From positions 1-64,000 of the IMG/VR virus record IMGVR_UViG_3300024503_000485: a stretch of 64,000 nucleotides of DNA. One strand, 5' to 3'. Below are positions 1-64,000 of this stretch, one piece after another (positions within the stretch are counted from its first letter, which is position 1; each line of letters opens with the position of its first letter). The notes under the pieces were generated by a model. It was not told the DNA's origin. It saw only the letters and a program-made list of their open reading frames with translations, and did no database searches. The translations under genes were made by a program, and so were the position numbers.

Positions 1-513
1 CATGTCGCGAGCAAACTCTTCGTAGGTCTTACCTTTTGAATTATGCTTAACATAAATCTCAGTAAGATTCTTTTTCATTTTTAAAATCTCTTCTGCTTGA
101 ATTTGAATATCTGTAGCTTGACCACGGGCGCCGCCGCTGGGTTGATGAATCATGTGACGAGCGTTTGGCAACATATAACGTTTACCTTCTGCTCCTGCTT
201 GTGCTAACAAACTTCCCATTGAACAAGCCTGTCCCATAACGTAGGTAGCCACAGGGCATTTAATAAACTGCATTGTGTCATAAATGCTCATGCCTGCTGT
301 AACAACACCACCTGGGCTATTAATAAACAGACTAATTTCTTTATCTGGATTTTCGCTTTCTAAAAATAATAGTTGTGCAACTACAATATTTGCCATGTGG
401 TCTTCAACTTCACCTGTTAACATGACAATACGCTCTTTAAGTAATCTGCTATAGATATCGTATGCACGTTCGCCTTTTGATGTAGACTCAACTACCATTG
501 GTACTAAACTCAT
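1..513 (-). CDS. clpP: ATP-dependent Clp protease proteolytic subunit (3' end runs off window)
   Basis: Manual translation from ATG at 513: [32 protein letters not shown]...[22 protein letters not shown]...[10 protein letters not shown]...[10 protein letters not shown]; catalytic Ser and His motifs present. Confidence 0.95.
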
Positions 514-1449
514 TTATGCTTCCTTAATGTTAGAAATATTTTTTAGTTTAAGCTCTTCCATTAGGTCCGTCAACCATCGTAATACCTTTACATTTGGTTT
601 ATAACCCAGTTCGGCTAATCTTGTAATATCTGCTTCTGTATTTGCTACTGCTCCAACACGTGGCGGAACAACTATTTGTCTATGACTAATAATGTCTGCC
701 AATTGTTTGATACTTACAGATTGGCCTGATCCTAAATTGAATACGTCTCCGTGTTCACCGTACTCTAGAACAATCATAAGACCTTTGATAACATCACTAA
801 CATGAACAAAGTCTCTGCGTTGATCACCACCGCCGTGTAACAACAACGGTTGATTGGTTTCCCAGGCAGAAATAAACTTTGGAATCACTAATGCGTTTTT
901 GCCAAAGTCCATAAAGTCTCCGTACATGGTAAAAGGTCTTATTATTATTAATTCTGTATCCCCAACAAGACTCTGCACGTGAAGTGCCCATTCTGCAGAC
1001 ATCTTGCTCACAGCATAAGGATTGGTTGGCATCAATTGGCTATCTTCTCGTTGTTTGATTGTACCGTTGTTTCCATACACTGAGCTAGAACTTATATAAA
1101 CAAATTTCCTTACACCCATAGTTTGGCATAAACTAAAAAATTTATGTGTTGCTGTTATGTTTACATTATAGTATTCAGCGTACTCATTCCAACTAGGATC
1201 AATCCTAGATCGATTGGCCATATGAACAACAACATCAACTTCTTTAAGATGTTCTTTTAAAACTGGAATATCTTCTGTTATATCGCAATAATGTATTTGA
1301 TTATTGTGCGACCACCCTTCTCGAACACTTTGGTCCCATAAGAACGGAGGTTTATCAATCAATACCGTTTCGTCAAACATTTGTTTTAAGAATGGGGTAG
1401 CATTGCGTCCAAGAAACCCATTTGCTCCAGTGATCATTAATTTGCTCAT
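514..1449 (-). CDS. NAD-dependent epimerase/dehydratase (extended SDR)
   Basis: TGANGFLG Rossmann motif, SSSSVYG, YAVSK (YxxxK). Confidence 0.9.
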   Translation of the reverse strand: MSKLMITGANGFLGRNATPFLKQMFDETVLIDKPPFLWDQSVREGWSHNNQIHYCDITEDIPVLKEHLKEVDVVVHMANRSRIDPSWNEYAEYYNVNITATHKFFSLCQTMGVRKFVYISSSSVYGNNGTIKQREDSQLMPTNPYAVSKMSAEWALHVQSLVGDTELIIIRPFTMYGDFMDFGKNALVIPKFISAWETNQPLLLHGGGDQRRDFVHVSDVIKGLMIVLEYGEHGDVFNLGSGQSVSIKQLADIISHRQIVVPPRVGAVANTEADITRLAELGYKPNVKVLRWLTDLMEELKLKNISNIKEA

Positions 1450-1545
1450 ATATTAATTTATTTGTCAATGACTTGATTTTTTAGTAATCTGAGCATATAA
1501 TACATTCTCGGCGTTAAATACACTTTGTTAACCAAAAGTAAAAAA

Positions 1546-2064
1546 ATGAGTACCCTACTATTAAATGCAGACATGCAACCAATTAGCCTACTTCCGCTAT
1601 CTTGTGTAGATTGGCAGGAAGCCATTCGCTATATGGTTTTGGACAAGGCCGAAGTCCTTGAGTGGTATGACGACTGGATTGTTCATTCAGCTCGTTGGGA
1701 AACTAAAGTTCCTGCTGTACTAATGCTCAAGGAATATCAAAAGCCTAAGAACACAATGCGCTTATCTAAGCGTAATGTATTCTTGCGAGACCAATATACT
1801 TGCCAATACTGCGGTACAGAAGTAACAGATCAAACTGCTACTTTGGACCATGTACATCCTGTGTCAAAAGGAGGTAAGACCACTTGGGAAAACTCTACAA
1901 CTGCATGTAAGCCTTGCAACTATAAAAAGGCTGCTCATGTAGGTAAGATGAAACCAAAATTGTCTCCATACAAACCCCACTTTTGGGATCTAGTTGAAAA
2001 GAGAAAACTAAAAGGTTTTCACTTACATCATCCAAGCTGGGCATCTTATTTGGGTGTTGAATGA
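1546..2064 (+). CDS. HNH endonuclease (McrA-like)
   Basis: RDQYTCQYCG...TLDHVHPVSKGGKTTWENSTTACKPCNYKK; ATG at 1546 preferred over TTG at 1525. Confidence 0.9.
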   Translation: MSTLLLNADMQPISLLPLSCVDWQEAIRYMVLDKAEVLEWYDDWIVHSARWETKVPAVLMLKEYQKPKNTMRLSKRNVFLRDQYTCQYCGTEVTDQTATLDHVHPVSKGGKTTWENSTTACKPCNYKKAAHVGKMKPKLSPYKPHFWDLVEKRKLKGFHLHHPSWASYLGVE

Positions 2065-2651
2065 CTCCGATCAGTCTATCTCCAGCGGTTGTATGGAAAG
2101 GCCATTATTCTGGTGACCTAAGTGAGTTGGTTAAACGAGCTTCTCATAAACTCAAAACTGGATCACAACTTAATAACAGAGTAGAACGGGACGGAGGGAT
2201 AAGTTCTTCCTCCGATCCCGATGCGCCTCACTACTGGGAAGAATCAAACGATTTTCTTGTTTGGGCGGGACCAATGATAGAAAAAGTTTGGGCTGAATGG
2301 CAACTTCCAAAATGTGACTTATCAATAAGCTCTAGTTGGGTTAACCTTCATCCTTTTAACGGATGGACTGACGAACACACTCACGGTAGTGTTCCGTTGG
2401 TCTGCGTTTTATATGTTGAACAACCTGCCAACGGTGGAAACTTAGAAATTTTTGATCCAATGTTTCATATTTGGAGCGGAAGTCTTAGAGTTGAGCTTCC
2501 TTGGAAAGAAGTTGAAGTCCAAACGGGAGATGTATTAATGTTCCCAGGTTGGATGCTACATAAAACTCAAAAAAACAACTCAAACGATGATCGGATCGTT
2601 ATGAGTATAAACATTAGCCCAAATCCTCACACATTCCATAGAACATTTTAG
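2061..2651 (+). CDS. putative 2OG-Fe(II) oxygenase (TIGR02466-like)
   Basis: SWVN...HTHG...VLYV...GNLEI...GDVLMFPGWMLH...RIVMSINI. Confidence 0.8.
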   Translation: MTPISLSPAVVWKGHYSGDLSELVKRASHKLKTGSQLNNRVERDGGISSSSDPDAPHYWEESNDFLVWAGPMIEKVWAEWQLPKCDLSISSSWVNLHPFNGWTDEHTHGSVPLVCVLYVEQPANGGNLEIFDPMFHIWSGSLRVELPWKEVEVQTGDVLMFPGWMLHKTQKNNSNDDRIVMSINISPNPHTFHRTF

Positions 2652-2652
2652 G

Positions 2653-2681
2653 TTGACATCTGTATTTTCCTGTGTTATACT
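2653..2681 (+). promoter_or_regulatory. sigma70-type promoter
   Basis: TTGACA-17-TATACT with extended TG. Confidence 0.8.
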
Positions 2682-2713
2682 AGTAACATAGTAAACTTCG
2701 TATAGGGAGATAT

Positions 2714-2890
2714 ATGGATACACTTTTAATGTTATGGGTTTTGGCTTGGGGCAACAATGCTTATAATGAGTTGACAGAACCTCCGCCCGAAGTTATAATA
2801 ACAAAGTTACCTGTATCGCCTGAATTGTATTACCCAGACCTCACAAATGAAGATATGTGGGACCCAAACTGGATCAACAAGAAAGTTTAA
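2714..2890 (+). CDS. small hypothetical protein (58 aa, not in ORF track)
   Basis: GGGAGA RBS then ATG 2714; MDTLLMLWVLAWG... Confidence 0.6.
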   Translation: MDTLLMLWVLAWGNNAYNELTEPPPEVIITKLPVSPELYYPDLTNEDMWDPNWINKKV

Positions 2891-2891
2891 A

Positions 2892-3245
2892 ATGCGTTAT
2901 ATATTAGCATCTTGGGATCGCGAAGGATTCGAATGTTTAGAAGACATTACTTCTAAGCATCCGGACATTTGGGAAAAAAACCAAATCATCGAAGTGCTCA
3001 AAGGCAACGAACTCCGAACAAATCCGTTGGCACAACAAATCGGACACATGACTCTTCGTGCTCGTTTCAATTCGCAACGTTGTTATGAAATCTATGTGTT
3101 CACCACAGAAGATGATATAGAATTTAAAGATGTAGAAGATTGGATGATTGCTGATCCACAAAGTTTAGTTAATTGGATTCGTGTTAATCACTATGCCAAA
3201 ATCTACTCGGACTATCACCCCAACCACAAACCTGTAATTGTTTAA
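2892..3245 (+). CDS. hypothetical phage protein
   Basis: ORF packs directly after upstream stop; start reassigned to ATG 2892. Confidence 0.65.
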   Translation: MRYILASWDREGFECLEDITSKHPDIWEKNQIIEVLKGNELRTNPLAQQIGHMTLRARFNSQRCYEIYVFTTEDDIEFKDVEDWMIADPQSLVNWIRVNHYAKIYSDYHPNHKPVIV

Positions 3246-3253
3246 GGACTTAT

Positions 3254-4576
3254 ATGCGAACACAACCACAAGTTATTATTCAGCGTCTTGAAGCAGACAA
3301 TAGCCGTCTAGCTAAAGAAGCTGTTATTGCTGATGCTATGACCGAAGGCTTAGATGAGTTCTTCGAAGGCGTAAAAATGGCGTTAGACAATCTTTATACA
3401 TTTGGTGTTAAACAGGTCCCTACATCAGACAAAGATGGACAGGGACTAAGTTGGGATAACTTTAAACAACTGGCAGAGAGTTTATATCGTCGTGAGCTCA
3501 CCGGTCATGCCGCACGTGATGCTATCCAATTGGCTATGGATGTGGCAACCAAAGATCAATGGAATGATTTTTATCGTCGTATTCTTATTAAAGATCTGCG
3601 CTGTGGTGTTAGCGAAAAGACCGTTAACTCTGTAGCAAAGAAACAAAAGAAATTAGAATATGCTGTGCCAGTATTTGAATGCCAGCTTAGCCACGATAGT
3701 GCTAATCACGAAAGCAAACTTACAGGTAAGAAAATTGTAGAGCGTAAGTTAGATGGTGTTCGTTGTTTAACGGTAATTGATTATGAACAACGCACCGTGA
3801 CACAATATACACGTAATGGTAAAGTCCTTGAAAACTTTAAACACATTACCGATTATCTGCAAAATTATATTGACGAGTTTGGTCGTTCATATGTATTAGA
3901 CGGCGAAATTATGAGCAATTCGTTTCAAGATTTAATGAAACAAGTTCATCGTAAAGACAATGTAAATGCGTCTGATGCTGTTCTCAATTTGTTTGATATT
4001 GTACCATTAGTGGAATTCAAACAAGGCAAGAGTACATTAGGTCAACGTCGTCGTAGTGCTTTCCTAAAAAATTGGGAAAACATCTTTAATGATTCGGGTT
4101 TTATAACCATTGTGCCTCAACGAGAATTCAATCTTGATGTGTTCACAGACGAAATTGATTTCAAAGACTACATGAAAGAAATGGTCGAGGCAGGCTATGA
4201 AGGCGTAATGATCAAAGATCCTGATGCCAAATATGAATGTAAACGTAGTACCTCTTGGCTTAAGATGAAACCGTTTATTGAAGTTAGTCTATCAGTTACG
4301 TCAGTAGAAGAAGGAACAGGACGTAATGTAGGCAAGTTAGGTGCTATTGTTTGTGAAGGTGTAGATGATGGTAAAAGGATTGTGGTCAATTGTGGTTCGG
4401 GTTTTACAGACGAACAAAGAGCAGAATTCTGGGAAGCTAAGGATACGCTCATTGGGCAGGTCGTGGAAGTCCGTGCAGATGCAGCGACTCGGAGCCAGGA
4501 TAGCGAAGATACGTGGTCGCTACGTTTTCCACGATTCCTCCGGTTCCGTGGATTTACAAAAGGTGAAAAACTCTAA
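3254..4576 (+). CDS. ATP-dependent DNA ligase
   Basis: KLDGVR (motif I), LDGEI, FDI, EGVMIK, WLKMKP, SLRFPRF; T4 gp30-like layout. Confidence 0.95.
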   Translation: MRTQPQVIIQRLEADNSRLAKEAVIADAMTEGLDEFFEGVKMALDNLYTFGVKQVPTSDKDGQGLSWDNFKQLAESLYRRELTGHAARDAIQLAMDVATKDQWNDFYRRILIKDLRCGVSEKTVNSVAKKQKKLEYAVPVFECQLSHDSANHESKLTGKKIVERKLDGVRCLTVIDYEQRTVTQYTRNGKVLENFKHITDYLQNYIDEFGRSYVLDGEIMSNSFQDLMKQVHRKDNVNASDAVLNLFDIVPLVEFKQGKSTLGQRRRSAFLKNWENIFNDSGFITIVPQREFNLDVFTDEIDFKDYMKEMVEAGYEGVMIKDPDAKYECKRSTSWLKMKPFIEVSLSVTSVEEGTGRNVGKLGAIVCEGVDDGKRIVVNCGSGFTDEQRAEFWEAKDTLIGQVVEVRADAATRSQDSEDTWSLRFPRFLRFRGFTKGEKL

Positions 4577-4577
4577 G

Positions 4578-4817
4578 ATGCAAAAAGGTGCTATTAAAGA
4601 TCTAATCTATGGTGGTTTGGAAGAGATCTTAAACAACAGAAACTACTACTATCACTCCAGTGTGGGTGCTGCCTACAGCCATTTAACCGAGGACGGTAAA
4701 GTGGCAGTCGTTGAGTTTATGGACTTGATGTCGTGGAAGATCAAAGAAGCCAACGAAGCAGATCTAGAACGTAGAGCCAAACAACAAGTATTAGATCAAC
4801 TTAAAAAGAAAGATTAA
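4578..4817 (+). CDS. hypothetical protein
   Basis: ATG immediately after ligase stop, translationally coupled to next gene. Confidence 0.6.
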   Translation: MQKGAIKDLIYGGLEEILNNRNYYYHSSVGAAYSHLTEDGKVAVVEFMDLMSWKIKEANEADLERRAKQQVLDQLKKKD

Positions 4818-5488
4818 TGGACATAAAATTTTACTGCACCGATCCTGCCGTTGTAGAACATTTTTCTCCGCAGCCGGCAAATAAAGTTATACCACAATGG
4901 TATAAAGACCTGCCTGTTGACATTTTAGATCGTTGGGGGAAACTTGATGTGCCTAGTGCAAAACAATGTGTTCCTTTGCAGGATATGATTACCTCTGGGT
5001 ATATTTTATTCAATAGTTTTGATATAGAATTATATCCTAATATGATCGAAGGGATTGAAGATTACAAAGTTCGAACACCATCTAGAGAACACGTAAGCAG
5101 TCATCCGCACAAACAATGTCCTGTTCACATTGACGGGAAAAAGAAAAACTATATTAAAATTGTAAACGAATGGCTTGTTCGGACGCCTCCGGGCTATAGC
5201 TGTTTGTTTATACAACCATTTTACCATTTTGAAGAAAACTTCAAATTGTTGCCTGCTATTGTTGATACAGATACATTTGATATTCCAGTTCAATTTCCGG
5301 GATATCTAACAGGTAAACATGAGTGCTATACTATCAAATCAGGTACTCCGTTAATGCAGGTTATTCCTTTTAAAAGAGAAGATTGGAATATGAGTGTTGA
5401 GCTTAAACAACCTCAAAAAAGTTTCTTAGAATTTTCTTTTTCAAATACTTATAGAAGTATTTTTCATCGTAAGAAACATTACAAATGA
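4817..5488 (+). CDS. hypothetical protein (beta-rich, KxCxPxxD...GY family seen in aquatic T4-like phages)
   Basis: SAKQCVPLQDMITSGY, WLVRTPPGYSCLFIQPF, GTPLMQVIPFKRE. Confidence 0.6.
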   Translation: MDIKFYCTDPAVVEHFSPQPANKVIPQWYKDLPVDILDRWGKLDVPSAKQCVPLQDMITSGYILFNSFDIELYPNMIEGIEDYKVRTPSREHVSSHPHKQCPVHIDGKKKNYIKIVNEWLVRTPPGYSCLFIQPFYHFEENFKLLPAIVDTDTFDIPVQFPGYLTGKHECYTIKSGTPLMQVIPFKREDWNMSVELKQPQKSFLEFSFSNTYRSIFHRKKHYK

Positions 5489-5715
5489 CAATTAGCTACA
5501 TTCCAAATTACACTATAGAAAACACTACTATCAGTGTAAACGAGAACGCATATAATACCATTCAATGCTATGCTGGCGGTGCTGAAATGCTTCGTGTTGC
5601 TAAAGATGGATTTTATGTTCGTGGAGTAAAAGTGCCACAGGATGATAAAGAAGCAGAAACCGTGTACAATGCATTCAAGGCATTTTTAATGTGGTCAGAA
5701 CTTAATAGGAGATGA
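5485..5715 (+). CDS. hypothetical protein
   Basis: ATGA overlap with upstream gene. Confidence 0.6.
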   Translation: MTISYIPNYTIENTTISVNENAYNTIQCYAGGAEMLRVAKDGFYVRGVKVPQDDKEAETVYNAFKAFLMWSELNRR

Positions 5716-5716
5716 T

Positions 5717-5896
5717 ATGAGTGGACGTGGATTTATTGCAGAAGAACTGCCAACCGTTTGTGAAATGTGCGGAAAGATAGACGAATGTCGTCCCTATGGT
5801 CCAAACGATGAGCAAATTTGTTTTGAGTGTGCTATGAAAGACGAAGAAACAACTCAAAAGAAAATGGCTGCTTATATTTTCGGAGTTGAAGAATGA
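5717..5896 (+). CDS. small zinc-ribbon protein (not in ORF track)
   Basis: CEMCG...CFEC motifs; AGGAG RBS. Confidence 0.65.
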   Translation: MSGRGFIAEELPTVCEMCGKIDECRPYGPNDEQICFECAMKDEETTQKKMAAYIFGVEE

Positions 5897-6069
5897 TTAG
5901 ACTAGTATTGGTATTTGCTTTTTTGGCAGCAGTCATCCATTTTACCATTACAACTTGGAGAAACATGACCGGAAAGGAACGTTGGTCGTTGACAAAAACT
6001 CTAGGTTATAGTATAATTGTTTCACTGCTAGCAATAGTGGTAATGATGTTTATCGTAGTTTTATTTTAA
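5893..6069 (+). CDS. small two-TM membrane protein (not in ORF track)
   Basis: MIRLVLVFAFLAAVIHF...IIVSLLAIVVMMFIVVLF; ATGA overlap. Confidence 0.6.
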   Translation: MIRLVLVFAFLAAVIHFTITTWRNMTGKERWSLTKTLGYSIIVSLLAIVVMMFIVVLF

Positions 6070-6080
6070 GGACACACACA

Positions 6081-6875
6081 ATGAAGCGTATTGCAACTCT
6101 TTCTATCCTTGCCGCGGCTATTTTGGCCACTGGCTGTACTCGTATTGAAACTGGTGAAGTTGGTCTGCGGGTCGGCTTTGACAAACAAGTTAAGAATGAT
6201 GAGCTCTTGCCTGGCAGTTTTAATCAAACCATTATTGGAGATGTTCTTACATTCCCGGTTAAGGATGTTAACGTCAAACTGGATGACATGACTCCTATTG
6301 CCAAAGATAACAGCACAATGAAAGACTTTGATGCTATTGTTATCTATAGTTTGAACCAAGCACAGGTAGCAGAACTTTACAATACAAAAAGCAAAGCATT
6401 TCACGTTAAACATGACGGTGATACTTATCTAATGTTTAATTACATTTACAATGCTGCTCGTAATGCTATCTACAAAGAAGCACGTAAGTATGAAGCATTG
6501 GACATGGCGGACAATCGTCAGCAAATGGAAACTGCTATTAAAGAACAAATCCAAAAAACTCTTGTAGAAGAAAAATTGGATGGTTCAATTACTATTACAC
6601 AAGTTCTTGTTCGTAATGTTGTGCCAGCAGACTCCGTTGTAGAATCAGCCAATGCTCTTGTTCGTGCAAAGAATGAGTTCAAACAAAAAGAAGTTGAAGT
6701 GGCTACTGCTAAGAAAGAAGCAGAGCGTATGCAAGCTCTGAGCAATCAAGGCGCCCAATCAATTGCTTACATGAACGCACAGGCCGCACTTAATATCTCA
6801 GAAGGTATTAAGAACGGTAAGGTACAGACAATTGTTGTTCCTAGCAACATGACTGGTTTGATGATTAACAAGTAA
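6081..6875 (+). CDS. SPFH/band-7 (prohibitin/HflC-like) lipoprotein
   Basis: Lipobox LATGC; IETGEVGLRVGF; C-terminal Ala/Glu coiled coil AKKEAERMQAL; AAGGA RBS. Confidence 0.85.
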   Translation: MKRIATLSILAAAILATGCTRIETGEVGLRVGFDKQVKNDELLPGSFNQTIIGDVLTFPVKDVNVKLDDMTPIAKDNSTMKDFDAIVIYSLNQAQVAELYNTKSKAFHVKHDGDTYLMFNYIYNAARNAIYKEARKYEALDMADNRQQMETAIKEQIQKTLVEEKLDGSITITQVLVRNVVPADSVVESANALVRAKNEFKQKEVEVATAKKEAERMQALSNQGAQSIAYMNAQAALNISEGIKNGKVQTIVVPSNMTGLMINK

Positions 6876-7393
6876 TGAAGATCTTCGGACGCTCAGGGGG
6901 CTACTACTTATTTTGGTGTAGTGCCCTCTACCTAGTGATAGGTATGCTAGATATATTTTTTATCGAAGCAGACCTATCACCGCAAATACAGATAGCATGG
7001 TTATCTGTTCTAGTTGCTCCCTTTGTGTTTCCACCCTGGGGGCGTTGGTTTAATTTAGATATAAATTGGGATAAGAAAATGTTCAATTTGTTTGGCAAAA
7101 AAGATAAAGGCAATGTTGTAGACTTTCCTAAACTGGTAGAGCCTACAGAACCTAAACCAGAACCCAAAAAAGAAGAACCTGCTAAGATTTTTTATCGCCT
7201 GGGCCTAACTGACAACAACCGTGTTAGTTTCCAAATGGGCTACAGCGAGATTACCATGAATAAGGCAGGTTGTCAACAAATGATTGATCAACTTGAATTC
7301 TTTAAAGGTCAACTCTACGACGACAACGACACAACCCCGCCCGATCCAGACGGCGGTGAACCAGTTCCAGTTCCAGAACAAAAGGCTGCGTGA
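6875..7393 (+). CDS. membrane-anchored hypothetical protein
   Basis: Two hydrophobic N-terminal segments, Pro-rich linker. Confidence 0.6.
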   Translation: MKIFGRSGGYYLFWCSALYLVIGMLDIFFIEADLSPQIQIAWLSVLVAPFVFPPWGRWFNLDINWDKKMFNLFGKKDKGNVVDFPKLVEPTEPKPEPKKEEPAKIFYRLGLTDNNRVSFQMGYSEITMNKAGCQQMIDQLEFFKGQLYDDNDTTPPDPDGGEPVPVPEQKAA

Positions 7394-7507
7394 TGGTTAT
7401 TGAAATCGTGATGTGGGGATTCCTATCAGCTTTTGGCTGGTGGGGAGCCAACCATTATGTAATTGAACCTTACTTTCCTCCACCTATCGAAAAAAAGAAA
7501 GAAGACA

Positions 7508-8182
7508 ATGGGATCGATTCTAAGTGATATTTTTGATGATTGGAGAAACGATGCGTCTTATTACAAGCCGCAACATAAAAACTACAATCAGCCTGTAAAG
7601 ATTATTAGGGTTCCGTGTTGTCACAATGACGATCAAGAACCTGTGTCTATCATTTGTCCAGACATGAAAAACGGGCCATGGATCGCCGGTGGTGCATGTC
7701 TACGCTGGTATCAAGGTCTTCCTGTAGGAGATGCTGATATTGATGTGTTCTGTTCATCTCCTGAACAGGCACAACAAATTATCGATGAGATTAAAAGCTA
7801 CGGTCGTTATTCTACAAAATTTGAAAGTGAAAATGCCACCACGTTAAGCTATCATAGTAAAGATAGTAAGTATTGGACTTTACAGATCATTAAGCGTAGG
7901 TATTTTAAAAACTTACAAGAAGTTATTGATAATTTTGATATTAGTGTTTGTCAAATTGGCACAGGAGGTCAAGAGTGGTTAATGGGTAAAACTACTGCTC
8001 GAGATATTCGTGAGAAAAATCTAAGAATGAACATGCCATTGCAACCAGATGCTGCTAAACGTCTTGCAAAATATTGGACTTATGGTTATCGTCCTGTAGA
8101 CGGTTTGCTTGATTCTGTTCGAAATAATCCTGTAGCAAAACAAGAATTCCAAGTAGATGGAGATTACGAAAATGCGTTCTGA
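7508..8182 (+). CDS. nucleotidyltransferase (CCA/poly(A) polymerase head-like)
   Basis: WIAGGACLRW...DADIDVF, FDISVCQI; start moved to ATG 7508. Confidence 0.65.
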   Translation: MGSILSDIFDDWRNDASYYKPQHKNYNQPVKIIRVPCCHNDDQEPVSIICPDMKNGPWIAGGACLRWYQGLPVGDADIDVFCSSPEQAQQIIDEIKSYGRYSTKFESENATTLSYHSKDSKYWTLQIIKRRYFKNLQEVIDNFDISVCQIGTGGQEWLMGKTTARDIREKNLRMNMPLQPDAAKRLAKYWTYGYRPVDGLLDSVRNNPVAKQEFQVDGDYENAF

Positions 8183-8552
8183 ACTAAGTTGGAGTGTACT
8201 AGATCCAAAACCGGTTCTATTGTATATTAGAAATTCTGACGAATATATATGTTATTGGAACGGCATTGCTATGACACATACTATGGCTATGAATATGGCT
8301 TTAGAACCGTTTGGTATCTTTGCTACTCCAGAAATGAAAACATCTATGGAACAGGACTATCGAAGAATCTATTATGCAGGAGGTTTCGATACTCGTGCTT
8401 GGGATTTTAAAGTTTCAGAAAGCCCAATATATCCATATGTAAAACGTTTAATGGCTGAACATATTAAAAAGACCATTGCTGAACAAAAACGTCCTATTGC
8501 AGAAGTATTAGGATGGTTTGATTATAGTAGGGCTCGAACAGATAATGATTGA
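8172..8552 (+). CDS. hypothetical protein
   Basis: Coupled ORF, GGAGA RBS. Confidence 0.6.
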   Translation: MRSELSWSVLDPKPVLLYIRNSDEYICYWNGIAMTHTMAMNMALEPFGIFATPEMKTSMEQDYRRIYYAGGFDTRAWDFKVSESPIYPYVKRLMAEHIKKTIAEQKRPIAEVLGWFDYSRARTDND

Positions 8553-9141
8553 AGATATATTTGCTATTTCAATATATAGAACAAAATATAAAGATAACAT
8601 TGTTGAATTACAAAACAATGTTATCCCCCTTCTTGAGCCTGTCTTTGCTGAAACAATTAAAGACAATCAAGGTTCAATGAGGAACGGTGGATTATGCTCT
8701 TATAATGTTGTACGCAATTTACAATCAATGCCCGAACTACAAGGGTTATTAGAATTTTTAACAGAACATGTTAATGCATATTGGCAACATTTAAATTATT
8801 CAGGAAAACCTGCTATTGTTGAGATGTGGGCCAATCGATATGCTCCAGGGTCATTTATCGATACGCACAATCATAGTCCAGTTCCGTTAACATCAAGTTT
8901 TTATCTTAAGAAAAATAAAGATTCGGGCAATCTTGTTTTTGAACACCCAAATGAAGTAATACTTAAACATCAACCATATTCATTTAACAATAGAAGTTCA
9001 TATCACCAGTTGTTTGATTACGAAGTGCCTGTTGAAGAAGGAGACCTTGTTATCTTTCCTTCATATCTAAGACACAAGACTATGCCCAATCAATCTACAG
9101 AAGATAGAATTATTATTGGTACAAACATATTCGCTGTATGA
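8545..9141 (+). CDS. putative 2OG-Fe(II) oxygenase (TIGR02466-like)
   Basis: MWAN...HNH...SSFYL...GNLVF...GDLVIFPSYLRH...RIIIG. Confidence 0.8.
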   Translation: MIEDIFAISIYRTKYKDNIVELQNNVIPLLEPVFAETIKDNQGSMRNGGLCSYNVVRNLQSMPELQGLLEFLTEHVNAYWQHLNYSGKPAIVEMWANRYAPGSFIDTHNHSPVPLTSSFYLKKNKDSGNLVFEHPNEVILKHQPYSFNNRSSYHQLFDYEVPVEEGDLVIFPSYLRHKTMPNQSTEDRIIIGTNIFAV

Positions 9142-9788
9142 TAAGAACTATTGAACCGGATATATTAATGCTCGATCCTGATCAGTGTATGGAATTTTAT
9201 TCTGCACATAGAGAAGGGTTAAGAGAGTTTTTCATTAGTCAGATAGCCACTCACAAAGTACAAGGTGATGTTGCTGATTTAGGATGTGGTCCTGCAGACT
9301 ATTCTTTTGCATTATCTAGAGAATTTAGAAACATTCATATTGATTGTTATGACGGTTCCCCTGCTATGATAGATCTTGCTAGAGAATTTGTTGTTGCAGA
9401 TAATAGACAAATTACATTATACAACAAAATGTTTAGCGATATTGATAAAAAGTATGACTGGATTATATCTACAAATACTCTACATCATTTTCACAACCCA
9501 AATGATTTTTGGAACGTTGTAAAAAACATTTCGAAACCAGGATCGAATGTTTTTGTATTGGATCTAGCTCGACCCGACAGCGAAGATACAATTGAGTATT
9601 ACATAAACACATTTTCTTTTTTAGATGGCGAGAAATTTAAAGAAGATTTTAGAAACTCTTTAAGAGCCGCTTTTACCAAAACCGAATTAGAAGAACAATT
9701 AAAACTAAATGGGCTGACAGGCCTATCTGTACAATCATTTTCATTCCCTTTGGAAGTGTTAATTGTACAAGGAAAGATTGACAACTAA
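9138..9788 (+). CDS. class I SAM-dependent methyltransferase
   Basis: VADLGCGPA, YDGSPAMI, YDWIISTNTLHHF. Confidence 0.9.
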   Translation: MIRTIEPDILMLDPDQCMEFYSAHREGLREFFISQIATHKVQGDVADLGCGPADYSFALSREFRNIHIDCYDGSPAMIDLAREFVVADNRQITLYNKMFSDIDKKYDWIISTNTLHHFHNPNDFWNVVKNISKPGSNVFVLDLARPDSEDTIEYYINTFSFLDGEKFKEDFRNSLRAAFTKTELEEQLKLNGLTGLSVQSFSFPLEVLIVQGKIDN

Positions 9789-9806
9789 TAATAATTCACG
9801 TATAAT
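9778..9806 (+). promoter_or_regulatory. sigma70-type promoter
   Basis: TTGACA-17-TATAAT. Confidence 0.8.
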
Positions 9807-9827
9807 GTAGTTAGAAAGGACACAAAG

Positions 9828-10067
9828 ATGGACATGGATCAAGCAGCAGTTTTTTTGGCTGGATCAATTTTGACGGCTATAGGATTTTTAGTTATACTAG
9901 GAGCAATCTTAATTGCTAATAACCTTATAGCCAAGTACTGGAAGTCTTGGGGTTGGCATTGGATGCCGTGGTGGGCAGGCGAGCCTCAAAGATTTATGAC
10001 TCAAGAAGAAGTAGAGAAAATTGCACCAACATTAAATGACACAAACGACATTAAGGTGAATAAATGA
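9828..10067 (+). CDS. small membrane protein
   Basis: AAGGA RBS; one TM helix. Confidence 0.65.
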   Translation: MDMDQAAVFLAGSILTAIGFLVILGAILIANNLIAKYWKSWGWHWMPWWAGEPQRFMTQEEVEKIAPTLNDTNDIKVNK

Positions 10068-10606
10068 TTACTCTAAAGCAATTTATGGAAACTTGTAACT
10101 ATCGTATTACTGAAGGTAGTGAATACGGTTGGCAATGTTTTGGGCGTGATGCTTATCGCTTAGATTCTTGGAATGGCGATATTGAAGGACACACAATTAC
10201 CATTGTGTTTGATACCAAAACACAGGTTGTCTATGAAGTAGAAGCATTTGACTATAAACGTGAACGTGCTTATCGTATGATCAATCTTGCGTTCAAACCT
10301 GCCTTTGATGCAGAAGTTGAGGATCGAGAAATCCTTGATATGGCTTGGGAAAAAGATGACGGTACACCCGTTAAGTATGTTGACATTGATGTAGATGAAG
10401 ACTTTCTTGAAAAGGCCTATGCTATCTGCAACGATCAAGAATATGATACTCGTGTACAGGTTCAAGTAGAGTTCTCAGACGAAGAACTTTTAAATTACAT
10501 GAAGATTGCTCACGAACGCGATATTACTTTTAATCAACTTGTAGAACAAGCATTAAAGGCTGCAATCGATCTTAATGCTTCTATTAAGAATCTTAGATTA
10601 GACTAA
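10064..10606 (+). CDS. hypothetical phage protein
   Basis: YRITEGSEYGWQCFG motif; coupled ORF. Confidence 0.7.
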   Translation: MITLKQFMETCNYRITEGSEYGWQCFGRDAYRLDSWNGDIEGHTITIVFDTKTQVVYEVEAFDYKRERAYRMINLAFKPAFDAEVEDREILDMAWEKDDGTPVKYVDIDVDEDFLEKAYAICNDQEYDTRVQVQVEFSDEELLNYMKIAHERDITFNQLVEQALKAAIDLNASIKNLRLD

Positions 10607-11155
10607 CCAAGTATTCACTGCCTGTGTTCCTGCAAGTTCACAGCAGTGACTCCATAGGTCTCTTGGTGGTATTGTAAATAGATCTTCTGGGCCTGGAGCA
10701 CGGGCAACTATCCAGCTAGAATCAATGGTCCACGGACCTTCACCGTCCATTTCCATTTCAAGTTGTCCTGGTGCCCAACTGCTTAGACCAATCATAACTC
10801 TAAACCATTTTGGTCTATCGCCATCGATGATCTTGTGAAACATATTCATTGAACTGGTCATTGACCAATGTGTTCCAATTCTTAAGGTATTGTCTGCTGT
10901 CCAGCTTGGGTCATGCAACATCCATACCGTGTTAACTCCAACTGGCCCACCCCAATATAAAGGAATGTCTTGTTCCAGAGATATTTCAATTGGTTTTATT
11001 ATTTCATTAACGGTATGACCGGACGGTCTGTTAATGCACAAGCCCTGACTACCCTGATTTGTATCCTGGGTCAATAATATTACGGTTTGTTTAAATCTTG
11101 GGTCTGCCATTGCTGGCGGAGATATCAATAAATCTCCAGGGCGGTATTGAGTCAT
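10598..11155 (-). CDS. yqgE: YqgE/AlgH family protein (DUF179)
   Basis: LLISPPAMADPRFKQTVILL, GLCINRP, LYWGGPV, GLSSWAPGQLEME...SW. Confidence 0.9.
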   Translation of the reverse strand: MTQYRPGDLLISPPAMADPRFKQTVILLTQDTNQGSQGLCINRPSGHTVNEIIKPIEISLEQDIPLYWGGPVGVNTVWMLHDPSWTADNTLRIGTHWSMTSSMNMFHKIIDGDRPKWFRVMIGLSSWAPGQLEMEMDGEGPWTIDSSWIVARAPGPEDLFTIPPRDLWSHCCELAGTQAVNTWLV

Positions 11156-11158
11156 TGT

Positions 11159-11647
11159 TTAACTCCAATCAGGTAAAGGGCCTCCGTATTTTTTGCCTTT
11201 GATCTTTTTGCCTCTAACTTTAACACGTTCGCTGCCTACCTTGTGTGATTTGCCGCCTTCTCTTGATCTGTACCCTTGACTCTTGCATGAAGCAAGCTGG
11301 CTGGCTCCAAGGGCACTATCGGGCTTTCCCGATGTACATAAGGCACGCGATGCAGGTTCTTCTGCAACTGCTTCATCGTCTGTGCCACCTCCAAACATAA
11401 CATCATCGTTGATTGGAAAATCTAAATCCATAAAACGCTCAGGTAATTGAGCTGTGCTGATAATCATTTCAAGCTCTTCTTCTGTTGGATGTACTTTCAA
11501 AAGAACTTTGGCAGCTTCATCGTGAGCATCGCCATTTTCCCAAATATTAATATCATAGTGTTCTTTGTAAAGTTCAGCCACGGCCTGCATGACCTTATGA
11601 TAATCTGTGGTGAATATATTTTCTGTAATAATATCTTTTATTTTCAT
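11159..11647 (-). CDS. putative internal head protein
   Basis: N-terminus MKIKDIITE resembles T4 capsid-targeting peptide; basic Cys-containing C-terminus. Confidence 0.5.
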   Translation of the reverse strand: MKIKDIITENIFTTDYHKVMQAVAELYKEHYDINIWENGDAHDEAAKVLLKVHPTEEELEMIISTAQLPERFMDLDFPINDDVMFGGGTDDEAVAEEPASRALCTSGKPDSALGASQLASCKSQGYRSREGGKSHKVGSERVKVRGKKIKGKKYGGPLPDWS

Positions 11648-11648
11648 A

Positions 11649-11882
11649 TTAAGCTACCTGAGCAACTGCGTAGATCGCGTTGACTAAAAGTGTTTTAGTA
11701 TCTAGGTCAGTGGCTTCTGCATCAAGTCTATCTGCTCGAACTAGGTCTAACATTAGTTCTCGATATTCATCCGCTGATATACCACCCTGTTGATATTGGC
11801 CAGCAATTTCCAAGGCCATTTGAGCTCTTTGTGCTGCCCAACTTGGGCCATTGGCTGCTAGATGTTGTAGGTGTTCAAACAT
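11649..11882 (-). CDS. hypothetical protein
   Basis: Coupled to lipoprotein gene. Confidence 0.6.
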   Translation of the reverse strand: MFEHLQHLAANGPSWAAQRAQMALEIAGQYQQGGISADEYRELMLDLVRADRLDAEATDLDTKTLLVNAIYAVAQVA

Positions 11883-12271
11883 TAGAATCTCCCAAGGATA
11901 CTAGCTGCGGCACGCTCTGCTTGTGCTGCCATTAGTTTCTTTTTAATTTCACAATAGACCTTAGAACCCTGTTGTGTCTGTGCTCGAGTAACCATGTCTC
12001 CTACGGTTTCCTGTAAGGGTTTGATAATGTTAATAACATCCTGATGTCTACGACCAGCGGATTGGCTGTATAATTCAAACCAACGTAGATCCTGTTGTAT
12101 CTTTAGTACCTGTGGTAACTGCTCTTGAGAGCAGTCCAAACGATCAATGTCTGCACGAACATCGATTATTCTAGAACTTTGATTAGGATCCGAAAAACTA
12201 GGAATCATGCCTACTAGGCTTGAGCAGCCAGAAAGCATGAAAACACATACTAGAGCAATTAGTCTATTCAT
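11882..12271 (-). CDS. lipoprotein
   Basis: Signal peptide with lipobox MLSGC; TAAATA 5 nt upstream of ATG. Confidence 0.7.
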   Translation of the reverse strand: MNRLIALVCVFMLSGCSSLVGMIPSFSDPNQSSRIIDVRADIDRLDCSQEQLPQVLKIQQDLRWFELYSQSAGRRHQDVINIIKPLQETVGDMVTRAQTQQGSKVYCEIKKKLMAAQAERAAASILGRF

Positions 12272-12286
12272 AAAAATATTTAGTTC

Positions 12287-12868
12287 TTAGGCTAGATTAA
12301 ATGCTATGCTGACTCGCTGTTTATCTGTGCGGTTAACTCCTACCTTGTGTGTTAACCAACTAGGAAACATGATCAAAGTTCCTGTTTTTGGCTGTATATG
12401 ATGGCTCTGACGTTGTGGCAGTAGATCTGCGGGCCATAGTCTAAGATGATCTACAGGGTTAGGGCTTTTAAAGGTTAAATTACCCTCATCACCATCTGCT
12501 TGATAATAGTAGCAGCCCGAAATAGCTCGTTCCGGATGTACATGATCGTACATGAAGTTTTTGGGCTCGTAGATATTGACCCAGCTGTCTGTGAGCCTAA
12601 AGGGTCTAACTGGATATTTGATAAAATTACACCAATCACGTAGACTTTCAAATATAGAGTCAGTTAGGTGGTTCATGCCCAGGTCCACAATATCGTTGGA
12701 GCCGTCAAATTTAAAGCTGGAACTAACTTCGTCGTCCCAGGGATTATCCTTGACTTCCAACTGGTCTAATGCTTGTTTGATCTGTGCCTGTACTCGATCT
12801 AGTTCTTCGCCCTCTAGTTCACGTACATAAACAGGAGCATAAAATAAGTGTAGTTTTTGTGATTTCAT
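12287..12868 (-). CDS. putative 2OG-Fe(II) oxygenase (TIGR02466-like)
   Basis: SWVNIY...HVH...ISGCYY...GTLIMFPSWLTH...RVSIAFN; start at ATG 12868 (ATGA overlap). Confidence 0.8.
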   Translation of the reverse strand: MKSQKLHLFYAPVYVRELEGEELDRVQAQIKQALDQLEVKDNPWDDEVSSSFKFDGSNDIVDLGMNHLTDSIFESLRDWCNFIKYPVRPFRLTDSWVNIYEPKNFMYDHVHPERAISGCYYYQADGDEGNLTFKSPNPVDHLRLWPADLLPQRQSHHIQPKTGTLIMFPSWLTHKVGVNRTDKQRVSIAFNLA

Positions 12869-13476
12869 TTGAATACCAAGTAAGTTGAAAGAATGTATTT
12901 GGTTTGTCCGTCTTGGGGCATAAGCCCTGCATGAGGAAAATGCCAAGTGGGTGTGAATATACAGAGCCGACCTCGACGAGCAGCCACGGTCATGTTTTCC
13001 AAAGGAAACTCTGTGCCAGCGTCCGAATCGTTGAGATAAAACAAACAGGCCAAAAATCTAGATGAAGTTTCTAGGGTAGTATTATCAGCGTGTAGTTTAA
13101 ACTCATGACGACCATTGGGTCTATAGCATTTGATTCTAAAACCCTCTAGGGCAAAGTCATAGGGCAAGATGTTTAGAGTGTCCCAATCACGCTTATAGTC
13201 ACTGACCAAGGGTATGACCCTAGCTGAGAGTTGATCGCAGGTCTCAGTCCAATCATAGGCCCAGTGGCTGCTTTTCTTATAAAGATCCCAGGGATTACGA
13301 GCCTGAGGGTGGCGTGTAGAGTGTAGATCTAATTCAATTAATTTGGCCCACTCGCCCGGACGTTCCTTATGGAATCGAGCGCAGAGTTCAAAGGCCTTGA
13401 CCATTTCATCGCAGAATTCTGGGTCAAGGGCAGCGTCAATGACCCGTATGTAGTTTTTGTCGTAGACTATTTCCAT
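12865..13476 (-). CDS. prolyl-4-hydroxylase-like 2OG-Fe(II) oxygenase
   Basis: FKLHAD, RFLACLFYLND, GTEF, GRLCIF...FPHAG, KYILSTY. Confidence 0.85.
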   Translation of the reverse strand: MEIVYDKNYIRVIDAALDPEFCDEMVKAFELCARFHKERPGEWAKLIELDLHSTRHPQARNPWDLYKKSSHWAYDWTETCDQLSARVIPLVSDYKRDWDTLNILPYDFALEGFRIKCYRPNGRHEFKLHADNTTLETSSRFLACLFYLNDSDAGTEFPLENMTVAARRGRLCIFTPTWHFPHAGLMPQDGQTKYILSTYLVFK

Positions 13477-13496
13477 GCAGTATTTACTGCTGGGGC

Positions 13497-14339
13497 CTAG
13501 CTGCCAAATACGATTGTGAATGCTGTTTGTCTAAGGGCCAGGTTATCCACATAGGCCTTGGTAGTGGCCTGAAGGGGTTCTGTTACTGCTTCTGTTAGGC
13601 TAAGGGTACCCAGGGTAGTTATGTGTAGCCATTGGGGGTCTGTGTATTCTTGAGTTTCTAAAACAGCACCCTCTTGATAGGGCCCTGTTTCAAGCTCAAA
13701 GTTTAAGACATAGTCAGGGCCAGTGCCTTCAATGGTCACTGAGCTGCCCGAGCCCGAGGGTCTAGTTGTAACAGAGCCTATGCTGATCTCAGGTGCAGGG
13801 CCTGCGACATAGCCAGCTACCTGTTCACGCCCATCCGACCAGCGATATATGAGATTGCCCGTGGCTGTGTCTACTCTAAGACTTTCTATTTGCTGAGCTG
13901 CGGCCGAAGTTTGTACCACTTCTGTAGTGATCAGCTGTGCCCTAGGCGTTTGAGCAGTTTCATCGCTGACCAAGCCTGAGGTAGTCAAAGCCCAGGTTAG
14001 GCTAAGATTTTCAGCTGTGACAATGTTGTCTGTGGTTAATAGTTCAAGGGGAAACTGAGTGCCCAGAACTGATCTGCCCTTGCGAATGTTCTGTTGATAA
14101 TGATCAAACCAAGCACGTGACCAATCAATTCTATTCTTATACTCTTCACGGTCTATGGTGATGCTGACAATGGTCTGTCCTAGCAGATCCGAGCTAGGCG
14201 GGTTAGCTGTGCGTATTTCCTTACTGGTAAATTTAAGCGCAACTTCTCGAATGGCTCTAGCATTGGCCCTAGTGGGTGTAACTCCTGAGCGTATCAAGGA
14301 GTCTGTGAGCACACGATGTTGATTTTTGGTAAGAGCCAT
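13497..14339 (-). CDS. putative virion structural/fibre-like protein
   Basis: ISIGSVTT...SVTIEGTG...LNF and PLQATTKAYVD segments typical of fibre repeats; late-type TAAATA upstream. Confidence 0.45.
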   Translation of the reverse strand: MALTKNQHRVLTDSLIRSGVTPTRANARAIREVALKFTSKEIRTANPPSSDLLGQTIVSITIDREEYKNRIDWSRAWFDHYQQNIRKGRSVLGTQFPLELLTTDNIVTAENLSLTWALTTSGLVSDETAQTPRAQLITTEVVQTSAAAQQIESLRVDTATGNLIYRWSDGREQVAGYVAGPAPEISIGSVTTRPSGSGSSVTIEGTGPDYVLNFELETGPYQEGAVLETQEYTDPQWLHITTLGTLSLTEAVTEPLQATTKAYVDNLALRQTAFTIVFGS

Positions 14340-14351
14340 ACTAGTATTTAA

Positions 14352-14567
14352 TTAAACCCAGCTGCGACTATGACTTCTAGATAATTCTGGGTATTTGATT
14401 TCAAAGAACACACGATTACGATCAGGCACAAAAAAGTCTATGTCGCCCCCAGGTTGTATACTGAGAAAGCCACCCCACGCTTGTACATCACGCCAAATCT
14501 GTTCAGGATCTAACCCATGTCGAAAGTGATGATATCTATAACAATGATCTGTGATCTGAATCGCCAT
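14352..14567 (-). CDS. small hypothetical protein
   Basis: Probable start at ATG 14567 within track ORF 14352..14702. Confidence 0.45.
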   Translation of the reverse strand: MAIQITDHCYRYHHFRHGLDPEQIWRDVQAWGGFLSIQPGGDIDFFVPDRNRVFFEIKYPELSRSHSRSWV

Positions 14568-14754
14568 CCTGTACTTATCCAAAATGGCCGAGCATAATTC
14601 TATAAGCCGCGAAGCGGCAGCGGTAGCGCCATAAATATCAAATGAGGAAATTGCTGTTAATTTTAACTCTAGGCCTAGAGGCATGCTCACAGCTTTGCCC
14701 ACAGGGCCTTACAGAAGATCCACATAGAGTGTGTGTGCAGATAAGGATACAGGT

Positions 14755-15012
14755 ATGAAACAACAGGTTTGGTATCTGGTGCATAAAGACACCCAAAGAC
14801 GCTTAAAGTACTACAGGTCTCTTGCGGGTGCTCGTATAGCACAAAGAGCACGTAATCATAGACTGGGCTTTATTGAGCGTGTAGAGCGTGTAGAGATATG
14901 GGATAACTGGGAAGTGGAAAGGTGCAAAAATAAAGCGGGTCTTATCTTAGAAGCAACTTGGTGTATAGTAGAAGACACCGTGGACATTGAGGATTTATAT
15001 GCAGAAGAATGA
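14755..15012 (+). CDS. hypothetical protein
   Basis: ATG 14755 after AAGGATACAGGT. Confidence 0.55.
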   Translation: MKQQVWYLVHKDTQRRLKYYRSLAGARIAQRARNHRLGFIERVERVEIWDNWEVERCKNKAGLILEATWCIVEDTVDIEDLYAEE

Positions 15013-15128
15013 TACGAAACTACAAGCATTACTAGCAAGTATAGTCTTAGTCTTGGTCTACTGGCTGTTTTGGATCATAACACATTAAATACTTGTATAA
15101 CAACAAACAACTACGCAGGAGCGTGTAT

Positions 15129-15332
15129 ATGCGTAATCCAGAAGAAATTTCTAAATGGGTAAGAACAGAACTGGCTAGAGTAAATCCCTATACAGATAAA
15201 CTTAGAGCACATCTTTGGGCAGTGGGTTTTCTAAGTTCAATTATAGCTAGTCTAATATGGGCAGACTCTAAGAACTTGACGAGTTTTAGACTGGCTGTGG
15301 CTGCTAAACTCAAAGAACAAGATAGACTATGA
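15129..15332 (+). CDS. hypothetical protein
   Basis: GGAGCG RBS at 15118-15123. Confidence 0.6.
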   Translation: MRNPEEISKWVRTELARVNPYTDKLRAHLWAVGFLSSIIASLIWADSKNLTSFRLAVAAKLKEQDRL

Positions 15333-15340
15333 CCTATAAT

Positions 15341-15779
15341 GGCCCCGCTGTAGAATCAACGTGTACATATATGTAGTATAGGCCTAAAGGCCGAGGGAAC
15401 TATATATACATTCTTACTGAAGGATAAGAATCAAAGATTCTTACTGAGCTGTAGACGTTGATTTTACTGGGGTTTTGCAGCTGGGTCAGTAAGTAGCAAA
15501 AAGTGTGATTTACTGAGCCTAGACTCGCGTACAGGCCCCGCTGCGTAGGGTGTGCGCAAGGAAAAAGTGCAGAAAAGTGTGATAAAGTGTGAAATTGTGT
15601 GGTATTTGAACTATGCCTCATAACCAATTCACCACGGTAGAGTCTACACTAAAAGATTCTAGCCTAGACTCTGCTCAAACGATTCAGAATCCACCATTTC
15701 TCAGGGAGAATCCACCGTGAATCCACCGTGAACTAGTGCTCTTAAACCAGTCTACGGTAGGCGCAAAGTGGCCCCGCTG
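15341..15779. repeat. non-coding spacer with several short repeat families (iteron-like)
   Basis: GGCCCCGCTG x3; CTTACTGA x2 plus an inverted copy; four 10-bp phased AAAGTGTGA-like units 15563-15602; GCCTAGACTC x2; GAATCCACC x3. Confidence 0.8.
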
Positions 15780-15828
15780 CTGTAGATTGTGGTTGACATA
15801 CTCACGTAATGACTATATAATATCGCAT

Positions 15829-16083
15829 ATGACACAAAGAGAAGTATTTGAATATAACAATGAAGAAGAAGCCGAAATGGCTCAGATTCATAGTCTACAC
15901 ATTAATCAGAACGCTATAGATTCTGTACAAGCAGAGTTGGCTCGTCAAAGATCACAGCCTAGTCTAGAGGAATGTGAAGACTGCGGTGAAGCTATTCCAC
16001 AGGCTAGACAGCAAATGGTCCCAGGTTGTACACGCTGCGTATACTGCCAAGGCTTATTTGAGCGTCGTAGAGCTGGATACTAA
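15829..16083 (+). CDS. TraR/DksA C4-type zinc-finger protein
   Basis: CEDCGEAIPQARQQMVPGCTRCVYCQ; N-terminal acidic coiled coil; ATG 7 nt after -10. Confidence 0.85.
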   Translation: MTQREVFEYNNEEEAEMAQIHSLHINQNAIDSVQAELARQRSQPSLEECEDCGEAIPQARQQMVPGCTRCVYCQGLFERRRAGY

Positions 16084-16152
16084 TAGGCCCCGCTGCTATA
16101 CACACGTACATGTATGCAAAAGAAAAGACTATTATCTAAAAGCAGAGACTCT

Positions 16153-16452
16153 ATGACCCTACCTGATGAACGTTATCGCGCTGTAGAGCAAACACAGCGT
16201 TTTCTAGAATCACTATTAGATTCTGCACAAACTCCCAGAGTACCCAAAAAGATCCGAGATTCAGCAAGAAGTCTGCTGCGCCACTATCCCTCACGTTGGG
16301 ATCTAGATCGTGCAGCAGCAGCTAGTCCTGATGTTTTTATACGTAGACTTGATCCCTTGTACAAGATGGTCAAGACTCATGACATGCAGCAGCGTATGGC
16401 CGAGGATGTGGAAGAAGATCTACGTGAAGCTAAGAATAGAGGTGAACTATGA
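16153..16452 (+). CDS. hypothetical phage protein (MTLPDERYRAV family)
   Basis: TPRVPKKIR...LLRHYPS motif. Confidence 0.7.
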   Translation: MTLPDERYRAVEQTQRFLESLLDSAQTPRVPKKIRDSARSLLRHYPSRWDLDRAAAASPDVFIRRLDPLYKMVKTHDMQQRMAEDVEEDLREAKNRGEL

Positions 16453-16631
16453 CTAGGATAAAGATTGTTCAACCGGTGGAAGCGGACGGGGAAGTGGCTA
16501 TGACTCCAGAAGAACTAGCACTAGCACAGGCTCGTCAACGTGCTGCGCTGGTGCCTAAATACGGGGAACCTGGCTGGAATCCTGATGCTCGCGACCCCGA
16601 CACTGACACCTTACCCAATCAATAATTAATT

Positions 16632-16708
16632 CACGCATTAGCTCAGTTGGATAGAGCAACAGCCTTCTAAGCTGTGGGTCAGGGGTTCGAATCCCTTATG
16701 CGTGGCCA
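16632..16708 (+). tRNA. tRNA-Arg (anticodon UCU)
   Basis: Cloverleaf: acceptor CACGCAT/ATGCGTG, anticodon arm ACAGC-CTTCTAA-GCTGT, TTCGAAT T-loop, encoded CCA. Confidence 0.95.
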
Positions 16709-16712
16709 GTTA

Positions 16713-16790
<78 letters not shown>

Positions 16791-16796
16791 CTTGAG

Positions 16797-16832
16797 AAAC
16801 CCTATAGTCAACTCAGCTATAGGGTTTTTTCT
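16797..16832 (+). terminator. intrinsic terminator after tRNAs
   Basis: AAACCCTATAG/CTATAGGGTTT stem plus T-run. Confidence 0.85.
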
Positions 16833-17097
16833 TGTCCAAACGGCTGTGATCGTGTACAATATGCATTTAAACAAGGACAGCAATGACAGCACTACAGCAA
16901 AAGTTCTACGCTGCGTTAGCCTCGCTACAGCAGCACACAAATTTAGATGACGAAGAACAGCAAGACGCAATTGCTGCACTCGCGCAGCTAATCGAGGATC
17001 ACGTCAAATAACCCTAGGCCCTCTAGGGTCTTAGACAAAATTGGTTGACATTTTGGCGCAGAGATCGTACAATATACATATGTTGAAGGAGCGGCGA

Positions 17098-17418
17098 ATG
17101 CGAGCAAAGAGATCAGATCGTAATCACATCATCTATGAACTACGTGTTAACGGTGAGAACTACATTGGTGTCACAGCCAAGACTGAATCAACTATTAATA
17201 AGAGTGTTCGCGCTCGTGCTGCCAAGCACTTCTATCGTGCCAAAACAGAAACTAAGAATTGGCTGCTTTGCTCAGCTCTACGCAAGCTCAACAGCAAAGA
17301 AGAAATTGAAATCATTGTTCACGAGATTGTTCGTGGCAAAGCCCTGGCCCATAAGCGCGAAGTAGAAATCCGCAGACTGGTAGGCCCTACACTAAACACA
17401 GACACACGAGGAGACTAA
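17098..17418 (+). CDS. GIY-YIG-like protein
   Basis: HIIYEL...YIGVT; GGAGCG RBS. Confidence 0.55.
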   Translation: MRAKRSDRNHIIYELRVNGENYIGVTAKTESTINKSVRARAAKHFYRAKTETKNWLLCSALRKLNSKEEIEIIVHEIVRGKALAHKREVEIRRLVGPTLNTDTRGD

Positions 17419-17419
17419 C

Positions 17420-17674
17420 ATGGACTTGACCGTAGAAATGTATCGTATAGATCGTCGCTGCAAAGCGGGCCGAGTACTAGTAATGAAGCAGGACTACACA
17501 GACGTGAGCTGGGCCCAAATGGAGCGCATGTACCCACGTCGTCCACGCTACATCGTAGAGTTTCACGAGACTTGGGTTACAAAGACTAACCTTATGACGG
17601 GCTTGCCCTATCAGGAACGTTACGATACCCCACATTGCTGTTCAGCAGCCAGCGAGACCTACTGGAGCATGTAG
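17420..17674 (+). CDS. hypothetical protein
   Basis: GAGGAGA RBS. Confidence 0.65.
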   Translation: MDLTVEMYRIDRRCKAGRVLVMKQDYTDVSWAQMERMYPRRPRYIVEFHETWVTKTNLMTGLPYQERYDTPHCCSAASETYWSM

Positions 17675-17734
17675 GGGTTGACAACTAGGAATTTTGGCAG
17701 TATAATACAGGCTTACAACGTTAAGGAGCGACCT

Positions 17735-17911
17735 ATGACTAACCCAATCCCTTCTAGCAACATTTGGCACACACCCGCAGATCTCAACGAGCTGCAGGAT
17801 ATGATCAATCAGTTCACAGGCCAGGAAGCTGCGCTGGCTGCACACGTGATGATGTTGACCCTGAACACCTGCCACAAATTAGTCGATGAAGCTATCAAGG
17901 AGGCCGCATGA
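17735..17911 (+). CDS. small early protein
   Basis: Own promoter plus AAGGAGCGACCT RBS. Confidence 0.7.
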   Translation: MTNPIPSSNIWHTPADLNELQDMINQFTGQEAALAAHVMMLTLNTCHKLVDEAIKEAA

Positions 17912-18273
17912 GGTACTGGGACGAACTGCTGCGCGAGCAGCGTAATGGTCTAACCGTGATCGTGGACAAGACCTGGGAAGACTGCTCTATTCGCGATCTC
18001 TTTGATGAAAGCTGCTGTGATGTAGAGGACCTGGAACGTAAGGTTAACAGGGGCGATTTGGATTGGTTTATGCTCAGAGCTCGCGTCATGTACAATGATC
18101 TGGAACTGGGCTCAGAGATCTGTGGAGGGTTCCTCTACGAAGATGCTCGCGATGTGCTGCGTGATGGTATGGCTGACGAGATGATCTGGCAAGCAGAGGA
18201 AGAAGCCAAACGACAATTACCCGGCCTTATTGAAGGGTTATTGCGTGTAGAGGTTGACAAATTGGCTGCGTGA
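17908..18273 (+). CDS. hypothetical early protein
   Basis: GGAGG RBS, ATGA overlap. Confidence 0.65.
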   Translation: MRYWDELLREQRNGLTVIVDKTWEDCSIRDLFDESCCDVEDLERKVNRGDLDWFMLRARVMYNDLELGSEICGGFLYEDARDVLRDGMADEMIWQAEEEAKRQLPGLIEGLLRVEVDKLAA

Positions 18274-18309
18274 GCATACAATAGAGACTTAGCAACAAAG
18301 GAGCGCGAT

Positions 18310-18648
18310 ATGCAGACACTTTTTAGCACAGCAGGCGACGGCTTGTGGAGCAACGTAGCAAAGCCTGTACACATTGTAGACATGCAACTTGCCTACATTA
18401 ACGACGAGAGAGATTTTGGCGAGCTGCGTGTTTACTTTAACACTAAGTTTTGGGACGTTAACAAAGACGGTCTCATTTACACAGACAGCAACTTTATTGA
18501 AGAACTGCGCAATTTTTTAATTGCACAAGAACTAACTGACGACTGCGACTACAGCGAGCAAGGCATGCAGGGAGACAACTACGTTAGCTTAGACGTGGGA
18601 GAGGGCTTTATTGCTGCGTGGGATGCAAAGTTTAACTTGTTTGCATAA
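18310..18648 (+). CDS. hypothetical early protein
   Basis: Own promoter plus GGAGCG RBS. Confidence 0.7.
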   Translation: MQTLFSTAGDGLWSNVAKPVHIVDMQLAYINDERDFGELRVYFNTKFWDVNKDGLIYTDSNFIEELRNFLIAQELTDDCDYSEQGMQGDNYVSLDVGEGFIAAWDAKFNLFA

Positions 18649-18720
18649 GCACAAAACGGGGGTTGACAACAGCCCCCGTTTATAGTACAATAGACACACA
18701 TTAACACAAAGGAGCGTGAA

Positions 18721-19143
18721 ATGGCTACTCGAAGCACTATTGCAATGGAGCAACCCGACGGTCGCGTAATGCAGATCTACTGCCACTGGGACGGTTACCT
18801 TGATCACAACGGAGAGATCCTTCAGGAGCACTATCGTGATCGCGCTAAGGTTTTGGCACTCATGTATCTGGGCGATATCAGCTCCTTAGCTCCTAGCATC
18901 GGAGAACCGCACGATTGGGACAACTGCCCTGAGGGTGTCTGCAACGCCTACGGACGCGATCGTGGCGAATCGGGCTGTGAAGCTCGTGTGTTCAAGGACT
19001 TTGAGGACTACAAGGCCAACCACCAGTACGAAGAATACGAGTATATCTTCCGTTCGGACGATCAGTGGTATGTTTCCGAATACAGCCGAGCCTACCGCGC
19101 ACTTGAGCAGGTGCTGGCAGAAGCAGAAACCCTAGAGGATTAA
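18721..19143 (+). CDS. hypothetical early protein (MATRSTI...IYCHWDGY family)
   Basis: Own promoter plus GGAGCG RBS. Confidence 0.7.
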   Translation: MATRSTIAMEQPDGRVMQIYCHWDGYLDHNGEILQEHYRDRAKVLALMYLGDISSLAPSIGEPHDWDNCPEGVCNAYGRDRGESGCEARVFKDFEDYKANHQYEEYEYIFRSDDQWYVSEYSRAYRALEQVLAEAETLED

Positions 19144-19224
19144 GGGTTATTACTGAATGGGGTTGACAACAGCCTCATTTGGTAATATAATAGAGGTATG
19201 TTCAACAAATGCATAGGAGCGAAA

Positions 19225-20298
19225 ATGCCAGCAGTAATTGAGATTCGTGAGGGTTCGTATAAGATCCGTGGCTCAGATGTGAGCATGGCCGGTAACCGTT
19301 TCGAACTAGTAGAGCAATACAAAGAAGGTGCTCAGGGTGGTTATGTAACCGTAGAAGGTGGCTCTGTACAGCCTGCTAACCCTGGCATTCCAGATCGTAA
19401 GATCCGTATTCGTTGCAGTTCAGCACAAAGTTACATGATTGTCGCCGGTGAAGTGCCAGCAATGCCCGCAGGTGATAAAAGTTTGGAGCAGATTAAAATT
19501 TCAGATAATGCCGTAGCACACGAAACGGACGAGCAGATCATCGAACGTCTTCGTAACCGTTTTGACGTGCTCAAAGATATGACCAAAGCAGTCAAAGAAG
19601 GTACCGTGCGAGCTATGATCGTCACAGGCCCTCCAGGCGTGGGCAAGAGCTTTGGTGTAGAAGAAGTACTAAGCAAGGACGATCTCTTTGATATGATGGG
19701 TCAGCGCAAGCCCAAATATGAGATTGTCAAAGGCGCAATGTCAGCAGTGGGTCTGTACAGCAAGCTCTATCACTACAGCGAAAAAGGCAATGTTATCGTG
19801 TTTGATGACTGCGACTCTGTGCTGTTGGATGACCTTAGCCTTAATATTTTGAAGGCTGCTCTGGACTCTAGCAAGAAGCGTACTATCTCTTGGAACACTG
19901 ACAGCCGTGTTCTGCGTTCAGAAGGAGTGCCAGATCGCTTTGAATTTAAAGCAGGCGCTATCTTTATCACTAACATCAAGTTTGAGAATGTGCGTTCTAA
20001 GAAACTGCAGGATCACCTTGCCGCTCTTGAAAGCCGTTGCCACTACATTGATCTTCAAATGGACACAGATCGCGAAAAGGTCTTGCGCATTAAGCAGATC
20101 ACCCAAGATGGCATGTTGGACAGCTACGAGTTTGAAGACTGCGTTAAGGATGAGATCATTGATTACATTCTTGAAAAACGAGCACAAATGCGTGAGCTGA
20201 GCCTGCGTACGGTACTCAAGGTAGCAGACCTGCGCAAGAGCTTTCCTACAAATTGGAAGAGCATGGCAGAAGTTACCGTTATGAAGCGAGGTGCCTAA
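19225..20298 (+). CDS. AAA+ ATPase
   Basis: Walker A GPPGVGKS, Walker B IVFDDCD, ALESR arginine finger; start at ATG 19225 after GGAGCG. Confidence 0.85.
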   Translation: MPAVIEIREGSYKIRGSDVSMAGNRFELVEQYKEGAQGGYVTVEGGSVQPANPGIPDRKIRIRCSSAQSYMIVAGEVPAMPAGDKSLEQIKISDNAVAHETDEQIIERLRNRFDVLKDMTKAVKEGTVRAMIVTGPPGVGKSFGVEEVLSKDDLFDMMGQRKPKYEIVKGAMSAVGLYSKLYHYSEKGNVIVFDDCDSVLLDDLSLNILKAALDSSKKRTISWNTDSRVLRSEGVPDRFEFKAGAIFITNIKFENVRSKKLQDHLAALESRCHYIDLQMDTDREKVLRIKQITQDGMLDSYEFEDCVKDEIIDYILEKRAQMRELSLRTVLKVADLRKSFPTNWKSMAEVTVMKRGA

Positions 20299-20540
20299 TG
20301 GAAGGCCCGTCTAAGACCTGTACTTGGATTGGGCCCGAGCAGGACCCTTTGAAGCACTGGCCCATTCATTACTGCGGGTGTCCTAGTGTTCAAGGGTCTA
20401 GCTACTGCGCTGATCACTACTGGAAGGTCTATGCTCGAGGCACTTCAGTTAACGGCCGTCGACGTGAACGTGCCATAGAGCAAGAGATTCAACAACTTAA
20501 ACAAGCACAAGAGCTTGAGGAGTATGAAAATGAAAACTAA
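20298..20540 (+). CDS. GcrA C-terminal-like Cys-rich protein
   Basis: TCTWIG...HYCG...GSSYCADH resembles the GcrA pattern CxWPIG...FCG...GxxYCxxH. Confidence 0.55.
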   Translation: MEGPSKTCTWIGPEQDPLKHWPIHYCGCPSVQGSSYCADHYWKVYARGTSVNGRRRERAIEQEIQQLKQAQELEEYENEN

Positions 20541-20810
20541 CATCTTTACAATTGCCCTGCTGGCGCTTGTAATCGTATTCTTTTTTGCCGTAGGTCCTAT
20601 CCTGGTAATTTGGAGTATGAATACACTATTCCCCGTGTTGGCCATTCCGTATACGTTTTGGACATGGTTAAGCGTGGTCTTGCTCGGCGCATTCTTTCGA
20701 GCAAATGTTTCCATTAAACGGAAAGATTGAGGTTGCTATTTTACAACAAGAATGCTACTATATTGACACGCTGTGGAACACAGCCATATAACATAAAGGA
20801 AAACACAGAC

Positions 20811-21086
20811 ATGAAACGTATCTCTAAAGACTCAAAGACTTTTAAGATTTTTACTGCACTACAAAATGGTGACAAACTAACTGCAAGCCAAGCTGAGAAG
20901 CGTTTTGGCGTAAAGAACCTGGCTGCTGAAGCAAGCCGTCTCCGCCAAGCTGGTTATGCTGTTTATGCTAACTCTCGCAAGGCAGGTAATGGTGTTACCG
21001 TTACTGAGTATGAACTAGGCCGTCCTTCACGCGAGATCGTTGCTCTAGGCTACTTAGCTCGTAACATGGGCATGACATTGGCTTAA
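20811..21086 (+). CDS. winged helix-turn-helix DNA-binding protein
   Basis: LQNGDKLTASQAEKRFGVKNLAAEASRLRQAGYAVY...YELG; AAGGA RBS. Confidence 0.75.
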   Translation: MKRISKDSKTFKIFTALQNGDKLTASQAEKRFGVKNLAAEASRLRQAGYAVYANSRKAGNGVTVTEYELGRPSREIVALGYLARNMGMTLA

Positions 21087-21162
21087 TAGGTCGCTCCACA
21101 AAACCAAGCCGATTCGCTCCCGGGGCGGTTTTGGAATAGGGTCCTAAGGGCCCTATTTTTTT
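21086..21162 (+). ncRNA. candidate 3'UTR anti-RBS sRNA A
   Basis: Seed ATAGGTCGCTCC; hairpin CAAAACC/GGTTTTG enclosing CCG-ATTCGCTCC-CGG; terminator AATAGGGTCC-TAA-GGGCCCTATT plus T-run. Confidence 0.55.
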
Positions 21163-21257
21163 GGCCGTTTGTTGCAAAAAAGCCACAGGCCGGCACTCTC
21201 CAAAATGGTTGACAGAACTGCTGTTTGATGGTATAATAGAGTTATTGTTAAGGAGCG

Positions 21258-21905
21258 ATGATGAGCACATTTACAGCAGATCAAGTTTGGGGCCTAGCTG
21301 TTAGGGCTGATACACAGAATGGCGGCTACTGCAAAGAGCCTGTATTCGCTGCTACCGCTACACACGGGATCGATTACAATAACGTGATCAAACAAGCCAA
21401 CAAGGTTCTGGTCAAGAACTGGCTCAGAGAGAATGCTCAGCCTACAGCAGAAGAGATCACTCTTGGCCAAGAGTATCGTAACTATTTCAAAACATTCACC
21501 CTCAAAGCACTCACTGGCAAGATCAATGACTTTGAGACCACAGCTATGAAGATTGCAGCCAAAGACGAGTTCACTGGCCGTGATATGTTGGACTTTGCTG
21601 TTGTCAGCTGTTTACCCAGCGTAGCTCGTCGTGATAAGGCCCAAACAGAGCTCAAGCGAGAGATCTATCAAAGCGAGCAACTCTCCGGCGCTGTAGGTGA
21701 TGAGATCGTAGGGGAGATCGAAGTGATCCGCACACGATTCAACCCTGAATACAACAAGTATCGCATCACTGCTCGTATGGGTGAGAGCTTTATTGATTTT
21801 TGGTACAAGGATGATGTCAAAGGCACTATCCGTATCAAGGGCAAGATCAAGAATGTTCGTGGCGATAAAACAACACAGCTCAACTATGTTAAAAAAGTTG
21901 GTTGA
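21258..21905 (+). CDS. hypothetical early protein (possible C-terminal OB fold)
   Basis: Own promoter plus GGAGCG RBS; ends KGKIK...TQLNYVK. Confidence 0.7.
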   Translation: MMSTFTADQVWGLAVRADTQNGGYCKEPVFAATATHGIDYNNVIKQANKVLVKNWLRENAQPTAEEITLGQEYRNYFKTFTLKALTGKINDFETTAMKIAAKDEFTGRDMLDFAVVSCLPSVARRDKAQTELKREIYQSEQLSGAVGDEIVGEIEVIRTRFNPEYNKYRITARMGESFIDFWYKDDVKGTIRIKGKIKNVRGDKTTQLNYVKKVG

Positions 21906-21982
21906 CAACTGCACCAAGAGGTGCTACAATAATGATACTGGGAAAGTAATTGTTTTAACTCTTTTTATTAGCGAGGTCTAGA

Positions 21983-23068
21983 ATGGCAAAAGCACAAGAC
22001 GTTTCCGTCCGTCAAGTTGGCCCTAAGGGTGCCAAAAAAGCAATCCGTCACGCAATTAAAATGCGTCGTCCTGTATTCCTGTGGGGCCCTCCAGGTATTG
22101 GTAAGTCCGATCTCGTGAAGCAGATCGGTGATGATTCCAACCGTGAGGTTATTGATGTGCGCCTAGCACTTTGGGAACCCACCGACATCAAAGGTATTCC
22201 GTATTACAACGCAGACCAGGGCAAGATGGTTTGGGCTCCTCCCGCAGAACTGCCCATTGACCCAGAGTCCACTGCTATCATCTTCTTGGATGAATTGAAC
22301 TCTGCTCCTCCTGCTGTTCAGGCCGCGGCCTATCAGTTGGTGCTGAACCGTCGTGTTGGTACCTATGTTCTGCCTAAGGGTGTTGACGTAGTCGCCGCTG
22401 GTAACCGTGAAGGTGACCGTGGTGTTACCTATCGTATGCCTGCTCCGTTGGCTAACCGCTTCCTGCACTTGGAAATGAAGGTGGACTTTGATGACTGGCA
22501 AGATTGGGCTACCCTTAACAAGGTGCATCCTGAGGTTGTAGGTTATGTGGGTTTTGCCAAGCAAGACTTGTATGACTTCGATCCTAAGAGCCCTAGCAAG
22601 TCATTTGCTACTCCTCGTTCTTGGAGTTTCGTCAGCGACCTGTTAGGTGATGACGGTGTTGACGAAGATACTTTGTCTACATTGGTAAGTGGTGCTATTG
22701 GTGACGGCTTGGCTGTTAAGTTTATGGCTCACCGTAAGATTGCTGGCAAATTGCCTAAGGCAGAAGACATCCTTATTGGCAAGGTCAAGGACCTTCAGAT
22801 CAAGGAAGTGTCAGCGATGTATTCTTTGACCGTTTCATTGTGCTACGAGTTGAAAGACCGTGCAGAGAAAAAGGTTAAAGATTGGGATGCTCAGGCAGAC
22901 AACTTCTTCCGCTACATGATGGACAATTTCCCAACTGAGATTGTGGTCATGGGTGCTAAGACTGCTCTTACCAACTACGACTTGCCGTTGGACGCTACAA
23001 AGATGAAGAGCTTTGACGAGTTCCACAAGCGTTTTGGTAAGTATGTTTTGAAAGCGATGGAGAATTAA
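21983..23068 (+). CDS. MoxR-like AAA+ ATPase
   Basis: GPPGIGKS, IIFLDE, AAGNR, PLANRF, TPRSW. Confidence 0.9.
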   Translation: MAKAQDVSVRQVGPKGAKKAIRHAIKMRRPVFLWGPPGIGKSDLVKQIGDDSNREVIDVRLALWEPTDIKGIPYYNADQGKMVWAPPAELPIDPESTAIIFLDELNSAPPAVQAAAYQLVLNRRVGTYVLPKGVDVVAAGNREGDRGVTYRMPAPLANRFLHLEMKVDFDDWQDWATLNKVHPEVVGYVGFAKQDLYDFDPKSPSKSFATPRSWSFVSDLLGDDGVDEDTLSTLVSGAIGDGLAVKFMAHRKIAGKLPKAEDILIGKVKDLQIKEVSAMYSLTVSLCYELKDRAEKKVKDWDAQADNFFRYMMDNFPTEIVVMGAKTALTNYDLPLDATKMKSFDEFHKRFGKYVLKAMEN

Positions 23069-23225
23069 GACCTCGCCCATCGCCGGGCGGGGGCTCACCC
23101 AGGGCTTCCGCCCACCTTTTGGAGTGCCGGGCGGTGTTGTAAATACGCAACATCGTCCGGTTTCTTTTTGGTTGACAAACCCGGATCCTGGTGCTATAAT
23201 ATACACATACTAAGGAGAGCGACTA

Positions 23226-24434
23226 ATGTCTACAAACATCGTTGATAAATTAACTACTGCACGGGTCGGTCTATTGCTCAAAGCACCGTTCTTTGGCAAC
23301 ATGGCAACTCGTATGCGTTTAGTCTGTGCTGACGACTGGTGCCCTACTGCGGCGACCAATGGCCGTGACTTTTATTACAACACAAAGTTCATCGAAAAAC
23401 TTTCAGAGAAAAAACTAGAGTTCCTGTTTGGTCACGAGATCCTTCACTGCGTGTTTGATCACTTTGGCCGTGTAGGTAGCCGTGATCGTCAACTTTCTAA
23501 CATCGCACAGGACTTTGCTGTAAACCAAATCCTTGTAGACGAGCGTATTGGTGAGAAGATCACTGAGGTTAAGATCTGTTATGATCCTAAGTTCCGTGGA
23601 CTTGCTTGGGAAGAAATCTACGATATTCTGTATGAAAAAGCAGAGAAGATTCCTATGGATCAACTGATGAAAGAGTTGGGCGATCTGTTGGACGAGCACA
23701 TTAAGGAACAAGAGGGTGCTGGCTCAGAAGATGACAAGACCAAAGACGGTAAGAGCAAGCCTAGCCTTAGCAAAGAAGAAGCAGAACGCATCAAGCAAGA
23801 GATCAAAGAAGCAATGATCCAAAGTGCCGCGGCCGCTGGTGCAGGCAAGACTCCTGCAGGCATTATGCGTATGATTAAGTCTATGACTGAGCCTAAGATG
23901 GACTGGCGTCAGTTGGTGCAACAAGAGATCCAAAGCATTGTTCGCAACGACTACTCCTTCCAGCGTGTTAATCGCAAGAGTATGCACTCAGGCGCAATCT
24001 TGCCAGGCATGAAAGAAGCAACTACCATTGACGTGGCTATTGCTGTTGACATGAGTGGTAGTATTGGTGAAGAAGATGCCAGCACATTCCTTTCGGAGAT
24101 CAAAGGCATCATGGACCAATACGAGGACTTCAAGATCAACCTGTGGTGCTTTGACACAGAGATCTATAACCCACAAGAGATCACTCATGACAACTCACAT
24201 GACTTGCTTGAGTATGAACCTCAAGGTGGCGGTGGCACAGACTTTGATGTCAACTTTACCTACATGGAAGAGAATGACATTCGCCCTAAGAAGTTCATTA
24301 TGTTCACAGACGGCTATCCCTGTGGTAGTTGGGGTCCTGAGGACTACTGCGACACAATCTTTATCGTTAAGGGCAATACACAAGCAGAGGCGCCCTTTGG
24401 TCAAACGGTGATCTACGAAAAAGAGGCGGGCTAG
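23226..24434 (+). CDS. putative metallopeptidase plus VWA domain protein (DUF2201-like)
   Basis: TAATNG, HEILH (HExxH), DMSGS MIDAS, GGGGTDF, MFTDG. Confidence 0.9.
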   Translation: MSTNIVDKLTTARVGLLLKAPFFGNMATRMRLVCADDWCPTAATNGRDFYYNTKFIEKLSEKKLEFLFGHEILHCVFDHFGRVGSRDRQLSNIAQDFAVNQILVDERIGEKITEVKICYDPKFRGLAWEEIYDILYEKAEKIPMDQLMKELGDLLDEHIKEQEGAGSEDDKTKDGKSKPSLSKEEAERIKQEIKEAMIQSAAAAGAGKTPAGIMRMIKSMTEPKMDWRQLVQQEIQSIVRNDYSFQRVNRKSMHSGAILPGMKEATTIDVAIAVDMSGSIGEEDASTFLSEIKGIMDQYEDFKINLWCFDTEIYNPQEITHDNSHDLLEYEPQGGGGTDFDVNFTYMEENDIRPKKFIMFTDGYPCGSWGPEDYCDTIFIVKGNTQAEAPFGQTVIYEKEAG

Positions 24435-25550
24435 GAGAGTGCCGGGGGGTGTGGCTAAAAAGCCACACTTCCACCAAAGGCCCCGCTGCTACACGTATGC
24501 ACGTATATAGATTATGGTTGACAGATAGATAATTTGGCCTTATAATACATATACACAGACACAGAAAGGGGCGGTAAATGGAACTAGTAATTGCATTTGT
24601 CCTTGGGCTCATAGTAATGGACTTAATGTGGGCCTGGCGCTTGGGCATCCCTCAGATGCTTTGGGCACGTTGGAAGTATCGCAAAGTCCTTAAACAAATG
24701 TCAGAACAGGAGCAATCATGAAAGTATTCATCGCAGGTACAATCTTTGGTCTCGTAGTGGCTACCGTAGGATTATCGGGCATCGCTAAGATCTTCGATAA
24801 TGGGGTTGCCAAAGTCCAGGAAGTATCTAAAGAAGCTGCGAAGTAATGCCTAGATACACGTTCTGGCGCAATTCTATAATCTGCGAAGTCTACGAACTTG
24901 AAGCAGGTTCAGAAGAGGAAGCACGTGAAAAGCTCATGAATGGAGAAGTGGACCCAATGACCGAAGAATGGGTTGATTGGGCCACTGACAACTTCGAGCT
25001 GGAAGACGTGGAAGATGAATTGGTAACATTCTTAAAATCAAAGGAAACAACATGACTTTTGGTATGATCGTTGAAGATCCCTTTTATGATGAAGATGGTG
25101 TACTCATTGACGAGGATGCTGATTGGGAAGATGTTGCAGACCCGGGCGACCTAGTCTACAACGAAGACATCGGCGAATGGTTGGACAAAGAGCTAGCTGC
25201 TCACGATCGCACCTACAGCCCATTCGATACAATCAACAGCTAACGTACATCATTTTGGTTGACAACTTGGCTTTTTGGTGTTAAACTATAGGCATAGTGA
25301 AAGGAGCCAGCTGTGAATCAAAATGAATTTGAATACCTGAAGCGAGCCGTTGATGCATTGGGATCGTCAGAGACAACTCCGATGGCCCGTGTCAAGATCT
25401 TAAGGACGATGGAGCAGATCGCCGGACGCTGTGCCGTGGTGATCGAGAGGGAGTTCCAAGACCGCGTAGATCAGAACTTGGCCAATGCACATTTGGTTGA
25501 CCTTTTGAGAAAATGATTGTATAATTTTAACACTAACTTAAGGAGCGAAT

Positions 25551-26177
25551 ATGCCTAATTGGTGCAACAACAACTTGACGCTGGAGCATGATGATCCAGC
25601 AATGATTACCCGTGCTAAAGAAGCACTTGATCGTGGAGAGTTCCTGCAGGAGTTTATTCCTGTGCCCAAAGAACTCACAGAGACCATGGCAGGATCCTAC
25701 GGGGATGATGCCAAACAAAAGGATCTGGAAGCACAGATGAAAGCCAATGTGGCCAAATATGGCTACAGCAACTGGTATGACTTCTGCGTGGGTGAATGGG
25801 GAACCAAATGGGATGTAGGCGGTGATGGACAAAGCGACATCCACCCAGACGGTAAGAGTCTATTCACTTCTTTTGATTCAGCATGGTCACCACCCGTGAA
25901 TGCTTATCAGAAGTTGGAACAACTTGGCTTCCGTGTGAACGCAATGTTCTACGAATCCGGTATGGCATTTGCTGGTATTTACGAAGATGGCAACTGCGAG
26001 GACTTTAGCCTAGAAGGCATGAGTGCCGATGAGATCGAGCAGAACTATCCAGAGTTGGACGAAGCATTCTGCATCGCCGAGGCTATCCGTGAATTCCAGG
26101 AAGAGGACGAAGAGCTCACAGAGTGGATCAAGGATGGTGTTGAGCAGAACAAGAAACTAGGACTTGTTTCAGAATGA
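25551..26177 (+). CDS. DUF1281/YubB ferredoxin-like protein
   Basis: MPNWCNN start, WYDFCVGEWGTKWD, FDSAWSPP, YESGMAFAG. Confidence 0.8.
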   Translation: MPNWCNNNLTLEHDDPAMITRAKEALDRGEFLQEFIPVPKELTETMAGSYGDDAKQKDLEAQMKANVAKYGYSNWYDFCVGEWGTKWDVGGDGQSDIHPDGKSLFTSFDSAWSPPVNAYQKLEQLGFRVNAMFYESGMAFAGIYEDGNCEDFSLEGMSADEIEQNYPELDEAFCIAEAIREFQEEDEELTEWIKDGVEQNKKLGLVSE

Positions 26178-26473
26178 TGCACATTGTTAAACTCGACAAG
26201 AGATACGATGGTTATGGAAGATTTAGCCATCGTGTCGAGTTTATCAGTTATGGCGCAGGTGCGAGGCTTACAGATCAAAAGAATTGGATTAAGTCTCGCA
26301 ACTACTTGTGGACGCAATTCGGTCCGAGTGCCGAATTGCACCTAGCTCGCCCAGAGTTATTCGATGGGGTCCAACCAAAATGGGCCTGGGATGATTCTAA
26401 GAGTGCTATATATTTGAAAGACGAATCTTACACAATGTTCGTTTTGAAATGGGAGTCATGGCAAAATGCCTAG
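26174..26473 (+). CDS. hypothetical protein
   Basis: Coupled ORF. Confidence 0.6.
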   Translation: MMHIVKLDKRYDGYGRFSHRVEFISYGAGARLTDQKNWIKSRNYLWTQFGPSAELHLARPELFDGVQPKWAWDDSKSAIYLKDESYTMFVLKWESWQNA

Positions 26474-26741
26474 AGAGTTTAACTTCAGTTTTCACGTGGT
26501 CTGCGCCGGGGACGGCAAGGCAGACGTGGGCCGAGTCGAAGAAATGATCGATTTGGCCATGCAGGATCTGGTCTACGACGACGAGTTCATCGCCGCCTTG
26601 GACGAGAAGGACAGCGTTACTATTCAAGTAATTCCGCAATTTGGACAAACAAATGGTTGACAAACTTGAATAGTGATGCTACATTATTAACATGCCCAAT
26701 AGGCATATCTTTAACACACACACTTTTTGGAGAACTTTAAA

Positions 26742-27044
26742 ATGGCTACAGATAAGAAATTTGCGGTTGCTGGTGTTTCGACACTGGAAGGTAAGACCAA
26801 GCTTCGTTTCGCTAACGATGTTATGCGCATCAAGATCTTGGCAAAGAACGGTCACAAGGATGTTGAGCTCGTTGAGCTGCCATCAGAGATGACCAAGGCT
26901 GAGGCTGTACAACACCTCAAGAGCGTTGGTTTCGGCTCAGGCAATGCTGCTGTACAAGCTGCGATCGCCTACGCTGAGAAGAAGAATCCAGCCCCTAAAG
27001 CTGTTAAGACTACTGCCGCGAAGGCAGAGGCTGTTACCGCTTAA
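26742..27044 (+). CDS. small basic phage protein with Ala/Lys-rich tail
   Basis: FAVAGVS...KLRFAND.MRIKILAKNGH; own promoter. Confidence 0.75.
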   Translation: MATDKKFAVAGVSTLEGKTKLRFANDVMRIKILAKNGHKDVELVELPSEMTKAEAVQHLKSVGFGSGNAAVQAAIAYAEKKNPAPKAVKTTAAKAEAVTA

Positions 27045-27113
27045 ATCCGATTCGCTCCCGGTAGCGGTAACCTTGGGCCCTAGTATGCACACGTATACTA
27101 GGGCGTTTTTTTT
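27033..27113 (+). ncRNA. candidate 3'UTR anti-RBS sRNA B
   Basis: GTTACCGCT/AGCGGTAAC stem enclosing CCG-ATTCGCTCC-CGG; terminator GCCCTAGTAT/ATACTAGGGC plus T8. Confidence 0.55.
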
Positions 27114-27189
27114 GACTTCGGTTGACAACTGGATTAACTGATCATATAATAGTATTAACGAATTGGAGCACAGGAGCTTAAATACACAC

Positions 27190-27516
27190 ATGAGCAAATT
27201 AGAATACCTTGCAAGACCTCTGGTAGCATTCGATGCTTATAACAAAGATCATAGGCGCTACTACGCAGAGTTCCTAGAATACGGTGGATGGGGGCGATGT
27301 CCAGTTCGCTTTATTTGTCCCAGTGATTCCGGTTCAGATCTAACACTAATGATCAAGAACCACCTAACTGAATACTACATTGATCGCGAGTTTGGGGGCG
27401 GCAAACTGCAACAGCTCAAAAGCGAAGAACTCAGCGAAACCGCAGACGAAATGTATCGAAGAGCAGGGAAACTTCGTAAGGAAGCAGCCGCCCTGTTGAA
27501 TCCCAGGAGAACCTAA
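27190..27516 (+). CDS. hypothetical phage protein
   Basis: RPLVAFDAYNKDHR...WGRCPVRF. Confidence 0.7.
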   Translation: MSKLEYLARPLVAFDAYNKDHRRYYAEFLEYGGWGRCPVRFICPSDSGSDLTLMIKNHLTEYYIDREFGGGKLQQLKSEELSETADEMYRRAGKLRKEAAALLNPRRT

Positions 27517-27902
27517 TGAGCGACCTTGATGTAACCATGATCATCCTTTACGGCCTTGGCCTACTTTCAGGCTGGTGGGCATCTAAGATCTTTCATCTGC
27601 ACCTACTACGCAGCATCCTGAAGGATCTTGGGGTGAGTCAGCAGGATCTACTCGCACTCCTTAACCGATCAGAAGAAGAATCATCCGATGATCCCGAGCT
27701 GGATCAGATCGATATCAAAGTTGAGAAGCATAGTAACACACTCTATGCGTTTCGTAAAGACAACGATCAGTTCCTAGGGCAGGGCAACAGCAAGGAGCAG
27801 CTGATCGAAGCCATGGCGCAGCGTATGAAGAATGTAAGGTTGATCGTGGTTGAGGGCCGTGAATACATGGAGTCCAAAACGGTTGACACGACCGCGGTTT
27901 GA
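27516..27902 (+). CDS. membrane-anchored hypothetical protein
   Basis: N-terminal TM helix, AGGAG RBS. Confidence 0.65.
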   Translation: MSDLDVTMIILYGLGLLSGWWASKIFHLHLLRSILKDLGVSQQDLLALLNRSEEESSDDPELDQIDIKVEKHSNTLYAFRKDNDQFLGQGNSKEQLIEAMAQRMKNVRLIVVEGREYMESKTVDTTAV

Positions 27903-27917
27903 GCTTACAATTGAGTT

Positions 27918-28469
27918 ATGAAAATTACAGAACTCCAGAACCTATACCGCGCAGGCCAGATCATCCGCAAGGCAGATCACGCAGACAAGTTGGACATCCA
28001 ATTGGATCCCACAATGACTCGCGAGCTGTTTCGACAAGAAGTTGGCCGTGTTTACTTCATCGTAGTCAACGGTGAAATCAAGAAGATTGGCGGCTCACAG
28101 GCCAAGGGCGGACTCAAGGGAACCTTAGGGGCCTACTTCACTGGTTTTGCCAAGGGCATGAGCGCCAGGACCTATTGCGTATGGAACTTCATGCGCCAGC
28201 AGATCGATCAAGGGCACACGGTTGAGATCTATGTTACATTTGCTCCCCTGGTTGAAGCAACCATTCCAGGTCCCCTGGGACATGTAACCGTACACATTCC
28301 TGTAGACTATCATACCATTGAGAAGAGCTACGTGGATCACTTCGTGCTGGTCGAGAGCAAGCATCCTTACTTGAACATGCAGGAAAGTGCGGGCCGTTGG
28401 GAAGATACGGGGCTTTTAGAAGGCTATCACGGGCTTTGGGTTCCACAACAAGAAACCCTAGCAGCCTAA
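27918..28469 (+). CDS. GIY-YIG family nuclease (restriction-enzyme/EndoII-like)
   Basis: GRVYFIVVNGEIKKIGGS...VEIYV...IEKSYV...PYLNMQE. Confidence 0.5.
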   Translation: MKITELQNLYRAGQIIRKADHADKLDIQLDPTMTRELFRQEVGRVYFIVVNGEIKKIGGSQAKGGLKGTLGAYFTGFAKGMSARTYCVWNFMRQQIDQGHTVEIYVTFAPLVEATIPGPLGHVTVHIPVDYHTIEKSYVDHFVLVESKHPYLNMQESAGRWEDTGLLEGYHGLWVPQQETLAA

Positions 28470-28548
28470 GGGTTATTCAAAAAAGTGGTTGACAACAGCC
28501 TCTAGATCGCATATAATACAAGCTCAACAAACAACTTAGGAGCGAAAC

Positions 28549-28902
28549 ATGGAAGCACAAGCACGTGAGTATTTTGTCCGTCGTCTTAACGAAGTAGCAC
28601 AAGAAAAAGTGCAGGCCAAAGCAGTAGAACTTTACGGCGCAAGTGGCCGTCCAGAACAGCCTACTTGGGGCATGGTGTTTGAGGGCATTAAATCCGGCGA
28701 GATTACCCTTAAAGCAGACAAGGTGGACTATACGGGTCCTTACCTCAACCCTACGGACGTGGAGTGGCCTGCTATGGAAGCCAAAAAGGCAGAGCTGGAA
28801 GCATATCGCAAGTTGGTAGCCGCTGAGAAGCAACGGGCTATGGACGCTGTCTATTTGGACGAGAGCGCACAAGAAGCCCTTAAGGCTTTTGAAGCAATTT
28901 AA
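28549..28902 (+). CDS. hypothetical early protein
   Basis: Own promoter plus GGAGCGAA RBS, followed by terminator 28911-28936. Confidence 0.7.
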   Translation: MEAQAREYFVRRLNEVAQEKVQAKAVELYGASGRPEQPTWGMVFEGIKSGEITLKADKVDYTGPYLNPTDVEWPAMEAKKAELEAYRKLVAAEKQRAMDAVYLDESAQEALKAFEAI

Positions 28903-30440
28903 ACAACAAAAGCCCTACACTCCGTAGGGCTTTTTCTTGACCTTTTGGCACTTTGGACATATAATACACTTACACAGAAGGAGAAGTGTATGAGAGTAGA
29001 AGTCAAAAGCCTATACAGAGTTCAATGCACAGAGTATGAAAGAGGCTATGGTCAAAGGGACATGGGTGTGGTGTTCTTTGACACAGAAGAAGAAGCCAAG
29101 CAGTTCTGCCTAGAATACGCCTCGGGTGATAGCGAATGCTACTTCCGAGCAAGCTACGAAAAGATCAACTAATTCTAGAAAGCCTAAAATGAAAAGCAAA
29201 GACACACAGATCTACAAGAACATTGGCTCTATCCAGGCAGTACAGGGTGACGAAGGCCGCTACTACTTCTACACTCACTTTGCTACAGGTAACACCTGCG
29301 ACGAAGACACTATCAAAGGTGCCAAAGAGATGTTGGATTGGGAAGAAAAGAACCATCAAGAAGTACAGGCTGCGATCCGTGTGCTTCAGGGTCGAGGTTA
29401 CAGAGTATTCAAAGAGGTTTGTTAATGGGATGGGTAGTCTACGATGCTCGTACGGGGCACATGCAAAAGTATTACAAGCTGGCCCGTACAGCCAAGAGTA
29501 TCGTCACGCAGCACAACACAGAACGAATCTATGAGGACTGGATCTATCGTCCTCAGAGCACTTGGGCCTGCTGCTCCTATGCAGACTACGAAGGGATCTT
29601 AATGGGTCTGCGTGGGGAAGCGTTTAAGATGTGGCAGTTTGTTAAGAATAACCCGCAGAGCTAAAGGGTCTTTCTTTTTGGTTGACCTTTGGGCCTTTTG
29701 GTGCTATACTATAGGTATAGTAAGGAGCGTGAAATGATAACAGAAAAACAACGTGTTGTAAATGCCCTAAAGGGTTGGCAGTTCATCCGTGGAACCCATG
29801 GTTGCTTGTATGATCGTGGCTCAGCAGATTCCTACTACGGCCGTCCACGTCAACCTCACTACGGTGGAGTGGGAGGCGATTCCGGCCGCCGAGTCTCGGT
29901 CAACGATGCTGCATCCGTGGCCGAATACTTGGCAGGCTACGACTACAACGAGCGTTATGGAGACAAAAAGAACTATGATTAATCATGGCCTACAATGGCT
30001 GGGCACAGCCGCTCTGATCTCTATGTATATTGTGATGAGCTTCTTTCCTGAGCGATATCCGCTGAATATCCTCTTAGGATTACTGGGAGGTCTATGCTAT
30101 TTTGCGTGGTCGTATCGTGTGGCAAATAAGCCACAGATGATCGTTAACTTCGCAGGAATAGCCGTGTGTGCCGCAGGGTTATTTCGTTATTTTGATTGAC
30201 ACTCAGGCACTTTGGCTATACAATTAACACATACGCTAAACAACTAGGAGCAGAAAATGGTTACACAAGCACAGGCAATGTTTGTATTTGTAGTAGGACT
30301 ACTAATCACAATGTTGGGCACAGGTGGTGTAGAAGCCAGCATCTCTAACCTAGAACTTCTACAAGGTCTAGCAGTGGCCATCACTGGCCTAGGCTGTATG
30401 GGCTGTGGTGTGCTCATGCTTAGGCAAGCCGAGGACTAAT

Positions 30441-30752
30441 ATGGAAGCCCTAGTTGAAACAACTGGGGGCCAGTTCCCCGCGCACACATATCTACTAGAC
30501 GGTACTACCCTAGTAGCCTATGTAAAGGTCAACGAAACTACGCCCGTCTATTTCAAAAGCGGTATCAAGGGCTTTGATAAGCGTGGTAGGCAGTTCGTTA
30601 AGGGTAACATCAACTTATTCAAAGTAAAGGCAACTAATGACACAAGATCTGTCCAAGGCTCAAAAGGCCAAGTCTACTCAGTCAACGACGCAGAGAAAAC
30701 CTGTACCTGTCCAGGATTTACATTTAGAGGTACCTGCAAACACTTGGGCTAA
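30441..30752 (+). CDS. SWIM zinc-finger protein
   Basis: CTCPGFTFRGTCKH; GAGGA RBS. Confidence 0.8.
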   Translation: MEALVETTGGQFPAHTYLLDGTTLVAYVKVNETTPVYFKSGIKGFDKRGRQFVKGNINLFKVKATNDTRSVQGSKGQVYSVNDAEKTCTCPGFTFRGTCKHLG

Positions 30753-31835
30753 CATGATAAAGGTATTGATGCAATGAGCATACAACTACACGGACTGACC
30801 CGCCAGCAGTATCAGATCGCTGACATGATCTGGAGCTGTGAATCACAAGAGGATGTTCAACGCTTGATCAATAACCTGCCCGCAGAGTATAAGAAGGACG
30901 CTGTGGTCATACACGATCTAATGATAGCAGCAGTCATGGACCAACATATGGAGATCACTGAAGATGTTCGTGCGCTTATTCATAGTATTGCTAGCCGCTA
31001 GCTTAACAGCCTGCACAGCCTTTAGGGATCCACGTGATGCTGCGTGGGATCCTAGGCAGGATCAAGGTCGTTACCTTCACGAACAGATTCCAAATTGGCA
31101 GCATGAAGCCCTCAGAGTCTGTGGTGGTGGTGACCGAGTGAGGAGACCTGGTATGACCGATCGGTGTTGATGGTCGGTCGGTGGTCGGTGGTGAGGGGTA
31201 ACATATGTTAGTAAGTACTAACAAGCTAGTAAGGGGTAGCAAATCACCACCCTGAAAAGAAAAGTACTGCCCTTAAAAATTTTGCGCGGCCAATTTTTTC
31301 CCCTGTAGACCCATTTTGCTGTAAATACACTCATGAAAGATCAAATTGAACGTAACGGGCGACTCTATGAGTACTCAGCCACTGACGATTGTTGGTATCC
31401 TGTGCCCACTGAAGACCAGTATGATTTTCAACGTTTTGTTATTTTTATCAGCACAATTCTAGTTATTTGTTATCTAGCCTATGCAACACTCACATAATTA
31501 TATTGGCCCACATTGGCGTAGTAGTCTGCCATTTTACCCATGGACCATACTTGCTCGTAGGCCCGAATTTGTCGCTGATCCCTTGTTGAATCAAAAGAGC
31601 TCATGGGAGTTCAAGCCCGATCCTGTTATACATCCTAAACTATGATAGAATACGCTGTACTCACACGGGATCCTGATTTTTTGAAGTTTGCGGAATTTAT
31701 ACAAGCACACAATCTCAGCCACGAAATACATCTTAATCGTACTCGTGTACACCTAGTTGAAAACTCTAGTCTACACCTAGAGTTTTTATTGAGATTTCCC
31801 AGTGCTTTTCCCATAACCACTTTCACGGAGTCGCT

Positions 31836-32390
31836 ATGACTGAACCTAGAATAATACCTAATTTATTAGGCCCCAGCACATTTGAATATGCACAATCACG
31901 TTTTACGGATCTAGGCATACACTGGTACTACATGCCCGTGACCAGCTGTGAAAAAGATCAAATGCAGTATGCAGGCAGCTTTAGTCATTTGATCTATAAA
32001 AATGGAGAACCCATTAGTCCCTTATGGGATCTTAGTCTACAGATACTCTTAGCTGCCTGTGATCATCACGGTGAACGACTAGCAGAAATTGCTCGTGTTA
32101 GACTGGGCTTTTGTACTCGTACACCCTATGCTGTGGAGCATACACCGCATCAAGATTTTCAAGGACCGCATCGTACGGGCATATATTACCCTATTACCGC
32201 TGACGGCCCTACTACTATCTACGCAGAGAAAACAGAACAACTTGATGGTGCGTATACTCTGTTGGCTAGTCAACAGCCTAGGGCTAACCTTTGGATGGAC
32301 TTTGACGGCGAACATTTTCACAGCAGCACTACTCCCGTAGATCACGAAAATCGCTTGGTTTTGACCCTAAACTACAGAATACAAGAATAA
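31836..32390 (+). CDS. 2OG-Fe(II) oxygenase-like protein
   Basis: HTPHQDF, IYYPITADGPT, FDGEHFHSS, RLVLTLN. Confidence 0.7.
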   Translation: MTEPRIIPNLLGPSTFEYAQSRFTDLGIHWYYMPVTSCEKDQMQYAGSFSHLIYKNGEPISPLWDLSLQILLAACDHHGERLAEIARVRLGFCTRTPYAVEHTPHQDFQGPHRTGIYYPITADGPTTIYAEKTEQLDGAYTLLASQQPRANLWMDFDGEHFHSSTTPVDHENRLVLTLNYRIQE

Positions 32391-32915
32391 TGTCGTAAAT
32401 ACAAGATATGCTTCTAGTGTATCTTGAACCTTTTGTTCGTGAGCAAGAGGACCTACTACAATCCTGGCGGGATCTAGTACACTATTGGCCTCGTAGTTAT
32501 GCGCACACAGATGCTTATAACTCTGCTATACCTACAGATTGGTGGCTCTTGTTTAGGGATGCTCGTTACTCTAGTATATGGTTGATCAAATACCCTGAAC
32601 ACTCAAGAATTATGCTGACCTTATTCGACTAAAAAATCTTGCGCTTGGCGCTTCGCGCTAAAAAATTGCGCTGCGGCTTCGCCGATCTTGATAAATATTC
32701 GAAACAGGAGCAATCATGCCACAGGCCTATAAAATCATGGCACGTAACACTAGAACAGGTGTCAGAATACAAAAACAATTTCTAGATGGAGCCACCGTCA
32801 CAAACTATGATATGGCTCTAGAACACGCTCAAGATCTAGCTCAGCGTCAAAGTTCACGCAGTCGCGAAACTTGGGTGGGCGAAGTAGAAATCTACACCGT
32901 GGGCAACAAGCCCGG

Positions 32916-33350
32916 TCAGTGATACATATAGTTCACTGAATCTTCATTTTCCCTAAATGTCTCGGCCCCGTTTTTATGATGAAAACGTCGGGCCATTTCT
33001 GTCTTTGGACTTAGAGTAACAAAGGTCTTGACTTCGGGGCTGTTTTCTTTGATGTCTGCCTGTGCTTGTGTGATCAACTCACGACCTGCACCTGCGGCAT
33101 AGCTCCAAATGGTATAGAACACAGCAGTGGTAGAGTTTACTGCTAGATTGGCTAGATCATCAACATTCTTAGGAATGTCTGCTAGAAACTTAACACAGGT
33201 CACAGCCAAAGGACGGTTTTCTTCATCTTTGAGTACATAGACCTTGCCGTGTTCGTCAACTCGAAAGTCCGCAGGAATTTCTGGACGCACAGGATCGTCT
33301 TTGAGTAGGCTCAATAGTTCTTCGTTGATGGTGGTGATTTTTTCTAGCAT
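32916..33350 (-). CDS. GNAT-fold protein resembling the malonyl-CoA decarboxylase catalytic domain
   Basis: TAVFYTIWS...GAGRELI...KTFVTLSP; own sigma70 promoter (TTGACA ending near 33383). Confidence 0.5.
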   Translation of the reverse strand: MLEKITTINEELLSLLKDDPVRPEIPADFRVDEHGKVYVLKDEENRPLAVTCVKFLADIPKNVDDLANLAVNSTTAVFYTIWSYAAGAGRELITQAQADIKENSPEVKTFVTLSPKTEMARRFHHKNGAETFRENEDSVNYMYH

Positions 33351-33405
33351 GATGTTAATGATTATATAACATTACTTATCATCTTGTCAATAAAACTAGC
33401 AGATA

Positions 33406-34299
33406 ATGTTTTACCAGATAAGTATGCTTATGACAGAACCGAGATTATTCATTACCGGCGATAGCTTTGCCATATTTCCCAAAGATCCTGATCCAGTGAA
33501 AAATTGGGGACTGCTCTTAGCTGACCTGTTGGGTCAGGAATTAGGACAGACCCTACAGGTGGTCAATAACAGCCTTATGGGCTGTGCTCAAGATTGGAAT
33601 TGGCTGAGTCTTCAAAATTGGTACGAACATACAATCACAGAACATGACTATGTGGTCATAGCTCTAACTCATCCTAGCCGTCAGTGGTTCTTTGAAAACA
33701 GCCCTGAAATTGCCAATGCTAATCTAATTGATCTAGATCGTTGGGTCACTCGAGAGCAGGCCAAGACCGTAGAGCTGTTTATCAAATACATGCAACGTCC
33801 TAGTTTAGATCTAATAGCAGTTCAAAATCGTTTGGCCTATTTGGCCTATATGACTAGACTTAAGGGTCTAAGGCCGCCTGTGATTATGAAATGTTTTACA
33901 CAGGAATTTGGACAGGCCAATACGTGGCCAGATCTTAAGATTGCTCAGGGTGATCTAATGAACATACAACGTTATGAGTTTGAGGACATAGACATAGATA
34001 TTCGTTCGGATTTTTGGAAAGGACTAGACAGCAGGTACAATCATCTGTGTAGATCCAATCACACCATCCTAGCTCAAAAGGTCTTTGACACCCTAACCAA
34101 AGGCGCAGAGTTAGATCTTACCACAGGGTTTATTCAAGGTCTGCTTAAAAACAATACTCTTGATGACCTAGACTTTGTTCAACGAGAATTGGATTATCCT
34201 ACGTTTCTAAAAAATCGTGAAAAGCTCAAAAAGAGCCGTGGTCCAATACTGCCGTGGAAAACCAGAGTTAATATCCAAACCGGACAGGATGATGCTTGA
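33406..34299 (+). CDS. SGNH/GDSL hydrolase-like protein
   Basis: FITGDSF block I; NHL...NH near C-terminus. Confidence 0.55.
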   Translation: MFYQISMLMTEPRLFITGDSFAIFPKDPDPVKNWGLLLADLLGQELGQTLQVVNNSLMGCAQDWNWLSLQNWYEHTITEHDYVVIALTHPSRQWFFENSPEIANANLIDLDRWVTREQAKTVELFIKYMQRPSLDLIAVQNRLAYLAYMTRLKGLRPPVIMKCFTQEFGQANTWPDLKIAQGDLMNIQRYEFEDIDIDIRSDFWKGLDSRYNHLCRSNHTILAQKVFDTLTKGAELDLTTGFIQGLLKNNTLDDLDFVQRELDYPTFLKNREKLKKSRGPILPWKTRVNIQTGQDDA

Positions 34300-34344
34300 C
34301 ACCTGCTGTTAATCTTAGTATAATACATAGACAAGGAGACCACA

Positions 34345-35025
34345 ATGTTTGATTCAATTACAACTTATCGTTCAGCTGAAGCTATCAATAGTGCCATGGC
34401 CAGTGTTTATAAACACATGGGTCTAGCAGTATTGACCAGTATGATCGTTTCATTGTTTGTAGGAACCAATCCTGCACTATTGGCCTTTTTCTTTACAGGC
34501 TTTATAAAATGGATTGTTATATTTGCACCGCTGGTAGCTATTATTGCTCTTAGTATGAATATGGATTCTATGAGCAAGGGCACAGCACAACTAGCTCTAC
34601 ATGGCTTTGCCGCGCTAATGGGCTTGAGCTTTGCTACTATCTTTGCTGTCTACACTATGGGCAGTATTTTTTCAGCTTTTATGAGTGCCGCAGTATTGTT
34701 TGGCGTTATGAGCTTTTATGGTTATTTTACCAAGAAGAGTTTAGATAGCCTAGGCCAGTTTATGTTCATAGGCCTAATTGCCATTATCATTGCTAGTCTA
34801 ATCAATATCTTTATTGGCAGCACCTTAATGCAAATGGTTATTTCGGCTATTGCTGTTATTATCTTTCTAGGCCTTACTGCCTACGACACACAAAAGATTC
34901 GAGAAATGGTCAGCTATGATACAGCGGAAGGCAATGCTGAAATTGTTGGCGCACTAACTCTGTATCTTGATTTTATTAATCTTTTCCTAAATCTTCTACA
35001 ACTATTTGGCGGTAGAAAAGATTGA
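34345..35025 (+). CDS. yccA: Bax inhibitor-1/YccA family membrane protein
   Basis: Seven hydrophobic segments; AYDTQKI, GALTLYLDFINLF; promoter TTGACA 34296-17-TATAAT. Confidence 0.9.
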   Translation: MFDSITTYRSAEAINSAMASVYKHMGLAVLTSMIVSLFVGTNPALLAFFFTGFIKWIVIFAPLVAIIALSMNMDSMSKGTAQLALHGFAALMGLSFATIFAVYTMGSIFSAFMSAAVLFGVMSFYGYFTKKSLDSLGQFMFIGLIAIIIASLINIFIGSTLMQMVISAIAVIIFLGLTAYDTQKIREMVSYDTAEGNAEIVGALTLYLDFINLFLNLLQLFGGRKD

Positions 35026-35585
35026 ACGAATATGTTTTATTCCCTACAATAGTTAGGGAATACGATTTCAGCAAGGACCCAGATTTTCATGTCCTTGCTG
35101 ATTTTGTTTCTAAACAAAAAACAGAACCACATAGACTAGTAGGCTGGGCAGAAAGCAGTTACGGTGTAGGCCGTAGTCTTTTTGATAATTTTATTCTCAA
35201 AGGCATACGACAAAAACTACAGGCCGCTGTTGATGCATATATCATTGAACTTGGTATAGCACCAGTTAAAATAACCAATAGTTGGTTTAATAAACTAGGT
35301 CAACATCAACGTGTAGAAACTCATAGACATGAATTAAGTGTTGTGTCAGGAGCATTCTATGTTCATGCAGATCCCGGTAGTGTGGGACTAAAATTATTCA
35401 GTCCTTTGGCACAACTTCGTATGTACGAACAGATTGTAAATCACAATGCTGTTAATGCTAATTTTATTGAAATGGAATGTTGTACAGGTCAGCTAATTTT
35501 ATTTCCTAGCTGGATAGAACACGGAACCGATAATAATCAAACCGATAGTAGAATTACGGTTAGTTTTAATACAGAATATTGTTAG
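35022..35585 (+). CDS. putative 2OG-Fe(II) oxygenase (TIGR02466-like)
   Basis: SWFN...HRH...VSGAFYV...GQLILFPSWIEH...RITVSFN. Confidence 0.8.
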   Translation: MNEYVLFPTIVREYDFSKDPDFHVLADFVSKQKTEPHRLVGWAESSYGVGRSLFDNFILKGIRQKLQAAVDAYIIELGIAPVKITNSWFNKLGQHQRVETHRHELSVVSGAFYVHADPGSVGLKLFSPLAQLRMYEQIVNHNAVNANFIEMECCTGQLILFPSWIEHGTDNNQTDSRITVSFNTEYC

Positions 35586-36276
35586 TCTGTTCTAGACTAA
35601 GTTCTTGATCTTCTAATTCACGAATCTTTTCAGTAATCTCGTCAATAAGACCTAGGTTACGTAGAATCTTAAAAACTAGATTTTCCACAGACCATTCTCC
35701 GGCACGCTCAAGTCCGGCCTTTCTCATAGTAGTAATTTTTTCTTTTACTGCTCTAAGTTTTTCTAGATCCTTAGAAACCATCGCTTCTTCAATGGCTTTC
35801 ATTATACCATCTTTCTTTGCTTCCACGGCAGCATCGTCTACTTCCGGCTTGACCTTCTTTGGTTCTACCAGCCATTGACCTTTAGCTATGCTATACACTC
35901 CTGTGCTGTGGTGCGGCTCATCTTCTCCTTGAACATAACATTCAACTGGAAGACCTTTGATAGTGATAGTGTGTTGTTCTGCCCAAAGTGCCTTTTTGGC
36001 GCTGTATAATTCTCGTTCGTCGTCCGTTGGAGAACCTTTGACAATGACATGAAGATCTAGGTCAGAATGTTTAGTCCAGGTATAATTTGCATTAGATCCT
36101 GTTATGGTATAATCAACAATATCTAGATCCACTCCAACAAAATCTACAAAGGCTTTGGCAATGTCCATTAGTTTGGCTTCAACTTCTAGATCTAATGAAT
36201 CACCGTCCCATATTCTAGGATTTAATCTTTTATTGACCGTAACAACAGAAGATGCTGTAAACTCACGTAACTTCAT
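35566..36276 (-). CDS. Pol-beta-superfamily nucleotidyltransferase with capsid-targeting-like N-terminus
   Basis: TGSNANY...SDLDLHV, VECYVQ; starts MKLREFT. Confidence 0.75.
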   Translation of the reverse strand: MKLREFTASSVVTVNKRLNPRIWDGDSLDLEVEAKLMDIAKAFVDFVGVDLDIVDYTITGSNANYTWTKHSDLDLHVIVKGSPTDDERELYSAKKALWAEQHTITIKGLPVECYVQGEDEPHHSTGVYSIAKGQWLVEPKKVKPEVDDAAVEAKKDGIMKAIEEAMVSKDLEKLRAVKEKITTMRKAGLERAGEWSVENLVFKILRNLGLIDEITEKIRELEDQELSLEQTNNILY

Positions 36277-36675
36277 TTAAACTCCAAATCGATTACGTTT
36301 TTTTGTTGCAACAGGACTGCTCTTATTGACGTCTTTGGTTTCATGACTACCTGTTGATGTAATTTGTTTTTTAGCACTAGAACTTAAACCAATTTGATTT
36401 AATGCATCATCAATAATATCTTTGGTTGTGTTAGTATAACTAATAACAATAGCGTTTTCACCCCAAGGACTTTTTGCTTGAAACGTATCTCTTTTAATAA
36501 CGTCGTCTTTGGCTTTATTTGCTCGAGCATTTGCTAAAGCAACACCAAATCGGTATTGCTTATATGGGTCTTGATTAGGTAGAGCAGGAATAACAAATGC
36601 GCTTGGAATCGCTTCCGCGACATCGTCTTCCATGCCATTCTCTCTAGACTCTTGAATAAATTCTTTAGCTCTCAT
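36277..36675 (-). CDS. putative internal head protein
   Basis: Start MRAKEFIQE at 36675 (TAATG overlap). Confidence 0.55.
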   Translation of the reverse strand: MRAKEFIQESRENGMEDDVAEAIPSAFVIPALPNQDPYKQYRFGVALANARANKAKDDVIKRDTFQAKSPWGENAIVISYTNTTKDIIDDALNQIGLSSSAKKQITSTGSHETKDVNKSSPVATKKRNRFGV

Positions 36676-37301
36676 TAGCAGTTCCAACGTCTACGTGCTT
36701 TACAGATTGCCTTATCTGGAGTTTTCGAACAATCAATGTGATGCATTTTCTTTTGACCGGCTGATCTTGAGCAATAGCTCTTACGACGTTTGCTGGCCTT
36801 AGAACCTTTTTTAAGTTTACTTGGTTTGGTAGTTACAGCAGTTTTTAATTTGCTGCCTGGATGTTCTCTACGATAAGCATTAACAGCTTTTTTGCTCATG
36901 CCATCGGTTTTGTCTTTCTTGTTGACTTTTTGCCAATCTTCTAATACAGGTTGTGTAACTGCAAACACATATAATTCGTCATCAGTTAGAGATTCTAAAT
37001 CTTCCCATACTAGATCAACATCAACTTGATTATGTTCTGCAATTCTAGAAATGATAGATTCGATTAAATCAAATTCTTGTTCTAGACTTTCATTTTTAGG
37101 TTTTTTGCCTTGCTTTTTCATATTGACAGCAATAGCTGCCTGTTGTGCCGGGCTACCTGCTTCATCGACACTTTCGTTAGGAACGCAATTATTAACACGA
37201 ACACCACCTTTAATTTTGGTGCCCTCTTTGTGCTTGCCTTTCCAACATTTAGCGTCTAAACGTTGTTTTATAGCTTCTGTAATAAATTCTTGTGCTCGCA
37301 T
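36675..37301 (-). CDS. putative internal head protein
   Basis: MRAQEFITE; CWKG...NNCVP, AYRREHPGSKLKTAVT, SYCSRS...RRRWNC. Confidence 0.6.
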   Translation of the reverse strand: MRAQEFITEAIKQRLDAKCWKGKHKEGTKIKGGVRVNNCVPNESVDEAGSPAQQAAIAVNMKKQGKKPKNESLEQEFDLIESIISRIAEHNQVDVDLVWEDLESLTDDELYVFAVTQPVLEDWQKVNKKDKTDGMSKKAVNAYRREHPGSKLKTAVTTKPSKLKKGSKASKRRKSYCSRSAGQKKMHHIDCSKTPDKAICKARRRWNC

Positions 37302-37322
37302 AGTGTAAATCCGATTAATACA

Positions 37323-37568
37323 CTATTTAGCCCATCTTAGGTGATACTCTACTTCTATTTTAGAATCGTAAAATTCTACTACAAGTGCAAGATTTTCAGC
37401 TATTTTTTCAACAACTAATTGACACTTTGTTTTGGGCTGAGCTAAAATCCATTCTAAATGATCTACACCAATCAGCTTTTGTATTTTAGGCCAATCTATA
37501 TCAATGTTGCCAACAACTTCAATATCTGGGGACGACCACTCTGCTAGAGTAACTTTAGTATGTTTCAT
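37323..37568 (-). CDS. hypothetical protein
   Basis: Overlaps helicase stop. Confidence 0.55.
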   Translation of the reverse strand: MKHTKVTLAEWSSPDIEVVGNIDIDWPKIQKLIGVDHLEWILAQPKTKCQLVVEKIAENLALVVEFYDSKIEVEYHLRWAK

Positions 37569-39000
37569 CTTCAGAGCTCATCGAATTTAAAATCTCACGC
37601 AATTTTGTAGATTCGACATTAGCTCTTACTTTACCCAAACTTGCACCTTGTGTAGGATCTGTAATAACTCCATCACTATCTACGTTCTTTGGTGCTTGTA
37701 CGGTTGTTCTTGATTTGATAGATTCGATAATACTAGAACTTCCTCTACTTGCCCCTGCGTGTTCTTGTTCGTCTTCTGGTAGATCAGAAATCTTTAAACT
37801 TTCTAGATTAAATTCTAAATCTACCTTCATACCAACACCGCTAGAACTACGTGTTTTCATAAGTTGAATTTGATAGCGTCCACGTTCACGCATAGCACGT
37901 GATGTAAAAATACCAAACACATTATCTGCGGTTTGAATTTTACTTAAACCACCTGAAATATGTGAATGATCAAATTCTACTTCTTCAACAGCGCCACGAT
38001 TCAACTGACTCGCAGTTACAAGTATACAATTCTTTTCTACTGCTAGATTACGCAATTCTTCCGATACATATTTGTCTTTAATAAACAAATCTGCTGGACT
38101 AATTTTCTTACTCATAGGCATTAATAAGTCTAGATAGTCAACTAACAATACATCAACTTTTCTGCCTGTTTTAATTTCAAATTCTTTTAGATATGCTCTC
38201 AGATCGTTTGCAGTTTTACCAGAAGGCATATATTTGATTTGCAATGCTCCAGATTTCTTTCCAATGATCTTAACTTTCATTTCAACATCGTCAAGATCTT
38301 TAAAAATTTCTTTTGTTGGAATTCCAGTTGTCATTGCATCAATACGCATAGCAACTAAATCTTCCGAAAGTTCTAATGTTAGGTACACGACGTTAAGTCC
38401 TTGCAAACACCAATTAACACCTAAGTTTGCCAAGAACAAAGATTTACCTGCACCCGAACCACCGGCAAAAATATTCAACTCTCCGCGGTTCATTCCACCA
38501 AACAATTTACGATCAAGACTTGGCCAACCTGTGCTAATTTGTCCGTTCTTATCTTTAATTTTTAATAAACGAGCTCTCGGGTCTGCAAAATAATCAGTGC
38601 CCATATCTTTAGTTAAAGATATTTGAACTGCTTCTTTAATCTTCGTTTCAACCTGACCGTAGTCTTTCTTTTCTAATAAATCTGCTGAGTCAATGATTGC
38701 ACGTTCAAGCGCCTTGTGCCTAGTAAAAGACTCGAATTCATCCATTAGCCATTCGTTGTGACCTTCTTTTATATCTTCAGGTTTTTTAAGATCTATCCTG
38801 CAACTTGCATTAACCATTTCATAGTCAGGCAATACAGCATATTCTTTTGCATACACATTGATAAATTCTGCTGCATCTTGTAACTTTCGATCAAACAATG
38901 TGTGATCAAAGATACCTTGACAACGAACAAATACTTCTGCATCTGCAAGCATCAACTCGAGATATAATTTTTGTACTTCGTAATCGTATGTTTTTATCAT
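37555..39000 (-). CDS. replicative DnaB-like helicase (T4 gp41-like)
   Basis: GGSGAGKS, TLELSE, LVDYLDL, TASQLNR, MKTR. Confidence 0.95.
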   Translation of the reverse strand: MIKTYDYEVQKLYLELMLADAEVFVRCQGIFDHTLFDRKLQDAAEFINVYAKEYAVLPDYEMVNASCRIDLKKPEDIKEGHNEWLMDEFESFTRHKALERAIIDSADLLEKKDYGQVETKIKEAVQISLTKDMGTDYFADPRARLLKIKDKNGQISTGWPSLDRKLFGGMNRGELNIFAGGSGAGKSLFLANLGVNWCLQGLNVVYLTLELSEDLVAMRIDAMTTGIPTKEIFKDLDDVEMKVKIIGKKSGALQIKYMPSGKTANDLRAYLKEFEIKTGRKVDVLLVDYLDLLMPMSKKISPADLFIKDKYVSEELRNLAVEKNCILVTASQLNRGAVEEVEFDHSHISGGLSKIQTADNVFGIFTSRAMRERGRYQIQLMKTRSSSGVGMKVDLEFNLESLKISDLPEDEQEHAGASRGSSSIIESIKSRTTVQAPKNVDSDGVITDPTQGASLGKVRANVESTKLREILNSMSSEDETY

Positions 39001-39617
39001 CTTATAATTTTATAATCTACAACAATGCATCGTCTCGGTGTTGACTTTACCGGATATACACCATGTAAGACACTTCCTGTCATTAAAATACAACGCCCTT
39101 CTTTAGGCATTAATGTTTTATAAATCGTTTCCTCACCACCTGCTATTACAGCAAAAATAGAACCCCACGCTGATTCTTTTGGCGGATCTTGCGGTTTATA
39201 ATGATATAAATTATCAAGATAAATGACCTGCGTAACACAATCGCTATCATGATTATGCATACTTTGCCATCCGTTTTCTTGATAGTCCATATACCACGCA
39301 ATAGTTGGCTGAATATTTAAATTCAACTCGTGATCAAATAATGTCTTTTTAGTCCATTCAAAAAGTTTTTCCTGAATGTTTTGCCAATTATTATGTGGTT
39401 TAAAATTGCCTGAAAATTGCCTATGATAAAATGTTTCTGATAATTTATTATCGCACCAAAGTGGATACTGCCTGGCATTGACTGCTACGGTTTCTTTGCT
39501 ATATTCTTTTGTTTCATCTAAATCTGTTGTTAATACAAATAGTTCTTTGTAATTGGGATAAAATGAATCAACAAGCCATTGTGTTCCACTAACATATTTC
39601 ATAACTTTATTATACAC
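38997..39617 (-). CDS. 2OG-Fe(II) oxygenase-like protein
   Basis: AWYMDY...HNHD...VIYL...LHGVYP...RRCIVVD. Confidence 0.65.
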   Translation of the reverse strand: MYNKVMKYVSGTQWLVDSFYPNYKELFVLTTDLDETKEYSKETVAVNARQYPLWCDNKLSETFYHRQFSGNFKPHNNWQNIQEKLFEWTKKTLFDHELNLNIQPTIAWYMDYQENGWQSMHNHDSDCVTQVIYLDNLYHYKPQDPPKESAWGSIFAVIAGGEETIYKTLMPKEGRCILMTGSVLHGVYPVKSTPRRCIVVDYKIIR

Positions 39618-40554
39618 GAACCTCTATGTGTTTTACAACCCCAAGGTTAGCATTCCAGACTCGTTGCTTGGTATGATATAATACAGCACCGATACTACTA
39701 CTAGGATCACCAGGTTGTGGCAGGCTCCAAATATAGTTAAACTTTGGCTCTACTACTGATTTATTTGTTTTACTATTCATCGCGCAACCGCCCATGTATA
39801 CTAGACAATCAGTACCTGTTAGATCTTTGGCTTTTTTCATAACCATATCAACTTGTTCAGTAAACACTTCTTGAACAGCGGCAGCTATGTGATATTTGTT
39901 TTCTTCTGTAACTTCAAACGGCCAATCCCAAATACCTTTATGCATGTTTTTATATGCAGTTACTAAAGTTCCCATATATTCTTTTACAGCAAAATAATAT
40001 TTGTTAGGATCTCCCTTATCGGAATCTTGTTGTAATAAAAATTCATCTTGAACCGGTTTGTAACCAATAAGTTCTGTGAATGCAGAATAAAATAATCCTA
40101 GGCTATTAGGATAATCTTTATGCCAAACTTTTTTAATTTCTCCGTGCTTACCTTCCCAGATACTAGCACATTCCCACTCACCTATAGCATCAAGGACTAC
40201 AATTGCACAATGATTAAAGGGACTGGTATAATATCCGGCAGCAGCATGGCTAGCATGATGTGGGGTATAATGAATCTTTGCATAGTCGGCTCTAATTTGT
40301 CTAATATAATTTGATGGTAATGCAGAAAAATCAAACACTCTATTCCATTGACCTGCATAGGCCTGGCGTGTTTTCTTAACCCAGGGGCGTTCATACCAAA
40401 AAATATTATCCGGAGTCCCTACATCAAGAGCCTTCCTGATAGTGCTACTTTCTAGTGTATCAGATTTATCGAATGTGTTCGAAACAAATTCGTTATTTTT
40501 AAACACGGCTAGACTCGAGCCGTGATTGAGTGCGTTAATTCCCCAATTAATCAT
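39610..40554 (-). CDS. carbamoyltransferase N-terminal (NodU/CmcH, Kae1-like) domain
   Basis: HHASHAAAGYY, VLDAIGE, SLGLFYS, GGCAMNS, PGDPSSSIGA. Confidence 0.85.
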   Translation of the reverse strand: MINWGINALNHGSSLAVFKNNEFVSNTFDKSDTLESSTIRKALDVGTPDNIFWYERPWVKKTRQAYAGQWNRVFDFSALPSNYIRQIRADYAKIHYTPHHASHAAAGYYTSPFNHCAIVVLDAIGEWECASIWEGKHGEIKKVWHKDYPNSLGLFYSAFTELIGYKPVQDEFLLQQDSDKGDPNKYYFAVKEYMGTLVTAYKNMHKGIWDWPFEVTEENKYHIAAAVQEVFTEQVDMVMKKAKDLTGTDCLVYMGGCAMNSKTNKSVVEPKFNYIWSLPQPGDPSSSIGAVLYHTKQRVWNANLGVVKHIEVRV

Positions 40555-40647
40555 TTGTAGATAAACGGATCACGTTTTCTCAGTTCAGCAAGACGTTTTT
40601 TCCATGCCTTGTGTTCTTGATATTTCCTCCAGGGAAATGTAATAAAA

Positions 40648-41676
40648 TCAATTATTGTTTTCAGCATTTTTTAATATCTCTAATTTAGTTTGAAGGTTAC
40701 GTTTAGCAATTTCAATTTTAATAGGACCTTCTTGTGCTGTTTTAATAGCATCGACAATGACAAATAATTTTCCATATTTTTGTACTGCATCGGCAGTATC
40801 TTTTACATCATTGTCCCACGTTGGAAAAGCTACCTTCCATCCTAATTCTTTGGCCTGTTCTATCAAAATTAAACCTGCTTTGTCTTGGTCAGGAATCACA
40901 ATAACTTCCTTGCCTAGACTATTAATTATCCTACTTTGTTGTTCAGAAACTTCATTAGTGAGAAGTGCAACACCGCCTACAGCTAATGCATCAAATGGTC
41001 CTTCGCATACAAATACATATTTGTGATCTTCAGATTGTTCGTCAACATTAAAGACAAAAAACGGATGTTGATCTGATAGATATTTTGGTTTTCCGTCGGT
41101 GACTTTTCTGGCAGTATTGCCAACGATTTTTCCTTGATAGAAAAACGGAATAATGACTCGAGTTTCGTAACCGGCAGCAGGACTCCAATAAAAATGATTA
41201 TCTAATGGATCAAATCCTCTCAAAGATATGTATTCTATAACAGGATCTAACCAAAGAGCAGTCATGTCGTCATACATGTCAAGCCATTTGGCTATTGGCA
41301 TTGCGCCTTCTGGAAGCTCTTTTTCTGTAAAGTCTACTTTAGGTTGGTATTGTTCAGGCTTGTACTCTTCGCTTTCTGTTTTAAGAGCTTCAAAGATCAT
41401 TTCTTTAACTATATCATCGCTGGCGCCCATCCATCGAACCAACGTTTTCATTTTTTCGCCAATTGGACTTCCTGGTTGCCATCCGGTGGTAAATTTGCAG
41501 TTAAAGCAGTTATAGACTATTCCGTTACCGTCGAAGCGAACGCCTGCCCGTTTACGAGTATCCGGACTATGTCCGCGATGCTGGCAACAAGGTGCGTTGA
41601 AACTGAGCCAACCAGAAGGGCTCGGTTTAGTTTTAACAGGAAGCAATCTACGAAATAAGTCTACGACCATAGTCAT
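40648..41676 (-). CDS. DNA primase (T4 gp61-like)
   Basis: Zn-binding APCC...CFNC; TOPRIM VCEGPFDA and PDQD. Confidence 0.9.
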   Translation of the reverse strand: MTMVVDLFRRLLPVKTKPSPSGWLSFNAPCCQHRGHSPDTRKRAGVRFDGNGIVYNCFNCKFTTGWQPGSPIGEKMKTLVRWMGASDDIVKEMIFEALKTESEEYKPEQYQPKVDFTEKELPEGAMPIAKWLDMYDDMTALWLDPVIEYISLRGFDPLDNHFYWSPAAGYETRVIIPFFYQGKIVGNTARKVTDGKPKYLSDQHPFFVFNVDEQSEDHKYVFVCEGPFDALAVGGVALLTNEVSEQQSRIINSLGKEVIVIPDQDKAGLILIEQAKELGWKVAFPTWDNDVKDTADAVQKYGKLFVIVDAIKTAQEGPIKIEIAKRNLQTKLEILKNAENNN

Positions 41677-41688
41677 AAACTTATTATA

Positions 41689-42519
41689 CTATCTGTATAG
41701 TATCTTGTCAAATGTTCCTGTATTAGGAATTGCCGGTTTGTGTTTGACTCTTAACCATTTCCATTTTCCTTCAATATTTGAATAGGAAAGATTATTAGTG
41801 GTAAAGGTCAGTGTGTCCAATGTGGTCCAGGATGTTGGAGTTCCACCTTCAAACATACTACCTTCTATAGTAACTTCGCCGGAATAATTGGTCATATAAA
41901 AAGCAAAGGTATGTGTGCTTTTTGATGTTGATAATTCATAACTAGCGTCAATTAAACTGCTATAATAAATTGGATTTCCGGTGTCACCTGTTACGCTAGG
42001 CTGTAATAATAAAAACTTTGTTATTTCAATACTATCTAACGGATCGCCTTGGGCATCTCCTTTAATCTCAATAACAGCTTCGGTGCCGTATTGGCTATCA
42101 ATGTATACCGGAGTTTTTTTGGCAACGTATTTGGTTGTATCTGCACTATCTAAAGTACGTTCTTCTTTATAGATGCTATATTGATAAAAACCAGGTCGTA
42201 AATCATAAAGTTCGCTGGCGGTTAACTCGACATTGAGTTTACCAGACGACAGCGTAACTACGGTACAATCTTTGGATAATACAAGTTCTCGATTTTCACG
42301 ATTAACAAGATTAAAAACAAATGAATAGTTTTTGTTTGTTAAATCAATTGCTTTTTCGTCTGAATTTCTAACCTGTATATCTATAGGATTATCAATACCG
42401 CGATAAATTTTTATATTTCTATTATACACTCTACGATACCTCTCTGTTGTCCAAGATCCGGGAACATTTGTATAGACATCGATTCTATTTGGATATAAAT
42501 AAACTGGATTTAGTTGCAT
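41689..42519 (-). CDS. hypothetical protein (possibly structural)
   Basis: beta-rich; YRGIDNPIDIQVRNSDEK; late-type TAAATA upstream. Confidence 0.6.
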   Translation of the reverse strand: MQLNPVYLYPNRIDVYTNVPGSWTTERYRRVYNRNIKIYRGIDNPIDIQVRNSDEKAIDLTNKNYSFVFNLVNRENRELVLSKDCTVVTLSSGKLNVELTASELYDLRPGFYQYSIYKEERTLDSADTTKYVAKKTPVYIDSQYGTEAVIEIKGDAQGDPLDSIEITKFLLLQPSVTGDTGNPIYYSSLIDASYELSTSKSTHTFAFYMTNYSGEVTIEGSMFEGGTPTSWTTLDTLTFTTNNLSYSNIEGKWKWLRVKHKPAIPNTGTFDKILYR

Positions 42520-42548
42520 ACACTAGTGAGCCCTTTAGCATATTTAGT

Positions 42549-42920
42549 ATGAGAATAACAGAAAATTTACAACAAAACTTTCCTTTTATAAGTGTTATAA
42601 ACCACGTAAATCAAGAATACGTGGGTATTATCATTAATCAGGATGCGCAGGTAACCAGCTTTTACGATTACGTAGCATTACGGAGCGAAGAAGAAAAATC
42701 TAAGTTTTTAGAGCTTGGAGAAGCATGGTGGTGGGAATCAAATAGACAAATTCCTATCAACATATTCCTAGCTAAAGAAATACAGGTATTTAGATACGCT
42801 ATTAAAAATTTTGCAACTAAAGATGTAAGGGTAATGTTTGGACCGTGTACTAGTTTAAATGATATTATCACAAAAAGAATTAAGCGTAAATCAATTACAC
42901 TAGTTAGGCGAAGTACTTAA
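42549..42920 (+). CDS. hypothetical phage protein
   Basis: FPFIS...WWWESNRQIPINIFL; start ATG 42549. Confidence 0.7.
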   Translation: MRITENLQQNFPFISVINHVNQEYVGIIINQDAQVTSFYDYVALRSEEEKSKFLELGEAWWWESNRQIPINIFLAKEIQVFRYAIKNFATKDVRVMFGPCTSLNDIITKRIKRKSITLVRRST

Positions 42921-43495
42921 CTAAATCCGTAACTAACACCTTCGCAGATTAGATTCATCTGAACAACAATAGCCATGGCATATGCTGTAGCATGGCTTTT
43001 CTTAAAATAGTATTCGTCATTCTCCGGTTTCGTCCATACTTCCGTCATCACCGTAGTCCAATCTTTGCCAATCAGATAACGTTTCGCTGGGCGTATCATT
43101 GCTAGAATGGCCGCCAGTTGTTCCACACTCTTTGGCTTCATTTGTCTTAATATAGAACCATGCCCGTTTACGTGAAAGAGTAAGTTGACGAAATCGTCTT
43201 GCTCTAAAAGATCCCATAGTGGCTCCGTATTCATTAGTTGGATAAGATGTTCTTCATTACGTACACCTTTGTATATGTGAACATTTAAAAAATCTATCTT
43301 AAAATAACCTAAATCCTCTGCCTGATCGTAAGGAATAGAACAAAGTCCAGAAACGGCATCAACAGGAACATCGTGTAGGTATATTCCTGTATTATGTTTG
43401 ACTAATTTAGTATCTTCAAGTCTACTTGCAGATGTAGTCTTAAAAAATTTAAGAGCCTCGTCTCTGTTAACAAAGTCTATATCGATATCTGGCAT
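42917..43495 (-). CDS. miniature DNA polymerase III alpha (DnaE)-like catalytic fragment
   Basis: PDIDIDF, KHNTGIYL, GYFKIDFL, KPKSVEQLAAILAMIRP, FKKSHATAYA. Confidence 0.85.
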   Translation of the reverse strand: MPDIDIDFVNRDEALKFFKTTSASRLEDTKLVKHNTGIYLHDVPVDAVSGLCSIPYDQAEDLGYFKIDFLNVHIYKGVRNEEHLIQLMNTEPLWDLLEQDDFVNLLFHVNGHGSILRQMKPKSVEQLAAILAMIRPAKRYLIGKDWTTVMTEVWTKPENDEYYFKKSHATAYAMAIVVQMNLICEGVSYGFS

Positions 43496-43719
43496 TACTG
43501 CAACCTAGTGCTTTCAAATAATAATAAAGGTAGTGTGTCTGCTAAGAATTGTGCATATTCTTCGGCATCTTCTTCGTCGTCAAACCCGCTAAATTTAACA
43601 TAAACATCGGGCGAATCAGAACCAACCACTACCTCAATATCAATGTCATCCCTTGAAATAAATTCCTCGTTTTCTTTAAGTTCTTCTTCTACTATCTCTT
43701 CTTTTTGTCGTTTTGGCAT
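43495..43719 (-). CDS. small acidic protein
   Basis: Coupled to the DnaE-like gene. Confidence 0.6.
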   Translation of the reverse strand: MPKRQKEEIVEEELKENEEFISRDDIDIEVVVGSDSPDVYVKFSGFDDEEDAEEYAQFLADTLPLLLFESTRLQ

Positions 43720-44402
43720 TATTGTATCTTCGCCTCCTTGATGACATCTTTAACTAATTCAATATCGGCGGGCAGTGATTTAAAACGTCTAAGCCAGAAC
43801 TGAGGATCAATAACTGGACCAACTATTTCTAACTGCTCGTCGTTCATGCGTGTAAGCATGTCTTTACCAGACTTGCTATTTAACAATATCCATGGACTAA
43901 TTAATCCTTCTCGAATATCGTGAGCAGCTCTATTTAAATTAACAAATGCAAAATAATGTTCCCACGGAGCATTGTTTTTTTCACCCCAATCCATCATAGT
44001 TGATATAGTTCTTTGAATTGCTCCGTCTGCAGGTTCTTTCTTAATCATCTCGGTGATATAAGTTTCGTACAATTCATCTCTACACCAGTGGTCTAATTTC
44101 ACCCCACTTCGTAAAACGTAGTCTATAAACATTTCCGGATAAATGGGGGCGGTGTTAACTAAAAAACTTCCAAATTTTACAAATGCTGTGTAATAAGGAC
44201 TTGATGCAAATTCGTCAAAGGTTTTTTGAACTTTTCCTTTGCTAGACAATTCATAAAATTTCTGAAATGTTAAAAGTCCTGCCTGAACATGTTTTTCATT
44301 TTTGGCTAGGTATCGACGTTTTTGTTCACAAATATGCACGGTCAAAGTTTTTTCTTTGACAAATTCCTTACCGCAATGCTCGCATTTAAAATTTGATTGC
44401 AT
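43719..44402 (-). CDS. C2H2-type zinc-finger protein
   Basis: CEHCGKEF...HIC. Confidence 0.7.
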   Translation of the reverse strand: MQSNFKCEHCGKEFVKEKTLTVHICEQKRRYLAKNEKHVQAGLLTFQKFYELSSKGKVQKTFDEFASSPYYTAFVKFGSFLVNTAPIYPEMFIDYVLRSGVKLDHWCRDELYETYITEMIKKEPADGAIQRTISTMMDWGEKNNAPWEHYFAFVNLNRAAHDIREGLISPWILLNSKSGKDMLTRMNDEQLEIVGPVIDPQFWLRRFKSLPADIELVKDVIKEAKIQ

Positions 44403-44865
44403 TGATTTCTTTTTTATCCCAACCAAGTGACGCACAATATTCCTTAATTTCTTTATCGGTAGATATCATGGCAAGAGTCTCGACATCCGACCATTTCATG
44501 TTTGGAAATAAATTTGCTAAAAACTCTTCTTTTTTGTTTTTCTCACGTTTTAAAGGAAGCCATTCGTGAAAATATGTTTTCTTAGTTTCGTGAGAGCATA
44601 AACACAAAGACTGCCATAAAAGTTTAGGATGTTTTTGTATTCCTGCCCAATTCTTGTTATAAAATTCATTTACGGTTAATACAAAATGTTCTTGTAATTC
44701 TCGATTACTCGATTTTACATTACTAATATAACGTGTAAGATTCCACAAGTCGCCTTTGATTTCTTTACGACCATCTTCTGTAGCAGCATCCCAAAGTTCT
44801 TTTAATCCCATGTCCACTGCTGGGATCATATCTTTAAAAAGGTCTACGTGTTTATTCTTGCCCAT
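44386..44865 (-). CDS. possible clamp-loader small subunit (gp62-like)
   Basis: LTRYISNV...NEFYNKNW...KHPKLLWQ; located in replication cluster. Confidence 0.45.
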   Translation of the reverse strand: MGKNKHVDLFKDMIPAVDMGLKELWDAATEDGRKEIKGDLWNLTRYISNVKSSNRELQEHFVLTVNEFYNKNWAGIQKHPKLLWQSLCLCSHETKKTYFHEWLPLKREKNKKEEFLANLFPNMKWSDVETLAMISTDKEIKEYCASLGWDKKEINAIKF

Positions 44866-45199
44866 TATTTTTACTCAGGTAATACAACATTTTAACACGA
44901 TTAAGCGCCTCGTGTAAAGCAGGATTAGTCTTCGCGGCCTGCCGAATATTGTACCAAAGTTGATTTTCTAAAATGCTTTCTCTTGAAGCACCGCGAACTC
45001 TTGACGGATTATCTTCGGGTATCCAGTCCCACCCTATTGGCATTCTTTCTTCAACCGGTGCACCTTTTTCTCGAGCATATACAACACCTTCTTGGCGTTC
45101 ATAGATATACTCGGCACCTGGTTTAAGACTGCCCATGATTATATCCCACCGTTTCTCTTTCAATGTCGTCATGATCAAATTCTGCCCAATACAATTCAA
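44852..45199 (-). CDS. hypothetical protein
   Basis: LKPGAEYIYER...VYAR. Confidence 0.6.
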   Translation of the reverse strand: MNCIGQNLIMTTLKEKRWDIIMGSLKPGAEYIYERQEGVVYAREKGAPVEERMPIGWDWIPEDNPSRVRGASRESILENQLWYNIRQAAKTNPALHEALNRVKMLYYLSKNNGQE

Positions 45200-45479
45200 A
45201 TGCTACCGTATCTTCAAGGGCTTCAAATTGATGATATTCGCCAGGCATCACTTTAGTAAAATCGCCTGCTTCTAAGATAGTCTCATCGACAAGATCGTAG
45301 TTGTTTTTCCAAACACGAATAATAAGTTTACCTGATTCAACAAAAAATCCATTCCACTTATATTTGTGTTTATGCTTTGAACAGACGCCGCCTTTCCGGG
45401 CTTCAATACGGTGAAACTCTAATACACCATTGGCTTCAAGGAGTTCTGTTTGACCCCACACTTTACCTGCTTTCATCAT
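45123..45479 (-). CDS. cupin-domain protein
   Basis: KVWGQTE, CSKHKH, PGEYHQFEA. Confidence 0.8.
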   Translation of the reverse strand: MMKAGKVWGQTELLEANGVLEFHRIEARKGGVCSKHKHKYKWNGFFVESGKLIIRVWKNNYDLVDETILEAGDFTKVMPGEYHQFEALEDTVAFELYWAEFDHDDIERETVGYNHGQS

Positions 45480-45486
45480 AATCCTT

Positions 45487-45993
45487 TTAAATGACCTTAT
45501 CGAGTTGAAGTATCTCGCATTGTCTACTTACTTCTTTAACAAAAAATGCACACGGAGGATTATCTCCGTCGTGCAATGGAACCGTGAGCATATGTCCGTT
45601 TTTCATTTTAGGAAAATACCAACGAACATCTTGATAGATATTAATAATTTCAATAGGAAAATATTCTGCCTTAAATCCTTTAATAGGATTAAAAATAAGA
45701 GCATCAAATCCCCGTTCATTGATGCTAGTTAACGGCAATACTTCTGGATCTAATCCGCAGTCTTTATCCCCTACTACCATACACCAATCCAAAGGCATTT
45801 GTACTTCATACCCGCCAATGTTTAATAAAATGGCTGGGCTATTAAATGACTCTAAAAATATTAGAGGCATAAAATAAAAATCTGGTTCGCTAGGGTTAGA
45901 ATTATCTAATACACTAAATCTCGTATCTTCATCTACCTCTTCTGGTAAATCATTTAAATCAAATGATTTATTGTTTAATGTTAAAATTCTCAT
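45487..45993 (-). CDS. hypothetical phage protein
   Basis: PDFYFMPLIFLESFNSPA. Confidence 0.7.
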   Translation of the reverse strand: MRILTLNNKSFDLNDLPEEVDEDTRFSVLDNSNPSEPDFYFMPLIFLESFNSPAILLNIGGYEVQMPLDWCMVVGDKDCGLDPEVLPLTSINERGFDALIFNPIKGFKAEYFPIEIINIYQDVRWYFPKMKNGHMLTVPLHDGDNPPCAFFVKEVSRQCEILQLDKVI

Positions 45994-47444
45994 GTTGTTA
46001 CCTTTGTAATTGTGAAAGGATATTTTGCTTCTTTATAATATTTTTTCCTTTCAGTTAAATGCCGTTTGGCATATTTGCATGTAGAGGTAATATCCCAAAT
46101 CTCTACATGGTCTTTGTCTTCTGCTTTTCTAATGCCTCGTCCAATAGATTGGATAACGCGGACAAAGCTCTTTCCGGGCTCAATAAGAACCAGATTAAAA
46201 ATCCTTGGAATATTAATACCCACAGCGGCCACACCGTAAGTCGCCACAATAATCTTGTCATCACTTGTTTTAACATCATCGTATTCTTCTTTCCTGTCAT
46301 CTAATTTAACAGAGCCGTTGATAAAGACCGCACCGGGTAGTAGGTTAATTAACTTGTCTCCTGTGTCAATCCTGTTGACTAAGACAAGTGTATTTCCTGA
46401 AGTGGAAATATCTTTAACCTTATTTGCAATCCAACTAATTCTAGTAGGATCGGTAACTAACCATGAATATTCTTCGGCGTAACTTCTGAATACTTCTATG
46501 TTGTTAGTTTGTAAAATATTAATATTGAGTTGAGCAAGAACATCTTTTTGTTGTAAATCATAAGCAGATACACGATTAATAACTGGACCTATACTTGCAA
46601 GTATGCCTTGAAACTCCCAAGCTTCTTTAGGTATGGTGCCTGTTAATCCCCAACGTATAGCGCAGTTTTTAAAATTTTGAGTCAATAATTTTGTTAAAAC
46701 ATCTGCTTTGGCCTGATGAACTTCGTCAACAATAATAGCCACAACCCCTTCGCAAAATTCTGCAAGGCTAAGACTTTCTTCATCATAGCTTTTTTTGTCT
46801 AATACATTAAGACTTTGCCATGTACAGATAGTGTGTGTTCGATTTAATTCTTTTCGATCACCGAAATACACACCAACATCTAAACCTAGGTTTTTGTAGT
46901 CTTCTTCAGTCTGGACAACAAGCGATTTGTTCGGAACAATAACCATCGTACGACCATACGGTTCACAAAGATGCGACAACGTCGCTGTAGTAATCGTTTT
47001 ACCTGCACCTGTTGCTACCTCCTGTAAGGCTTGTTGATTTTCTAAAAATTTATTAACAACATCGTATTGATAATCTCTCAATATGATAGGTTTACCTGCT
47101 TCTGGATGACCTTTTGGCCATGTCTTGCCTTTGTCAGCCCAATAGTTTTCATTTATTTGCTTAAAGTCAAACGCATGAGGTTGTCTTAGATCCTCTACAT
47201 CAATATCAAATCCTGATTCTTCAATAATAGGTAATATAACATCTAAGTGTGCTAGATATCCATTGCCGCCAATACCAAAATATGTTTTAGTACCGTCCCA
47301 TCTACCTAGTTTGTAAGCGGGCATATGACGTGCATAGGGAAGGTCATACTTGAGTTTGTTTGCTAGCTTTCTTCGAACTTCAACAGGCAAACCGTCAAGT
47401 TTAATATTAACCTCATCCTTAATTATTAATTTACAAGTCGACAA
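45990..47444 (-). CDS. uvsW: SF2 DNA helicase UvsW-like
   Basis: LRDYQ, ATGAGKT, DEVH, GLTGT, QSIGRGIR. Confidence 0.9.
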   Translation of the reverse strand: MSTCKLIIKDEVNIKLDGLPVEVRRKLANKLKYDLPYARHMPAYKLGRWDGTKTYFGIGGNGYLAHLDVILPIIEESGFDIDVEDLRQPHAFDFKQINENYWADKGKTWPKGHPEAGKPIILRDYQYDVVNKFLENQQALQEVATGAGKTITTATLSHLCEPYGRTMVIVPNKSLVVQTEEDYKNLGLDVGVYFGDRKELNRTHTICTWQSLNVLDKKSYDEESLSLAEFCEGVVAIIVDEVHQAKADVLTKLLTQNFKNCAIRWGLTGTIPKEAWEFQGILASIGPVINRVSAYDLQQKDVLAQLNINILQTNNIEVFRSYAEEYSWLVTDPTRISWIANKVKDISTSGNTLVLVNRIDTGDKLINLLPGAVFINGSVKLDDRKEEYDDVKTSDDKIIVATYGVAAVGINIPRIFNLVLIEPGKSFVRVIQSIGRGIRKAEDKDHVEIWDITSTCKYAKRHLTERKKYYKEAKYPFTITKVTT

Positions 47445-48612
47445 TATTCCTATCCTTTTGAACAGCTGGTTTTACATCGCTTAGATATAAAACACAATAG
47501 TGGTTATCAATCCACGTTTGAGACATATTGCTCATAGGAGGAAAAGATTTGTTCACTACTATAATACTAACATCGTCTTCTTCTTTAATCAACCACTTTG
47601 CAGGCTTTTTAAAGATTAGTAATCTACCTTCAGACAAATCTCCACCGAGACCCGAAGCTCTAACCCATTCGTTGAACTTTGGATCTTCGTCGTTCCTACT
47701 TCGAAAACAAATTTTTATTTCCTCTTTGCTAACTCCATTGTTAATGGCGGAGATAACAAACGACTCTAACCAACTTTTTAAATGATTATCTTCACTGACT
47801 ATTAAAATAACTTTTTTCTTTACGGTTTTATACAAATTAAAAAATTTACTAAAATCGTCGGTCCAAAAATAATTTGTATTATATGAGGCTACTCTATGAA
47901 TAAGATTTTTTGATGTAGACCCGTACAATACATAACCCATACGCTTTGCCAGCATTAGGTCGTGATCTAATTCTTTTAATTTTCTAGAATCAAAATACTC
48001 TTGTGCAGACGAAGTTGCGTTTTGTAATACTACTTCATCGTTTACAATTTTGCAGGCTGGAGCATAATACTCTGCGTCGTTCCAAATCTGTTCAACATCT
48101 GCTAGTGCATGATTAAATGATTCGTCAATATTAAATCCGTGTCTAATTGCAAATTCATTTACTAAAATTAAATTTAAATCGTAGATGTTATATTTTCTAA
48201 CTTTATCGTCTGGATTCCAAAGAGATCGATCTTCTCTGTTATTTTTAAGAACTTCTTTTTCAAAAACTTCTTTAAGAGAATAAGGATGTTTTAAGCATAA
48301 CCAAAGTTTATCATTTTTGTCTTTTTCAACAAAAATGCTTTTAGTCATATCTAAATTTCTAAAAGGATTTTTCCATGTTGCGTTTTGTAATCTAAAATTT
48401 AAATTTAATTGTCGTGTACTAAAATGATTTTTATATTTTTCCATTAACTTGATAACATAGTTTGCCTGCGCTTGGGTAAGATTTTTGTTATCTGCAATTA
48501 AATTGAAAAAATTTGTCAATACGACAATGTCCTGATTATTCAAGAAATTTGTAGATATAACCGAAGTATAAAATTCGGTAAAGATGTCTTCGAAATATTC
48601 ATTCGCCGCCAT
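47431..48612 (-). CDS. hypothetical protein
   Basis: 393-aa ORF overlapping uvsW start. Confidence 0.65.
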   Translation of the reverse strand: MAANEYFEDIFTEFYTSVISTNFLNNQDIVVLTNFFNLIADNKNLTQAQANYVIKLMEKYKNHFSTRQLNLNFRLQNATWKNPFRNLDMTKSIFVEKDKNDKLWLCLKHPYSLKEVFEKEVLKNNREDRSLWNPDDKVRKYNIYDLNLILVNEFAIRHGFNIDESFNHALADVEQIWNDAEYYAPACKIVNDEVVLQNATSSAQEYFDSRKLKELDHDLMLAKRMGYVLYGSTSKNLIHRVASYNTNYFWTDDFSKFFNLYKTVKKKVILIVSEDNHLKSWLESFVISAINNGVSKEEIKICFRSRNDEDPKFNEWVRASGLGGDLSEGRLLIFKKPAKWLIKEEDDVSIIVVNKSFPPMSNMSQTWIDNHYCVLYLSDVKPAVQKDRNIVDL

Positions 48613-48642
48613 AATAATATTATAGCAGAAATAATTTAAAAA

Positions 48643-49482
48643 TCAAGACTTTTGTAAAATATTTACTAACCTTTTTTGAGGAATTCCGTCAACCATTTCT
48701 GATAATAACCACTCGGTATGACAAAGTTTTTTGAACCAGTCGCTCCGTTCAGGAATAATTGGGTTTTCTATATTTTCAAAGTTATTAGAAAGTTCGCCTG
48801 CAAGACTTGTTTGATCGCAAATTACAGGTACACCGTTAATTGATGCTTTAACTGCTGGACCACTATTAAAATTTACTACACAATGATAATTATAATCTAT
48901 ATCAAAATCATCGTAGGTATTTGCCACTAATCTTGGATATTGTACCAACACATTTGGAGAATTTACAACTACAGGCGACCGTGGATGTGGCCTTACAACA
49001 ATTAACCTATCAGTATATTTTCTTATTTCTGCTACGGTATTTTTTACCCAAACAGACATAGACGGTTGACCAACCCACTGGAGGCTTTTTTCATGCTGAC
49101 TAGCAATTAGTATTTCTTTTCGTCGTAGTGTATTTTCTGGTTTTAATTGAATATTTAATTTTTGTGGTCGTGCTTCGTCAATCTCATCTTGATTTCCAAA
49201 TTCACCTAGGCCGTTAATATTATTTAAACTAACCCTCCACGTTAATCCTCTAACCAAATTTCCAACTTCAATAATCATCACAGGAATATTAGCTGCTTGG
49301 CATTGTTCGTAAACAGATTTATTACTAAACATTCTTCCATGCCAAAGTACGCTCCAGATAACAGCTACATCTTCTTCCTTATCGACAATAGTATGTCCTA
49401 ATTTTTTTAGTCCAAGTTCAAAGGCATCAAATACAGGCCCACTATTCATGGCTCCATACTTTCTATACAATTTAAATTTCAT
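48643..49482 (-). CDS. GT-B-like glycosyltransferase (KpsS/KpsC-like)
   Basis: VRPHPR, VNFNSGPAVKASINGVPV. Confidence 0.65.
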   Translation of the reverse strand: MKFKLYRKYGAMNSGPVFDAFELGLKKLGHTIVDKEEDVAVIWSVLWHGRMFSNKSVYEQCQAANIPVMIIEVGNLVRGLTWRVSLNNINGLGEFGNQDEIDEARPQKLNIQLKPENTLRRKEILIASQHEKSLQWVGQPSMSVWVKNTVAEIRKYTDRLIVVRPHPRSPVVVNSPNVLVQYPRLVANTYDDFDIDYNYHCVVNFNSGPAVKASINGVPVICDQTSLAGELSNNFENIENPIIPERSDWFKKLCHTEWLLSEMVDGIPQKRLVNILQKS

Positions 49483-49525
49483 AGTTTTTTGAATTATAAA
49501 TAACAGAGTATTTAATTCTAATTCA

Positions 49526-49942
49526 ATGAGTAAATTTGAAAAAACGTTAAGAAAGAAAGTAGGAAAGCCCCAAAATACTATTCTATTGGGATTAGGGCCT
49601 AGCGAGATTGAAACAGCATCAAACGTTTTTCAATCTGTATTTGTATTTTCTTCTATAGATCAGTCGTTTAAAAATAGAAACGTAATCTATTTTGAAAACT
49701 TTAACGATATGGCCAAATTACCGGAAGTAAATTTTATACTTATTAATCCTGAAAATATTAAAGAAATGCCAAATATTACACCAATATTAAAAAATTCAAA
49801 ACCGCTGGTTATGATACTTTCAGGGGAATATATACATAAACGTTTTTCAAAGTGGCTAATTGAAGAAATGCATTATGAACTAGTTGAACTCGACACTCAT
49901 CGTCAACTATGGAAAAAGAAACGATTATTAGGACAATTATGA
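49526..49942 (+). CDS. hypothetical protein
   Basis: Coupled to gmd. Confidence 0.6.
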   Translation: MSKFEKTLRKKVGKPQNTILLGLGPSEIETASNVFQSVFVFSSIDQSFKNRNVIYFENFNDMAKLPEVNFILINPENIKEMPNITPILKNSKPLVMILSGEYIHKRFSKWLIEEMHYELVELDTHRQLWKKKRLLGQL

Positions 49943-50919
49943 AAAAGACAGCATTTGTAACAGGAATGACAGGACAAGACGGTCCATATCTTGCTAAACT
50001 TCTTCTAGAAAAAGATTATAAAGTATATGGTCTTGTAAAAAGATATTCTAATCCAAATTTAGATAATATCAAATATTTAGGTATTGAAAACGACATTGAG
50101 TTGATCACCGGCGATATTACAGACGACGGATGTATCAACCATTTAGTTAAAAGTCTTAAACCAAATGAATTTTATAATCTTGCCGCTCAAAGTTTTGTAG
50201 GAGCAAGCTGGGACCTTAATAAATTAACCACTGAAGTTAATGCTGTTGGCCCTTTAAATAATCTTAATGCTATTAAGCAGCATAGTCCAGAAACAAAATA
50301 TTATCAAGCAAGCACTTCCGAAATGTACGGTAATAGCATTGAAATTTCCGGAGGACACCAAGACGAAACAACACCGTTCTGGCCCCGTAGTCCATACGGA
50401 GTTGCAAAATTATATGCTTACTGGATCACCGTAAATTTTAGAGAAAGTTACGGAATTCATGCTTCAAATGGAATATTGTTTAATCACGAAAGTCCTATTC
50501 GAGGTAAAGAATTTGTTACAAGAAAAATTACAGATGGCGTAGCAAAAATTAAATGTGGCCTTGCTGACAAAATTACTTTAGGTAATTTAGATTCTAGAAG
50601 AGACTGGGGTTTTGCCGGTGATTTTGTTGAAGCTATGTGGTTAATGTTACAACAAGACGAACCGGGCGATTATGTTATTGCCACAGGAGTTCAATACACT
50701 ATTGGTGATTTATTAGAACGTGCATTTAGATATGCAGGCATCGAAGACTGGGAAAAATATATTGAATCAGATCCAAGATTTAAGAGACCGGCAGAGCTTT
50801 ATAGCCTTTGTGGAAACCCCGCTAAAGCAGAAAATGTCCTTGGGTGGAAACGTAAAACTAGTTTTGACGATCTAGTTAAAATGATGGTTGAAGCAGATAT
50901 CAAACGTTATACTAAATGA
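49939..50919 (+). CDS. gmd: GDP-mannose 4,6-dehydratase
   Basis: TGMTGQDG.YLA, NLAAQSFV, QASTSEMYG, PRSPYGVAK, LFNHESP, RDWG. Confidence 0.95.
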   Translation: MKKTAFVTGMTGQDGPYLAKLLLEKDYKVYGLVKRYSNPNLDNIKYLGIENDIELITGDITDDGCINHLVKSLKPNEFYNLAAQSFVGASWDLNKLTTEVNAVGPLNNLNAIKQHSPETKYYQASTSEMYGNSIEISGGHQDETTPFWPRSPYGVAKLYAYWITVNFRESYGIHASNGILFNHESPIRGKEFVTRKITDGVAKIKCGLADKITLGNLDSRRDWGFAGDFVEAMWLMLQQDEPGDYVIATGVQYTIGDLLERAFRYAGIEDWEKYIESDPRFKRPAELYSLCGNPAKAENVLGWKRKTSFDDLVKMMVEADIKRYTK

Positions 50920-51740
50920 CAACAAAATTTGCAGTAGTCACTACTTTTCATCAGGCTGGGTACGAAAAATACGGTCGAAGGATGATTCAAACCTTTTTAG
51001 AATCATGGCCTAAAGATGTAACCTTATATGTGTATCCTGAGAATTGTGCAGTAATTGAAACTGCTCCAAACCTCGTTGTGAGAGATTTACACTCGTCAAG
51101 TCCCGAACTAGTTGCATTTAAAGAAAAGTGGAAAAATGACCCAAAAGCCAGAGGGGAAGTAGCCATGGGACCTCCTGGACCTAAGGGAAAGATTCCCGGA
51201 ATTGGTTTTCGTTGGGATGCTATTAGATTTAGTCATAAAATTTATTCGGTATGTCATGCGGCAGAAAATACCGATGCCGATATACTGCTTTGGATGGATG
51301 CTGACATGGTTTGCCATACCACACTTCCGGTGCATTTTTTAGAAAAAATGGCAGGTACTCATGTGGGTTTGGGATTTTTAGGTAGAGAAAATAAATTTAC
51401 CGAATGTGGATTATATTCGATGAATTTAAGAAATCCTGCTACTCAAGAATTTTTAAAAGAATTTCAAAAGGCCTACGACACTGGCAGAATTTTCACCATG
51501 AAAGAGTGGAATGATTGTTGGGTTTTTGACGTTGTTCGAGAAGAAATTAAAAAACTTCATCCTGACTGGTATTGGTACAACTGGAGTAAGGGATTAATCA
51601 AAGGAGAAGGCCATCCGCTGGTTAATAGTCCTTGGGGTGCTTATCTCGATCACCTTAAAGGTAACCGAAAAAATACCGGAAAAAGCCTAAAAACAGATTT
51701 TATTCGTCAGCGTACTGAAAAATATTGGATTACTCAGTAA
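50916..51740 (+). CDS. GT-A-like glycosyltransferase
   Basis: VVTTF, RFSHK, WMDAD, WNDC. Confidence 0.65.
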   Translation: MTTKFAVVTTFHQAGYEKYGRRMIQTFLESWPKDVTLYVYPENCAVIETAPNLVVRDLHSSSPELVAFKEKWKNDPKARGEVAMGPPGPKGKIPGIGFRWDAIRFSHKIYSVCHAAENTDADILLWMDADMVCHTTLPVHFLEKMAGTHVGLGFLGRENKFTECGLYSMNLRNPATQEFLKEFQKAYDTGRIFTMKEWNDCWVFDVVREEIKKLHPDWYWYNWSKGLIKGEGHPLVNSPWGAYLDHLKGNRKNTGKSLKTDFIRQRTEKYWITQ

Positions 51741-52449
51741 TTTGATATTCGTGTTTTGAATGCTTGGCTTTGTAATGATCTAAATATTCCCCAAGCACGG
51801 TATGCTTCATTGGAGTTTTGTAAGGCTTTTTAAAATCTTTGCATAAATCATTGCCTTTTGCTCCGATTTTTTCAAAAACATAACCATATACATCGTTATC
51901 GTAAAATCTTCTTAAATTTTTTGAATCTTGTTCAACAAAGTGTCTACGATACTCATTTCTAAAATTAAAAAAGTTTGGATGTTTTGTGTTTACAGCAGAA
52001 AAACCAGTCTCAGGAACAAACCATCTACCAGGAGTTCCGTCTTTAGCTGACAAATATGTAACTCCCATGTGAGTGCTAAGAACATTGTCAGGTAAAACTG
52101 ATTTTAACAAGTCTAAAGGAAGTTTTTTCTTTGTAATAACATCGGCGTCTAACCAAATAATTCGATCAGCATCGCTGTTAAACATTGCGTGTATAAAACT
52201 AAAAGATTTTTTAGCAAATTTTCTTTCTTGACCGCCTATACCTTTAGTATTTTGAAAAATTTCATATGCAGGGTCTAATTCTTTAAAGTCTATTTGTTTA
52301 ATTCGGTTTATGTTTGGTAATTGAAACTCTTCGACATAGCAAGTCAGTGTTAATTCTTCTGGCCAATATGTTAACCAAGACTCTACAGAGTCTCTTCCGA
52401 TGAGATTATAATAATATTCGTTGAAACTTGTTATAACTTCTATTTTCAT
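51730..52449 (-). CDS. GT-A-like glycosyltransferase (paralog)
   Basis: VITSF, KFAKK, IWLDAD, ETGF, YDND. Confidence 0.65.
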   Translation of the reverse strand: MKIEVITSFNEYYYNLIGRDSVESWLTYWPEELTLTCYVEEFQLPNINRIKQIDFKELDPAYEIFQNTKGIGGQERKFAKKSFSFIHAMFNSDADRIIWLDADVITKKKLPLDLLKSVLPDNVLSTHMGVTYLSAKDGTPGRWFVPETGFSAVNTKHPNFFNFRNEYRRHFVEQDSKNLRRFYDNDVYGYVFEKIGAKGNDLCKDFKKPYKTPMKHTVLGEYLDHYKAKHSKHEYQITE

Positions 52450-53384
52450 ACATACTTTCTCATATGAGACCAACATTCCCCGTTGGTAATTTCTTCAAAG
52501 TTCCAATGGAACATAGCCAACCGTTCTACCCATTTTTGTCTGTCTGGTAAATTAGGATTTTCAATGTCAGATAAATTCATATTTGAAATTTCTGCACACT
52601 GACTTTTTTCAGGATCGGTGACAAAAATAGGATATCCTTCAATTGCGGCTCCTACGGTTGGACTTGAATTATAATTTACCACAGCCCAGCAATTTTTTAA
52701 ATCATGTTCTAGTGTTGTGCCTGGTTGTGATAACCTAATATTGTTATTTTTGTGACCAAGTTTTTTTATCAAGTTTTGAGGACTTAAATAATCTTTTGAG
52801 CCTTTGTCACCTGGATGTGCTCTTAATACAATTTCTCTATCAGTGTATTTTCTAATCTCTTTTAAGGTTGCTGCGGTCCATTCTACCACATCATATCCAC
52901 CCATCGACCATCCGCCATTTCGTTGTAAACAAAATAAAATGTGATTTCCTGTAGTGCGATAGTCTTTTAAAGATAAATTTAAATTTTTAGAAAGAGTTAT
53001 CCAACGTTGAGGATCAATTTCTTTATCGCAATACTCTCCTGTATTAGGAAATATTCCGTTAAAACTATATCTTAAATAATGTTTAGGATTTGTATTATCT
53101 TTATATAAAAATAAATTACTATCTGCCAATAAAACTTTTTTATTTGCATTAAGTTGATAATCAATGATTTTTCTTCTAAATTCTAAATGTGCAGTTCCTT
53201 TAGATCCTGCATGAACCCATCCTATGCTCATACCTACGTCAGCAGGAACAACTCGCATGTCGGTCACAAGTTCAACTTCGTCACCGTATTTTTGAACCCC
53301 AGTGGCATATAATTTTAAAATTTCTCCTTTTTCAACATTTTTGTTGTTAGGAGGAATACAAGCTAGGTATGCTGCAAATTTCAT
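52446..53384 (-). CDS. GT-B-like glycosyltransferase (KpsS/KpsC-like)
   Basis: LRAHPG, VNYNSSPTVGAAIEGYP. Confidence 0.65.
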   Translation of the reverse strand: MKFAAYLACIPPNNKNVEKGEILKLYATGVQKYGDEVELVTDMRVVPADVGMSIGWVHAGSKGTAHLEFRRKIIDYQLNANKKVLLADSNLFLYKDNTNPKHYLRYSFNGIFPNTGEYCDKEIDPQRWITLSKNLNLSLKDYRTTGNHILFCLQRNGGWSMGGYDVVEWTAATLKEIRKYTDREIVLRAHPGDKGSKDYLSPQNLIKKLGHKNNNIRLSQPGTTLEHDLKNCWAVVNYNSSPTVGAAIEGYPIFVTDPEKSQCAEISNMNLSDIENPNLPDRQKWVERLAMFHWNFEEITNGECWSHMRKYV

Positions 53385-54808
53385 TTATTAGTATTTTTAA
53401 TTAAAAGTTCTTTATTTAGAATACCAATGTGATGATGAAAATATTCATTCAACGGGCTGTACTTAATGGAAAATTCATTTTTTCGTTCATCGGCGCCATT
53501 GAGTTGCCACTTATCTGCTGTATCGCAATAAGAACCAATTCCATATTTTCCTATTAAAGACCCTAGCATATGATTATCGTATATTTGCCTTTGTTGATAA
53601 ATTTGTCCATTATACCAACCAGTAGAATATTCTCTAATAAATGCCGGAAATGCTTCGTGTTTTGTATTAAACGCAACAATTCCAGTTTCTAAATCTAACC
53701 CCGTACCAGGAATTAATGTTGCACATACTCGAGCGCCGGGGCTCAGTAATTCTTTTGCTTTTGAGAAAGATAAGGGACGTTTAACAGAAATATCAGCGTC
53801 TAACCAAACTACAAGACCACCAAATTTTCTTGCTGCCCATACCTGTACACGACTCTTTTTCCAGAATCTATCTGCTTTAGTTCCTCCCATTGCTTCTTGA
53901 ACCCAAGGGTCCTGTGTATTAGCAACATCTTTCCAGAACATAAAATTTTTACCAAATCCTAGATCTACAGGTTTGTCATCCCAAACAAAAACAACATCGC
54001 CCGGTAATGTATTTCTCCAAGATGCAAGTGTAATACTACCTACTTCGTTAAAATAATCTCTAGAAAGACTAGTAACAAACGTCAATGGAGGACGAGGCTT
54101 AGAACCAAATTCTAATCCCAACTCATTAGCATAATCAATTAAGTATTGATACCATACATTTTTATATAAACAATCCATGTAATGGGGGAACCAAGGTCCG
54201 CCCTCAGTCCAGTGGTATGCAACAGGCTTTCCGTCTTTTGTTTCATCATTCCATCCGACAAGAAAATTATATTTTGTTGAAACAGAACCAATCTCGTGAT
54301 CCTGTAACCATTGGAACCTATGTAAAAATTGTCCTGTTTGAGAATTTACCACCTCTGGTGTTAATGCTCTGTTTGATGGATGCTCACAATTCCATAAAAT
54401 CATCGAACTCCAGTTCTTTCTTGGATACTGGGCCTGTTGTTTGTTGTCCATCTTTACGGTATTTGTTGGTTGATGATTATGTTGAACAACCATTACAGCA
54501 TATTTTGGATCTGCTTGAGCAAATAATTCTGATATGTTACCGTCCCAAACAAAATCACAATCGCAGAATAAAGCCCAACCTTTGTATTTTTGTAAAGATG
54601 GCACTAAAAATCTAGTAAATGTAAATTCGGTGCTTCCTAAAGAATCGACATCTCTTGTATATAGACCGTCTCGTCTTAATTGGTCCTGTTTTAAAGGCTT
54701 AACAATAGCATCAGGTGTATTTTTATAGATTGAAAATTCGCATACCTTATATGCAATATCTTCTCTAGAATCGTAACCGATATAAACAGGTAAAAAATCA
54801 AAATTCAT
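53381..54808 (-). CDS. two-domain glycosyltransferase (GT8-like plus GT-A paralog)
   Basis: YIGYDSRE, STEFTFTRF, FCDCD, YPRKNWSS, HWTEGGPW; second domain WLDAD...ETG. Confidence 0.75.
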   Translation of the reverse strand: MNFDFLPVYIGYDSREDIAYKVCEFSIYKNTPDAIVKPLKQDQLRRDGLYTRDVDSLGSTEFTFTRFLVPSLQKYKGWALFCDCDFVWDGNISELFAQADPKYAVMVVQHNHQPTNTVKMDNKQQAQYPRKNWSSMILWNCEHPSNRALTPEVVNSQTGQFLHRFQWLQDHEIGSVSTKYNFLVGWNDETKDGKPVAYHWTEGGPWFPHYMDCLYKNVWYQYLIDYANELGLEFGSKPRPPLTFVTSLSRDYFNEVGSITLASWRNTLPGDVVFVWDDKPVDLGFGKNFMFWKDVANTQDPWVQEAMGGTKADRFWKKSRVQVWAARKFGGLVVWLDADISVKRPLSFSKAKELLSPGARVCATLIPGTGLDLETGIVAFNTKHEAFPAFIREYSTGWYNGQIYQQRQIYDNHMLGSLIGKYGIGSYCDTADKWQLNGADERKNEFSIKYSPLNEYFHHHIGILNKELLIKNTNK

Positions 54809-55613
54809 TTAACATTCTCCAGGCTGCGCCATTTTTTAATTCATCAATGTGATATTGTCCGTAGGCTAAATGGCAAGCCCATGCATATACTTTATCTTTG
54901 TCGGGATAGTACGGAGTTTCGATTTGACTCAAATCTTGTGATGCAACAGGAGAAGCTGCATGTGTAGGTGCTAGCGTAAATGCAGGATATCCGTATAAAA
55001 TTGCTTCGGTTGCTGAATTTGAATTATATGTAACTAACGCATGAACATCGTCATCAAGTGCTTCTTTTAACGTATTTGTAAGTACACGATCTGTTCTGCT
55101 TTTAACTCGTTGGCGTACAACAATTTCTCTATCTGTATATTGTTTAAGAGTATAGATAGTATCGTTGATCCATTCTTCTAAATCAATATTATAAAACTTA
55201 CAAGGTTTTTCATCAGGGGCTGCAATAAGAATTTTTTTGCCGCCTTTTTTCCAATTGTGAATAGGAATTCCTAATTTTCTAAATCTATCGTCTGGCCTTT
55301 GAATTATAGTATTTCCGTGTTGTATATCGTTTTTAACAATCCTATGCCAATATTTCCAACCCATGGGATTTAATGCACTTTTTTGATTACCCATATATCC
55401 GGTATCCATAAAATAAAAATCTCTATTATCAAACCAACAACGTTGCATGATTTTTTTCTTAAGAATACCTCTAAGGACAATGGGGTCTCTGCTGTGCTCA
55501 TATATAAAATCATCTGTGTTTATCACTCGACCATTAGCGCCAAGTGCAAACATGTTGATATATTCATCTTGTCCGTCTTTACTAAGAAAGATCCAATTGG
55601 TCATCTGTTTCAT
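54798..55613 (-). CDS. GT-B-like glycosyltransferase (KpsS/KpsC-like)
   Basis: YFMDTGY, VTYNSNSATEAILYGYP. Confidence 0.65.
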   Translation of the reverse strand: MKQMTNWIFLSKDGQDEYINMFALGANGRVINTDDFIYEHSRDPIVLRGILKKKIMQRCWFDNRDFYFMDTGYMGNQKSALNPMGWKYWHRIVKNDIQHGNTIIQRPDDRFRKLGIPIHNWKKGGKKILIAAPDEKPCKFYNIDLEEWINDTIYTLKQYTDREIVVRQRVKSRTDRVLTNTLKEALDDDVHALVTYNSNSATEAILYGYPAFTLAPTHAASPVASQDLSQIETPYYPDKDKVYAWACHLAYGQYHIDELKNGAAWRMLNEF

Positions 55614-56371
55614 TGTCTTTCTATATCATCTTCAATGCATTGTTCACCGTATTGAATTTCAACAACTTTCACAGGAACATCAAACGGATTAGTAAGTTGA
55701 TGCCACTCGTTAACTGGTACTTTGTACTCAACGTGCTTTCTTAAATGAACGCTAGGCATAGCGTAACCGCTGTTCATTAGTCTGTTTACTTCTGCTTCAC
55801 CGTCGCTGACTATCCAGTATTCTGCTCTTAATTTATGTCGTTGCATACTTAATTTTTTTCCAGGATCAACGGTTAGTTCTTTTACTTTCATTCCTGGTAC
55901 TTCGTGCAAGACACGATAATATCCCCACGGACGTTCGGTCTTTGGTGCTTTCCATTCTTGTAAAATCCATGAGCTAGAATTCATCTTATGTTCGCCGCCA
56001 ACTCCAAATACAAATTCTAAATTATCGTCTTTAATATCCATTTCGGGAATATTAGCATTTGTTCTATCACCGCCGTTAGCAAATATAATTTTATCGTTGG
56101 GATAAATTTCACGAACTTTTCTAATAGCATCTTTAGCTGAACCGTCGTCGTCGTTAAAATTAATAACTCGAGATACATTTGTTAAAGCGCCTAATATGCT
56201 TGAACGTTCTTCCCAAGGCATAAATTCTTGACCTTTTTTTCTTCTTAACCATGCATCGGAATTTGCACCAACAACTAGAACATCACCTAATTTTTTAGCT
56301 TCATTAATATAAGCAATATGGCCAGAATGAATAGGATCAAATCCTCCAGTAACTAACACTATATTTTTCAT
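55610..56371 (-). CDS. cytidylyltransferase fused to a mannose-6-phosphate isomerase-type cupin
   Basis: TGGFDPIHSGH, FANGGDR; ERPWGYY, LSMQRH, VEIQYG...EDDIER. Confidence 0.85.
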   Translation of the reverse strand: MKNIVLVTGGFDPIHSGHIAYINEAKKLGDVLVVGANSDAWLRRKKGQEFMPWEERSSILGALTNVSRVINFNDDDGSAKDAIRKVREIYPNDKIIFANGGDRTNANIPEMDIKDDNLEFVFGVGGEHKMNSSSWILQEWKAPKTERPWGYYRVLHEVPGMKVKELTVDPGKKLSMQRHKLRAEYWIVSDGEAEVNRLMNSGYAMPSVHLRKHVEYKVPVNEWHQLTNPFDVPVKVVEIQYGEQCIEDDIERQ

Positions 56372-57552
56372 TTTAGTCCTTTCAAAATAGTTTCTAGTAA
56401 TAGTAAATCGTTGTCATTAACAAAATGATTGTTTCCAATATAAACACCAACATCGTGTAATATGTCGGCATTATGAGGGCTGTCTGTTTCAATATTATAT
56501 TTTTTTAAAAATGGATGTTTTAATAAATTTCCACTTACTACAGGCCGATATTCGATGCCGTGTTTTTTAAATTCGTCTAATAGTGTTATATATGTTTCTT
56601 TACTTTTACAAATAAAAGGAAAACAGAAACTACTATTAGTTTCATCTTCTTTAGGAAAAAAGAATTTATCAGGATATTGTTTAATAATTTTTAAATATTT
56701 TTTAAAATTTTCTTTACGGATATGAATCATGCTATCCAATCTTTTTAGTTGTGACATACCTAAAATTGCAGGTAACTCATGATTTCTAAAATTATATCCG
56801 TCTGTCATAAACAGAAAACTAGGAGGCAAGTTTGGATATTCATCTTGATATTTTTTAAAATATTCGGGAGATCCTTCTCTAGCTAGACCGTGACTTCTTT
56901 TTAATCTCATCAATTCATATAATTCTTGATTGTTTGTGGAAATCATTCCTCCCTCAACGGTAGTCATGTGATGGCCGAAATAAAAGCTAAAAGTTGCCCC
57001 TAAAGAATCTGAACCTCTTTTTTTGTTATTAGGATCGCAAACACCGTGTGATTCGCAAATGTCTTCTAGTATGAGCGCATCTGGAAATATTTCTTTGTAT
57101 TTTTCTATTTCAGCATCTAAGCCCAACAGATGTGTGACAAATATTATTTTAATGTCTTTATGTTTATTTTTTAATTTTTTTAACTTTTCAACATCGTAAC
57201 TAAAAGTTGATAAATCAATATCTGCAAAGATTGGTTTAAATCCAGTTTGAATTACTGGGGCAACGTTTGTGACCCATGTACACGCAGGAACTAAAACTTT
57301 ATCCCCGTCTTTAAAATTATATAACTCTTTAATAGCAGATAATAATAATAAATTTGCTGTGCTGCCAGACGAAACAAATAAAGAATATTTAGAACCTAAC
57401 CATTCATTCCACTGAGCCTCAAATAATTTTACTTTTTCTCCGTTAGTGAATTTTTTTGAAGTTAAAATGAACTTGATCATTTTAAATTTGTCTGGCCAAG
57501 TAATTGTATCTTTCATTAAAGGCCATTTTAGTATTGGTGGTTTATTGATCAT
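56368..57552 (-). CDS. colD: ColD-like GDP-4-keto-6-deoxymannose 3-dehydratase (DegT/DnrJ fold)
   Basis: SSGSTAN, LEDICESHG, FSFYFGHHMTTVEGG (His at the usual Schiff-base Lys), GYNFR, EYRPVVSGN. Confidence 0.75.
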   Translation of the reverse strand: MINKPPILKWPLMKDTITWPDKFKMIKFILTSKKFTNGEKVKLFEAQWNEWLGSKYSLFVSSGSTANLLLLSAIKELYNFKDGDKVLVPACTWVTNVAPVIQTGFKPIFADIDLSTFSYDVEKLKKLKNKHKDIKIIFVTHLLGLDAEIEKYKEIFPDALILEDICESHGVCDPNNKKRGSDSLGATFSFYFGHHMTTVEGGMISTNNQELYELMRLKRSHGLAREGSPEYFKKYQDEYPNLPPSFLFMTDGYNFRNHELPAILGMSQLKRLDSMIHIRKENFKKYLKIIKQYPDKFFFPKEDETNSSFCFPFICKSKETYITLLDEFKKHGIEYRPVVSGNLLKHPFLKKYNIETDSPHNADILHDVGVYIGNNHFVNDNDLLLLETILKGLK

Positions 57553-58270
57553 GGTAACAAATTGCCGTATGGTTTATATAAATTTCCGAGTAGCCGCGAA
57601 GATGAAATTCTTCGCAAATAATTGAAGTATCGCAATCAAATTTTTTAAATCTTTCATTAAACCAGCCGTACCGTGCACCGTCCTGAAATGGTTTTGCATC
57701 AAATAAGCATACTCCGTTACATGTTGAATAATATTTTCCAAAAGGAGTAATATCCCAATCTTTATGTAATTTTCCTCTGTCTTCGTCGGCGTGTCTTCGT
57801 GTAGCCCAAACATCATATAATTTTCCGTTTGTTCCTTTTGAAACCATTGATACAATATCAACTTTTGTTAAATTATATGTTTCTTGAAAATTTAAAATTT
57901 TTTCAACATCTTGTAGATCAAATCTCATATCGGATTCAATATCTAATATATGATCTACATTGTTAAGAAAATTTTTTGCTTCGATTGCTTTATTTCTTGC
58001 TGCTGCTAAATTTTTTACACGCTGTTCATCTTTAACAGAATGAAAAAATTCTGTTCCTATATTTTCGCAGATAATAGAAAAATCTTTAGCGAAGGACCAA
58101 TCTAAATTATTCAATTTAATTTTGGTATCATCAGTTGAATCGTTTTCATACAAAGAAATATAAAAATTATAATTAGGAAAATGCTCAACTATTGATTTTA
58201 TTTGAGAATAATATTGTTCTATTTTTTGACTAGAATTTCTAAAAATAGTGTATATCAAAATGTTTTTCAT
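57542..58270 (-). CDS. glycosyltransferase-like protein (GT-A)
   Basis: YENDSTDDT, LAAARNKA, YDVWA. Confidence 0.65.
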   Translation of the reverse strand: MKNILIYTIFRNSSQKIEQYYSQIKSIVEHFPNYNFYISLYENDSTDDTKIKLNNLDWSFAKDFSIICENIGTEFFHSVKDEQRVKNLAAARNKAIEAKNFLNNVDHILDIESDMRFDLQDVEKILNFQETYNLTKVDIVSMVSKGTNGKLYDVWATRRHADEDRGKLHKDWDITPFGKYYSTCNGVCLFDAKPFQDGARYGWFNERFKKFDCDTSIICEEFHLRGYSEIYINHTAICYHDQ

Positions 58271-58314
58271 GAACTATTTATAAAATAAATATTTGGCATT
58301 TTAAGGATTAGAAT

Positions 58315-58962
58315 ATGTGGGTATTAGCAAGTCGCGGAAGACCAAAGAACCTAAAACGGTTTATTAAATGCTGGAAAGAAACTAAAGGATCAACTCCAGT
58401 TTATATTAGATTAGATGAATGCGATCCAGAAATTGAAAATTATAAAAAATTAAATTATCCAAAAGAATTTCATGTTGTAATAGAATCTCGAGCCAGGTTA
58501 GGACGGGCAATGAACGAGATGGTTGAAAGGTATCCAAACGAACCGTGGTATGGATTACTAGCAGACGATTTAATCCCACAAACTCAAAATTGGGATCAAA
58601 AACTTGTAATTGCTGCTTCTAATAATTTTATATCTCAATGTAATGATTTAACAAGAAAGCCACAAAACTGCTGTCATCCTTGTATAGGGGGAGATTTGAT
58701 AAGAAAAATTGGATGGTTTGCTTTACCTGTATGCACCCATTATTGTGTTGAACTTCCTTGGAAAGAGCTTACTAAAAGAAATCCAGAAATTTTAAAATAT
58801 CTTTCAGATGTAGTTGTTGAACATGCGCATTATCGATTTGACAAAGCTGAATTGGACAACACATACAAAGAGTTAAAAACTTTAAAACATCCTGACCACG
58901 AAATTTGGGATCAATGGAAATTACAACATCTTGACGAATTTTGTATCAAGGCGTTGAGCTAA
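58315..58962 (+). CDS. GT2-like glycosyltransferase
   Basis: SRGRP, LADD, WDQKL, EHAH. Confidence 0.6.
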   Translation: MWVLASRGRPKNLKRFIKCWKETKGSTPVYIRLDECDPEIENYKKLNYPKEFHVVIESRARLGRAMNEMVERYPNEPWYGLLADDLIPQTQNWDQKLVIAASNNFISQCNDLTRKPQNCCHPCIGGDLIRKIGWFALPVCTHYCVELPWKELTKRNPEILKYLSDVVVEHAHYRFDKAELDNTYKELKTLKHPDHEIWDQWKLQHLDEFCIKALS

Positions 58963-59755
58963 AAAACAACTCAATATTTCTATCTTTATTATTGATGTTG
59001 TTAACTTGTTTTAATAATTCTAAATCAATTCCTAGACTAGACGCTTCTGTTTGAATAGCACTAATATCTTTTGGAAAGCATATGCCACCCCAACCAAATT
59101 TTCCATCTGGTCCGGGAACATTTAAATGTGTATAACCAATTCGATCATCATAAATGGTTAGATCTTTTAACGATTCAAAACTTACATTCTCTGCCTTTGC
59201 TAACTTATAAAATTCATTCATAAATGTTACCTTAGTGGCAAGGTACGCATTCATCATATACTTGTATAAGGCAGCAGACTTAATATCAGTAACTAAAAAT
59301 TGCCTGTGGACTAGAGGAACACCTGATCGAATAACATCTCTAGCAGTAACACATAATTCTCCGTTACCGCCTAGAATAAAATATCTACTATTTTGATAAT
59401 CGGCGCTAGCATTAGCCGCAGTTAAAAATTCTGGGCAATGAATTATTGAAGGATATTCTTTTAAAAGTTGATTGTATATGCTAGGAGTTGCTGTCGATTT
59501 GCATATTAACGGTATTTTTTCGCTAATGCCTGCATTATATAATTCTTTTAAAACCTGTTCAAGAATAGAGGCATCACAACTACCATTGTCTAAAGCTGGA
59601 GTTGGAACACAAATAAAGATTCCGTCGCAATCTAAGAATTTTTCATAGTCGGCACTATCTTCAAATTTTGGATCTCGAACTACTCTTTCATCATTACGAT
59701 GTGCCCAATAAATTGCTTCTCCAACAAAACCTAGACCAATAATTCCTATTTTCAT
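58946..59755 (-). CDS. UDP-glucose/GDP-mannose dehydrogenase family (lacks C-terminal domain)
   Basis: GLGFVG, CVPTP, KST, PEFL, GWGGICFPKD. Confidence 0.85.
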   Translation of the reverse strand: MKIGIIGLGFVGEAIYWAHRNDERVVRDPKFEDSADYEKFLDCDGIFICVPTPALDNGSCDASILEQVLKELYNAGISEKIPLICKSTATPSIYNQLLKEYPSIIHCPEFLTAANASADYQNSRYFILGGNGELCVTARDVIRSGVPLVHRQFLVTDIKSAALYKYMMNAYLATKVTFMNEFYKLAKAENVSFESLKDLTIYDDRIGYTHLNVPGPDGKFGWGGICFPKDISAIQTEASSLGIDLELLKQVNNINNKDRNIELFFSSTP

Positions 59756-60207
59756 AGAGTAGCATCTTCCAGGCCAGCTGTTCTTAATTTAACAATGTTA
59801 GATAATTGCCATTGCTTGATGTCAAGACCTTTAATGATACCTAACCATTTGTTACGTAGCAAAGCAAAGTCATTGATAATTTTTTCAAAGTCTACAACGT
59901 CGGCTTCGCCCTCTACAAATTTTTCACAATCTCTAGAGGACAAAGCACGTTGATAGTTTTCAAGGTACTTACGAAAATGTTGACTTCGAAGTCTACGAAG
60001 TTCAATATTAAGATATTCGAGAATTGCTTCAATTTCTTGAAGCTGATTGAATCGATTTTCAACAATGCCGGGCATACTGGCAGCGGCCTTTTCAATATTT
60101 CCCGCTATGCGAGCATCATTCTTTGCTGCCAATAATTCAGCCTCATAGTATGCCACTGCATCAGGGATATTTGAGATGTCCTTTGAAACTCGATCATACC
60201 AATTCAT
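59752..60207 (-). CDS. uvsY: recombination mediator UvsY-like
   Basis: LSSRD.EKFVEGE, KGLDIKQWQLSNIVKLRTAG; downstream of uvsX. Confidence 0.8.
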   Translation of the reverse strand: MNWYDRVSKDISNIPDAVAYYEAELLAAKNDARIAGNIEKAAASMPGIVENRFNQLQEIEAILEYLNIELRRLRSQHFRKYLENYQRALSSRDCEKFVEGEADVVDFEKIINDFALLRNKWLGIIKGLDIKQWQLSNIVKLRTAGLEDATL

Positions 60208-60441
60208 TTAATCCTCATCTTCGTAATATTCATCTTCTTCTTCGATCTCTTCGCCATCAATAGCATATTCAATAGCTGTGTCTAAATATGGATCTACGCC
60301 TAGTAGACTATCTAAAACACTTTCTTTAATACCATAATCTAACAATGTGTTAACAAAGTCAGCGGCAACGTCTTTGCGTTGTTTTTCAGGAATATGCTCT
60401 ACAACAATTGACCATAAATCTGCAATTAAATCTTCTTTCAT
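60208..60441 (-). CDS. small acidic protein
   Basis: Between uvsX and uvsY. Confidence 0.65.
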   Translation of the reverse strand: MKEDLIADLWSIVVEHIPEKQRKDVAADFVNTLLDYGIKESVLDSLLGVDPYLDTAIEYAIDGEEIEEEDEYYEDED

Positions 60442-61517
60442 TCTACGCTCTCCGGTTGGGATTCAATATTTGTAGTTATCTCAGAAACGGATTTTTCACC
60501 GTTTTTGATGATGTCGGACATAATTGCATCTAGCCCACCGTTTTCGTTTCTTTCCCAAGCCTTGCGGAATTGTTTGATAATTTCGCCATCGGCTGTTGTG
60601 TATACAAGGCTATTTCCTTCTTTCTTTAGAAGACCTTTTTCTTCTGCCAGATCTACCATTCCGCTATACGGATTCATACCTGTTTCATAAGGAATCTTTA
60701 CCTGTACACTTTCAAAAGGTTTTGCATAACGTGTTTTCATAATCTTACAAGCTGCACGAATACCTTTAACTTCTGAAATCTTGTTGCCGTCTTCGTCTTC
60801 TTTCAACTTTAACTTACGCATAGCAACAACAATAGAGCTTGCGTAGATAAAACCTTGTCCTCCACTGATTTTGTCATCTGGATCAAACATATCTTGACTT
60901 GCGTATGTGTGGTTAGTAGCAACTAAACCAATGTTTAAACTACCAAACATATTAACACAATTACGAACAAGTGCTGTAAGTGCTTTAGGTTTACGGCCCA
61001 TGTCGCCTTTTAAATCGCCTGCTTCGAACTGATTAACATCTGTAGGAGTTAACAACATACCTAGTGAATCAAGTACAAACAGAACCTTAGGACGGCTATC
61101 TTCAGGCATTGCTTTATATTCAGCAACAAATTCTGTAATAGTTTTTGCTACATCGTCAATCATTGCCATATTAAGTTTAAGCAACTTATCTTCGCTAGTA
61201 TCAACACCAAGTGCTTTTAACCAATCTTCATCGAGAGCATTTTCTGTATCGATTAGGATTGGATAAATTCCTTGTGCCTGTGCTGCCTTAATAAGGTTAC
61301 CTGAACAGATATATGATTTACCTGCGCCAGATTCACCGGCGAATACCGTAACTTTACCTAGCGGTACACCTTTATTAAAATCACCGCTAATCAAATAATT
61401 GAGAGCGTAGTTACCTGTTGAGATCCAATCAGTAGGATCATTAAAGCCAATTGACAAGCCTTCAATAGACTTTGTAATTGACTTTCTAAATTTAGAAATA
61501 TCAAATGCTTTTGCCAT
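60438..61517 (-). CDS. uvsX: RecA-like recombinase UvsX
   Basis: GESGAGKS, DTENA, DSLG, NHTY, GGQG, KTRY; start MAKAF at 61517. Confidence 0.95.
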   Translation of the reverse strand: MAKAFDISKFRKSITKSIEGLSIGFNDPTDWISTGNYALNYLISGDFNKGVPLGKVTVFAGESGAGKSYICSGNLIKAAQAQGIYPILIDTENALDEDWLKALGVDTSEDKLLKLNMAMIDDVAKTITEFVAEYKAMPEDSRPKVLFVLDSLGMLLTPTDVNQFEAGDLKGDMGRKPKALTALVRNCVNMFGSLNIGLVATNHTYASQDMFDPDDKISGGQGFIYASSIVVAMRKLKLKEDEDGNKISEVKGIRAACKIMKTRYAKPFESVQVKIPYETGMNPYSGMVDLAEEKGLLKKEGNSLVYTTADGEIIKQFRKAWERNENGGLDAIMSDIIKNGEKSVSEITTNIESQPESVE

Positions 61518-61541
61518 ATTATGTTCCCTGTAGTGGTAAGA

Positions 61542-61564
61542 GAGTGCGGGTATTGCCCACACTC
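61542..61564 (-). terminator. hairpin between gp32 and uvsX
   Basis: GAGTGTGGG-CAATA-CCCGCACTC followed by TCTT. Confidence 0.6.
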
Positions 61565-61576
61565 TTTACTTTATTA

Positions 61577-62557
61577 TTATTGACTTTGACGAGCGCGAAT
61601 CTTGGCAAGAATGTCTTGCGCACGACTAGCACCTTCTGCTGCCGGAGCACTTGCTACAGGAGTAGACTGAGCTGCCGGAGCACTTGCTACAGGAGTAGGT
61701 TCTTCGTCAACTTCTTCAGCAGGAGCACTTGAGCGAGCTTTGTTAGGATCGCCTGTTGCAGCACCCATGCCTGCTGGTTTGAAGTATTGACCCCAACGGT
61801 CCATGTCATATGCTTCGCCATTAACTGATGCTTCAAACATTTCTTTCATAACCTTAAGCTCAACATCGGTTGGCTTCTTAGGCAAGAAGTCTGACAAGTT
61901 AAACAAACCATGGGTATCAACTGCGGATTTTTCTGCATCGGTTAGAGCACGTTCACGACGGCTCCACTTACTTGTAGAATAATCAGCAAAACCACCTTTG
62001 CTTGTTTTTGCGATACGGAAATCTACACCGCGGAGGTAATCAGTTGGTAGTTCTTCCAACTCTGGGTCCATTAGTGCTGAACGAATGATTTGATAGATTT
62101 GAGGACCGATGATGAATCTGCGAATTGGATTCTCTGGTGTTTTTTCTTCTTTGAGAGCATCTTCAACAACAAAGCCTTGGAAGATATATGAACGCTTTTT
62201 CCAATATTTACGACCCATATCCTCTAATGATTTGTCTTTAAACCAACCACGCACTTCTGAAAGGATTGGACATACGGAACCATCGTTATACATTTCAACA
62301 CAGGGAACCTGTACTTGAACTTTACGTGAATCGGTTTCGCCTTTAATTCCTGCGAATTCCAATTTGATCATTGCACGTTCAACCCAGAAAAATGTGTTGT
62401 TAGAATTGCCATCTGGTAGGAAACGAACTACGGCTTCCTTGCCTTCTTGCATGTTCCAATGTGGGTAAATTGCGTTGTCGCCGCCGCTTGATGTTTGTCC
62501 TGTGGACTTTGATTGTGCTTCTTGAAGTTTAGCACGAATTTCTGCTAATGTTGCCAT
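61577..62557 (-). CDS. single-stranded DNA-binding protein (T4 gp32-like)
   Basis: VVRFLPD, CPIL, KYWKKRSY, FIIGPQI, GFADYSTS; AGGAGG RBS; PVASAPAA duplicated (28-bp repeat at 61638 and 61671). Confidence 0.9.
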   Translation of the reverse strand: MATLAEIRAKLQEAQSKSTGQTSSGGDNAIYPHWNMQEGKEAVVRFLPDGNSNNTFFWVERAMIKLEFAGIKGETDSRKVQVQVPCVEMYNDGSVCPILSEVRGWFKDKSLEDMGRKYWKKRSYIFQGFVVEDALKEEKTPENPIRRFIIGPQIYQIIRSALMDPELEELPTDYLRGVDFRIAKTSKGGFADYSTSKWSRRERALTDAEKSAVDTHGLFNLSDFLPKKPTDVELKVMKEMFEASVNGEAYDMDRWGQYFKPAGMGAATGDPNKARSSAPAEEVDEEPTPVASAPAAQSTPVASAPAAEGASRAQDILAKIRARQSQ

Positions 62558-62669
62558 TTTATAGCCTCCTTATGCCTTTAATGTAAATGACTTTATGCCT
62601 ATCGCATAACAACTATTATGCGCTTTTTATTTAGCAAGATCAAGTCCTTTCTAAAAATTTATTTCACCA

Positions 62670-62697
62670 AAAAAAATCCACTCTATGAGTGGATTTG
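62670..62697. terminator. intrinsic terminator (minus-strand T-run)
   Basis: ATCCACTC-TAT-GAGTGGAT with an A-run on the plus side. Confidence 0.7.
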
Positions 62698-63087
62698 GTG
62701 ATAACGAATCATAGCCGCTGTTCTTGCTAAAAATAATTTCCACCGGATTTCTTCAGTAATTAAACCTTCAGGATCATCCGGTGTTGGGTCTGTTTGAATT
62801 CTTTGTAGATCTTTTCTTCGATAAGATGTAATGATATCGTCAACTTCAATAATGTTATCTTCGCTGTCATCTGCAAATAAAACAATTTTGTGAGGATTGC
62901 CTGTAAAAATTTTAGGTTTTTGTATTTTGATAGATCTTGCAAGGACCGGTCCTTTTTTGATCGCAATCTGAGCTGGTGACTCTATAGTTGTAGGTCTCCC
63001 AAAGAGTTCTTTCCCATTGAGACTCGTATTTGCCTGGCTTGTCCCAATTAAACTCATCGCAGCTAAGATTACTGCTAACCTTTTCAT
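62683..63087 (-). CDS. secreted hypothetical protein
   Basis: Signal peptide ending SQA. Confidence 0.65.
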   Translation of the reverse strand: MKRLAVILAAMSLIGTSQANTSLNGKELFGRPTTIESPAQIAIKKGPVLARSIKIQKPKIFTGNPHKIVLFADDSEDNIIEVDDIITSYRRKDLQRIQTDPTPDDPEGLITEEIRWKLFLARTAAMIRYHQIHS

Positions 63088-63105
63088 TTCTAGTCCTCAT
63101 TAACA

Positions 63106-63402
63106 TTATTGACAAGTCCTTGTAAGTGTTACACTACCGTCTGGATTGCGCACTTCAGTCCAAGGACTACATACTTGTTGTTGCGTATAAACGGGCGGTT
63201 GTTGAATAACCGCTGGCGGTTGTTGAACAACTACAGGACGAGTTGCGGCATATACCACAGCACCTCCAACTACAGCTGGAACTACCCAATTCCAACCTCT
63301 CCCATGATGCATATGGTGTCCGCCATGATAGCCATGATGTGGACCTGCTTGCGCACCAAAAGCAGATAAACCAATTAAACCTGCAATTAAGAGTTTTTTC
63401 AT
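63106..63402 (-). CDS. secreted His/Pro-rich protein
   Basis: Signal peptide AQA; PHHGYHGGHH; VVVQQPP. Confidence 0.7.
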   Translation of the reverse strand: MKKLLIAGLIGLSAFGAQAGPHHGYHGGHHMHHGRGWNWVVPAVVGGAVVYAATRPVVVQQPPAVIQQPPVYTQQQVCSPWTEVRNPDGSVTLTRTCQ

Positions 63403-63467
63403 AAAACCCTCCTTGATATTATAGTAACGCCCCAATGCCAACTTTCGTTGACAAGGGGCAACTAAAA

Positions 63468-63641
63468 TTACTTCTTAGCTTCTTCTTTCTTAGCAGGAGC
63501 TTTTGGAGCTTCCTTAGCAGCAGGTGCTGGCGCAGATGCAGCTGGTTTGGCTTCTGCTTTCTTTTCTTCTTTCTTAGGTGCATCTGCAGCGAAAGCGGAT
63601 ACTGCAAATAATGATGCTACTAAAGTTGCTACTAGTTTCAT
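63468..63641 (-). CDS. small secreted Ala/Lys/Pro-rich protein
   Basis: MKLVATLVASLFAVSAFA-ADAPKKEEKK... Confidence 0.7.
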   Translation of the reverse strand: MKLVATLVASLFAVSAFAADAPKKEEKKAEAKPAASAPAPAAKEAPKAPAKKEEAKK

Positions 63642-63788
63642 AGTAATTTCCTTTTTAAAAGCACAGACAATCAGTGCCTGTGTAATATTATAACGCATTA
63701 ATAGGACCGAACGTTGACTAAAAAGTTTAAATTATTTTGCCCAAAAGAAAGGGCACCTAAGTGCCCTAACTATTGTATTTTCTTTTTA

Positions 63789-64000
63789 TTATAGGCCTGC
63801 TAATTCTCTAACTCTTGCCAATTCTGCTAATTCAGGATTTTGTTCTGTTGATTGTTGTGGTGCCATTCTTTCTACAAATTTACGAGCAACTTGTTCTGCC
63901 TGCTCACCAAACTTCTTGCCTACCATTGTGCAAACACCCTCTGGGCCTTTAGGGAATGTATTAGATTCCTTATCATAGAAACTTGTGATAAACTCTGCAA
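63789..64000 (-). CDS. C-terminal part of a hypothetical protein (5' end off window)
   Basis: Open frame ...FPKGPEGVCTMVGKKFG...ELARVRELAGL*; terminator GGGCAC-TTAG-GTGCCC downstream. Confidence 0.65.
   Translation of the reverse strand, partial: AEFITSFYDKESNTFPKGPEGVCTMVGKKFGEQAEQVARKFVERMAPQQSTEQNPELAELARVRELAGL

What the first reader, a model, noticed from the sequence alone, without database searches (positions are those of the whole stretch)
21086..21097. Second seed in sRNA A is a perfect 12-nt antisense to one specific early RBS and start codon
Seen: ATAGGTCGCTCC (21086-21097) is the exact reverse complement of GGAGCGACCTAT (17725-17736), which covers the SD and the AT of the start codon of the 17735 gene. 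It also pairs 7 nt (GAGCGAC) with the RBS of the metallopeptidase-VWA gene. Inference: sRNA A carries two tandem seeds with different target preferences.
Basis: partly seen in the sequence, partly recalled or inferred. Interest (0 to 1): 0.7.

Follow-up and report, generated by a model that had tools for sequence, protein, structure and literature searches.

The report
Spare anti-ribosome-site seed in phage 3'UTR
The 12-base match is real, but only its 6-7-base core (CGCUCC) is conserved: it is a second copy of an element that a large family of uncultured T4-like freshwater phages carries in a 3'UTR hairpin loop, complementary to the unusual ribosome-binding site (AAGGAGCGA) of their early genes, and the extra five bases that single out one gene look like coincidence.

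Summary
Observation confirmed. Window 21086-21097 is the exact reverse complement of 17725-17736 (SD plus the AT of ATG 17735). GAGCGAC also sits at 23217-23223, just before the DUF2201 metallopeptidase/VWA gene.

A bare 12-mer inverted match means little: the window holds 256 of them, against about 153 in shuffles. What matters is the core. TCGCTCC complements GGAGCGA, the signature SD of this phage family's sigma70-driven early genes (307 copies in 611 kb of relatives, 289 just before an ATG).

The same core sits in the loop of a hairpin, CCGATTCGCTCCCGG, at 21109-21123 and 27047-27061. In an unbiased set, 40 of 44 distinct orthologous 3'UTRs keep this 15-mer exactly, although the upstream HTH protein is only 52-81% identical. 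The outer stems differ in sequence but stay complementary. Rfam has no match.

The second seed is rare: 4 of 78 UTRs. Its flanks do not covary with the RBS of the 17735 gene (8 bp in L081, 7 bp in L026). Both halves of the extension also occur separately in relatives.

Verdict: a real extra anti-SD seed in the 3'UTR of the HTH_39 mRNA. The "one specific target" reading is not supported. No separate sRNA is shown.

The parts
17678..17706 (+). Perfect sigma70-type promoter (TTGACA-N17-TATAAT) of the 17735 gene
17725..17736 (+). Target arm GGAGCGACCTAT: the family-type extended SD (AAGGAGCGA), the spacer, and the AT of the start codon
   Evidence: orthologues all keep GGAGCGA or GAGCGA but vary in the spacer
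17735..17911 (+). 58-aa ORF of unknown function with a conserved N-terminal NPIP motif; no Pfam or PHROG match
20763..20792 (+). Promoter-like site of the HTH gene (TTGACA-N18-TATAAC). It encloses the inverted repeat GCTGTGGAACACAGC (20770-20784), which covaries in relatives
20811..21086 (+). 91-aa winged-helix gene (Pfam HTH_39, phrog_4973). Its SD is AAAGGAAA, not GGAGCG. Its mRNA carries the seeds in its 3'UTR
21086..21097 (+). The reported 12-mer ATAGGTCGCTCC ('seed 2'). The conserved core is TCGCTCC, 21091-21097. It starts on the last base of the stop codon and the core is predicted mostly unpaired
21099..21133 (+). Conserved anti-SD hairpin A. Outer stem 21099-21105 / 21127-21133; CCG 21109-21111 / CGG 21121-21123; 9-nt loop AUUCGCUCC 21112-21120
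21134..21162 (+). Intrinsic terminator: 11-bp GC-rich stem 21134-21158 overlapping the T run 21156-21162
21209..21258 (+). Next cassette: perfect sigma70 promoter 21209-21237 and SD GGAGCGA 21252-21258 of the 215-aa gene that starts at 21258
23217..23223 (+). GAGCGAC within the SD region (AAGGAGAGCGAC) of the DUF2201 metallopeptidase/VWA-like gene 23226-24434
27033..27071 (+). Second copy of the hairpin (B). The outer stem 27033-27041 / 27063-27071 includes the last codons of gene 26742-27044. Motif 27047-27061, loop 27050-27058. Terminator 27077-27104 follows
19216..19222 (+). GGAGCGA SD of the AAA ATPase gene (ATG 19225). Further copies at 25542-25548 and 28539-28545. All lie directly downstream of sigma70 promoters

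Best explanation
The 12-mer is a composite.

Its 3' part, (U)CGCUCC, is a second, unstructured copy of an anti-Shine-Dalgarno element. T4-type freshwater and riverine phages keep this element almost invariant in the apical loop of a hairpin in the 3'UTR of a small winged-helix (HTH_39) gene, and after a few other early genes. The element is complementary to AAGGAGCGA(A), the signature ribosome-binding site of about half of the promoter-proximal early genes of these phages. The CGA(A) extension of that site does not match the 16S anti-SD.

Inferred mechanism: the 3'UTR, either as part of the HTH mRNA or as a 3' fragment of it, pairs in trans with these SDs and blocks 30S binding. This would damp or shut off early-gene translation as the HTH transcript accumulates. 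The CGA extension would confine the pairing to phage early mRNAs.

Seed 2 adds a single-stranded copy directly after the stop codon, where a terminating ribosome would probably cover it.

The 5' part of the 12-mer (AUAGG, pairing with CCUAU) is most likely a coincidence of two ancestral sequences: TAATAGG after the stop codon, and the ACCTATG spacer. In this phage the 17735 RBS is therefore the strongest predicted partner, but not an evolved dedicated one.

Shown: sequence identity, conservation, hairpin structure, complementarity, and avoidance of the SD type by the carrier mRNAs. Inferred: the pairing in vivo, repression, and its timing.
For: - Exact match and uniqueness in the genome.
- Family SD: in 76 related loci (611 kb) GGAGCGA occurs 307 times on the gene strand, 289 of them with ATG 4-9 nt after GGAG. 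The next GGAGNNN word occurs 70 times. The next bases are AA in 441 cases.
- In the window's own genome GGAGCGA is the top SD word only in the sigma70 early region: 5 of 25 there, against 3 of 120 elsewhere.
- Hairpin conservation: 76 of 78 distinct HTH 3'UTRs carry CGCTCC. In loci fetched by the AAA protein rather than by the motif, 40 of 44 keep the exact 15-mer and 43 of 44 keep TCGCTCC, at 52-81% protein identity.
- Hairpin structure: 84 of 105 distinct instances fold with 5 or more pairs enclosing the motif. The true flank pairs of 175 instances (130 distinct arm sequences) have a median duplex energy of -11.9 kcal/mol, against -7.1 for swapped flanks.
- Trans geometry: 271 of 308 promoter-proximal GGAGCGA SDs have no hairpin within 220 nt upstream.
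- Self-avoidance: the mRNAs that carry the hairpin never use a GGAGCG SD. This holds for 0 of 70 distinct HTH leaders and 0 of 13 hairpin-bearing orthologues of gene 26742-27044, against about 55% of promoter-proximal genes overall.
- Seed 2 core is kept while its flanks diverge in 4 UTRs.
- The extension does not covary.
- Metatranscriptome contigs span both seeds and the terminator.
Against: - There is no direct evidence of RNA-RNA pairing or repression.
- The loop and the SD are both nearly invariant, so loop-to-SD covariation could not be tested.
- The RNA data are assembled contigs without local depth or ends. They may include DNA, and some run past the terminator.
- The self-avoidance counts are not phylogenetically independent. 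The orthologues of gene 26742-27044 that lack the hairpin (12) also lack GGAGCG.
- The 0.8% estimate for the extension is low enough that a recent, lineage-specific strengthening towards the 17735 RBS cannot be excluded.
- Only two or three informative relatives exist between identical copies and 86% identity.
Confidence: 0.55

Rival explanations
1. One reading: seed 2 is an evolved, dedicated seed whose 12-nt pairing specifically represses the 58-aa gene at 17735, while the loop seed serves other targets.
For: - The 17735 RBS is the best non-self partner in the genome (-24.2 kcal/mol). It is 7 kcal/mol better than any other early RBS.
- The extension has about a 0.8% chance given the core.
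- The core of the seed is predicted mostly unpaired.
Against: - No covariation: 8 bp in L081 and 7 bp in L026.
- No RBS complement of 10 nt or more for seed 2 in the records holding L003 and L081.
- Both halves of the extension occur independently in relatives.
- The window holds 256 other inverted repeats of 12 nt or more.
- A non-RBS site scores -24.1.
Confidence: 0.15
2. Cis action, as in T4 genes e, soc and I-TevI: in transcripts that read through the terminator, the upstream anti-SD copies fold back on the SD of the next gene (GGAGCGA at 21252-21258). Only transcripts started at that gene's own promoter (21209) would then be translated.
For: - The geometry fits for hairpin A: seeds at 21091-21120, promoter at 21209, SD at 21252.
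- GGAGCGA is somewhat more frequent on genes that follow a hairpin: 59% against 44%.
- Some metatranscriptome contigs run through the terminator.
Against: - The gene after hairpin B has no GGAGCG SD.
- About 32-41% of the genes that follow a hairpin lack the SD type, depending on whether any GGAGCG or only exact GGAGCGA counts, and 88% of GGAGCGA SDs have no upstream hairpin.
- A strong terminator lies between the seeds and the SD.
Confidence: 0.15
3. The hairpin is conserved for another reason, and its complementarity to the SD is a by-product. It could be a protein-binding or processing site, or part of a PeSL-type mobile terminator-promoter-SD cassette kept uniform by recombination. Seed 2 would then be a remnant of such an exchange.
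For: - The layout (stem-loop, near-perfect sigma70 promoter, SD, start) is that of the PeSLs of T4-type phages (PMC4122927; PMC2839356).
- The phage is T4-type (Gp23 hit).
- The early module is mosaic across contigs.
Against: - An 8-nt loop that is the exact complement of the commonest 8-nt SD word is very unlikely as a by-product.
- Stems that covary around an invariant loop point to selection at the RNA level.
- Carrier mRNAs avoid the SD type.
- Published PeSL stem-loops are simple G-rich/C-rich or A/T-flanked stems; the text read (one keyword look-up) mentions no conserved loop.
Confidence: 0.1
4. Seed 2 is a chance CGCTCC with no function of its own; only the hairpin matters.
For: Seed 2 is present in only 4 of 78 distinct orthologous UTRs, so most relatives do without it.
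Against: - A given hexamer in a spacer of about 20 nt is expected in about 0.5% of UTRs (my calculation).
- It is kept at the same position, 4-5 nt after the stop, in four UTRs whose flanks differ.
- Four other UTRs have two hairpin copies, so doubling the element recurs.
Confidence: 0.05

Closest known systems
PeSLs (promoter-early stem-loops) of T4-type phages (Arbiol et al. 2010, PMC2839356; Comeau et al. 2014, PMC4122927)
   Same: Repeated intergenic cassettes in the hyperplastic early regions of T4-type phages: a stem-loop or terminator, then a near-consensus sigma70 promoter, an SD and a start codon. The window has about 17 such promoters, 10 of them perfect matches, and the phage has a T4-type capsid gene.
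   Different: PeSL stem-loops are described by their stems only. The text read here mentions no conserved loop and no loop-SD complementarity. Here a 15-17-nt motif is nearly invariant, its loop complements the cassette's own extended SD, and it occurs at only a few of the cassettes.
Cis RBS-sequestering hairpins of T4 (genes e, soc, I-TevI) - from my own knowledge, not checked here
   Same: An upstream anti-SD sequence and a promoter placed between it and the SD, in a T4-type phage.
   Different: In those cases the anti-SD lies tens of nt from one SD and acts on one gene. Here one or two elements face many identical SDs, most of them kilobases away.
C-rich-loop regulatory RNAs of Gram-positive bacteria (RsaE, RNAIII: UCCC loops that pair with SDs) and 3'UTR-derived sRNAs - from my own knowledge
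   Same: A C-rich seed (CGCUCCC) shown in a hairpin loop or in single-stranded RNA next to an intrinsic terminator, complementary to SD regions of several mRNAs, and located in a 3'UTR.
   Different: No sequence or Rfam relationship. The element is phage-encoded. The targets share a private SD extension (CGAA). No separate transcript has been shown.
T4 RegB and RegA (protein-based shut-off of early mRNAs at their SD regions) - from my own knowledge
   Same: The same regulatory logic: early mRNAs are marked by a special SD context (GGAG) and turned off after transcription.
   Different: Those regulators are proteins. No RegB or RegA Pfam match was found in the 219 kb held, which is a 62%-complete record. 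Here the candidate effector is an RNA.

Membership tests
Trans-acting base-pairing sRNA (3'UTR-derived type) | A discrete stable transcript with defined ends | tested here: inconclusive
   Only assembled metatranscriptome contigs are available. Contigs 20907-21175, 20881-21220, 20915-21201 and 21063-21325 include both seeds and the 3' half of the HTH ORF. There is no information on ends.
Trans-acting base-pairing sRNA (3'UTR-derived type) | An own promoter, or a processing site, upstream of the seed | tested here: not met
   No sigma70-like site lies between the HTH promoter (20763) and 21209. Processing cannot be tested with these tools.
Trans-acting base-pairing sRNA (3'UTR-derived type) | An intrinsic terminator at the 3' end | tested here: met
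   11-bp stem 21134-21158 and T run 21156-21162. Conserved in relatives.
Trans-acting base-pairing sRNA (3'UTR-derived type) | A seed conserved across relatives and complementary to conserved target sites | tested here: met
   For the core only. TCGCTCC is in 43 of 44 unbiased UTRs. GGAGCGA is the dominant SD word.
   8 bp in L081 and 7 bp in L026. The flanks occur independently in relatives.
PeSL cassette of T4-type phages | A stem-loop just upstream of a sigma70-like early promoter, followed by an SD and a start codon, repeated in a T4-type genome | tested here: met
   Definition taken from PMC4122927.
PeSL cassette of T4-type phages | Association with gene gain, loss or shuffling between close relatives | not tested
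   Gene content around the AAA gene differs between loci, but no breakpoint analysis was done.
Any Rfam 15 family | A covariance-model match | tested here: not met
   At gathering score only two tRNAs matched in the window. At E up to 10 on 20990-21210 there were only two weak matches, driven by the terminator.
T4-type cis RBS-sequestering hairpin | The anti-SD always paired with the SD of the next gene downstream | tested here: inconclusive
   59% of genes after a hairpin have GGAGCGA against 44% of the others. Hairpin B is not followed by such an SD.

The most novel reading that the evidence does not exclude
A large family of uncultured T4-type freshwater phages runs a private SD / anti-SD system. 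About half of their promoter-proximal early genes carry the extended SD AAGGAGCGA(A). One to three nearly invariant hairpin loops (AUUCGCUCC) in the 3'UTRs of a regulator gene and a few other genes act as an RNA-only global repressor of early translation, an RNA counterpart of T4 RegA/RegB. Extra unstructured copies such as 21091-21097 tune its strength, and in this phage single out the 17735 gene.
Probability: 0.4. Interest if true: 0.8.

Novelty: new variant of a known kind. Interest (0 to 1): 0.5.

Why it matters
On its own, the 12-mer would be a minor curiosity. Its core, however, leads to a strongly conserved, undescribed RNA hairpin. It has no Rfam family, no cultured phage in the collection searched carries it, and two targeted full-text literature searches found no description of it. 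Its loop is the exact complement of a family-specific extension of the ribosome-binding site of early genes.

If the pairing works, it would be a simple, purely RNA-based way for a lytic phage to time the shut-off of its early genes without touching host mRNAs. It would also explain why these SDs depart from the 16S-complementary consensus.

It is directly testable in E. coli with reporters, because the promoters and SD cores are of the sigma70 / AAGGAG type. The SD/anti-SD pair could also serve as an orthogonal translational switch.

Tried and rejected
- Megablast of 17000-22000 against 50,697 phage records: no match.
- blastn of the hairpin against the same records: only chance hits inside coding sequences.
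- Rfam at gathering score and at loose E-values: nothing.
- MAFFT plus RNAalifold on 75 and on 64 instances recovered only the invariant CCG/CGG pairs, because linker lengths differ and the outer stems fall in different columns. I replaced this with per-sequence folds and a swapped-flank control. I built no covariance model, so divergent copies may have been missed.
- A covariation test between loop variants and SD variants was not informative. The UAGUCGCUCC-loop lineage has too few GGAGCG SDs. The lineage in which GGAGCGG dominates keeps the standard loop, which a G-U pair accommodates.
- RegB (PF10715) and RegA (PF01818): no match in the 219 kb held. The record is 62% complete and the control genomes did not ring either, so this is not evidence of absence.
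- The homologous region of Pseudomonas phage PA5oct has neither the SD word nor the motif.
- Scan of bacterial genomes with the 18-mer: 31 hits. Of these, 28 are chance matches in GC-rich genomes and 3 are family-like short contigs in MAGs of unrelated taxa. No host was identified.
- Metatranscriptome runs are held only as assembled contigs. No transcript ends, strand or local depth could be read. The contig break at 20787/20788 in X3, and the common contig starts near 20877-20915, may reflect branching in the assembly graph.
About 20 of its 105 distinct hits are chance matches outside the family.

Full report
**1. The observation**

Window 21086-21097 reads ATAGGTCGCTCC and 17725-17736 reads GGAGCGACCTAT. 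They are exact reverse complements and the only two copies in the 219,444-base virus record that holds the window. The first arm begins on the last base of the TAA stop (21084-21086) of the gene 20811-21086. The second arm runs from the GGAG of the SD to the AT of ATG 17735. GAGCGAC also lies at 23217-23223, just before ATG 23226 of a DUF2201_N/DUF2201 (metallopeptidase/VWA-like) gene.

Length alone is not evidence. The window has 256 distinct exact inverted repeats of 12 nt or more with arms over 200 nt apart, against about 153 in shuffles.

**2. Setting**

The record is an uncultured, 62%-complete virus contig with a T4-type major capsid gene (Gp23, E = 3e-98). Between about 15.7 and 34.5 kb the + strand carries about 17 perfect or one-mismatch sigma70 promoters (10 of them perfect), usually GGTTGACA-N17-TATAAT. 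Nine of these are followed by an SD of the form AAGGAGCG. This region has 45-48% G+C against 31-41% elsewhere.

The layout is that of the PeSL cassettes described for T4-type phages: a stem-loop or terminator, an early promoter, an SD and a start codon (PMC4122927).

The gene upstream of the finding encodes a 91-aa winged-helix protein (Pfam HTH_39, phrog_4973). In order it contains:
- the 12-mer at 21086-21097;
- a hairpin at 21099-21133;
- an intrinsic terminator at 21134-21162.

No promoter-like site lies between the HTH gene's own promoter and 21209.

**3. The core belongs to a conserved element**

The hairpin contains CCGATTCGCTCCCGG (21109-21123). The same 15-mer recurs at 27047-27061, 2 nt after the stop codon of gene 26742-27044 and again followed by a terminator. 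There are no other copies in the genome.

Chance matches are expected in a collection of that size, and about 20 of the 105 distinct hits are chance. In 84 of the 105, however, the motif sits at the top of a hairpin whose outer stem differs in sequence from case to case.

For 175 distinct instances (130 distinct arm sequences) the true left and right flanks pair with a median of -11.9 kcal/mol. Swapped flanks give -7.1.

In loci fetched through the neighbouring AAA ATPase, so not selected by the motif, 40 of 44 distinct HTH 3'UTRs keep the exact 15-mer and 43 of 44 keep TCGCTCC. The HTH protein in these loci is only 52-81% identical.

The element is not otherwise known:
- Rfam 15 has no match.
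- No cultured phage in the collection has it.
- In bacterial genomes it appears only on three short contigs that are probably mis-binned.

**4. What the loop is complementary to**

In 76 related loci (611 kb) GGAGCGA occurs 307 times on the gene strand, 289 of them with an ATG 4-9 nt after GGAG. The next GGAGNNN word has 70 occurrences. The following bases are mostly AA.

The family SD is therefore AAGGAGCGAA. Only AAGGAG can pair with the 16S tail (general knowledge). GGAGCGAA is the exact complement of the loop's UUCGCUCC.

In this genome the word is typical of the sigma70 early region only: 5 of 25 GGAG-type SDs there, against 3 of 120 elsewhere.

Most such SDs (271 of 308 promoter-proximal cases) have no hairpin within 220 nt upstream. 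The relation is therefore few loops to many SDs, which fits action in trans better than action in cis.

The mRNAs that carry the hairpin never use this SD. This holds for 0 of 70 distinct HTH leaders, which all use AAAGGAAA-type SDs, and for 0 of 13 hairpin-bearing orthologues of gene 26742-27044. About 55% of promoter-proximal genes overall use it. These counts are not phylogenetically independent, and the orthologues of the second gene that lack the hairpin also lack the SD.

**5. Seed 2 itself**

Of 78 distinct orthologous UTRs, eight have two CGCTCC copies. Four of these (this phage, L081, L003, L026) have an unstructured copy 4-5 nt after the stop codon. The other four have two hairpins.

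In the first four the hexamer is constant while the flanks differ: GGT/ACA, AGT/TAA, GTT/TCA and ATA/TAA. This suggests selection on the core only.

- L081: the 17735 orthologue (86% identical) has GGAGCGAATGATG against seed 2 GAGTCGCTCCT, which gives 8 bp.
- L026: GGAGCGATGTATG against ATACGCTCCT, which gives 7 bp.
- The records that hold L003 and L081 contain no RBS with 10 nt or more of complementarity to their seed 2.
- TAATAGG after the stop also occurs in UTRs without CGCTCC (L033, L053, L111).
- A(A)CCTATG spacers also occur in 17735 orthologues of phages without seed 2 (L145, L096, L034).
- Eight contigs of the same phage are 100% identical over the region and so add nothing.

Given the core, and with 8 RBS-located GGAGCGA sites, a 5-nt extension has a chance of about 0.8%. 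This is low, but the match was noticed after the fact.

Computed energies do differ. Seed 2 gives -24.0 kcal/mol with the 17735 RBS, against -16.6, -15.6 and -15.1 for the next best. The loop prefers GGAGCGAA sites at -14 to -15.5. A non-RBS site at 28759 reaches -24.1 with seed 2. The core of seed 2 is predicted mostly unpaired. Lying 0-11 nt after the stop codon, it would probably be covered by a terminating ribosome (inference).

**6. RNA evidence**

Thirty riverine metatranscriptome runs hold the region, but only as assembled contigs. In four runs with low coverage of the phage, contigs 20907-21175, 20881-21220, 20915-21201 and 21063-21325 cover the 3' half of the HTH ORF, both seeds and the terminator. 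In run X26 this is almost the only early-region piece assembled.

This shows that the seeds are present in RNA libraries on a species continuous with the ORF. It does not show transcript ends, processing, or that the material is RNA rather than carried-over DNA.

**7. Conclusion**

The inference that the 3'UTR carries two anti-SD seeds is reasonable and is supported for the core.

The claim of a seed devoted to one specific RBS is not supported. The extension is best read as coincidence or, less likely, as a recent lineage-specific gain.

The more interesting result is the family-wide pair of an invariant anti-SD hairpin loop and a private extended SD. It is undescribed as far as these tools can tell, and it suggests RNA-based control of early-gene translation in T4-type freshwater phages. 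That mechanism is inferred and not shown. The rivals are cis sequestration in read-through transcripts, a protein-binding or recombination cassette role, and a functionless seed 2.

Noticed in passing
window 20770-20784: The inverted repeat GCTGTGGAACACAGC lies in the promoter/leader of the HTH_39 gene. Relatives keep a GCTG...CAGC stem-loop or palindrome at the same place with different inner sequence. It is a candidate operator for autoregulation, or a 5' stabilising hairpin.
   Followed up: partly
window 21188-21201: GGCCGGCACTCTCC lies between the terminator and the -35 of the 21209 promoter. GGCCGGCACTC(C/T) recurs at the same place in many relatives. Function unknown; it could be an upstream promoter element or a factor-binding site.
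   Followed up: no
window 12000-34000 against the rest: The sigma70-promoter early region has 45-48% G+C, while most of the remaining window has 31-41%. The module occurs, in mosaic form, in viral contigs from 4 kb to 364 kb.
   Followed up: partly
window 16632-16790: Two phage tRNA genes, tRNA-Arg(TCT) and tRNA-Met(CAT), lie at the start of the early region. In the metatranscriptomes this stretch attracts high-depth contigs from other organisms.
   Followed up: no
window 21983-24434: A MoxR-type AAA ATPase (21983-23068) is followed by a DUF2201 metallopeptidase/VWA-like protein (23226-24434). Each has its own sigma70 promoter in the early region.
   Followed up: no
window 19198-20298: An AAA ATPase related to T4-type nrdC.10-like proteins and to a PA5oct protein annotated 'thioredoxin' (47% identity over 70% of its length). 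It is 65-90% identical across more than 300 viral contigs. The true start is probably ATG 19225, which lies behind a GGAGCGA SD.
   Followed up: partly
L046/L047/L068/L190-L192 and L007/L008, L213, L163-L171: Natural variants of the element. One lineage has SDs that are mostly GGAGCGG while keeping the standard loop; a G-U pair keeps these compatible. Loop variants CGCUCU, ACUCGCUCC and UAGUCGCUCC also occur. These are useful starting points for a covariation study.
   Followed up: partly
G000:C1:117205-118188 (outside the window): A T4-type major capsid protein gene (Pfam Gp23, E = 3e-98). It places the phage in the T4 superfamily.
   Followed up: no

Follow-up and report, generated by a model that had tools for sequence, protein, structure and literature searches.

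A nucleotidyltransferase gene among candidate head-cargo genes of an uncultured jumbo phage with a proposed T4-type capsid-targeting system

Proteins that phages inject act ahead of phage gene expression and provide a main route past host defences, yet nearly all known examples come from a small number of cultured phages. The locus described here raises the question of whether three adjacent genes, A, B and C, whose products begin with similar short peptides, encode proteins of this kind. The genes lie in a window of 64,000 nucleotides (positions 1 to 64,000 of IMG/VR record IMGVR_UViG_3300024503_000485), to which coordinates refer unless stated otherwise. The genome that carries them is a 219-kb contig, a piece of an uncultured T4-type jumbo phage of ~350 kb that is known from river metagenomes only. 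We propose that this phage has a capsid-targeting system of the T4 type and that A, B and C encode its cargo, a reading to which we give slightly better than an even chance. The three proteins would probably be injected with the phage DNA, as their first nine residues closely resemble the T4 head-loading tag.

Gene cluster, head machinery and expression signals

The three genes are contiguous on the minus strand, with the starts MRAQEFITE, MRAKEFIQE and MKLREFTAS that an earlier note on this DNA had reported. Gene A (37301-36675) encodes 208 residues with a pI of 9.6 and the N-terminus MRAQEFITEA; gene B (36675-36277) encodes 132 residues beginning MRAKEFIQES; and gene C (36276-35566) encodes 236 residues with a pI of 5.0, beginning MKLREFTASS. 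The ATG of B shares bases with the stop codon of A (TAATG), and the ATG of C directly follows the stop codon of B (TAAATG), the GGAG Shine-Dalgarno sequence for C being supplied by the last codons of B, GGA GTT. The neighbours of C are B and a 2OG oxygenase gene. Upstream of A, an 81-aa ORF (37323..37568, minus strand) overlaps by 14 nt a DnaB/gp41-like replicative helicase gene in the same orientation (37555..39000, minus strand; PF03796, E 3e-20; phrog_19, E 4e-70). The position of the 81-aa ORF is constant across loci: the helicase comes first, then this ORF, then leader-bearing genes. Gene A was found in near-identical contigs only, and B in only some loci. The further leader gene that the earlier note had identified by position 11647 was also confirmed, at 11159..11647 on the minus strand (162 aa, MKIKDIITE/N, the slash marking here and below the predicted cut). 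A relative of 353 kb, 98% complete, encodes an orthologue whose leader is MRINEILTE and whose next residues are an identical NIFTTDYHKVMQA.

The T4-like nature of the phage, which the earlier note had presumed, is borne out by the head genes. The phage encodes a gp23-type capsid protein (PF07068, E 3e-98), a prohead protease of the gp21 family (PF03420 Peptidase_S77, E 1e-25; genome positions 119469-120095, minus strand), a gp20 portal protein (Portal_T4, E 7e-108) and gp17. A gp22-like ORF stands between the protease and major capsid protein (MCP) genes, and a gp55-like late sigma factor is also encoded. Near the position aligned with the N-terminus of mature T4 gp23*, the capsid protein reads ...RKYLAE/SATAGATS, which is its predicted maturation site, with the cut expected behind E41.

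The sequence TAAATA was confirmed at 37329-37324, in the context GCTAAATAG, 22 nt ahead of the ATG of A. As CTAAATA (37324..37330, minus strand), this T4-type, late-promoter-like core lies in the 3' end of the 81-aa ORF, overlapping its final codons and stop (GCT AAA TAG). The string GCTAAATA is unchanged in 32 distinct related but diverged loci in which the flanking codons differ synonymously; the chance of CTAAATA conservation is 0.17 per independent lineage. Genome-wide, TAAATA stands ahead of the operons with gp17, portal and scaffold/protease/MCP genes, and also 5 nt before the leader gene g68259 and 7 nt before the leader gene g202505. As a general late-promoter word, CTAAATA was rejected: only 8 of its 48 copies lie within 40 nt upstream of starts, against 23 of 30 for ATAAATA, and for this reason CTAAATA alone was not treated as diagnostic.

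A sigma-70 promoter and terminator scan of 33-41 kb detected neither a terminator inside the region nor a credible promoter for A-C, its totals being at the level of shuffled sequence (31 vs 26 promoters, 6 vs 4.7 terminators). Since no terminator separates the helicase from A-C, read-through from earlier promoters is equally possible. Metatranscriptome contigs over 34.3-39.8 kb had low, roughly even depth, similar over A-C and the helicase, with no 5' ends and no timing information. The label 'late operon' of the earlier note stands in part: the conserved upstream CTAAATA and the gp55-like sigma factor agree with it, whereas the position directly behind the helicase without a terminator does not. 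The one feature that suggests late timing of A-C itself is the conserved CTAAATA element.

The N-terminal leader and the proteins that carry it

The putative leader has 8-10 residues, M-[KR]-x-x-[ED]-[FIL]-[ILV]-x-E, and would begin each cargo protein. Leaders in this phage include MRAQEFITE, MRAKEFIQE, MRLNEFITE, MRAKEFVIE, MKTFREYLAE and MKLREFTAS. The motif occurs on A, B, C and at least five other ORFs whose mature parts are otherwise unrelated, with a predicted 8-10 or more carriers in each genome. Unrelated proteins begin with it in the 219-kb genome and in the 353-kb relative alike, as does a 705-aa protein of another relative. In a strict form (^M.{2,5}[ED][FY][ILV].E), the pattern matched 5 of 243 ORF N-termini in the 219-kb genome and none of 1239 internal Met positions; in the 353-kb relative, the counts were 3/442 and 0/1956. 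A loose form matched at 7 of the 1239 internal positions. An [LI]xE that ends at residues 8-10 was over-represented at the N-terminus in each of the two genomes (p=0.009 and p=0.001). Orthologues hold the pattern while residues drift, and the leader-coding sequences differ synonymously (CGA/AGA, GCA/GCT, TTT/TTC, ATT/ATA), which shows selection at the protein level. By these statistics, the leader is real and portable. Full-text literature searches on capsid-targeting sequences of cyanophages or jumbo T4-like phages led to papers on T4 and SPN3US alone and turned up no prior account of this leader set.

Two leader proteins echo the maturation site of the capsid protein. One starts MKTFREYLAE/S, to be compared with YLAE/S in the capsid protein. 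The other, of 85 aa, starts MKIRDILE/SATAGATS, in which the residues flanking the capsid maturation site are copied on both sides.

A is a mosaic basic protein. Its leader, MRAQEFITE/A (37275..37301, minus strand; predicted cleavage after I7-T8-E9), is followed by a Cys-pair module, CW..G...VxNCVP (37182..37247, minus strand; residues 19-40), an acidic linker and a basic, Cys-rich C-terminal DUF6321 domain (36684..36917, minus strand; residues 129-206; PF19846, E 2e-9). The protein matches the profile phrog_727. The Cys-pair module also occurs in cyanophage proteins encoded beside terminase genes and, in the protein P0208, is fused ahead of the nucleotidyltransferase (NTase) family to which C belongs. 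The DUF6321 domain is up to 78% identical to cyanophage proteins. In the 353-kb relative, a homologue of A with 60% identity and the leader MKLYEILTE belongs to another cluster of leader genes.

B has the leader MRAKEFIQE/S (36649..36675, minus strand), a conserved PYxxYRFGxA core and a conserved C-terminus. It is mostly disordered (AF2 pLDDT 62.8; residues 1-15 below 50), and profile searches matched it to no known family. Among 120 homologues, down to 35% identity, E9 of the leader is essentially invariant and position 7 is I, V or L, while position 8 (P2) takes at least 14 different residues. Conservation across these 120 sequences is 0.84 in the leader and 0.56-0.69 elsewhere in the protein. 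The cleavage rule of T4 gp21 is (L/I)-x-E, and it is this rule to which the retention of a hydrophobic P3 and a Glu P1 with a free P2 in the B family points. A complex prediction for the gp21-like protease with residues 1-40 of B scored 0.00, which is evidence neither way. A, with its basic, Cys-rich modules, and B, small and disordered, are likely DNA-associated or inhibitor-type internal proteins.

Read from NC_000866, the T4 leaders are MKTYQEFIAE/A for ipII and ipIII and MKTFKEFTST for ipI, and they are nearly superimposable on MRAQEFITE, MKTFREYLAE and MKLREFTAS. Leader-like N-termini also occur in T4-like cyanophages (MKTFQDFLEE in DSL-LC02, MKSFKQFQES in Bellamy). As in the T4 capsid-targeting sequence (CTS) system, a short leader stands on proteins that are otherwise unrelated, of which several are small and basic; (L/I)-x-E closes the leader, and the phage has homologues of gp21, gp22 and gp23; and gene content at the loci is hypervariable. 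The earlier note's description of the N-termini as T4 CTS-like holds for A and B, whose leaders closely resemble those of T4 and obey (L/I)-x-E (I-T-E in A, I-Q-E in B), the latter across its 120 homologues; C ends in F-T-A and lies outside the rule. T4 mutagenesis placed the processing determinants at residues 8 and 10, I and E, and indicated that an aromatic residue 4 contributes to targeting (PMC9026906). In contrast to the 10-residue T4 leader, most leaders here have 9 residues, and those of A and B lack the residue-4 aromatic. The system also differs from that of T4 in the location of the locus behind the helicase, in the number of carriers, at least 8-10 per genome, and in being known here from genes. 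The mature parts of the leader proteins have no detectable similarity to the T4 internal proteins. Overall, it is plausible that leader and cargo set form a variant of the T4 system.

By analogy with the T4 CTS, the leader would dock cargo onto the scaffolding core during prohead assembly. The gp21-family protease would then cut behind the Glu of [LI]-x-E, and the mature cargo would stay in the head and enter the host together with the DNA. For A-C, this course of events from targeting and cleavage to packaging and injection is inferred, as are the late timing and the substrate, whereas the genes, the motif with its statistics, the T4-type head machinery, the conservation of the active site and the domain fusions are observed.

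The nucleotidyltransferase C

The catalytic core of C (35926..36120, minus strand; residues 53-117) comprises strand-G60-S61, D72-L-D74 and E112. An alignment of 61 sequences shows no variation at G60, S61, D72, D74 or E112, residues that fit the superfamily motif hG[GS]x9-13Dh[DE]h with its third carboxylate. C scored 23.9 bits against Pfam NTP_transf_2 (PF01909; curated cut-off 21) and matched phrog_36119 (E 6e-49). Its AF2 model (pLDDT 92.7) contains the core strands and a C-terminal helical bundle; residues 1-10 average 62 and lie outside the confident fold. Based on its conserved residues, C is an active-looking Pol-beta-superfamily NTase with an intact active site, in agreement with the GS...DxD assignment of the earlier note.

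The earlier note had pointed to the MNT and CD-NTase families for comparison. Pol-beta NTases indeed head the Foldseek matches, and C fits neither MNT-HEPN nor CD-NTase. The best matches were ANT(9)/AadA and the CD-NTases CdnE/CdnD (E 2e-5 to 1e-3), at a TM of about 0.22-0.27 and 10-15% identity. VIA-align matched the N-domain to the minimal NTases 2rff (Z 7.3) and 1ylq (Z 6.7); most of what this wide search returned were unrelated helical bundles resembling the C-terminal domain, and 2rff and 1ylq alone were meaningful hits. C thus has in common with ANT and CD-NTases a Pol-beta fold with a C-terminal helical domain, and with minimal MNT nucleotidyltransferases the Pol-beta fold. The DrrA AMPylase gave a weak profile match (E 0.011). 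No family-specific Pfam or NCBIfam model matched C, and NCBIfam had no matches for A or B either. PADLOC returned nothing beyond candidate-system models (PDC-S09, E 3e-5; PDC-M70A, E 0.013). A CBASS CD-NTase was rejected on the basis of the low TM, the lack of a family HMM match and the lack of a CBASS neighbour. The MNT of an MNT-HEPN toxin-antitoxin pair was likewise rejected: C has 236 aa and a helical C-domain vs ~100 aa, with no HEPN among the neighbours.

C belongs to a family of about 3700 cluster representatives, and its N-terminal motif is ancestral to this very large family, not a phage-specific add-on: M-[ND]-I-x-E-L-[ED]-S-[YF] is a trait of 93 of 130 representatives, whatever the phage type. 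Cultured relatives that carry the NTase include Synechococcus phages S-CRM01 and DSL-LC02 and Caulobacter phage Cr30. Among 120 close homologues of C, 104 keep [LFI]-x-E with a variable middle residue and thus have Glu at the predicted P1, where C has Ala (F-T-A). By this Ala, the leader of C looks more like that of T4 IPI (MKTFKEFTST) than that of IPIII, and C may be targeted yet uncut at this position.

Many homologues are much larger than C. An N-terminal NTase is present in 130 cluster representatives, 89 of which have at least 450 aa, and polyvalent proteins of 500-2288 aa with SLT, LysM, Amidoligase_2, ART-PolyVal or GP88 domains begin with a module homologous to C. The four long representatives scanned carried, respectively, SLT, LysM and Amidoligase_2; ART-PolyVal; GP88; and a weaker Amidoligase_2 match. 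P0178, P0193 and P0134 have at least two effector domains. One long gene of the polyvalent type has ATAAATA 6 nt upstream of its ATG. In this phage, a 1133-aa ORF in the polyvalent-protein slot (genome positions 205354-208755) was considered as a relative of P0178 and P0193 and dismissed, as BLASTP returned nothing (E above 0.5). In T4, Alt is a packaged and injected ADP-ribosyltransferase with a cleavable N-terminal propeptide that modifies host proteins. C resembles Alt in being an enzyme, and among its relatives are fusions with ART-PolyVal ADP-ribosyltransferase domains; Alt is an ADP-ribosyltransferase, whereas C is a Pol-beta NTase and a candidate cargo proposed from its gene alone. For polyvalent proteins as a class, packaging and injection have been predicted (Iyer, Burroughs, Anand, de Souza and Aravind 2017; PMC5512222). 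The NTase domain of C matches their N-terminal module, although C is a solo domain. We read C as a stand-alone copy of the N-terminal domain of these giant effectors; as such, it would act at the very start of infection by nucleotidylating a target of host or phage origin.

Alternatives to packaging, and significance

A-C could instead share a transcript with the helicase and act in the cytoplasm at an early or middle stage, the NTase working unpackaged within the infected cell, for instance against host defences or by modifying nucleotides or nucleic acids. We regard this as unlikely, though with an appreciable chance. The shared N-terminus could then be a tag for phage DnaJ/ClpB-type chaperones or for another protease, or a protein-contact helix, and DnaJ and ClpB-like ATPase genes adjoin the polyvalent-protein locus in this phage lineage. 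The layout agrees with such a role and counts against the cargo reading: behind the replicative helicase, the 81-aa ORF, A, B and C follow in the same direction as ORFs that overlap or abut, and no terminator was found among them. The same is true of the NTase homologues of T4-like cyanophages and Cr30, which have primase, DNA polymerase and regA as neighbours and in some cases lack a clear leader, and the similar RNA depth over A-C and the helicase also suits early or middle expression. However, this alternative leaves unexplained the fixed P3 and P1 with a free P2, the copied context of the capsid maturation site, the likeness to the experimentally defined T4 CTS, and the late-type TAAATA before several leader genes (g68259, g202505).

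Packaging might also be confined to A, B and the other small basic leader proteins, the NTase sharing with them an ancestral helix, M-x-[IL]-x-E-[LF], and remaining outside the head; this we hold to be less probable again. The family-wide motif (93/130, any phage type) favours it, as do the register of C, one residue off the A/B leader, the missing P1 Glu of C in the window and its acidity. The cargo reading as well has several points against it: C is acidic, unlike the classic basic internal proteins, and has Ala at P1; its motif spans a huge family in whose phages the protease may be of another type; and the A and B leaders are short and without the aromatic residue 4. An unpackaged NTase is nonetheless difficult to reconcile with the [LFI]-x-E kept in 104/120 close homologues, the membership of its family in the polyvalent class predicted to be packaged (PMC5512222), the near identity of the T4 IPI and C starts, and the position of residues 1-10 outside the confident fold. 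Finally, the leader resemblance could be due to chance or composition, in an AT-rich genome with Lys-rich second codons and common helix formers. MK and MR starts are common in AT-rich phage genomes, and the loose motif does occur at 7/1239 internal Met. Nevertheless, chance is very improbable given the strict motif at 5/243 N-termini vs 0/1239 internal Met, replicated in the second genome, the leader kept in B homologues down to 35% identity, and the synonymous codon differences that indicate selection on the protein.

The reading of A-C as T4-type cargo has wider implications. Tentatively, and with somewhat less than even confidence, we suggest that the T4 leader is an ancient, portable address tag across the T4 superfamily, from T4 and cyanophages to 350-kb river jumbo phages and perhaps on giant polyvalent proteins too. 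If so, the occurrence of M-[KR]-x-x-[ED]-hydrophobic-[ILV]-x-E at an N-terminus together with a gp21-type protease would list injected proteins of uncultured phages; the set here would number 8 to 10 or more, including a Pol-beta NTase and the 85-aa mimic of the maturation site. The conserved leader-coding sequence would also drive the movement of cargo genes from locus to locus by shuffling. If the leader works as in T4, the head-loading system of T4, which already serves as a protein-delivery tool, would have natural variants with different cargo. The large, uncharacterised NTase family, with its many fusions to ADP-ribosyltransferase, lysozyme or amidoligase domains, would then merit biochemical work as an effector of the first minute of infection.

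Genome context and the TAAATA element

Genes A, B and C are located on the minus strand at 37301-36675, 36675-36277 and 36276-35566, and encode proteins of 208, 132 and 236 aa that start MRAQEFITE, MRAKEFIQE and MKLREFTAS, respectively. Coordinates and translations thus agree with the three contiguous genes described in the earlier note. The ATG of B and the stop codon of A overlap as TAATG; the ATG of C directly abuts the stop codon of B, and a GGAG lies ahead of C within the last codons of B. The TAAATA reported ahead of A is present at 37329-37324 (-) in the context GCTAAATAG, 22 nt upstream of the ATG. The element shares bases with the stop codon of an 81-aa ORF that itself overlaps a DnaB/gp41-like helicase gene (37555-39000). 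On the other side, a 2OG-Fe(II) oxygenase gene (PF13759, E 2e-20; window 35022-35585, +) converges on C, and the two genes share 20 nt at the 3' end of C. At window 34345-35025 (+), a gene for a membrane protein of the Bax inhibitor-1/YccA family (PF01027, E 6e-52) is preceded by a perfect TTGACA-17-TATAAT promoter (34296-34324) and has the highest RNA-contig depth of the region.

The viral contig (219,444 bp, 37.8% G+C, estimated 62% complete), whose first 64 kb form the window, came from river metagenomes, and among close relatives genome size extends to 353 kb (98% complete). The phage is of the T4 type. Its genome encodes a gp23 capsid protein (E 3e-98), a gp21-family prohead protease (Peptidase_S77, E 1e-25), a portal and large terminase of T4 type, a small-terminase-like protein, and a protein with a weak but significant match to gp55-like late sigma factors (E 1e-5).

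In 53 related loci, the order was helicase, ~80-aa ORF, optional A, optional B and nucleotidyltransferase (NTase). A was confined to near-identical contigs and B was found in only some loci, a variable slot reminiscent of T-even ip loci. The ~80-aa ORF of the related loci always ends in GCT AAA TA(A/G). Because GCTAAATA was invariant in 32 distinct sequences while neighbouring codons varied, with a chance of 0.17 per independent lineage under free synonymous choice, the conserved CTAAATA end is a nucleotide-level signal. In relatives, 4 nt separate TAAATA from the next ATG; the 22 nt in the window reflect the insertion of A. Genome-wide, TAAATA was rarer than expected, peaked 4-7 nt ahead of ATGs, and preceded the gp17 gene, the portal operon, the scaffold/protease/capsid-protein operon and several leader genes, a distribution that, as a sequence pattern, fits a T4-type late promoter core. 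It occurs at this spacing before 19 genes, and in the window precedes those at 11882-12271, 12865-13476, 13497-14339, 27190-27516, 32408-32632 and 57542-58270. AGGAG-type Shine-Dalgarno sequences were found in about half of the genes (127/242). If the spacing is as in T4, the transcription start would coincide with the ATG or adjoin it, which suggests that late mRNAs are leaderless.

The proposal that A-C form a late operon is only partly supported. The conserved CTAAATA and the TAAATA before head genes speak for it; on the other side, a terminator scan of the region found none between the helicase and the cluster, copies of the word CTAAATA are not, in general, promoter-proximal, and RNA contigs over the region carry no timing information. 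Outside the window, the gene directly upstream of that for the portal (219-kb contig 123661-126894, -; locus L011, 13661-16894) lies behind a TAAATA element; its basic 1077-aa product contains a GH19-like segment and may be a head-borne or ejected lysozyme.

A portable N-terminal leader

The T4 capsid-targeting sequence comprises 10 residues and is cleaved (PMC8442874), with processing determinants at residues 8 and 10; Asp at P1, the residue before the cut, blocks processing and still allows targeting (PMC9026906). In the T4 record, ipII and ipIII start MKTYQEFIAE/A (slash, cut) and ipI starts MKTFKEFTST. A strict leader pattern, M-x(2-5)-[ED]-[FY]-[ILV]-x-E, matched the N-termini of 5/243 ORFs versus 0/1239 internal Met in the 219-kb genome, and 3/442 versus 0/1956 in the 353-kb relative. 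[LI]-x-E ending at residues 8-10 was likewise commoner at N-termini in both genomes (p=0.009 and p=0.001, respectively), and a gp22-like scaffold protein was among the matches. The leader-bearing proteins are mutually unrelated and mostly without a known family; several are small, very basic or of low complexity. Their leader coding sequences differ from each other at synonymous sites, so selection acts on the peptide. The leader is real, portable and protease-shaped.

Orthologous leaders drift while keeping the pattern. The gene ending at 11647 indeed starts MKIKDIITE, as had been read earlier, and its orthologue MRINEILTE, with an identical mature N-terminus after each. A 60%-identical homologue of A in the 353-kb relative (L077, 16580-17137) belongs to another leader-gene cluster and carries the leader MKLYEILTE; cargo genes apparently relocate from one leader locus to another, as at the T-even ip loci. 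Across 120 B homologues with identities as low as 35%, positions 1-7 and 9 were nearly fixed and position 8 held at least 14 different residues. This profile (hydrophobic P3, free P2, Glu P1) corresponds, at the level of sequence, to the gp21 rule (L/I)-x-E.

The capsid protein of the phage reads ...RKYLAE/SATAGATS near the position aligned with the N-terminus of mature T4 gp23. Its predicted maturation site, YLAE/SATAGATSAGNV, is copied by two proteins. One (genome 68259-68843) starts MKTFREYLAE/S and is encoded between a gp16-like gene and gp17, 5 nt downstream of an ATAAATA. The other, an 85-aa basic protein (pI 10.3) encoded outside the window (219-kb contig 202505-202762, -; L013, 6505-6762), starts MKIRDILE/SATAGATSSANIG and might act as a competing substrate or as a capsid-interior mimic. 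A 389-aa protein starting MRAEEF, also outside the window (202966-204135, -; L013, 6966-8135), is a fusion of a 5'-deoxynucleotidase (NT5C) and a GH19 lysozyme/chitinase domain, and its gene clusters with small basic leader genes.

Proteins A, B and C

Protein A is a mosaic of leader, CW..G..VxNCVP module, acidic linker and basic Cys-rich DUF6321 domain. Its modules recur in cyanophage proteins whose genes lie between gp15/gp16 and gp17 (B23 gp266, P-SSM2 gp114 and Bellamy gene 123), an interval that is a late, head-packaging neighbourhood. B is without a known family and is predicted to be largely disordered, keeping a PYxxYRFGxA core and a conserved C-terminus.

C matched NTP_transf_2 above the curated cut-off and phrog_36119 (E 6e-49). 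In a 61-sequence alignment, G60, S61, D72, D74 and E112 were invariant, which bears out the GS...DxD nucleotidyltransferase assignment; with these predicted active-site residues intact, the enzyme is expected to be active. In the confident AF2 model (pLDDT 92.7), a helical bundle follows the Pol-beta core, and residues 1-10 lie outside the confident fold (mean pLDDT 62). Structural neighbours were ANT(9)/AadA, CD-NTases, class I adenylate cyclases and minimal MNT-type NTases, all at low TM-scores (~0.27) and 10-15% identity, and a profile search matched the DrrA AMPylase weakly. C is therefore placed in the superfamily and in no characterised subfamily: the suggested MNT and CD-NTase families are both among the neighbours, and placement in either did not follow.

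Proposed packaging of the three proteins

The family of C comprises 3747 cluster representatives at E<=0.001. Of 130 representatives with an N-terminal NTase, 89 are at least 450 aa, and in four long ones that were scanned the additional domains were SLT+LysM+Amidoligase_2, ART-PolyVal, GP88 or a weaker Amidoligase_2 match. Phage polyvalent effector proteins, for which packaging and injection have been predicted, are built in this way (PMC5512222). In one representative, the Cys-pair module of A is fused ahead of the NTase. The lineage's own DnaJ and ClpB-like double-AAA+ ATPase adjoin the polyvalent-protein slot (219-kb contig 210591-213748, -; L067, 1469-4563). The N-terminus of the family is conserved as M-[ND]-I-x-E-L-[ED]-S-[YF], and in 104/120 of the closest homologues residues 6-8 read [LFI]-x-E, the middle one being variable. 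The C of the window is among the 16 exceptions, with Ala at position 8; its start resembles that of T4 IPI, which is cut further downstream. Given Ala8, this likeness and the P1-Asp behaviour in T4, C may, by analogy, be loaded and yet escape cleavage at residue 8.

Whatever goes past sequence, structure prediction and comparative genomics we infer. With moderate confidence, we consider A, B and C to be cargo of a T4-type capsid-targeting system, in line with the earlier note, which had inferred packaging for the NTase. The main rival, that the tag has another function and that all three proteins act in the cytoplasm, seems less likely, and a narrower one, in which the NTase alone is left out of packaging, less likely still. 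If the three proteins are indeed cargo, the N-terminal address tag would be recognised while the prohead assembles and then removed by the gp21-type protease, with the NTase acting as an injected effector.

In cyanophages, small basic proteins start MKTFQDFLEE (Synechococcus phage DSL-LC02; L004, 2331-2504) and MKSFKQFQES (phage Bellamy; L009, 1149-1304); of their genes, one adjoins an NTase homologue and the other a DUF6321 protein and terminase. Leaders of the T4 kind may be widespread in cyanomyoviruses.

What the first reader, a model, noticed from the sequence alone, without database searches (positions are those of the whole stretch)
42917..43495. 192-aa minimal C-family polymerase core in a T4-type replisome
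Seen: PDIDIDF right at the N-terminus, then KHNTGIYL, GYFKIDFL, KPKSVEQLAAILAMIRP and FKKSHATAYA. Established: these align in order with DnaE PDxDxDF (two catalytic Asp), HAxGVVI, KxDFLG (third Asp), KPxxxxDLxAxxALxRPG and FNKSHSAAY, which span several hundred residues of a protein over 1100 aa. PHP, the GxGRGS motif, most of the thumb and fingers, the clamp-binding and OB domains are absent. It lies among primase, helicase, a clamp-loader-like gene and UvsW, and no B-family gp43 is in the window. Inference: a split or miniaturised DnaE needing a separate RGS-bearing subunit, or a repurposed nucleotidyltransferase.
Basis: partly seen in the sequence, partly recalled or inferred. Interest (0 to 1): 0.75.

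Follow-up and report, generated by a model that had tools for sequence, protein, structure and literature searches.

The report
Split mini Pol III, catalytic half
This 192-residue phage gene is the catalytic half of a miniature bacterial-type DNA polymerase that jumbo phages encode as two far-apart genes alongside their normal T4-type polymerase; the arrangement was predicted from sequence in 2021 and has never been tested at the bench.

Summary

A separate protein of about 155-180 aa, ending at GxGRGS...EF(F/L)K, is encoded 15-220 kb away in the relatives I compared. For this phage it lies about 2.2 kb beyond the end of the 219-kb contig, as shown by contig walking.

The phage is not without a gp43. 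An intact 894-aa family B polymerase lies at about 198-201 kb of the same record.

This arrangement was already described computationally by Iyer et al. 2021 (Viruses 13:63) for "group 2.2" (Rak2-like) jumbo phages, so this is a new member of a known kind. I found no biochemical work on it.

New here: three natural unsplit 375-376-aa versions, probably secondary fusions. They support the view that the two halves form one enzyme.

The parts
42917..43495 (-). C-terminal (Mg2+/template-binding) subunit of the split minimal Pol III alpha, 192 aa
43472..43492 (-). PDIDIDF (residues 2-8). D3 and D5 are the first two catalytic aspartates.
   Evidence: D3 and D5 are invariant and D7 is at least 90% conserved in 89 representatives. 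They align to Taq D463/D465 and to E. coli PDFDVDF 400-406.
43376..43399 (-). KHNTGIYL (residues 33-40), a palm strand. Probable counterpart of DnaE HAGGVV (E. coli 511-516).
   Evidence: H34 and G37 are at least 90% conserved. The model has a strand at 30-39. The equivalence is inferred from order and structural range only.
43286..43309 (-). GYFKIDFL (residues 63-70). K66 and the third catalytic aspartate, D68.
   Evidence: K66 and D68 are invariant. They align to Taq K616/D618 and E. coli K553/D555.
43088..43138 (-). KPKSVEQLAAILAMIRP (residues 120-136), a fingers helix ending in the RP(G) motif
   Evidence: R135 is at least 90% conserved and P136 is invariant. Aligns to E. coli 622-640 and Taq ~686-701.
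42977..43006 (-). FKKSHATAYA (residues 164-173), the fingers FNKSH motif
   Evidence: K165 and H168 are at least 90% conserved. Aligns to Taq 811-816. E. coli FNKSHS is at 756-761.
43495..43719 (-). 74-aa highly acidic ORF directly upstream, joined by TAATG overlaps on both sides. Same transcription unit; its role is unknown.
   Evidence: ORF. 23 D/E against 7 K/R. No detectable homologue at this position in Phosso, Atu_ph07 or 121Q.
43719..44435 (-). 238-aa conserved upstream neighbour (phrog_11058) with a weak C2H2-like N-terminus
   Evidence: phrog_11058, E 1.5e-61. Homologues sit at the same position in Phosso, Atu_ph07 and 121Q, E 1e-52 to 6e-27. The Pfam zf-C2H2 match is below its cut-off.
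42447..42920 (+). Convergent conserved neighbour (phrog_11637). The real start is probably internal, giving about 118-123 aa. Its 3' end overlaps the C-half stop by 4 bases.
   Evidence: phrog_11637, E 7.6e-35 on residues 39-155. Called as 123 aa in L190/L191. Homologues are convergent with the C-half gene in Phosso, Atu_ph07 and 121Q, and next to the unsplit gene in L205.

Best explanation
**What it is.** The ORF is the C-terminal subunit of a two-piece, miniaturised C-family (Pol III alpha/DnaE-like) nucleotidyltransferase. This enzyme is a core gene pair of Rak2-like ('group 2.2') jumbo phages.

**What this half carries.**
- The strand with the first two metal-binding aspartates (D3, D5).
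- The strand with the third aspartate (D68, with K66).
- A trimmed fingers region (R135, P136, K165/K166, H168).

**What it lacks.** The PHP domain, the thumb, the outer fingers, the clamp-binding motif, the HhH region and the OB domain.

**The partner.** The nucleotide-binding part, a helix-GxGRGS-helix, sits on a separate protein of about 155 aa encoded roughly 178 kb away. That protein ends where this one begins, between E. coli residues ~393 and ~399. The Pol-beta-like active site must therefore be assembled in trans from the two proteins, without an intein.

**Likely role.** The pair most likely acts as an accessory polymerase next to the phage's intact gp43-type PolB. Candidate jobs are repair, gap filling, or a share of one strand.

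**Shown here:** homology, fold, conserved catalytic residues, purifying selection, co-occurrence of the two halves, and natural fusions.

**Inferred, not shown:** physical association of the halves, catalytic activity, the substrate, and the role in infection.
For: **Identity**
- phrog_11778, E 3.5e-71.
- 96 isolate phage records carry a homologue, all in this jumbo-phage clade, with conserved synteny.
- 7,843 protein clusters match.

**Homology to DnaE**
- Family profile against the PDB: E 9e-6, collinear segments.
- Foldseek: the top 17 hits are all C-family polymerases.

**Catalytic residues**
- D3, D5, K66, D68 and P136 are invariant across 89 representatives clustered at 50% identity.
- They are also invariant in 52 close relatives.

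**Selection**
- Median dN/dS is 0.13.
- 67 of 76 relatives are exactly 192 aa.

**The partner**
- N-halves with invariant GxGRGS were found in Phosso, 121Q, Atu_ph07, G001, G003 and G004.
- The N-half profile aligns to E. coli alpha 320-393, E 4e-5.
- For this phage, the gene is reached through a chain of 100%-identical overlaps, from the contig to L204 to L194.
- The contig end is collinear with the complete relative G001, whose N-half lies 1.5 kb past the equivalent point.

**Natural fusions**
- P0335, P0399 and P0400 (375-376 aa) join the N-half and the C-half through an 8-residue linker.
- The PF07733 match runs straight through the junction.

**PolB**
- PolB is present and has its exonuclease and polymerase motifs.

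**Literature**
- Iyer et al. 2021 (PMC7824862) describe the same arrangement.
Against: **Untested activity.** No biochemistry exists for any member. I found none in four literature searches.

**Missing DNA-holding parts.** The protein pair lacks a thumb, HhH, OB and clamp-binding elements. Processive or even stable DNA synthesis is therefore not assured.

**The N-half is not on the window's own record.**
- The 219-kb record is about 62% complete.
- The link to L194 rests on 1,733 identical bases.
- Related strains are mosaic in that region.

**No model of the complex.** My model of the unsplit protein was too poor (pLDDT 64) to show the N-C interface.

**No proofreading partner seen.** No DnaQ-type exonuclease was found in the partial record.
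Confidence: 0.8

Rival explanations
1. The two-piece enzyme is catalytically active but is not a templated DNA polymerase. It would be a repurposed Pol-beta-fold nucleotidyltransferase, for example one that adds nucleotides without a template, extends primers by only a few nucleotides, or makes a nucleotide signal.
For: - The thumb, HhH, OB and clamp-binding elements that hold duplex DNA in DnaE are all absent.
- A complete proofreading PolB is already present for replication.
- The Pol-beta fold is shared with many non-polymerase transferases (general knowledge).
Against: - The retained fingers motifs (the RP motif, and the KSH motif aligned to DnaE's FNKSH) are conserved at 90% or more. In DnaE these lie in the fingers region, which by my general knowledge binds the template and the incoming dNTP.
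- The gene sits in the primase-helicase-UvsW block in all relatives.
- Iyer et al. read the C-half as the template-binding part.
Confidence: 0.17
2. The 192-aa protein works on its own, without the N-half. It might be a non-catalytic DNA- or metal-binding accessory factor of the T4-type replisome.
For: - The C-half alone folds confidently in silico (pLDDT 96.3).
- The genes for the two halves are never adjacent.
Against: - The catalytic aspartates are invariant although the NTP-binding GRGS loop is missing from this chain.
- Each of the 11 isolate genomes whose positions I compared carries both halves, and the genus tallies of the two tblastn searches closely match.
- Natural fusions exist.
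Confidence: 0.02
3. It is a decaying remnant of a full-length phage DnaE, that is, a pseudogene fragment.
For: It is one sixth the length of DnaE, and Pfam finds only a sub-threshold finger match.
Against: - dN/dS is 0.13.
- The length is fixed at 192 aa in 67 of 76 relatives.
- There are thousands of homologues of the same length.
- No other DnaE-like sequence lies in the flanks or elsewhere in the record.
- The functional residues are invariant.
Confidence: 0.005
4. The two halves are joined after translation by a split intein, as in cyanobacterial DnaE.
For: DnaE is the classic host of a natural split intein (papers listed).
Against: - The N-half stops 2-10 residues after the conserved EF(F/L)K, and the C-half starts at MPD.
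- Neither half has the roughly 100-aa or 35-aa intein piece.
- The natural fusions need only an 8-residue linker.
Confidence: 0.005

Closest known systems
Split minimal DNA polymerase III alpha of group 2.2 (Rak2-like) jumbo phages, C-terminal protein (Iyer, Anantharaman, Krishnan, Burroughs & Aravind, Viruses 2021, PMC7824862; PHROG 11778)
   Same: - The length, the start at PDxDxDF and the motifs match.
- The N-terminal partner is encoded far away.
- It co-occurs with a family B polymerase and a T4-type replisome.
- Gene neighbours are conserved.
   Different: - Nothing essential differs. This copy is from an uncultivated phage, 55-56% identical to the nearest isolates (Phosso, Atu_ph07).
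- Its partner lies off the assembled contig.
- The paper does not mention unsplit natural forms, which exist.
Bacterial replicative Pol III alpha (DnaE; E. coli 2HNH, Taq 2HPI/3E0D, M. tuberculosis 5LEW) and PolC (3F2B)
   Same: - It has the Pol-beta-like palm with three aspartates.
- It has the K-x-D strand, the RPG motif and the NKSH fingers motif.
- 188 of 192 residues superpose.
   Different: - The chain has no PHP domain and no GRGS motif.
- It has no thumb, no outer fingers, and no clamp-binding, HhH or OB parts.
- The two halves total about 346 aa, against 1,160.
- The active site is divided between two gene products.
Cyanobacterial intein-split DnaE
   Same: DnaE is encoded as two distant genes.
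   Different: - The split site is different.
- There are no intein halves here, so no trans-splicing is expected.
Full-length DnaE-type polymerases of other phages (phrog_405; group 3.2 jumbo phages such as phage G)
   Same: They are homologous in the palm and fingers (E 6e-10).
   Different: - Those are single chains of about 1,100-1,200 aa with a PHP domain, and they serve as the main replicase.
- Here the main replicase is PolB.

Membership tests
Split minimal Pol III alpha of group 2.2 jumbo phages, C-terminal subunit (PHROG 11778) | Full-length match to the family profile of about 197 positions | tested here: met
   phrog_11778, E 3.5e-71; residues 3-185 match profile positions 8-193 of 197.
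Split minimal Pol III alpha of group 2.2 jumbo phages, C-terminal subunit (PHROG 11778) | Standalone protein that begins at the PDxDxDF strand and keeps the three aspartates and the fingers motifs | tested here: met
   M1-P2-D3; D3, D5, K66 and D68 are invariant; R135, K165 and H168 are at least 90% conserved.
Split minimal Pol III alpha of group 2.2 jumbo phages, C-terminal subunit (PHROG 11778) | A separate GRGS-bearing N-terminal subunit encoded at a distance in the same genome | tested here: met
   It is not on the 62%-complete record. It is reached through 100%-identical overlaps, contig to L204 (10,000 b) to L194 (1,720 b), where a 154-aa N-half sits at L194:2349-2813 (PF07733, 52.7 bits). 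The complete relative G001 has both halves, and the contig end is collinear with G001 just short of its N-half gene. Caveat: strains are mosaic at the contig end.
Split minimal Pol III alpha of group 2.2 jumbo phages, C-terminal subunit (PHROG 11778) | Accompanied by a family B polymerase and T4-type replisome genes | tested here: met
   PolB of 894 aa at G000 198284-200968 (phrog_262, E 2e-199) with the FDIEV, SLYPS, KxxxNSLYG and YGDTDS motifs. Primase, DnaB-like helicase, UvsW, UvsX, gp32-like SSB and ligase are in the window.
Split minimal Pol III alpha of group 2.2 jumbo phages, C-terminal subunit (PHROG 11778) | The two halves form one active enzyme | not testable with these tools
   Support is indirect only: co-occurrence and natural fusions. 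The model of the fusion was unreliable.
Canonical DnaE / Pol III alpha (C-family replicase) | N-terminal PHP domain | tested here: not met
   The ORF starts at the PDxDxDF strand, and there is no PHP match in Pfam.
Canonical DnaE / Pol III alpha (C-family replicase) | Palm with three catalytic aspartates in the C-family fold | tested here: met
Canonical DnaE / Pol III alpha (C-family replicase) | GxGRGS nucleotide-binding loop in the same chain | tested here: not met
   It is absent from the 192-aa protein and present on the separate N-half.
Canonical DnaE / Pol III alpha (C-family replicase) | Thumb, full fingers, clamp-binding motif, HhH and OB domains; Pfam scores above the gathering cut-offs | tested here: not met
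   The D-to-H spacing is 31 residues against 110, so the thumb is gone. The protein ends 24 residues after the KSH motif. PF17657 scores 15.2 bits, below its 22-bit cut-off, and PF07733 gives no match.
Intein-split DnaE | Split-intein halves flanking the break | tested here: not met
   The N-halves end 2-10 residues after EF(F/L)K, and the C-half starts at MPD. There are no extra domains, and the natural fusions have an 8-residue linker.

The most novel reading that the evidence does not exclude
The two proteins (about 155 + 192 aa) assemble a working C-family DNA polymerase whose active site is built in trans. That would make it the smallest C-family polymerase known. The natural 375-aa fusions found here would then be a ready-made single-chain minimal Pol III core for structural and enzymatic study, and a way to test whether such minimal forms resemble the ancestor of bacterial Pol III.
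Probability: 0.45. Interest if true: 0.65.

Novelty: new member of a known kind. Interest (0 to 1): 0.38.

Why it matters
**Why the enzyme is interesting.** C-family polymerases are the bacterial replicases. They are large, multi-domain proteins, and their origin is debated. A version cut down to about 350 residues and divided between two genes, kept under strong selection in thousands of jumbo-phage genomes next to a complete T4-type PolB, raises two questions:
- What is the minimal C-family catalytic unit?
- Why does a phage need a second, unrelated polymerase?

**Why this copy is not new.** The arrangement was already published from sequence analysis in 2021, so this window adds no new concept.

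**What this analysis adds.**
- Evidence of purifying selection on the C-half.
- A confident structural model of the C-half.
- The exact break point in DnaE coordinates.
- Natural unsplit forms, which make the enzymology easier to approach.

Tried and rejected
1. **N-half in the window's own record.** I searched with PF07733, phrog_405, tblastn using six N-halves, an HMM and a GRGS motif scan. Nothing was found. The best HMM hit was an open frame at the contig end (E 0.016). I rejected it because it has no start codon, the alignment is poor, and it looks antisense to a minus-strand gene.
2. **Contigs L201/L203 as the continuation of the contig.** They share only 100-110 identical bases and then drop to 77-89% identity, so they belong to a related strain. 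I rejected them in favour of L194/L202.
3. **Longer contigs carrying the identical C-half.** None of those shown reaches the N-half.
4. **Modelling the whole enzyme through the natural fusion.** MAFFT repeatedly stacked the N-halves on the C-terminal part (A3, A5, A7). A usable alignment (A8) was shallow, and the model was poor (pLDDT 64, pTM 0.44). I discarded it.
5. **Single-sequence PDB search.** It was only marginal (E 1.3). A profile was needed.
6. **A DnaQ-type exonuclease in the record.** None was found. The record is incomplete, so this is not informative.
7. **The upstream 74-aa acidic ORF as a conserved partner.** No homologue was detected at this position in distant relatives.
8. 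**Literature on biochemical characterisation.** Four searches found none.

Full report
**1. The observation**

The window holds an ATG-initiated ORF of 192 aa at 42917..43495 on the minus strand.
- PDIDIDF at residues 2-8
- KHNTGIYL at 33-40
- GYFKIDFL at 63-70
- KPKSVEQLAAILAMIRP at 120-136
- FKKSHATAYA at 164-173

I fetched E. coli K-12 dnaE so as not to rely on memory. Its counterparts are:
- GPGRGS 359-364
- FERFLN 388-393
- PDFDVDF 400-406
- HAGGVV 511-516
- KFDFLG 553-558
- FRPGP 638-642
- FNKSHS 756-761

The order is identical and every spacer is shorter. The window/E. coli spacings are 31/110, 34/44, 67/84 and 31/119 residues. After the KSH motif, 24 residues remain here against 400 in E. 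coli.

**2. Is the resemblance real homology?**

- Pfam alone is nearly blind to this protein. It gives only a sub-threshold DNA_pol3_finger match (15.2 bits against a 22-bit cut-off).
- PHROGs places the protein full-length in phrog_11778, labelled 'DNA polymerase' (E 3.5e-71). It also matches the 1,190-position DnaE-type phrog_405 (E 6e-10).
- A profile of 89 diverse homologues (representatives of 50%-identity clusters) hits only Pol III alpha chains in the PDB. These are Taq, E. coli and M. tuberculosis, at E 9e-6 to 2e-4, in three collinear segments.
- That alignment puts window D3 and D5 on Taq D463 and D465, and K66 and D68 on Taq K616 and D618. From my knowledge of the Taq Pol III alpha papers, D463, D465 and D618 are that enzyme's catalytic aspartates.
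- hhalign against E. coli DnaE aligns window 54-138 to 541-642 (E 9.5e-5).
- The AlphaFold2 model built on this alignment is very confident (mean pLDDT 96.3, pTM 0.88).
- In Foldseek, the 17 best PDB matches are all C-family polymerases, and everything below them has probability under 0.1.

So the protein is a version of the second half of the palm plus the inner fingers, compressed to about half the usual length and with the thumb removed. The pairing KHNTGIYL = HAxGVVI fits this picture. H34 and G37 are at least 90% conserved, and the model has a strand at 30-39. No alignment reproduced that pairing residue by residue.

**3. Not a pseudogene**

- Among 76 close relatives fetched from IMG/VR, 67 are exactly 192 aa.
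- In 139 informative pairs (0.05 < dS < 1.5), the median dN/dS is 0.13, with a range of 0.047-0.347.
- All key residues are invariant.
- Across the 89 distant representatives, mean column identity is only 26%. D3, D5, K66, D68 and P136 are still invariant. D7, H34, G37, R135, K165 and H168 are at least 90% conserved.
- The family is very large: 7,843 protein clusters at E <= 0.001, at least 549 IMG/VR loci and 96 isolate phage records. The clusters nearest to it in the ESM Atlas are 95-99% viral.

**4. The missing half**

The three complete isolates I examined were Sinorhizobium phage Phosso, Agrobacterium phage Atu_ph07 and Escherichia phage 121Q.
- Each has a second ORF of about 177-180 aa far from the first. 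It matches Pfam DNA_pol3_alpha positions ~16-98 above the cut-off, and phrog_405 positions 360-437.
- These ORFs end in G(V/L)GRGS...(Y)(E/D)LDxxEFL(N/K/E)-stop.
- A profile of 25 such N-halves has an invariant GxGRGS motif. It hits only Pol III alpha structures, and N-half residues 81-154 align with E. coli 320-393, ending at ...LLFERFLN.

The break therefore falls between E. coli residues ~393 and ~399. That is between the helix that follows the nucleotide-binding loop and the strand that carries the first two aspartates. There is no room for intein halves.

The two halves occur together in each of the 11 isolate genomes whose positions I compared, and the genus tallies of the two tblastn searches closely match. 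The distances between them include:
- XacN1, about 15 kb
- 121Q, about 31 kb
- RaK2, about 34 kb
- PA5oct, about 44 kb
- Atu_ph07, about 182 kb
- Phosso, about 224 kb

**5. The missing half in this phage**

The window belongs to a 219,444-base IMG/VR record estimated at 62% complete. The N-half is not on it.
- The last 15 kb of the record is collinear with the 100%-complete relative G001 (364.5 kb; its C-half is 69% identical).
- The record stops at the point equivalent to G001 190,332. G001's N-half is at 191,877-192,362.
- An exact 32-mer from the contig end recovered 12 IMG/VR contigs.
- L204 is 100% identical to the last 10,000 bases and runs 1,607 bases further.
- That extension is 100% identical over 1,720 bases to L194, L202 and L197.
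- L194 carries a 154-aa N-half at 2349-2813 on the minus strand. It ends ...VWGVGRGSSVASYVLYLIGVHKIDSIKYNLPIEEFFKEI (PF07733, 52.7 bits).
- In this phage the gene would sit at about 221.7-222.1 kb, roughly 178 kb from the C-half and on the same strand.
- Caveat: strains are mosaic just upstream of this junction. L202 and L197 are only 78-91% identical there. The link is therefore strong but is not a closed genome.

**6. The phage has a normal replicase**

- An 894-aa family B polymerase lies at 198,284-200,968 of the record (phrog_262, E 2e-199).
- It has both the exonuclease and the polymerase Pfam domains, and the FDIEV, SLYPS, KxxxNSLYG and YGDTDS motifs.
- All three isolates examined also have PolB.
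- The window itself carries a T4-type set:
  - ligase
  - endonuclease V
  - DnaB-like helicase
  - primase
  - UvsW-like helicase
  - UvsX
  - gp32-like SSB
- I found no clamp loader in the window. The AAA protein at 21983-23068 is MoxR-type.

**7. Comparison with what is known**

Iyer et al. 2021 (PMC7824862, section 3.4.1 and Fig. 3b) report the following for group 2.2 jumbo phages, a group that includes Atu_ph07:
[quoted passage not shown] - They suggest that it cooperates with PolB in synthesis of one strand or in repair.

This window's ORF is the C-terminal protein of exactly that system. Many GenBank records already label one or both halves 'DNA polymerase (III alpha)'. I found no experimental study.

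**8. What is added here**

- **Natural unsplit forms.** P0335 (375 aa), P0399 and P0400 (376 aa) are 78-81% identical to each other and come from independent ENA and Logan assemblies.
  - Each consists of an N-half, an 8-residue linker and a C-half.
  - The Pfam DNA_pol3_alpha match runs uninterrupted through the junction (residues 97-207).
  - The gene sits in the C-half locus, because its convergent neighbour is homologous to the window's.
  - In a maximum-likelihood tree the three form one clade (100/100). That clade nests inside well-supported clades of standalone C-halves (100/96 and 100/94).
  - The fusion is therefore probably secondary, unless the root lies on their own branch (midpoint root only, and the bootstrap had not fully settled).
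  - This is 'Rosetta stone' evidence that the halves act as one enzyme.
- **Other additions.** These are the exact break point in DnaE coordinates, the selection data and a high-confidence model of the C-half.

**9. Mechanism and limits**

- **Shown:** homology, fold, conserved metal-binding and fingers residues, selection, co-occurrence and fusions.
- **Inferred:** the two chains associate so that the GRGS loop of the N-half completes the Pol-beta-like active site over D3, D5 and D68, and the enzyme transfers nucleotides to a primer.
- **Open question:** with no thumb, HhH, OB or clamp-binding elements, it is unclear whether this is a distributive DNA polymerase (gap filling, repair, primer hand-off) or a different kind of nucleotidyltransferase.
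- **Model not used:** my attempt to model the whole enzyme through the fusion failed (pLDDT 64) and is not used.

**10. Verdict**

- The implied absence of gp43 does not hold for the genome.
- The system belongs to a kind already described computationally, so this is a new member of a known kind.
- Interest is moderate, because the enzymology is untested and can now be approached through the natural fusions.

Noticed in passing
L205:1066-2193 (P0335); also P0399 and P0400: These are natural single-chain versions (375-376 aa) of the otherwise split mini Pol III: N-half, 8-residue linker, C-half. They nest among standalone C-halves in the tree, so the fusion is probably secondary. The 2021 description of the family does not mention them.
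   Followed up: yes
window 43495-43719 (-): This 74-aa ORF is very acidic (23 D/E, 7 K/R). It is wedged between the 238-aa gene and the C-half gene, with TAATG stop/start overlaps on both sides. No sequence homologue was found at this position in Phosso, Atu_ph07 or 121Q. Of 80 close relatives, 44 have an ORF of at least 50 aa that ends at the C-half start.
   Followed up: partly
window 43719-44435 (-) and 42447-42920 (+): Two proteins of unknown function (phrog_11058 and phrog_11637) flank the C-half gene in every relative examined, from 121Q to this phage. The first is 238 aa with a weak C2H2-like N-terminus. The second is about 118-123 aa and convergent, with its 3' end overlapping the C-half stop by 4 bases. 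The second also sits next to the unsplit gene. Either could be a functional partner.
   Followed up: partly
G000 219,319-219,444 (contig end); L194, L201-L204: The record ends in a stretch shared at 100% identity by several strain variants that differ on one side or the other. L202 and L197 are 78-91% identical upstream and 100% identical downstream. L201 and L203 are the reverse. This mosaic junction probably broke the assembly about 2.2 kb short of the N-half gene.
   Followed up: yes
L194:1711-2109 (-), L106:1995-2387, L024:744-1079: In this lineage, in G004 and in Atu_ph07, the N-half gene is followed by a small ORF of 76-136 aa and then a Cpn10/GroES-like gene. The N-half therefore has its own conserved neighbourhood, distinct from that of the C-half.
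   Followed up: no
window 38997-40554 (-), 35022-35585 (+): A carbamoyltransferase-N-like gene (314 aa) and a putative 2OG-Fe(II) oxygenase are inserted between the helicase and the primase. A second 2OG-Fe(II) oxygenase is nearby. In Phosso and 121Q the primase and helicase genes are adjacent. These may be nucleotide- or DNA-modification genes.
   Followed up: no
window 514-1449, 49909-50919, 55610-57552: This is a set of sugar-nucleotide genes in a phage replication region: an epimerase, a GDP-mannose 4,6-dehydratase (Pfam E 8e-116), a heptose kinase/adenylyltransferase-like gene and an aminotransferase. They may serve DNA hypermodification or host surface remodelling.
   Followed up: no
window 21983-23068 (+): This AAA+ ATPase is MoxR-type (AAA_5, AAA_3, bpMoxR; phrog_1297). 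It matches the MoxR-vWA chaperone pair that Iyer et al. report for group 2.2 phages. It is not a clamp loader.
   Followed up: partly
W02 (Atu_ph07) 212336-213688: In Atu_ph07 the family B polymerase matches fall in two open frames (418 and 578 aa), so its PolB appears to be in two pieces. In the window's genome it is one 894-aa frame.
   Followed up: no
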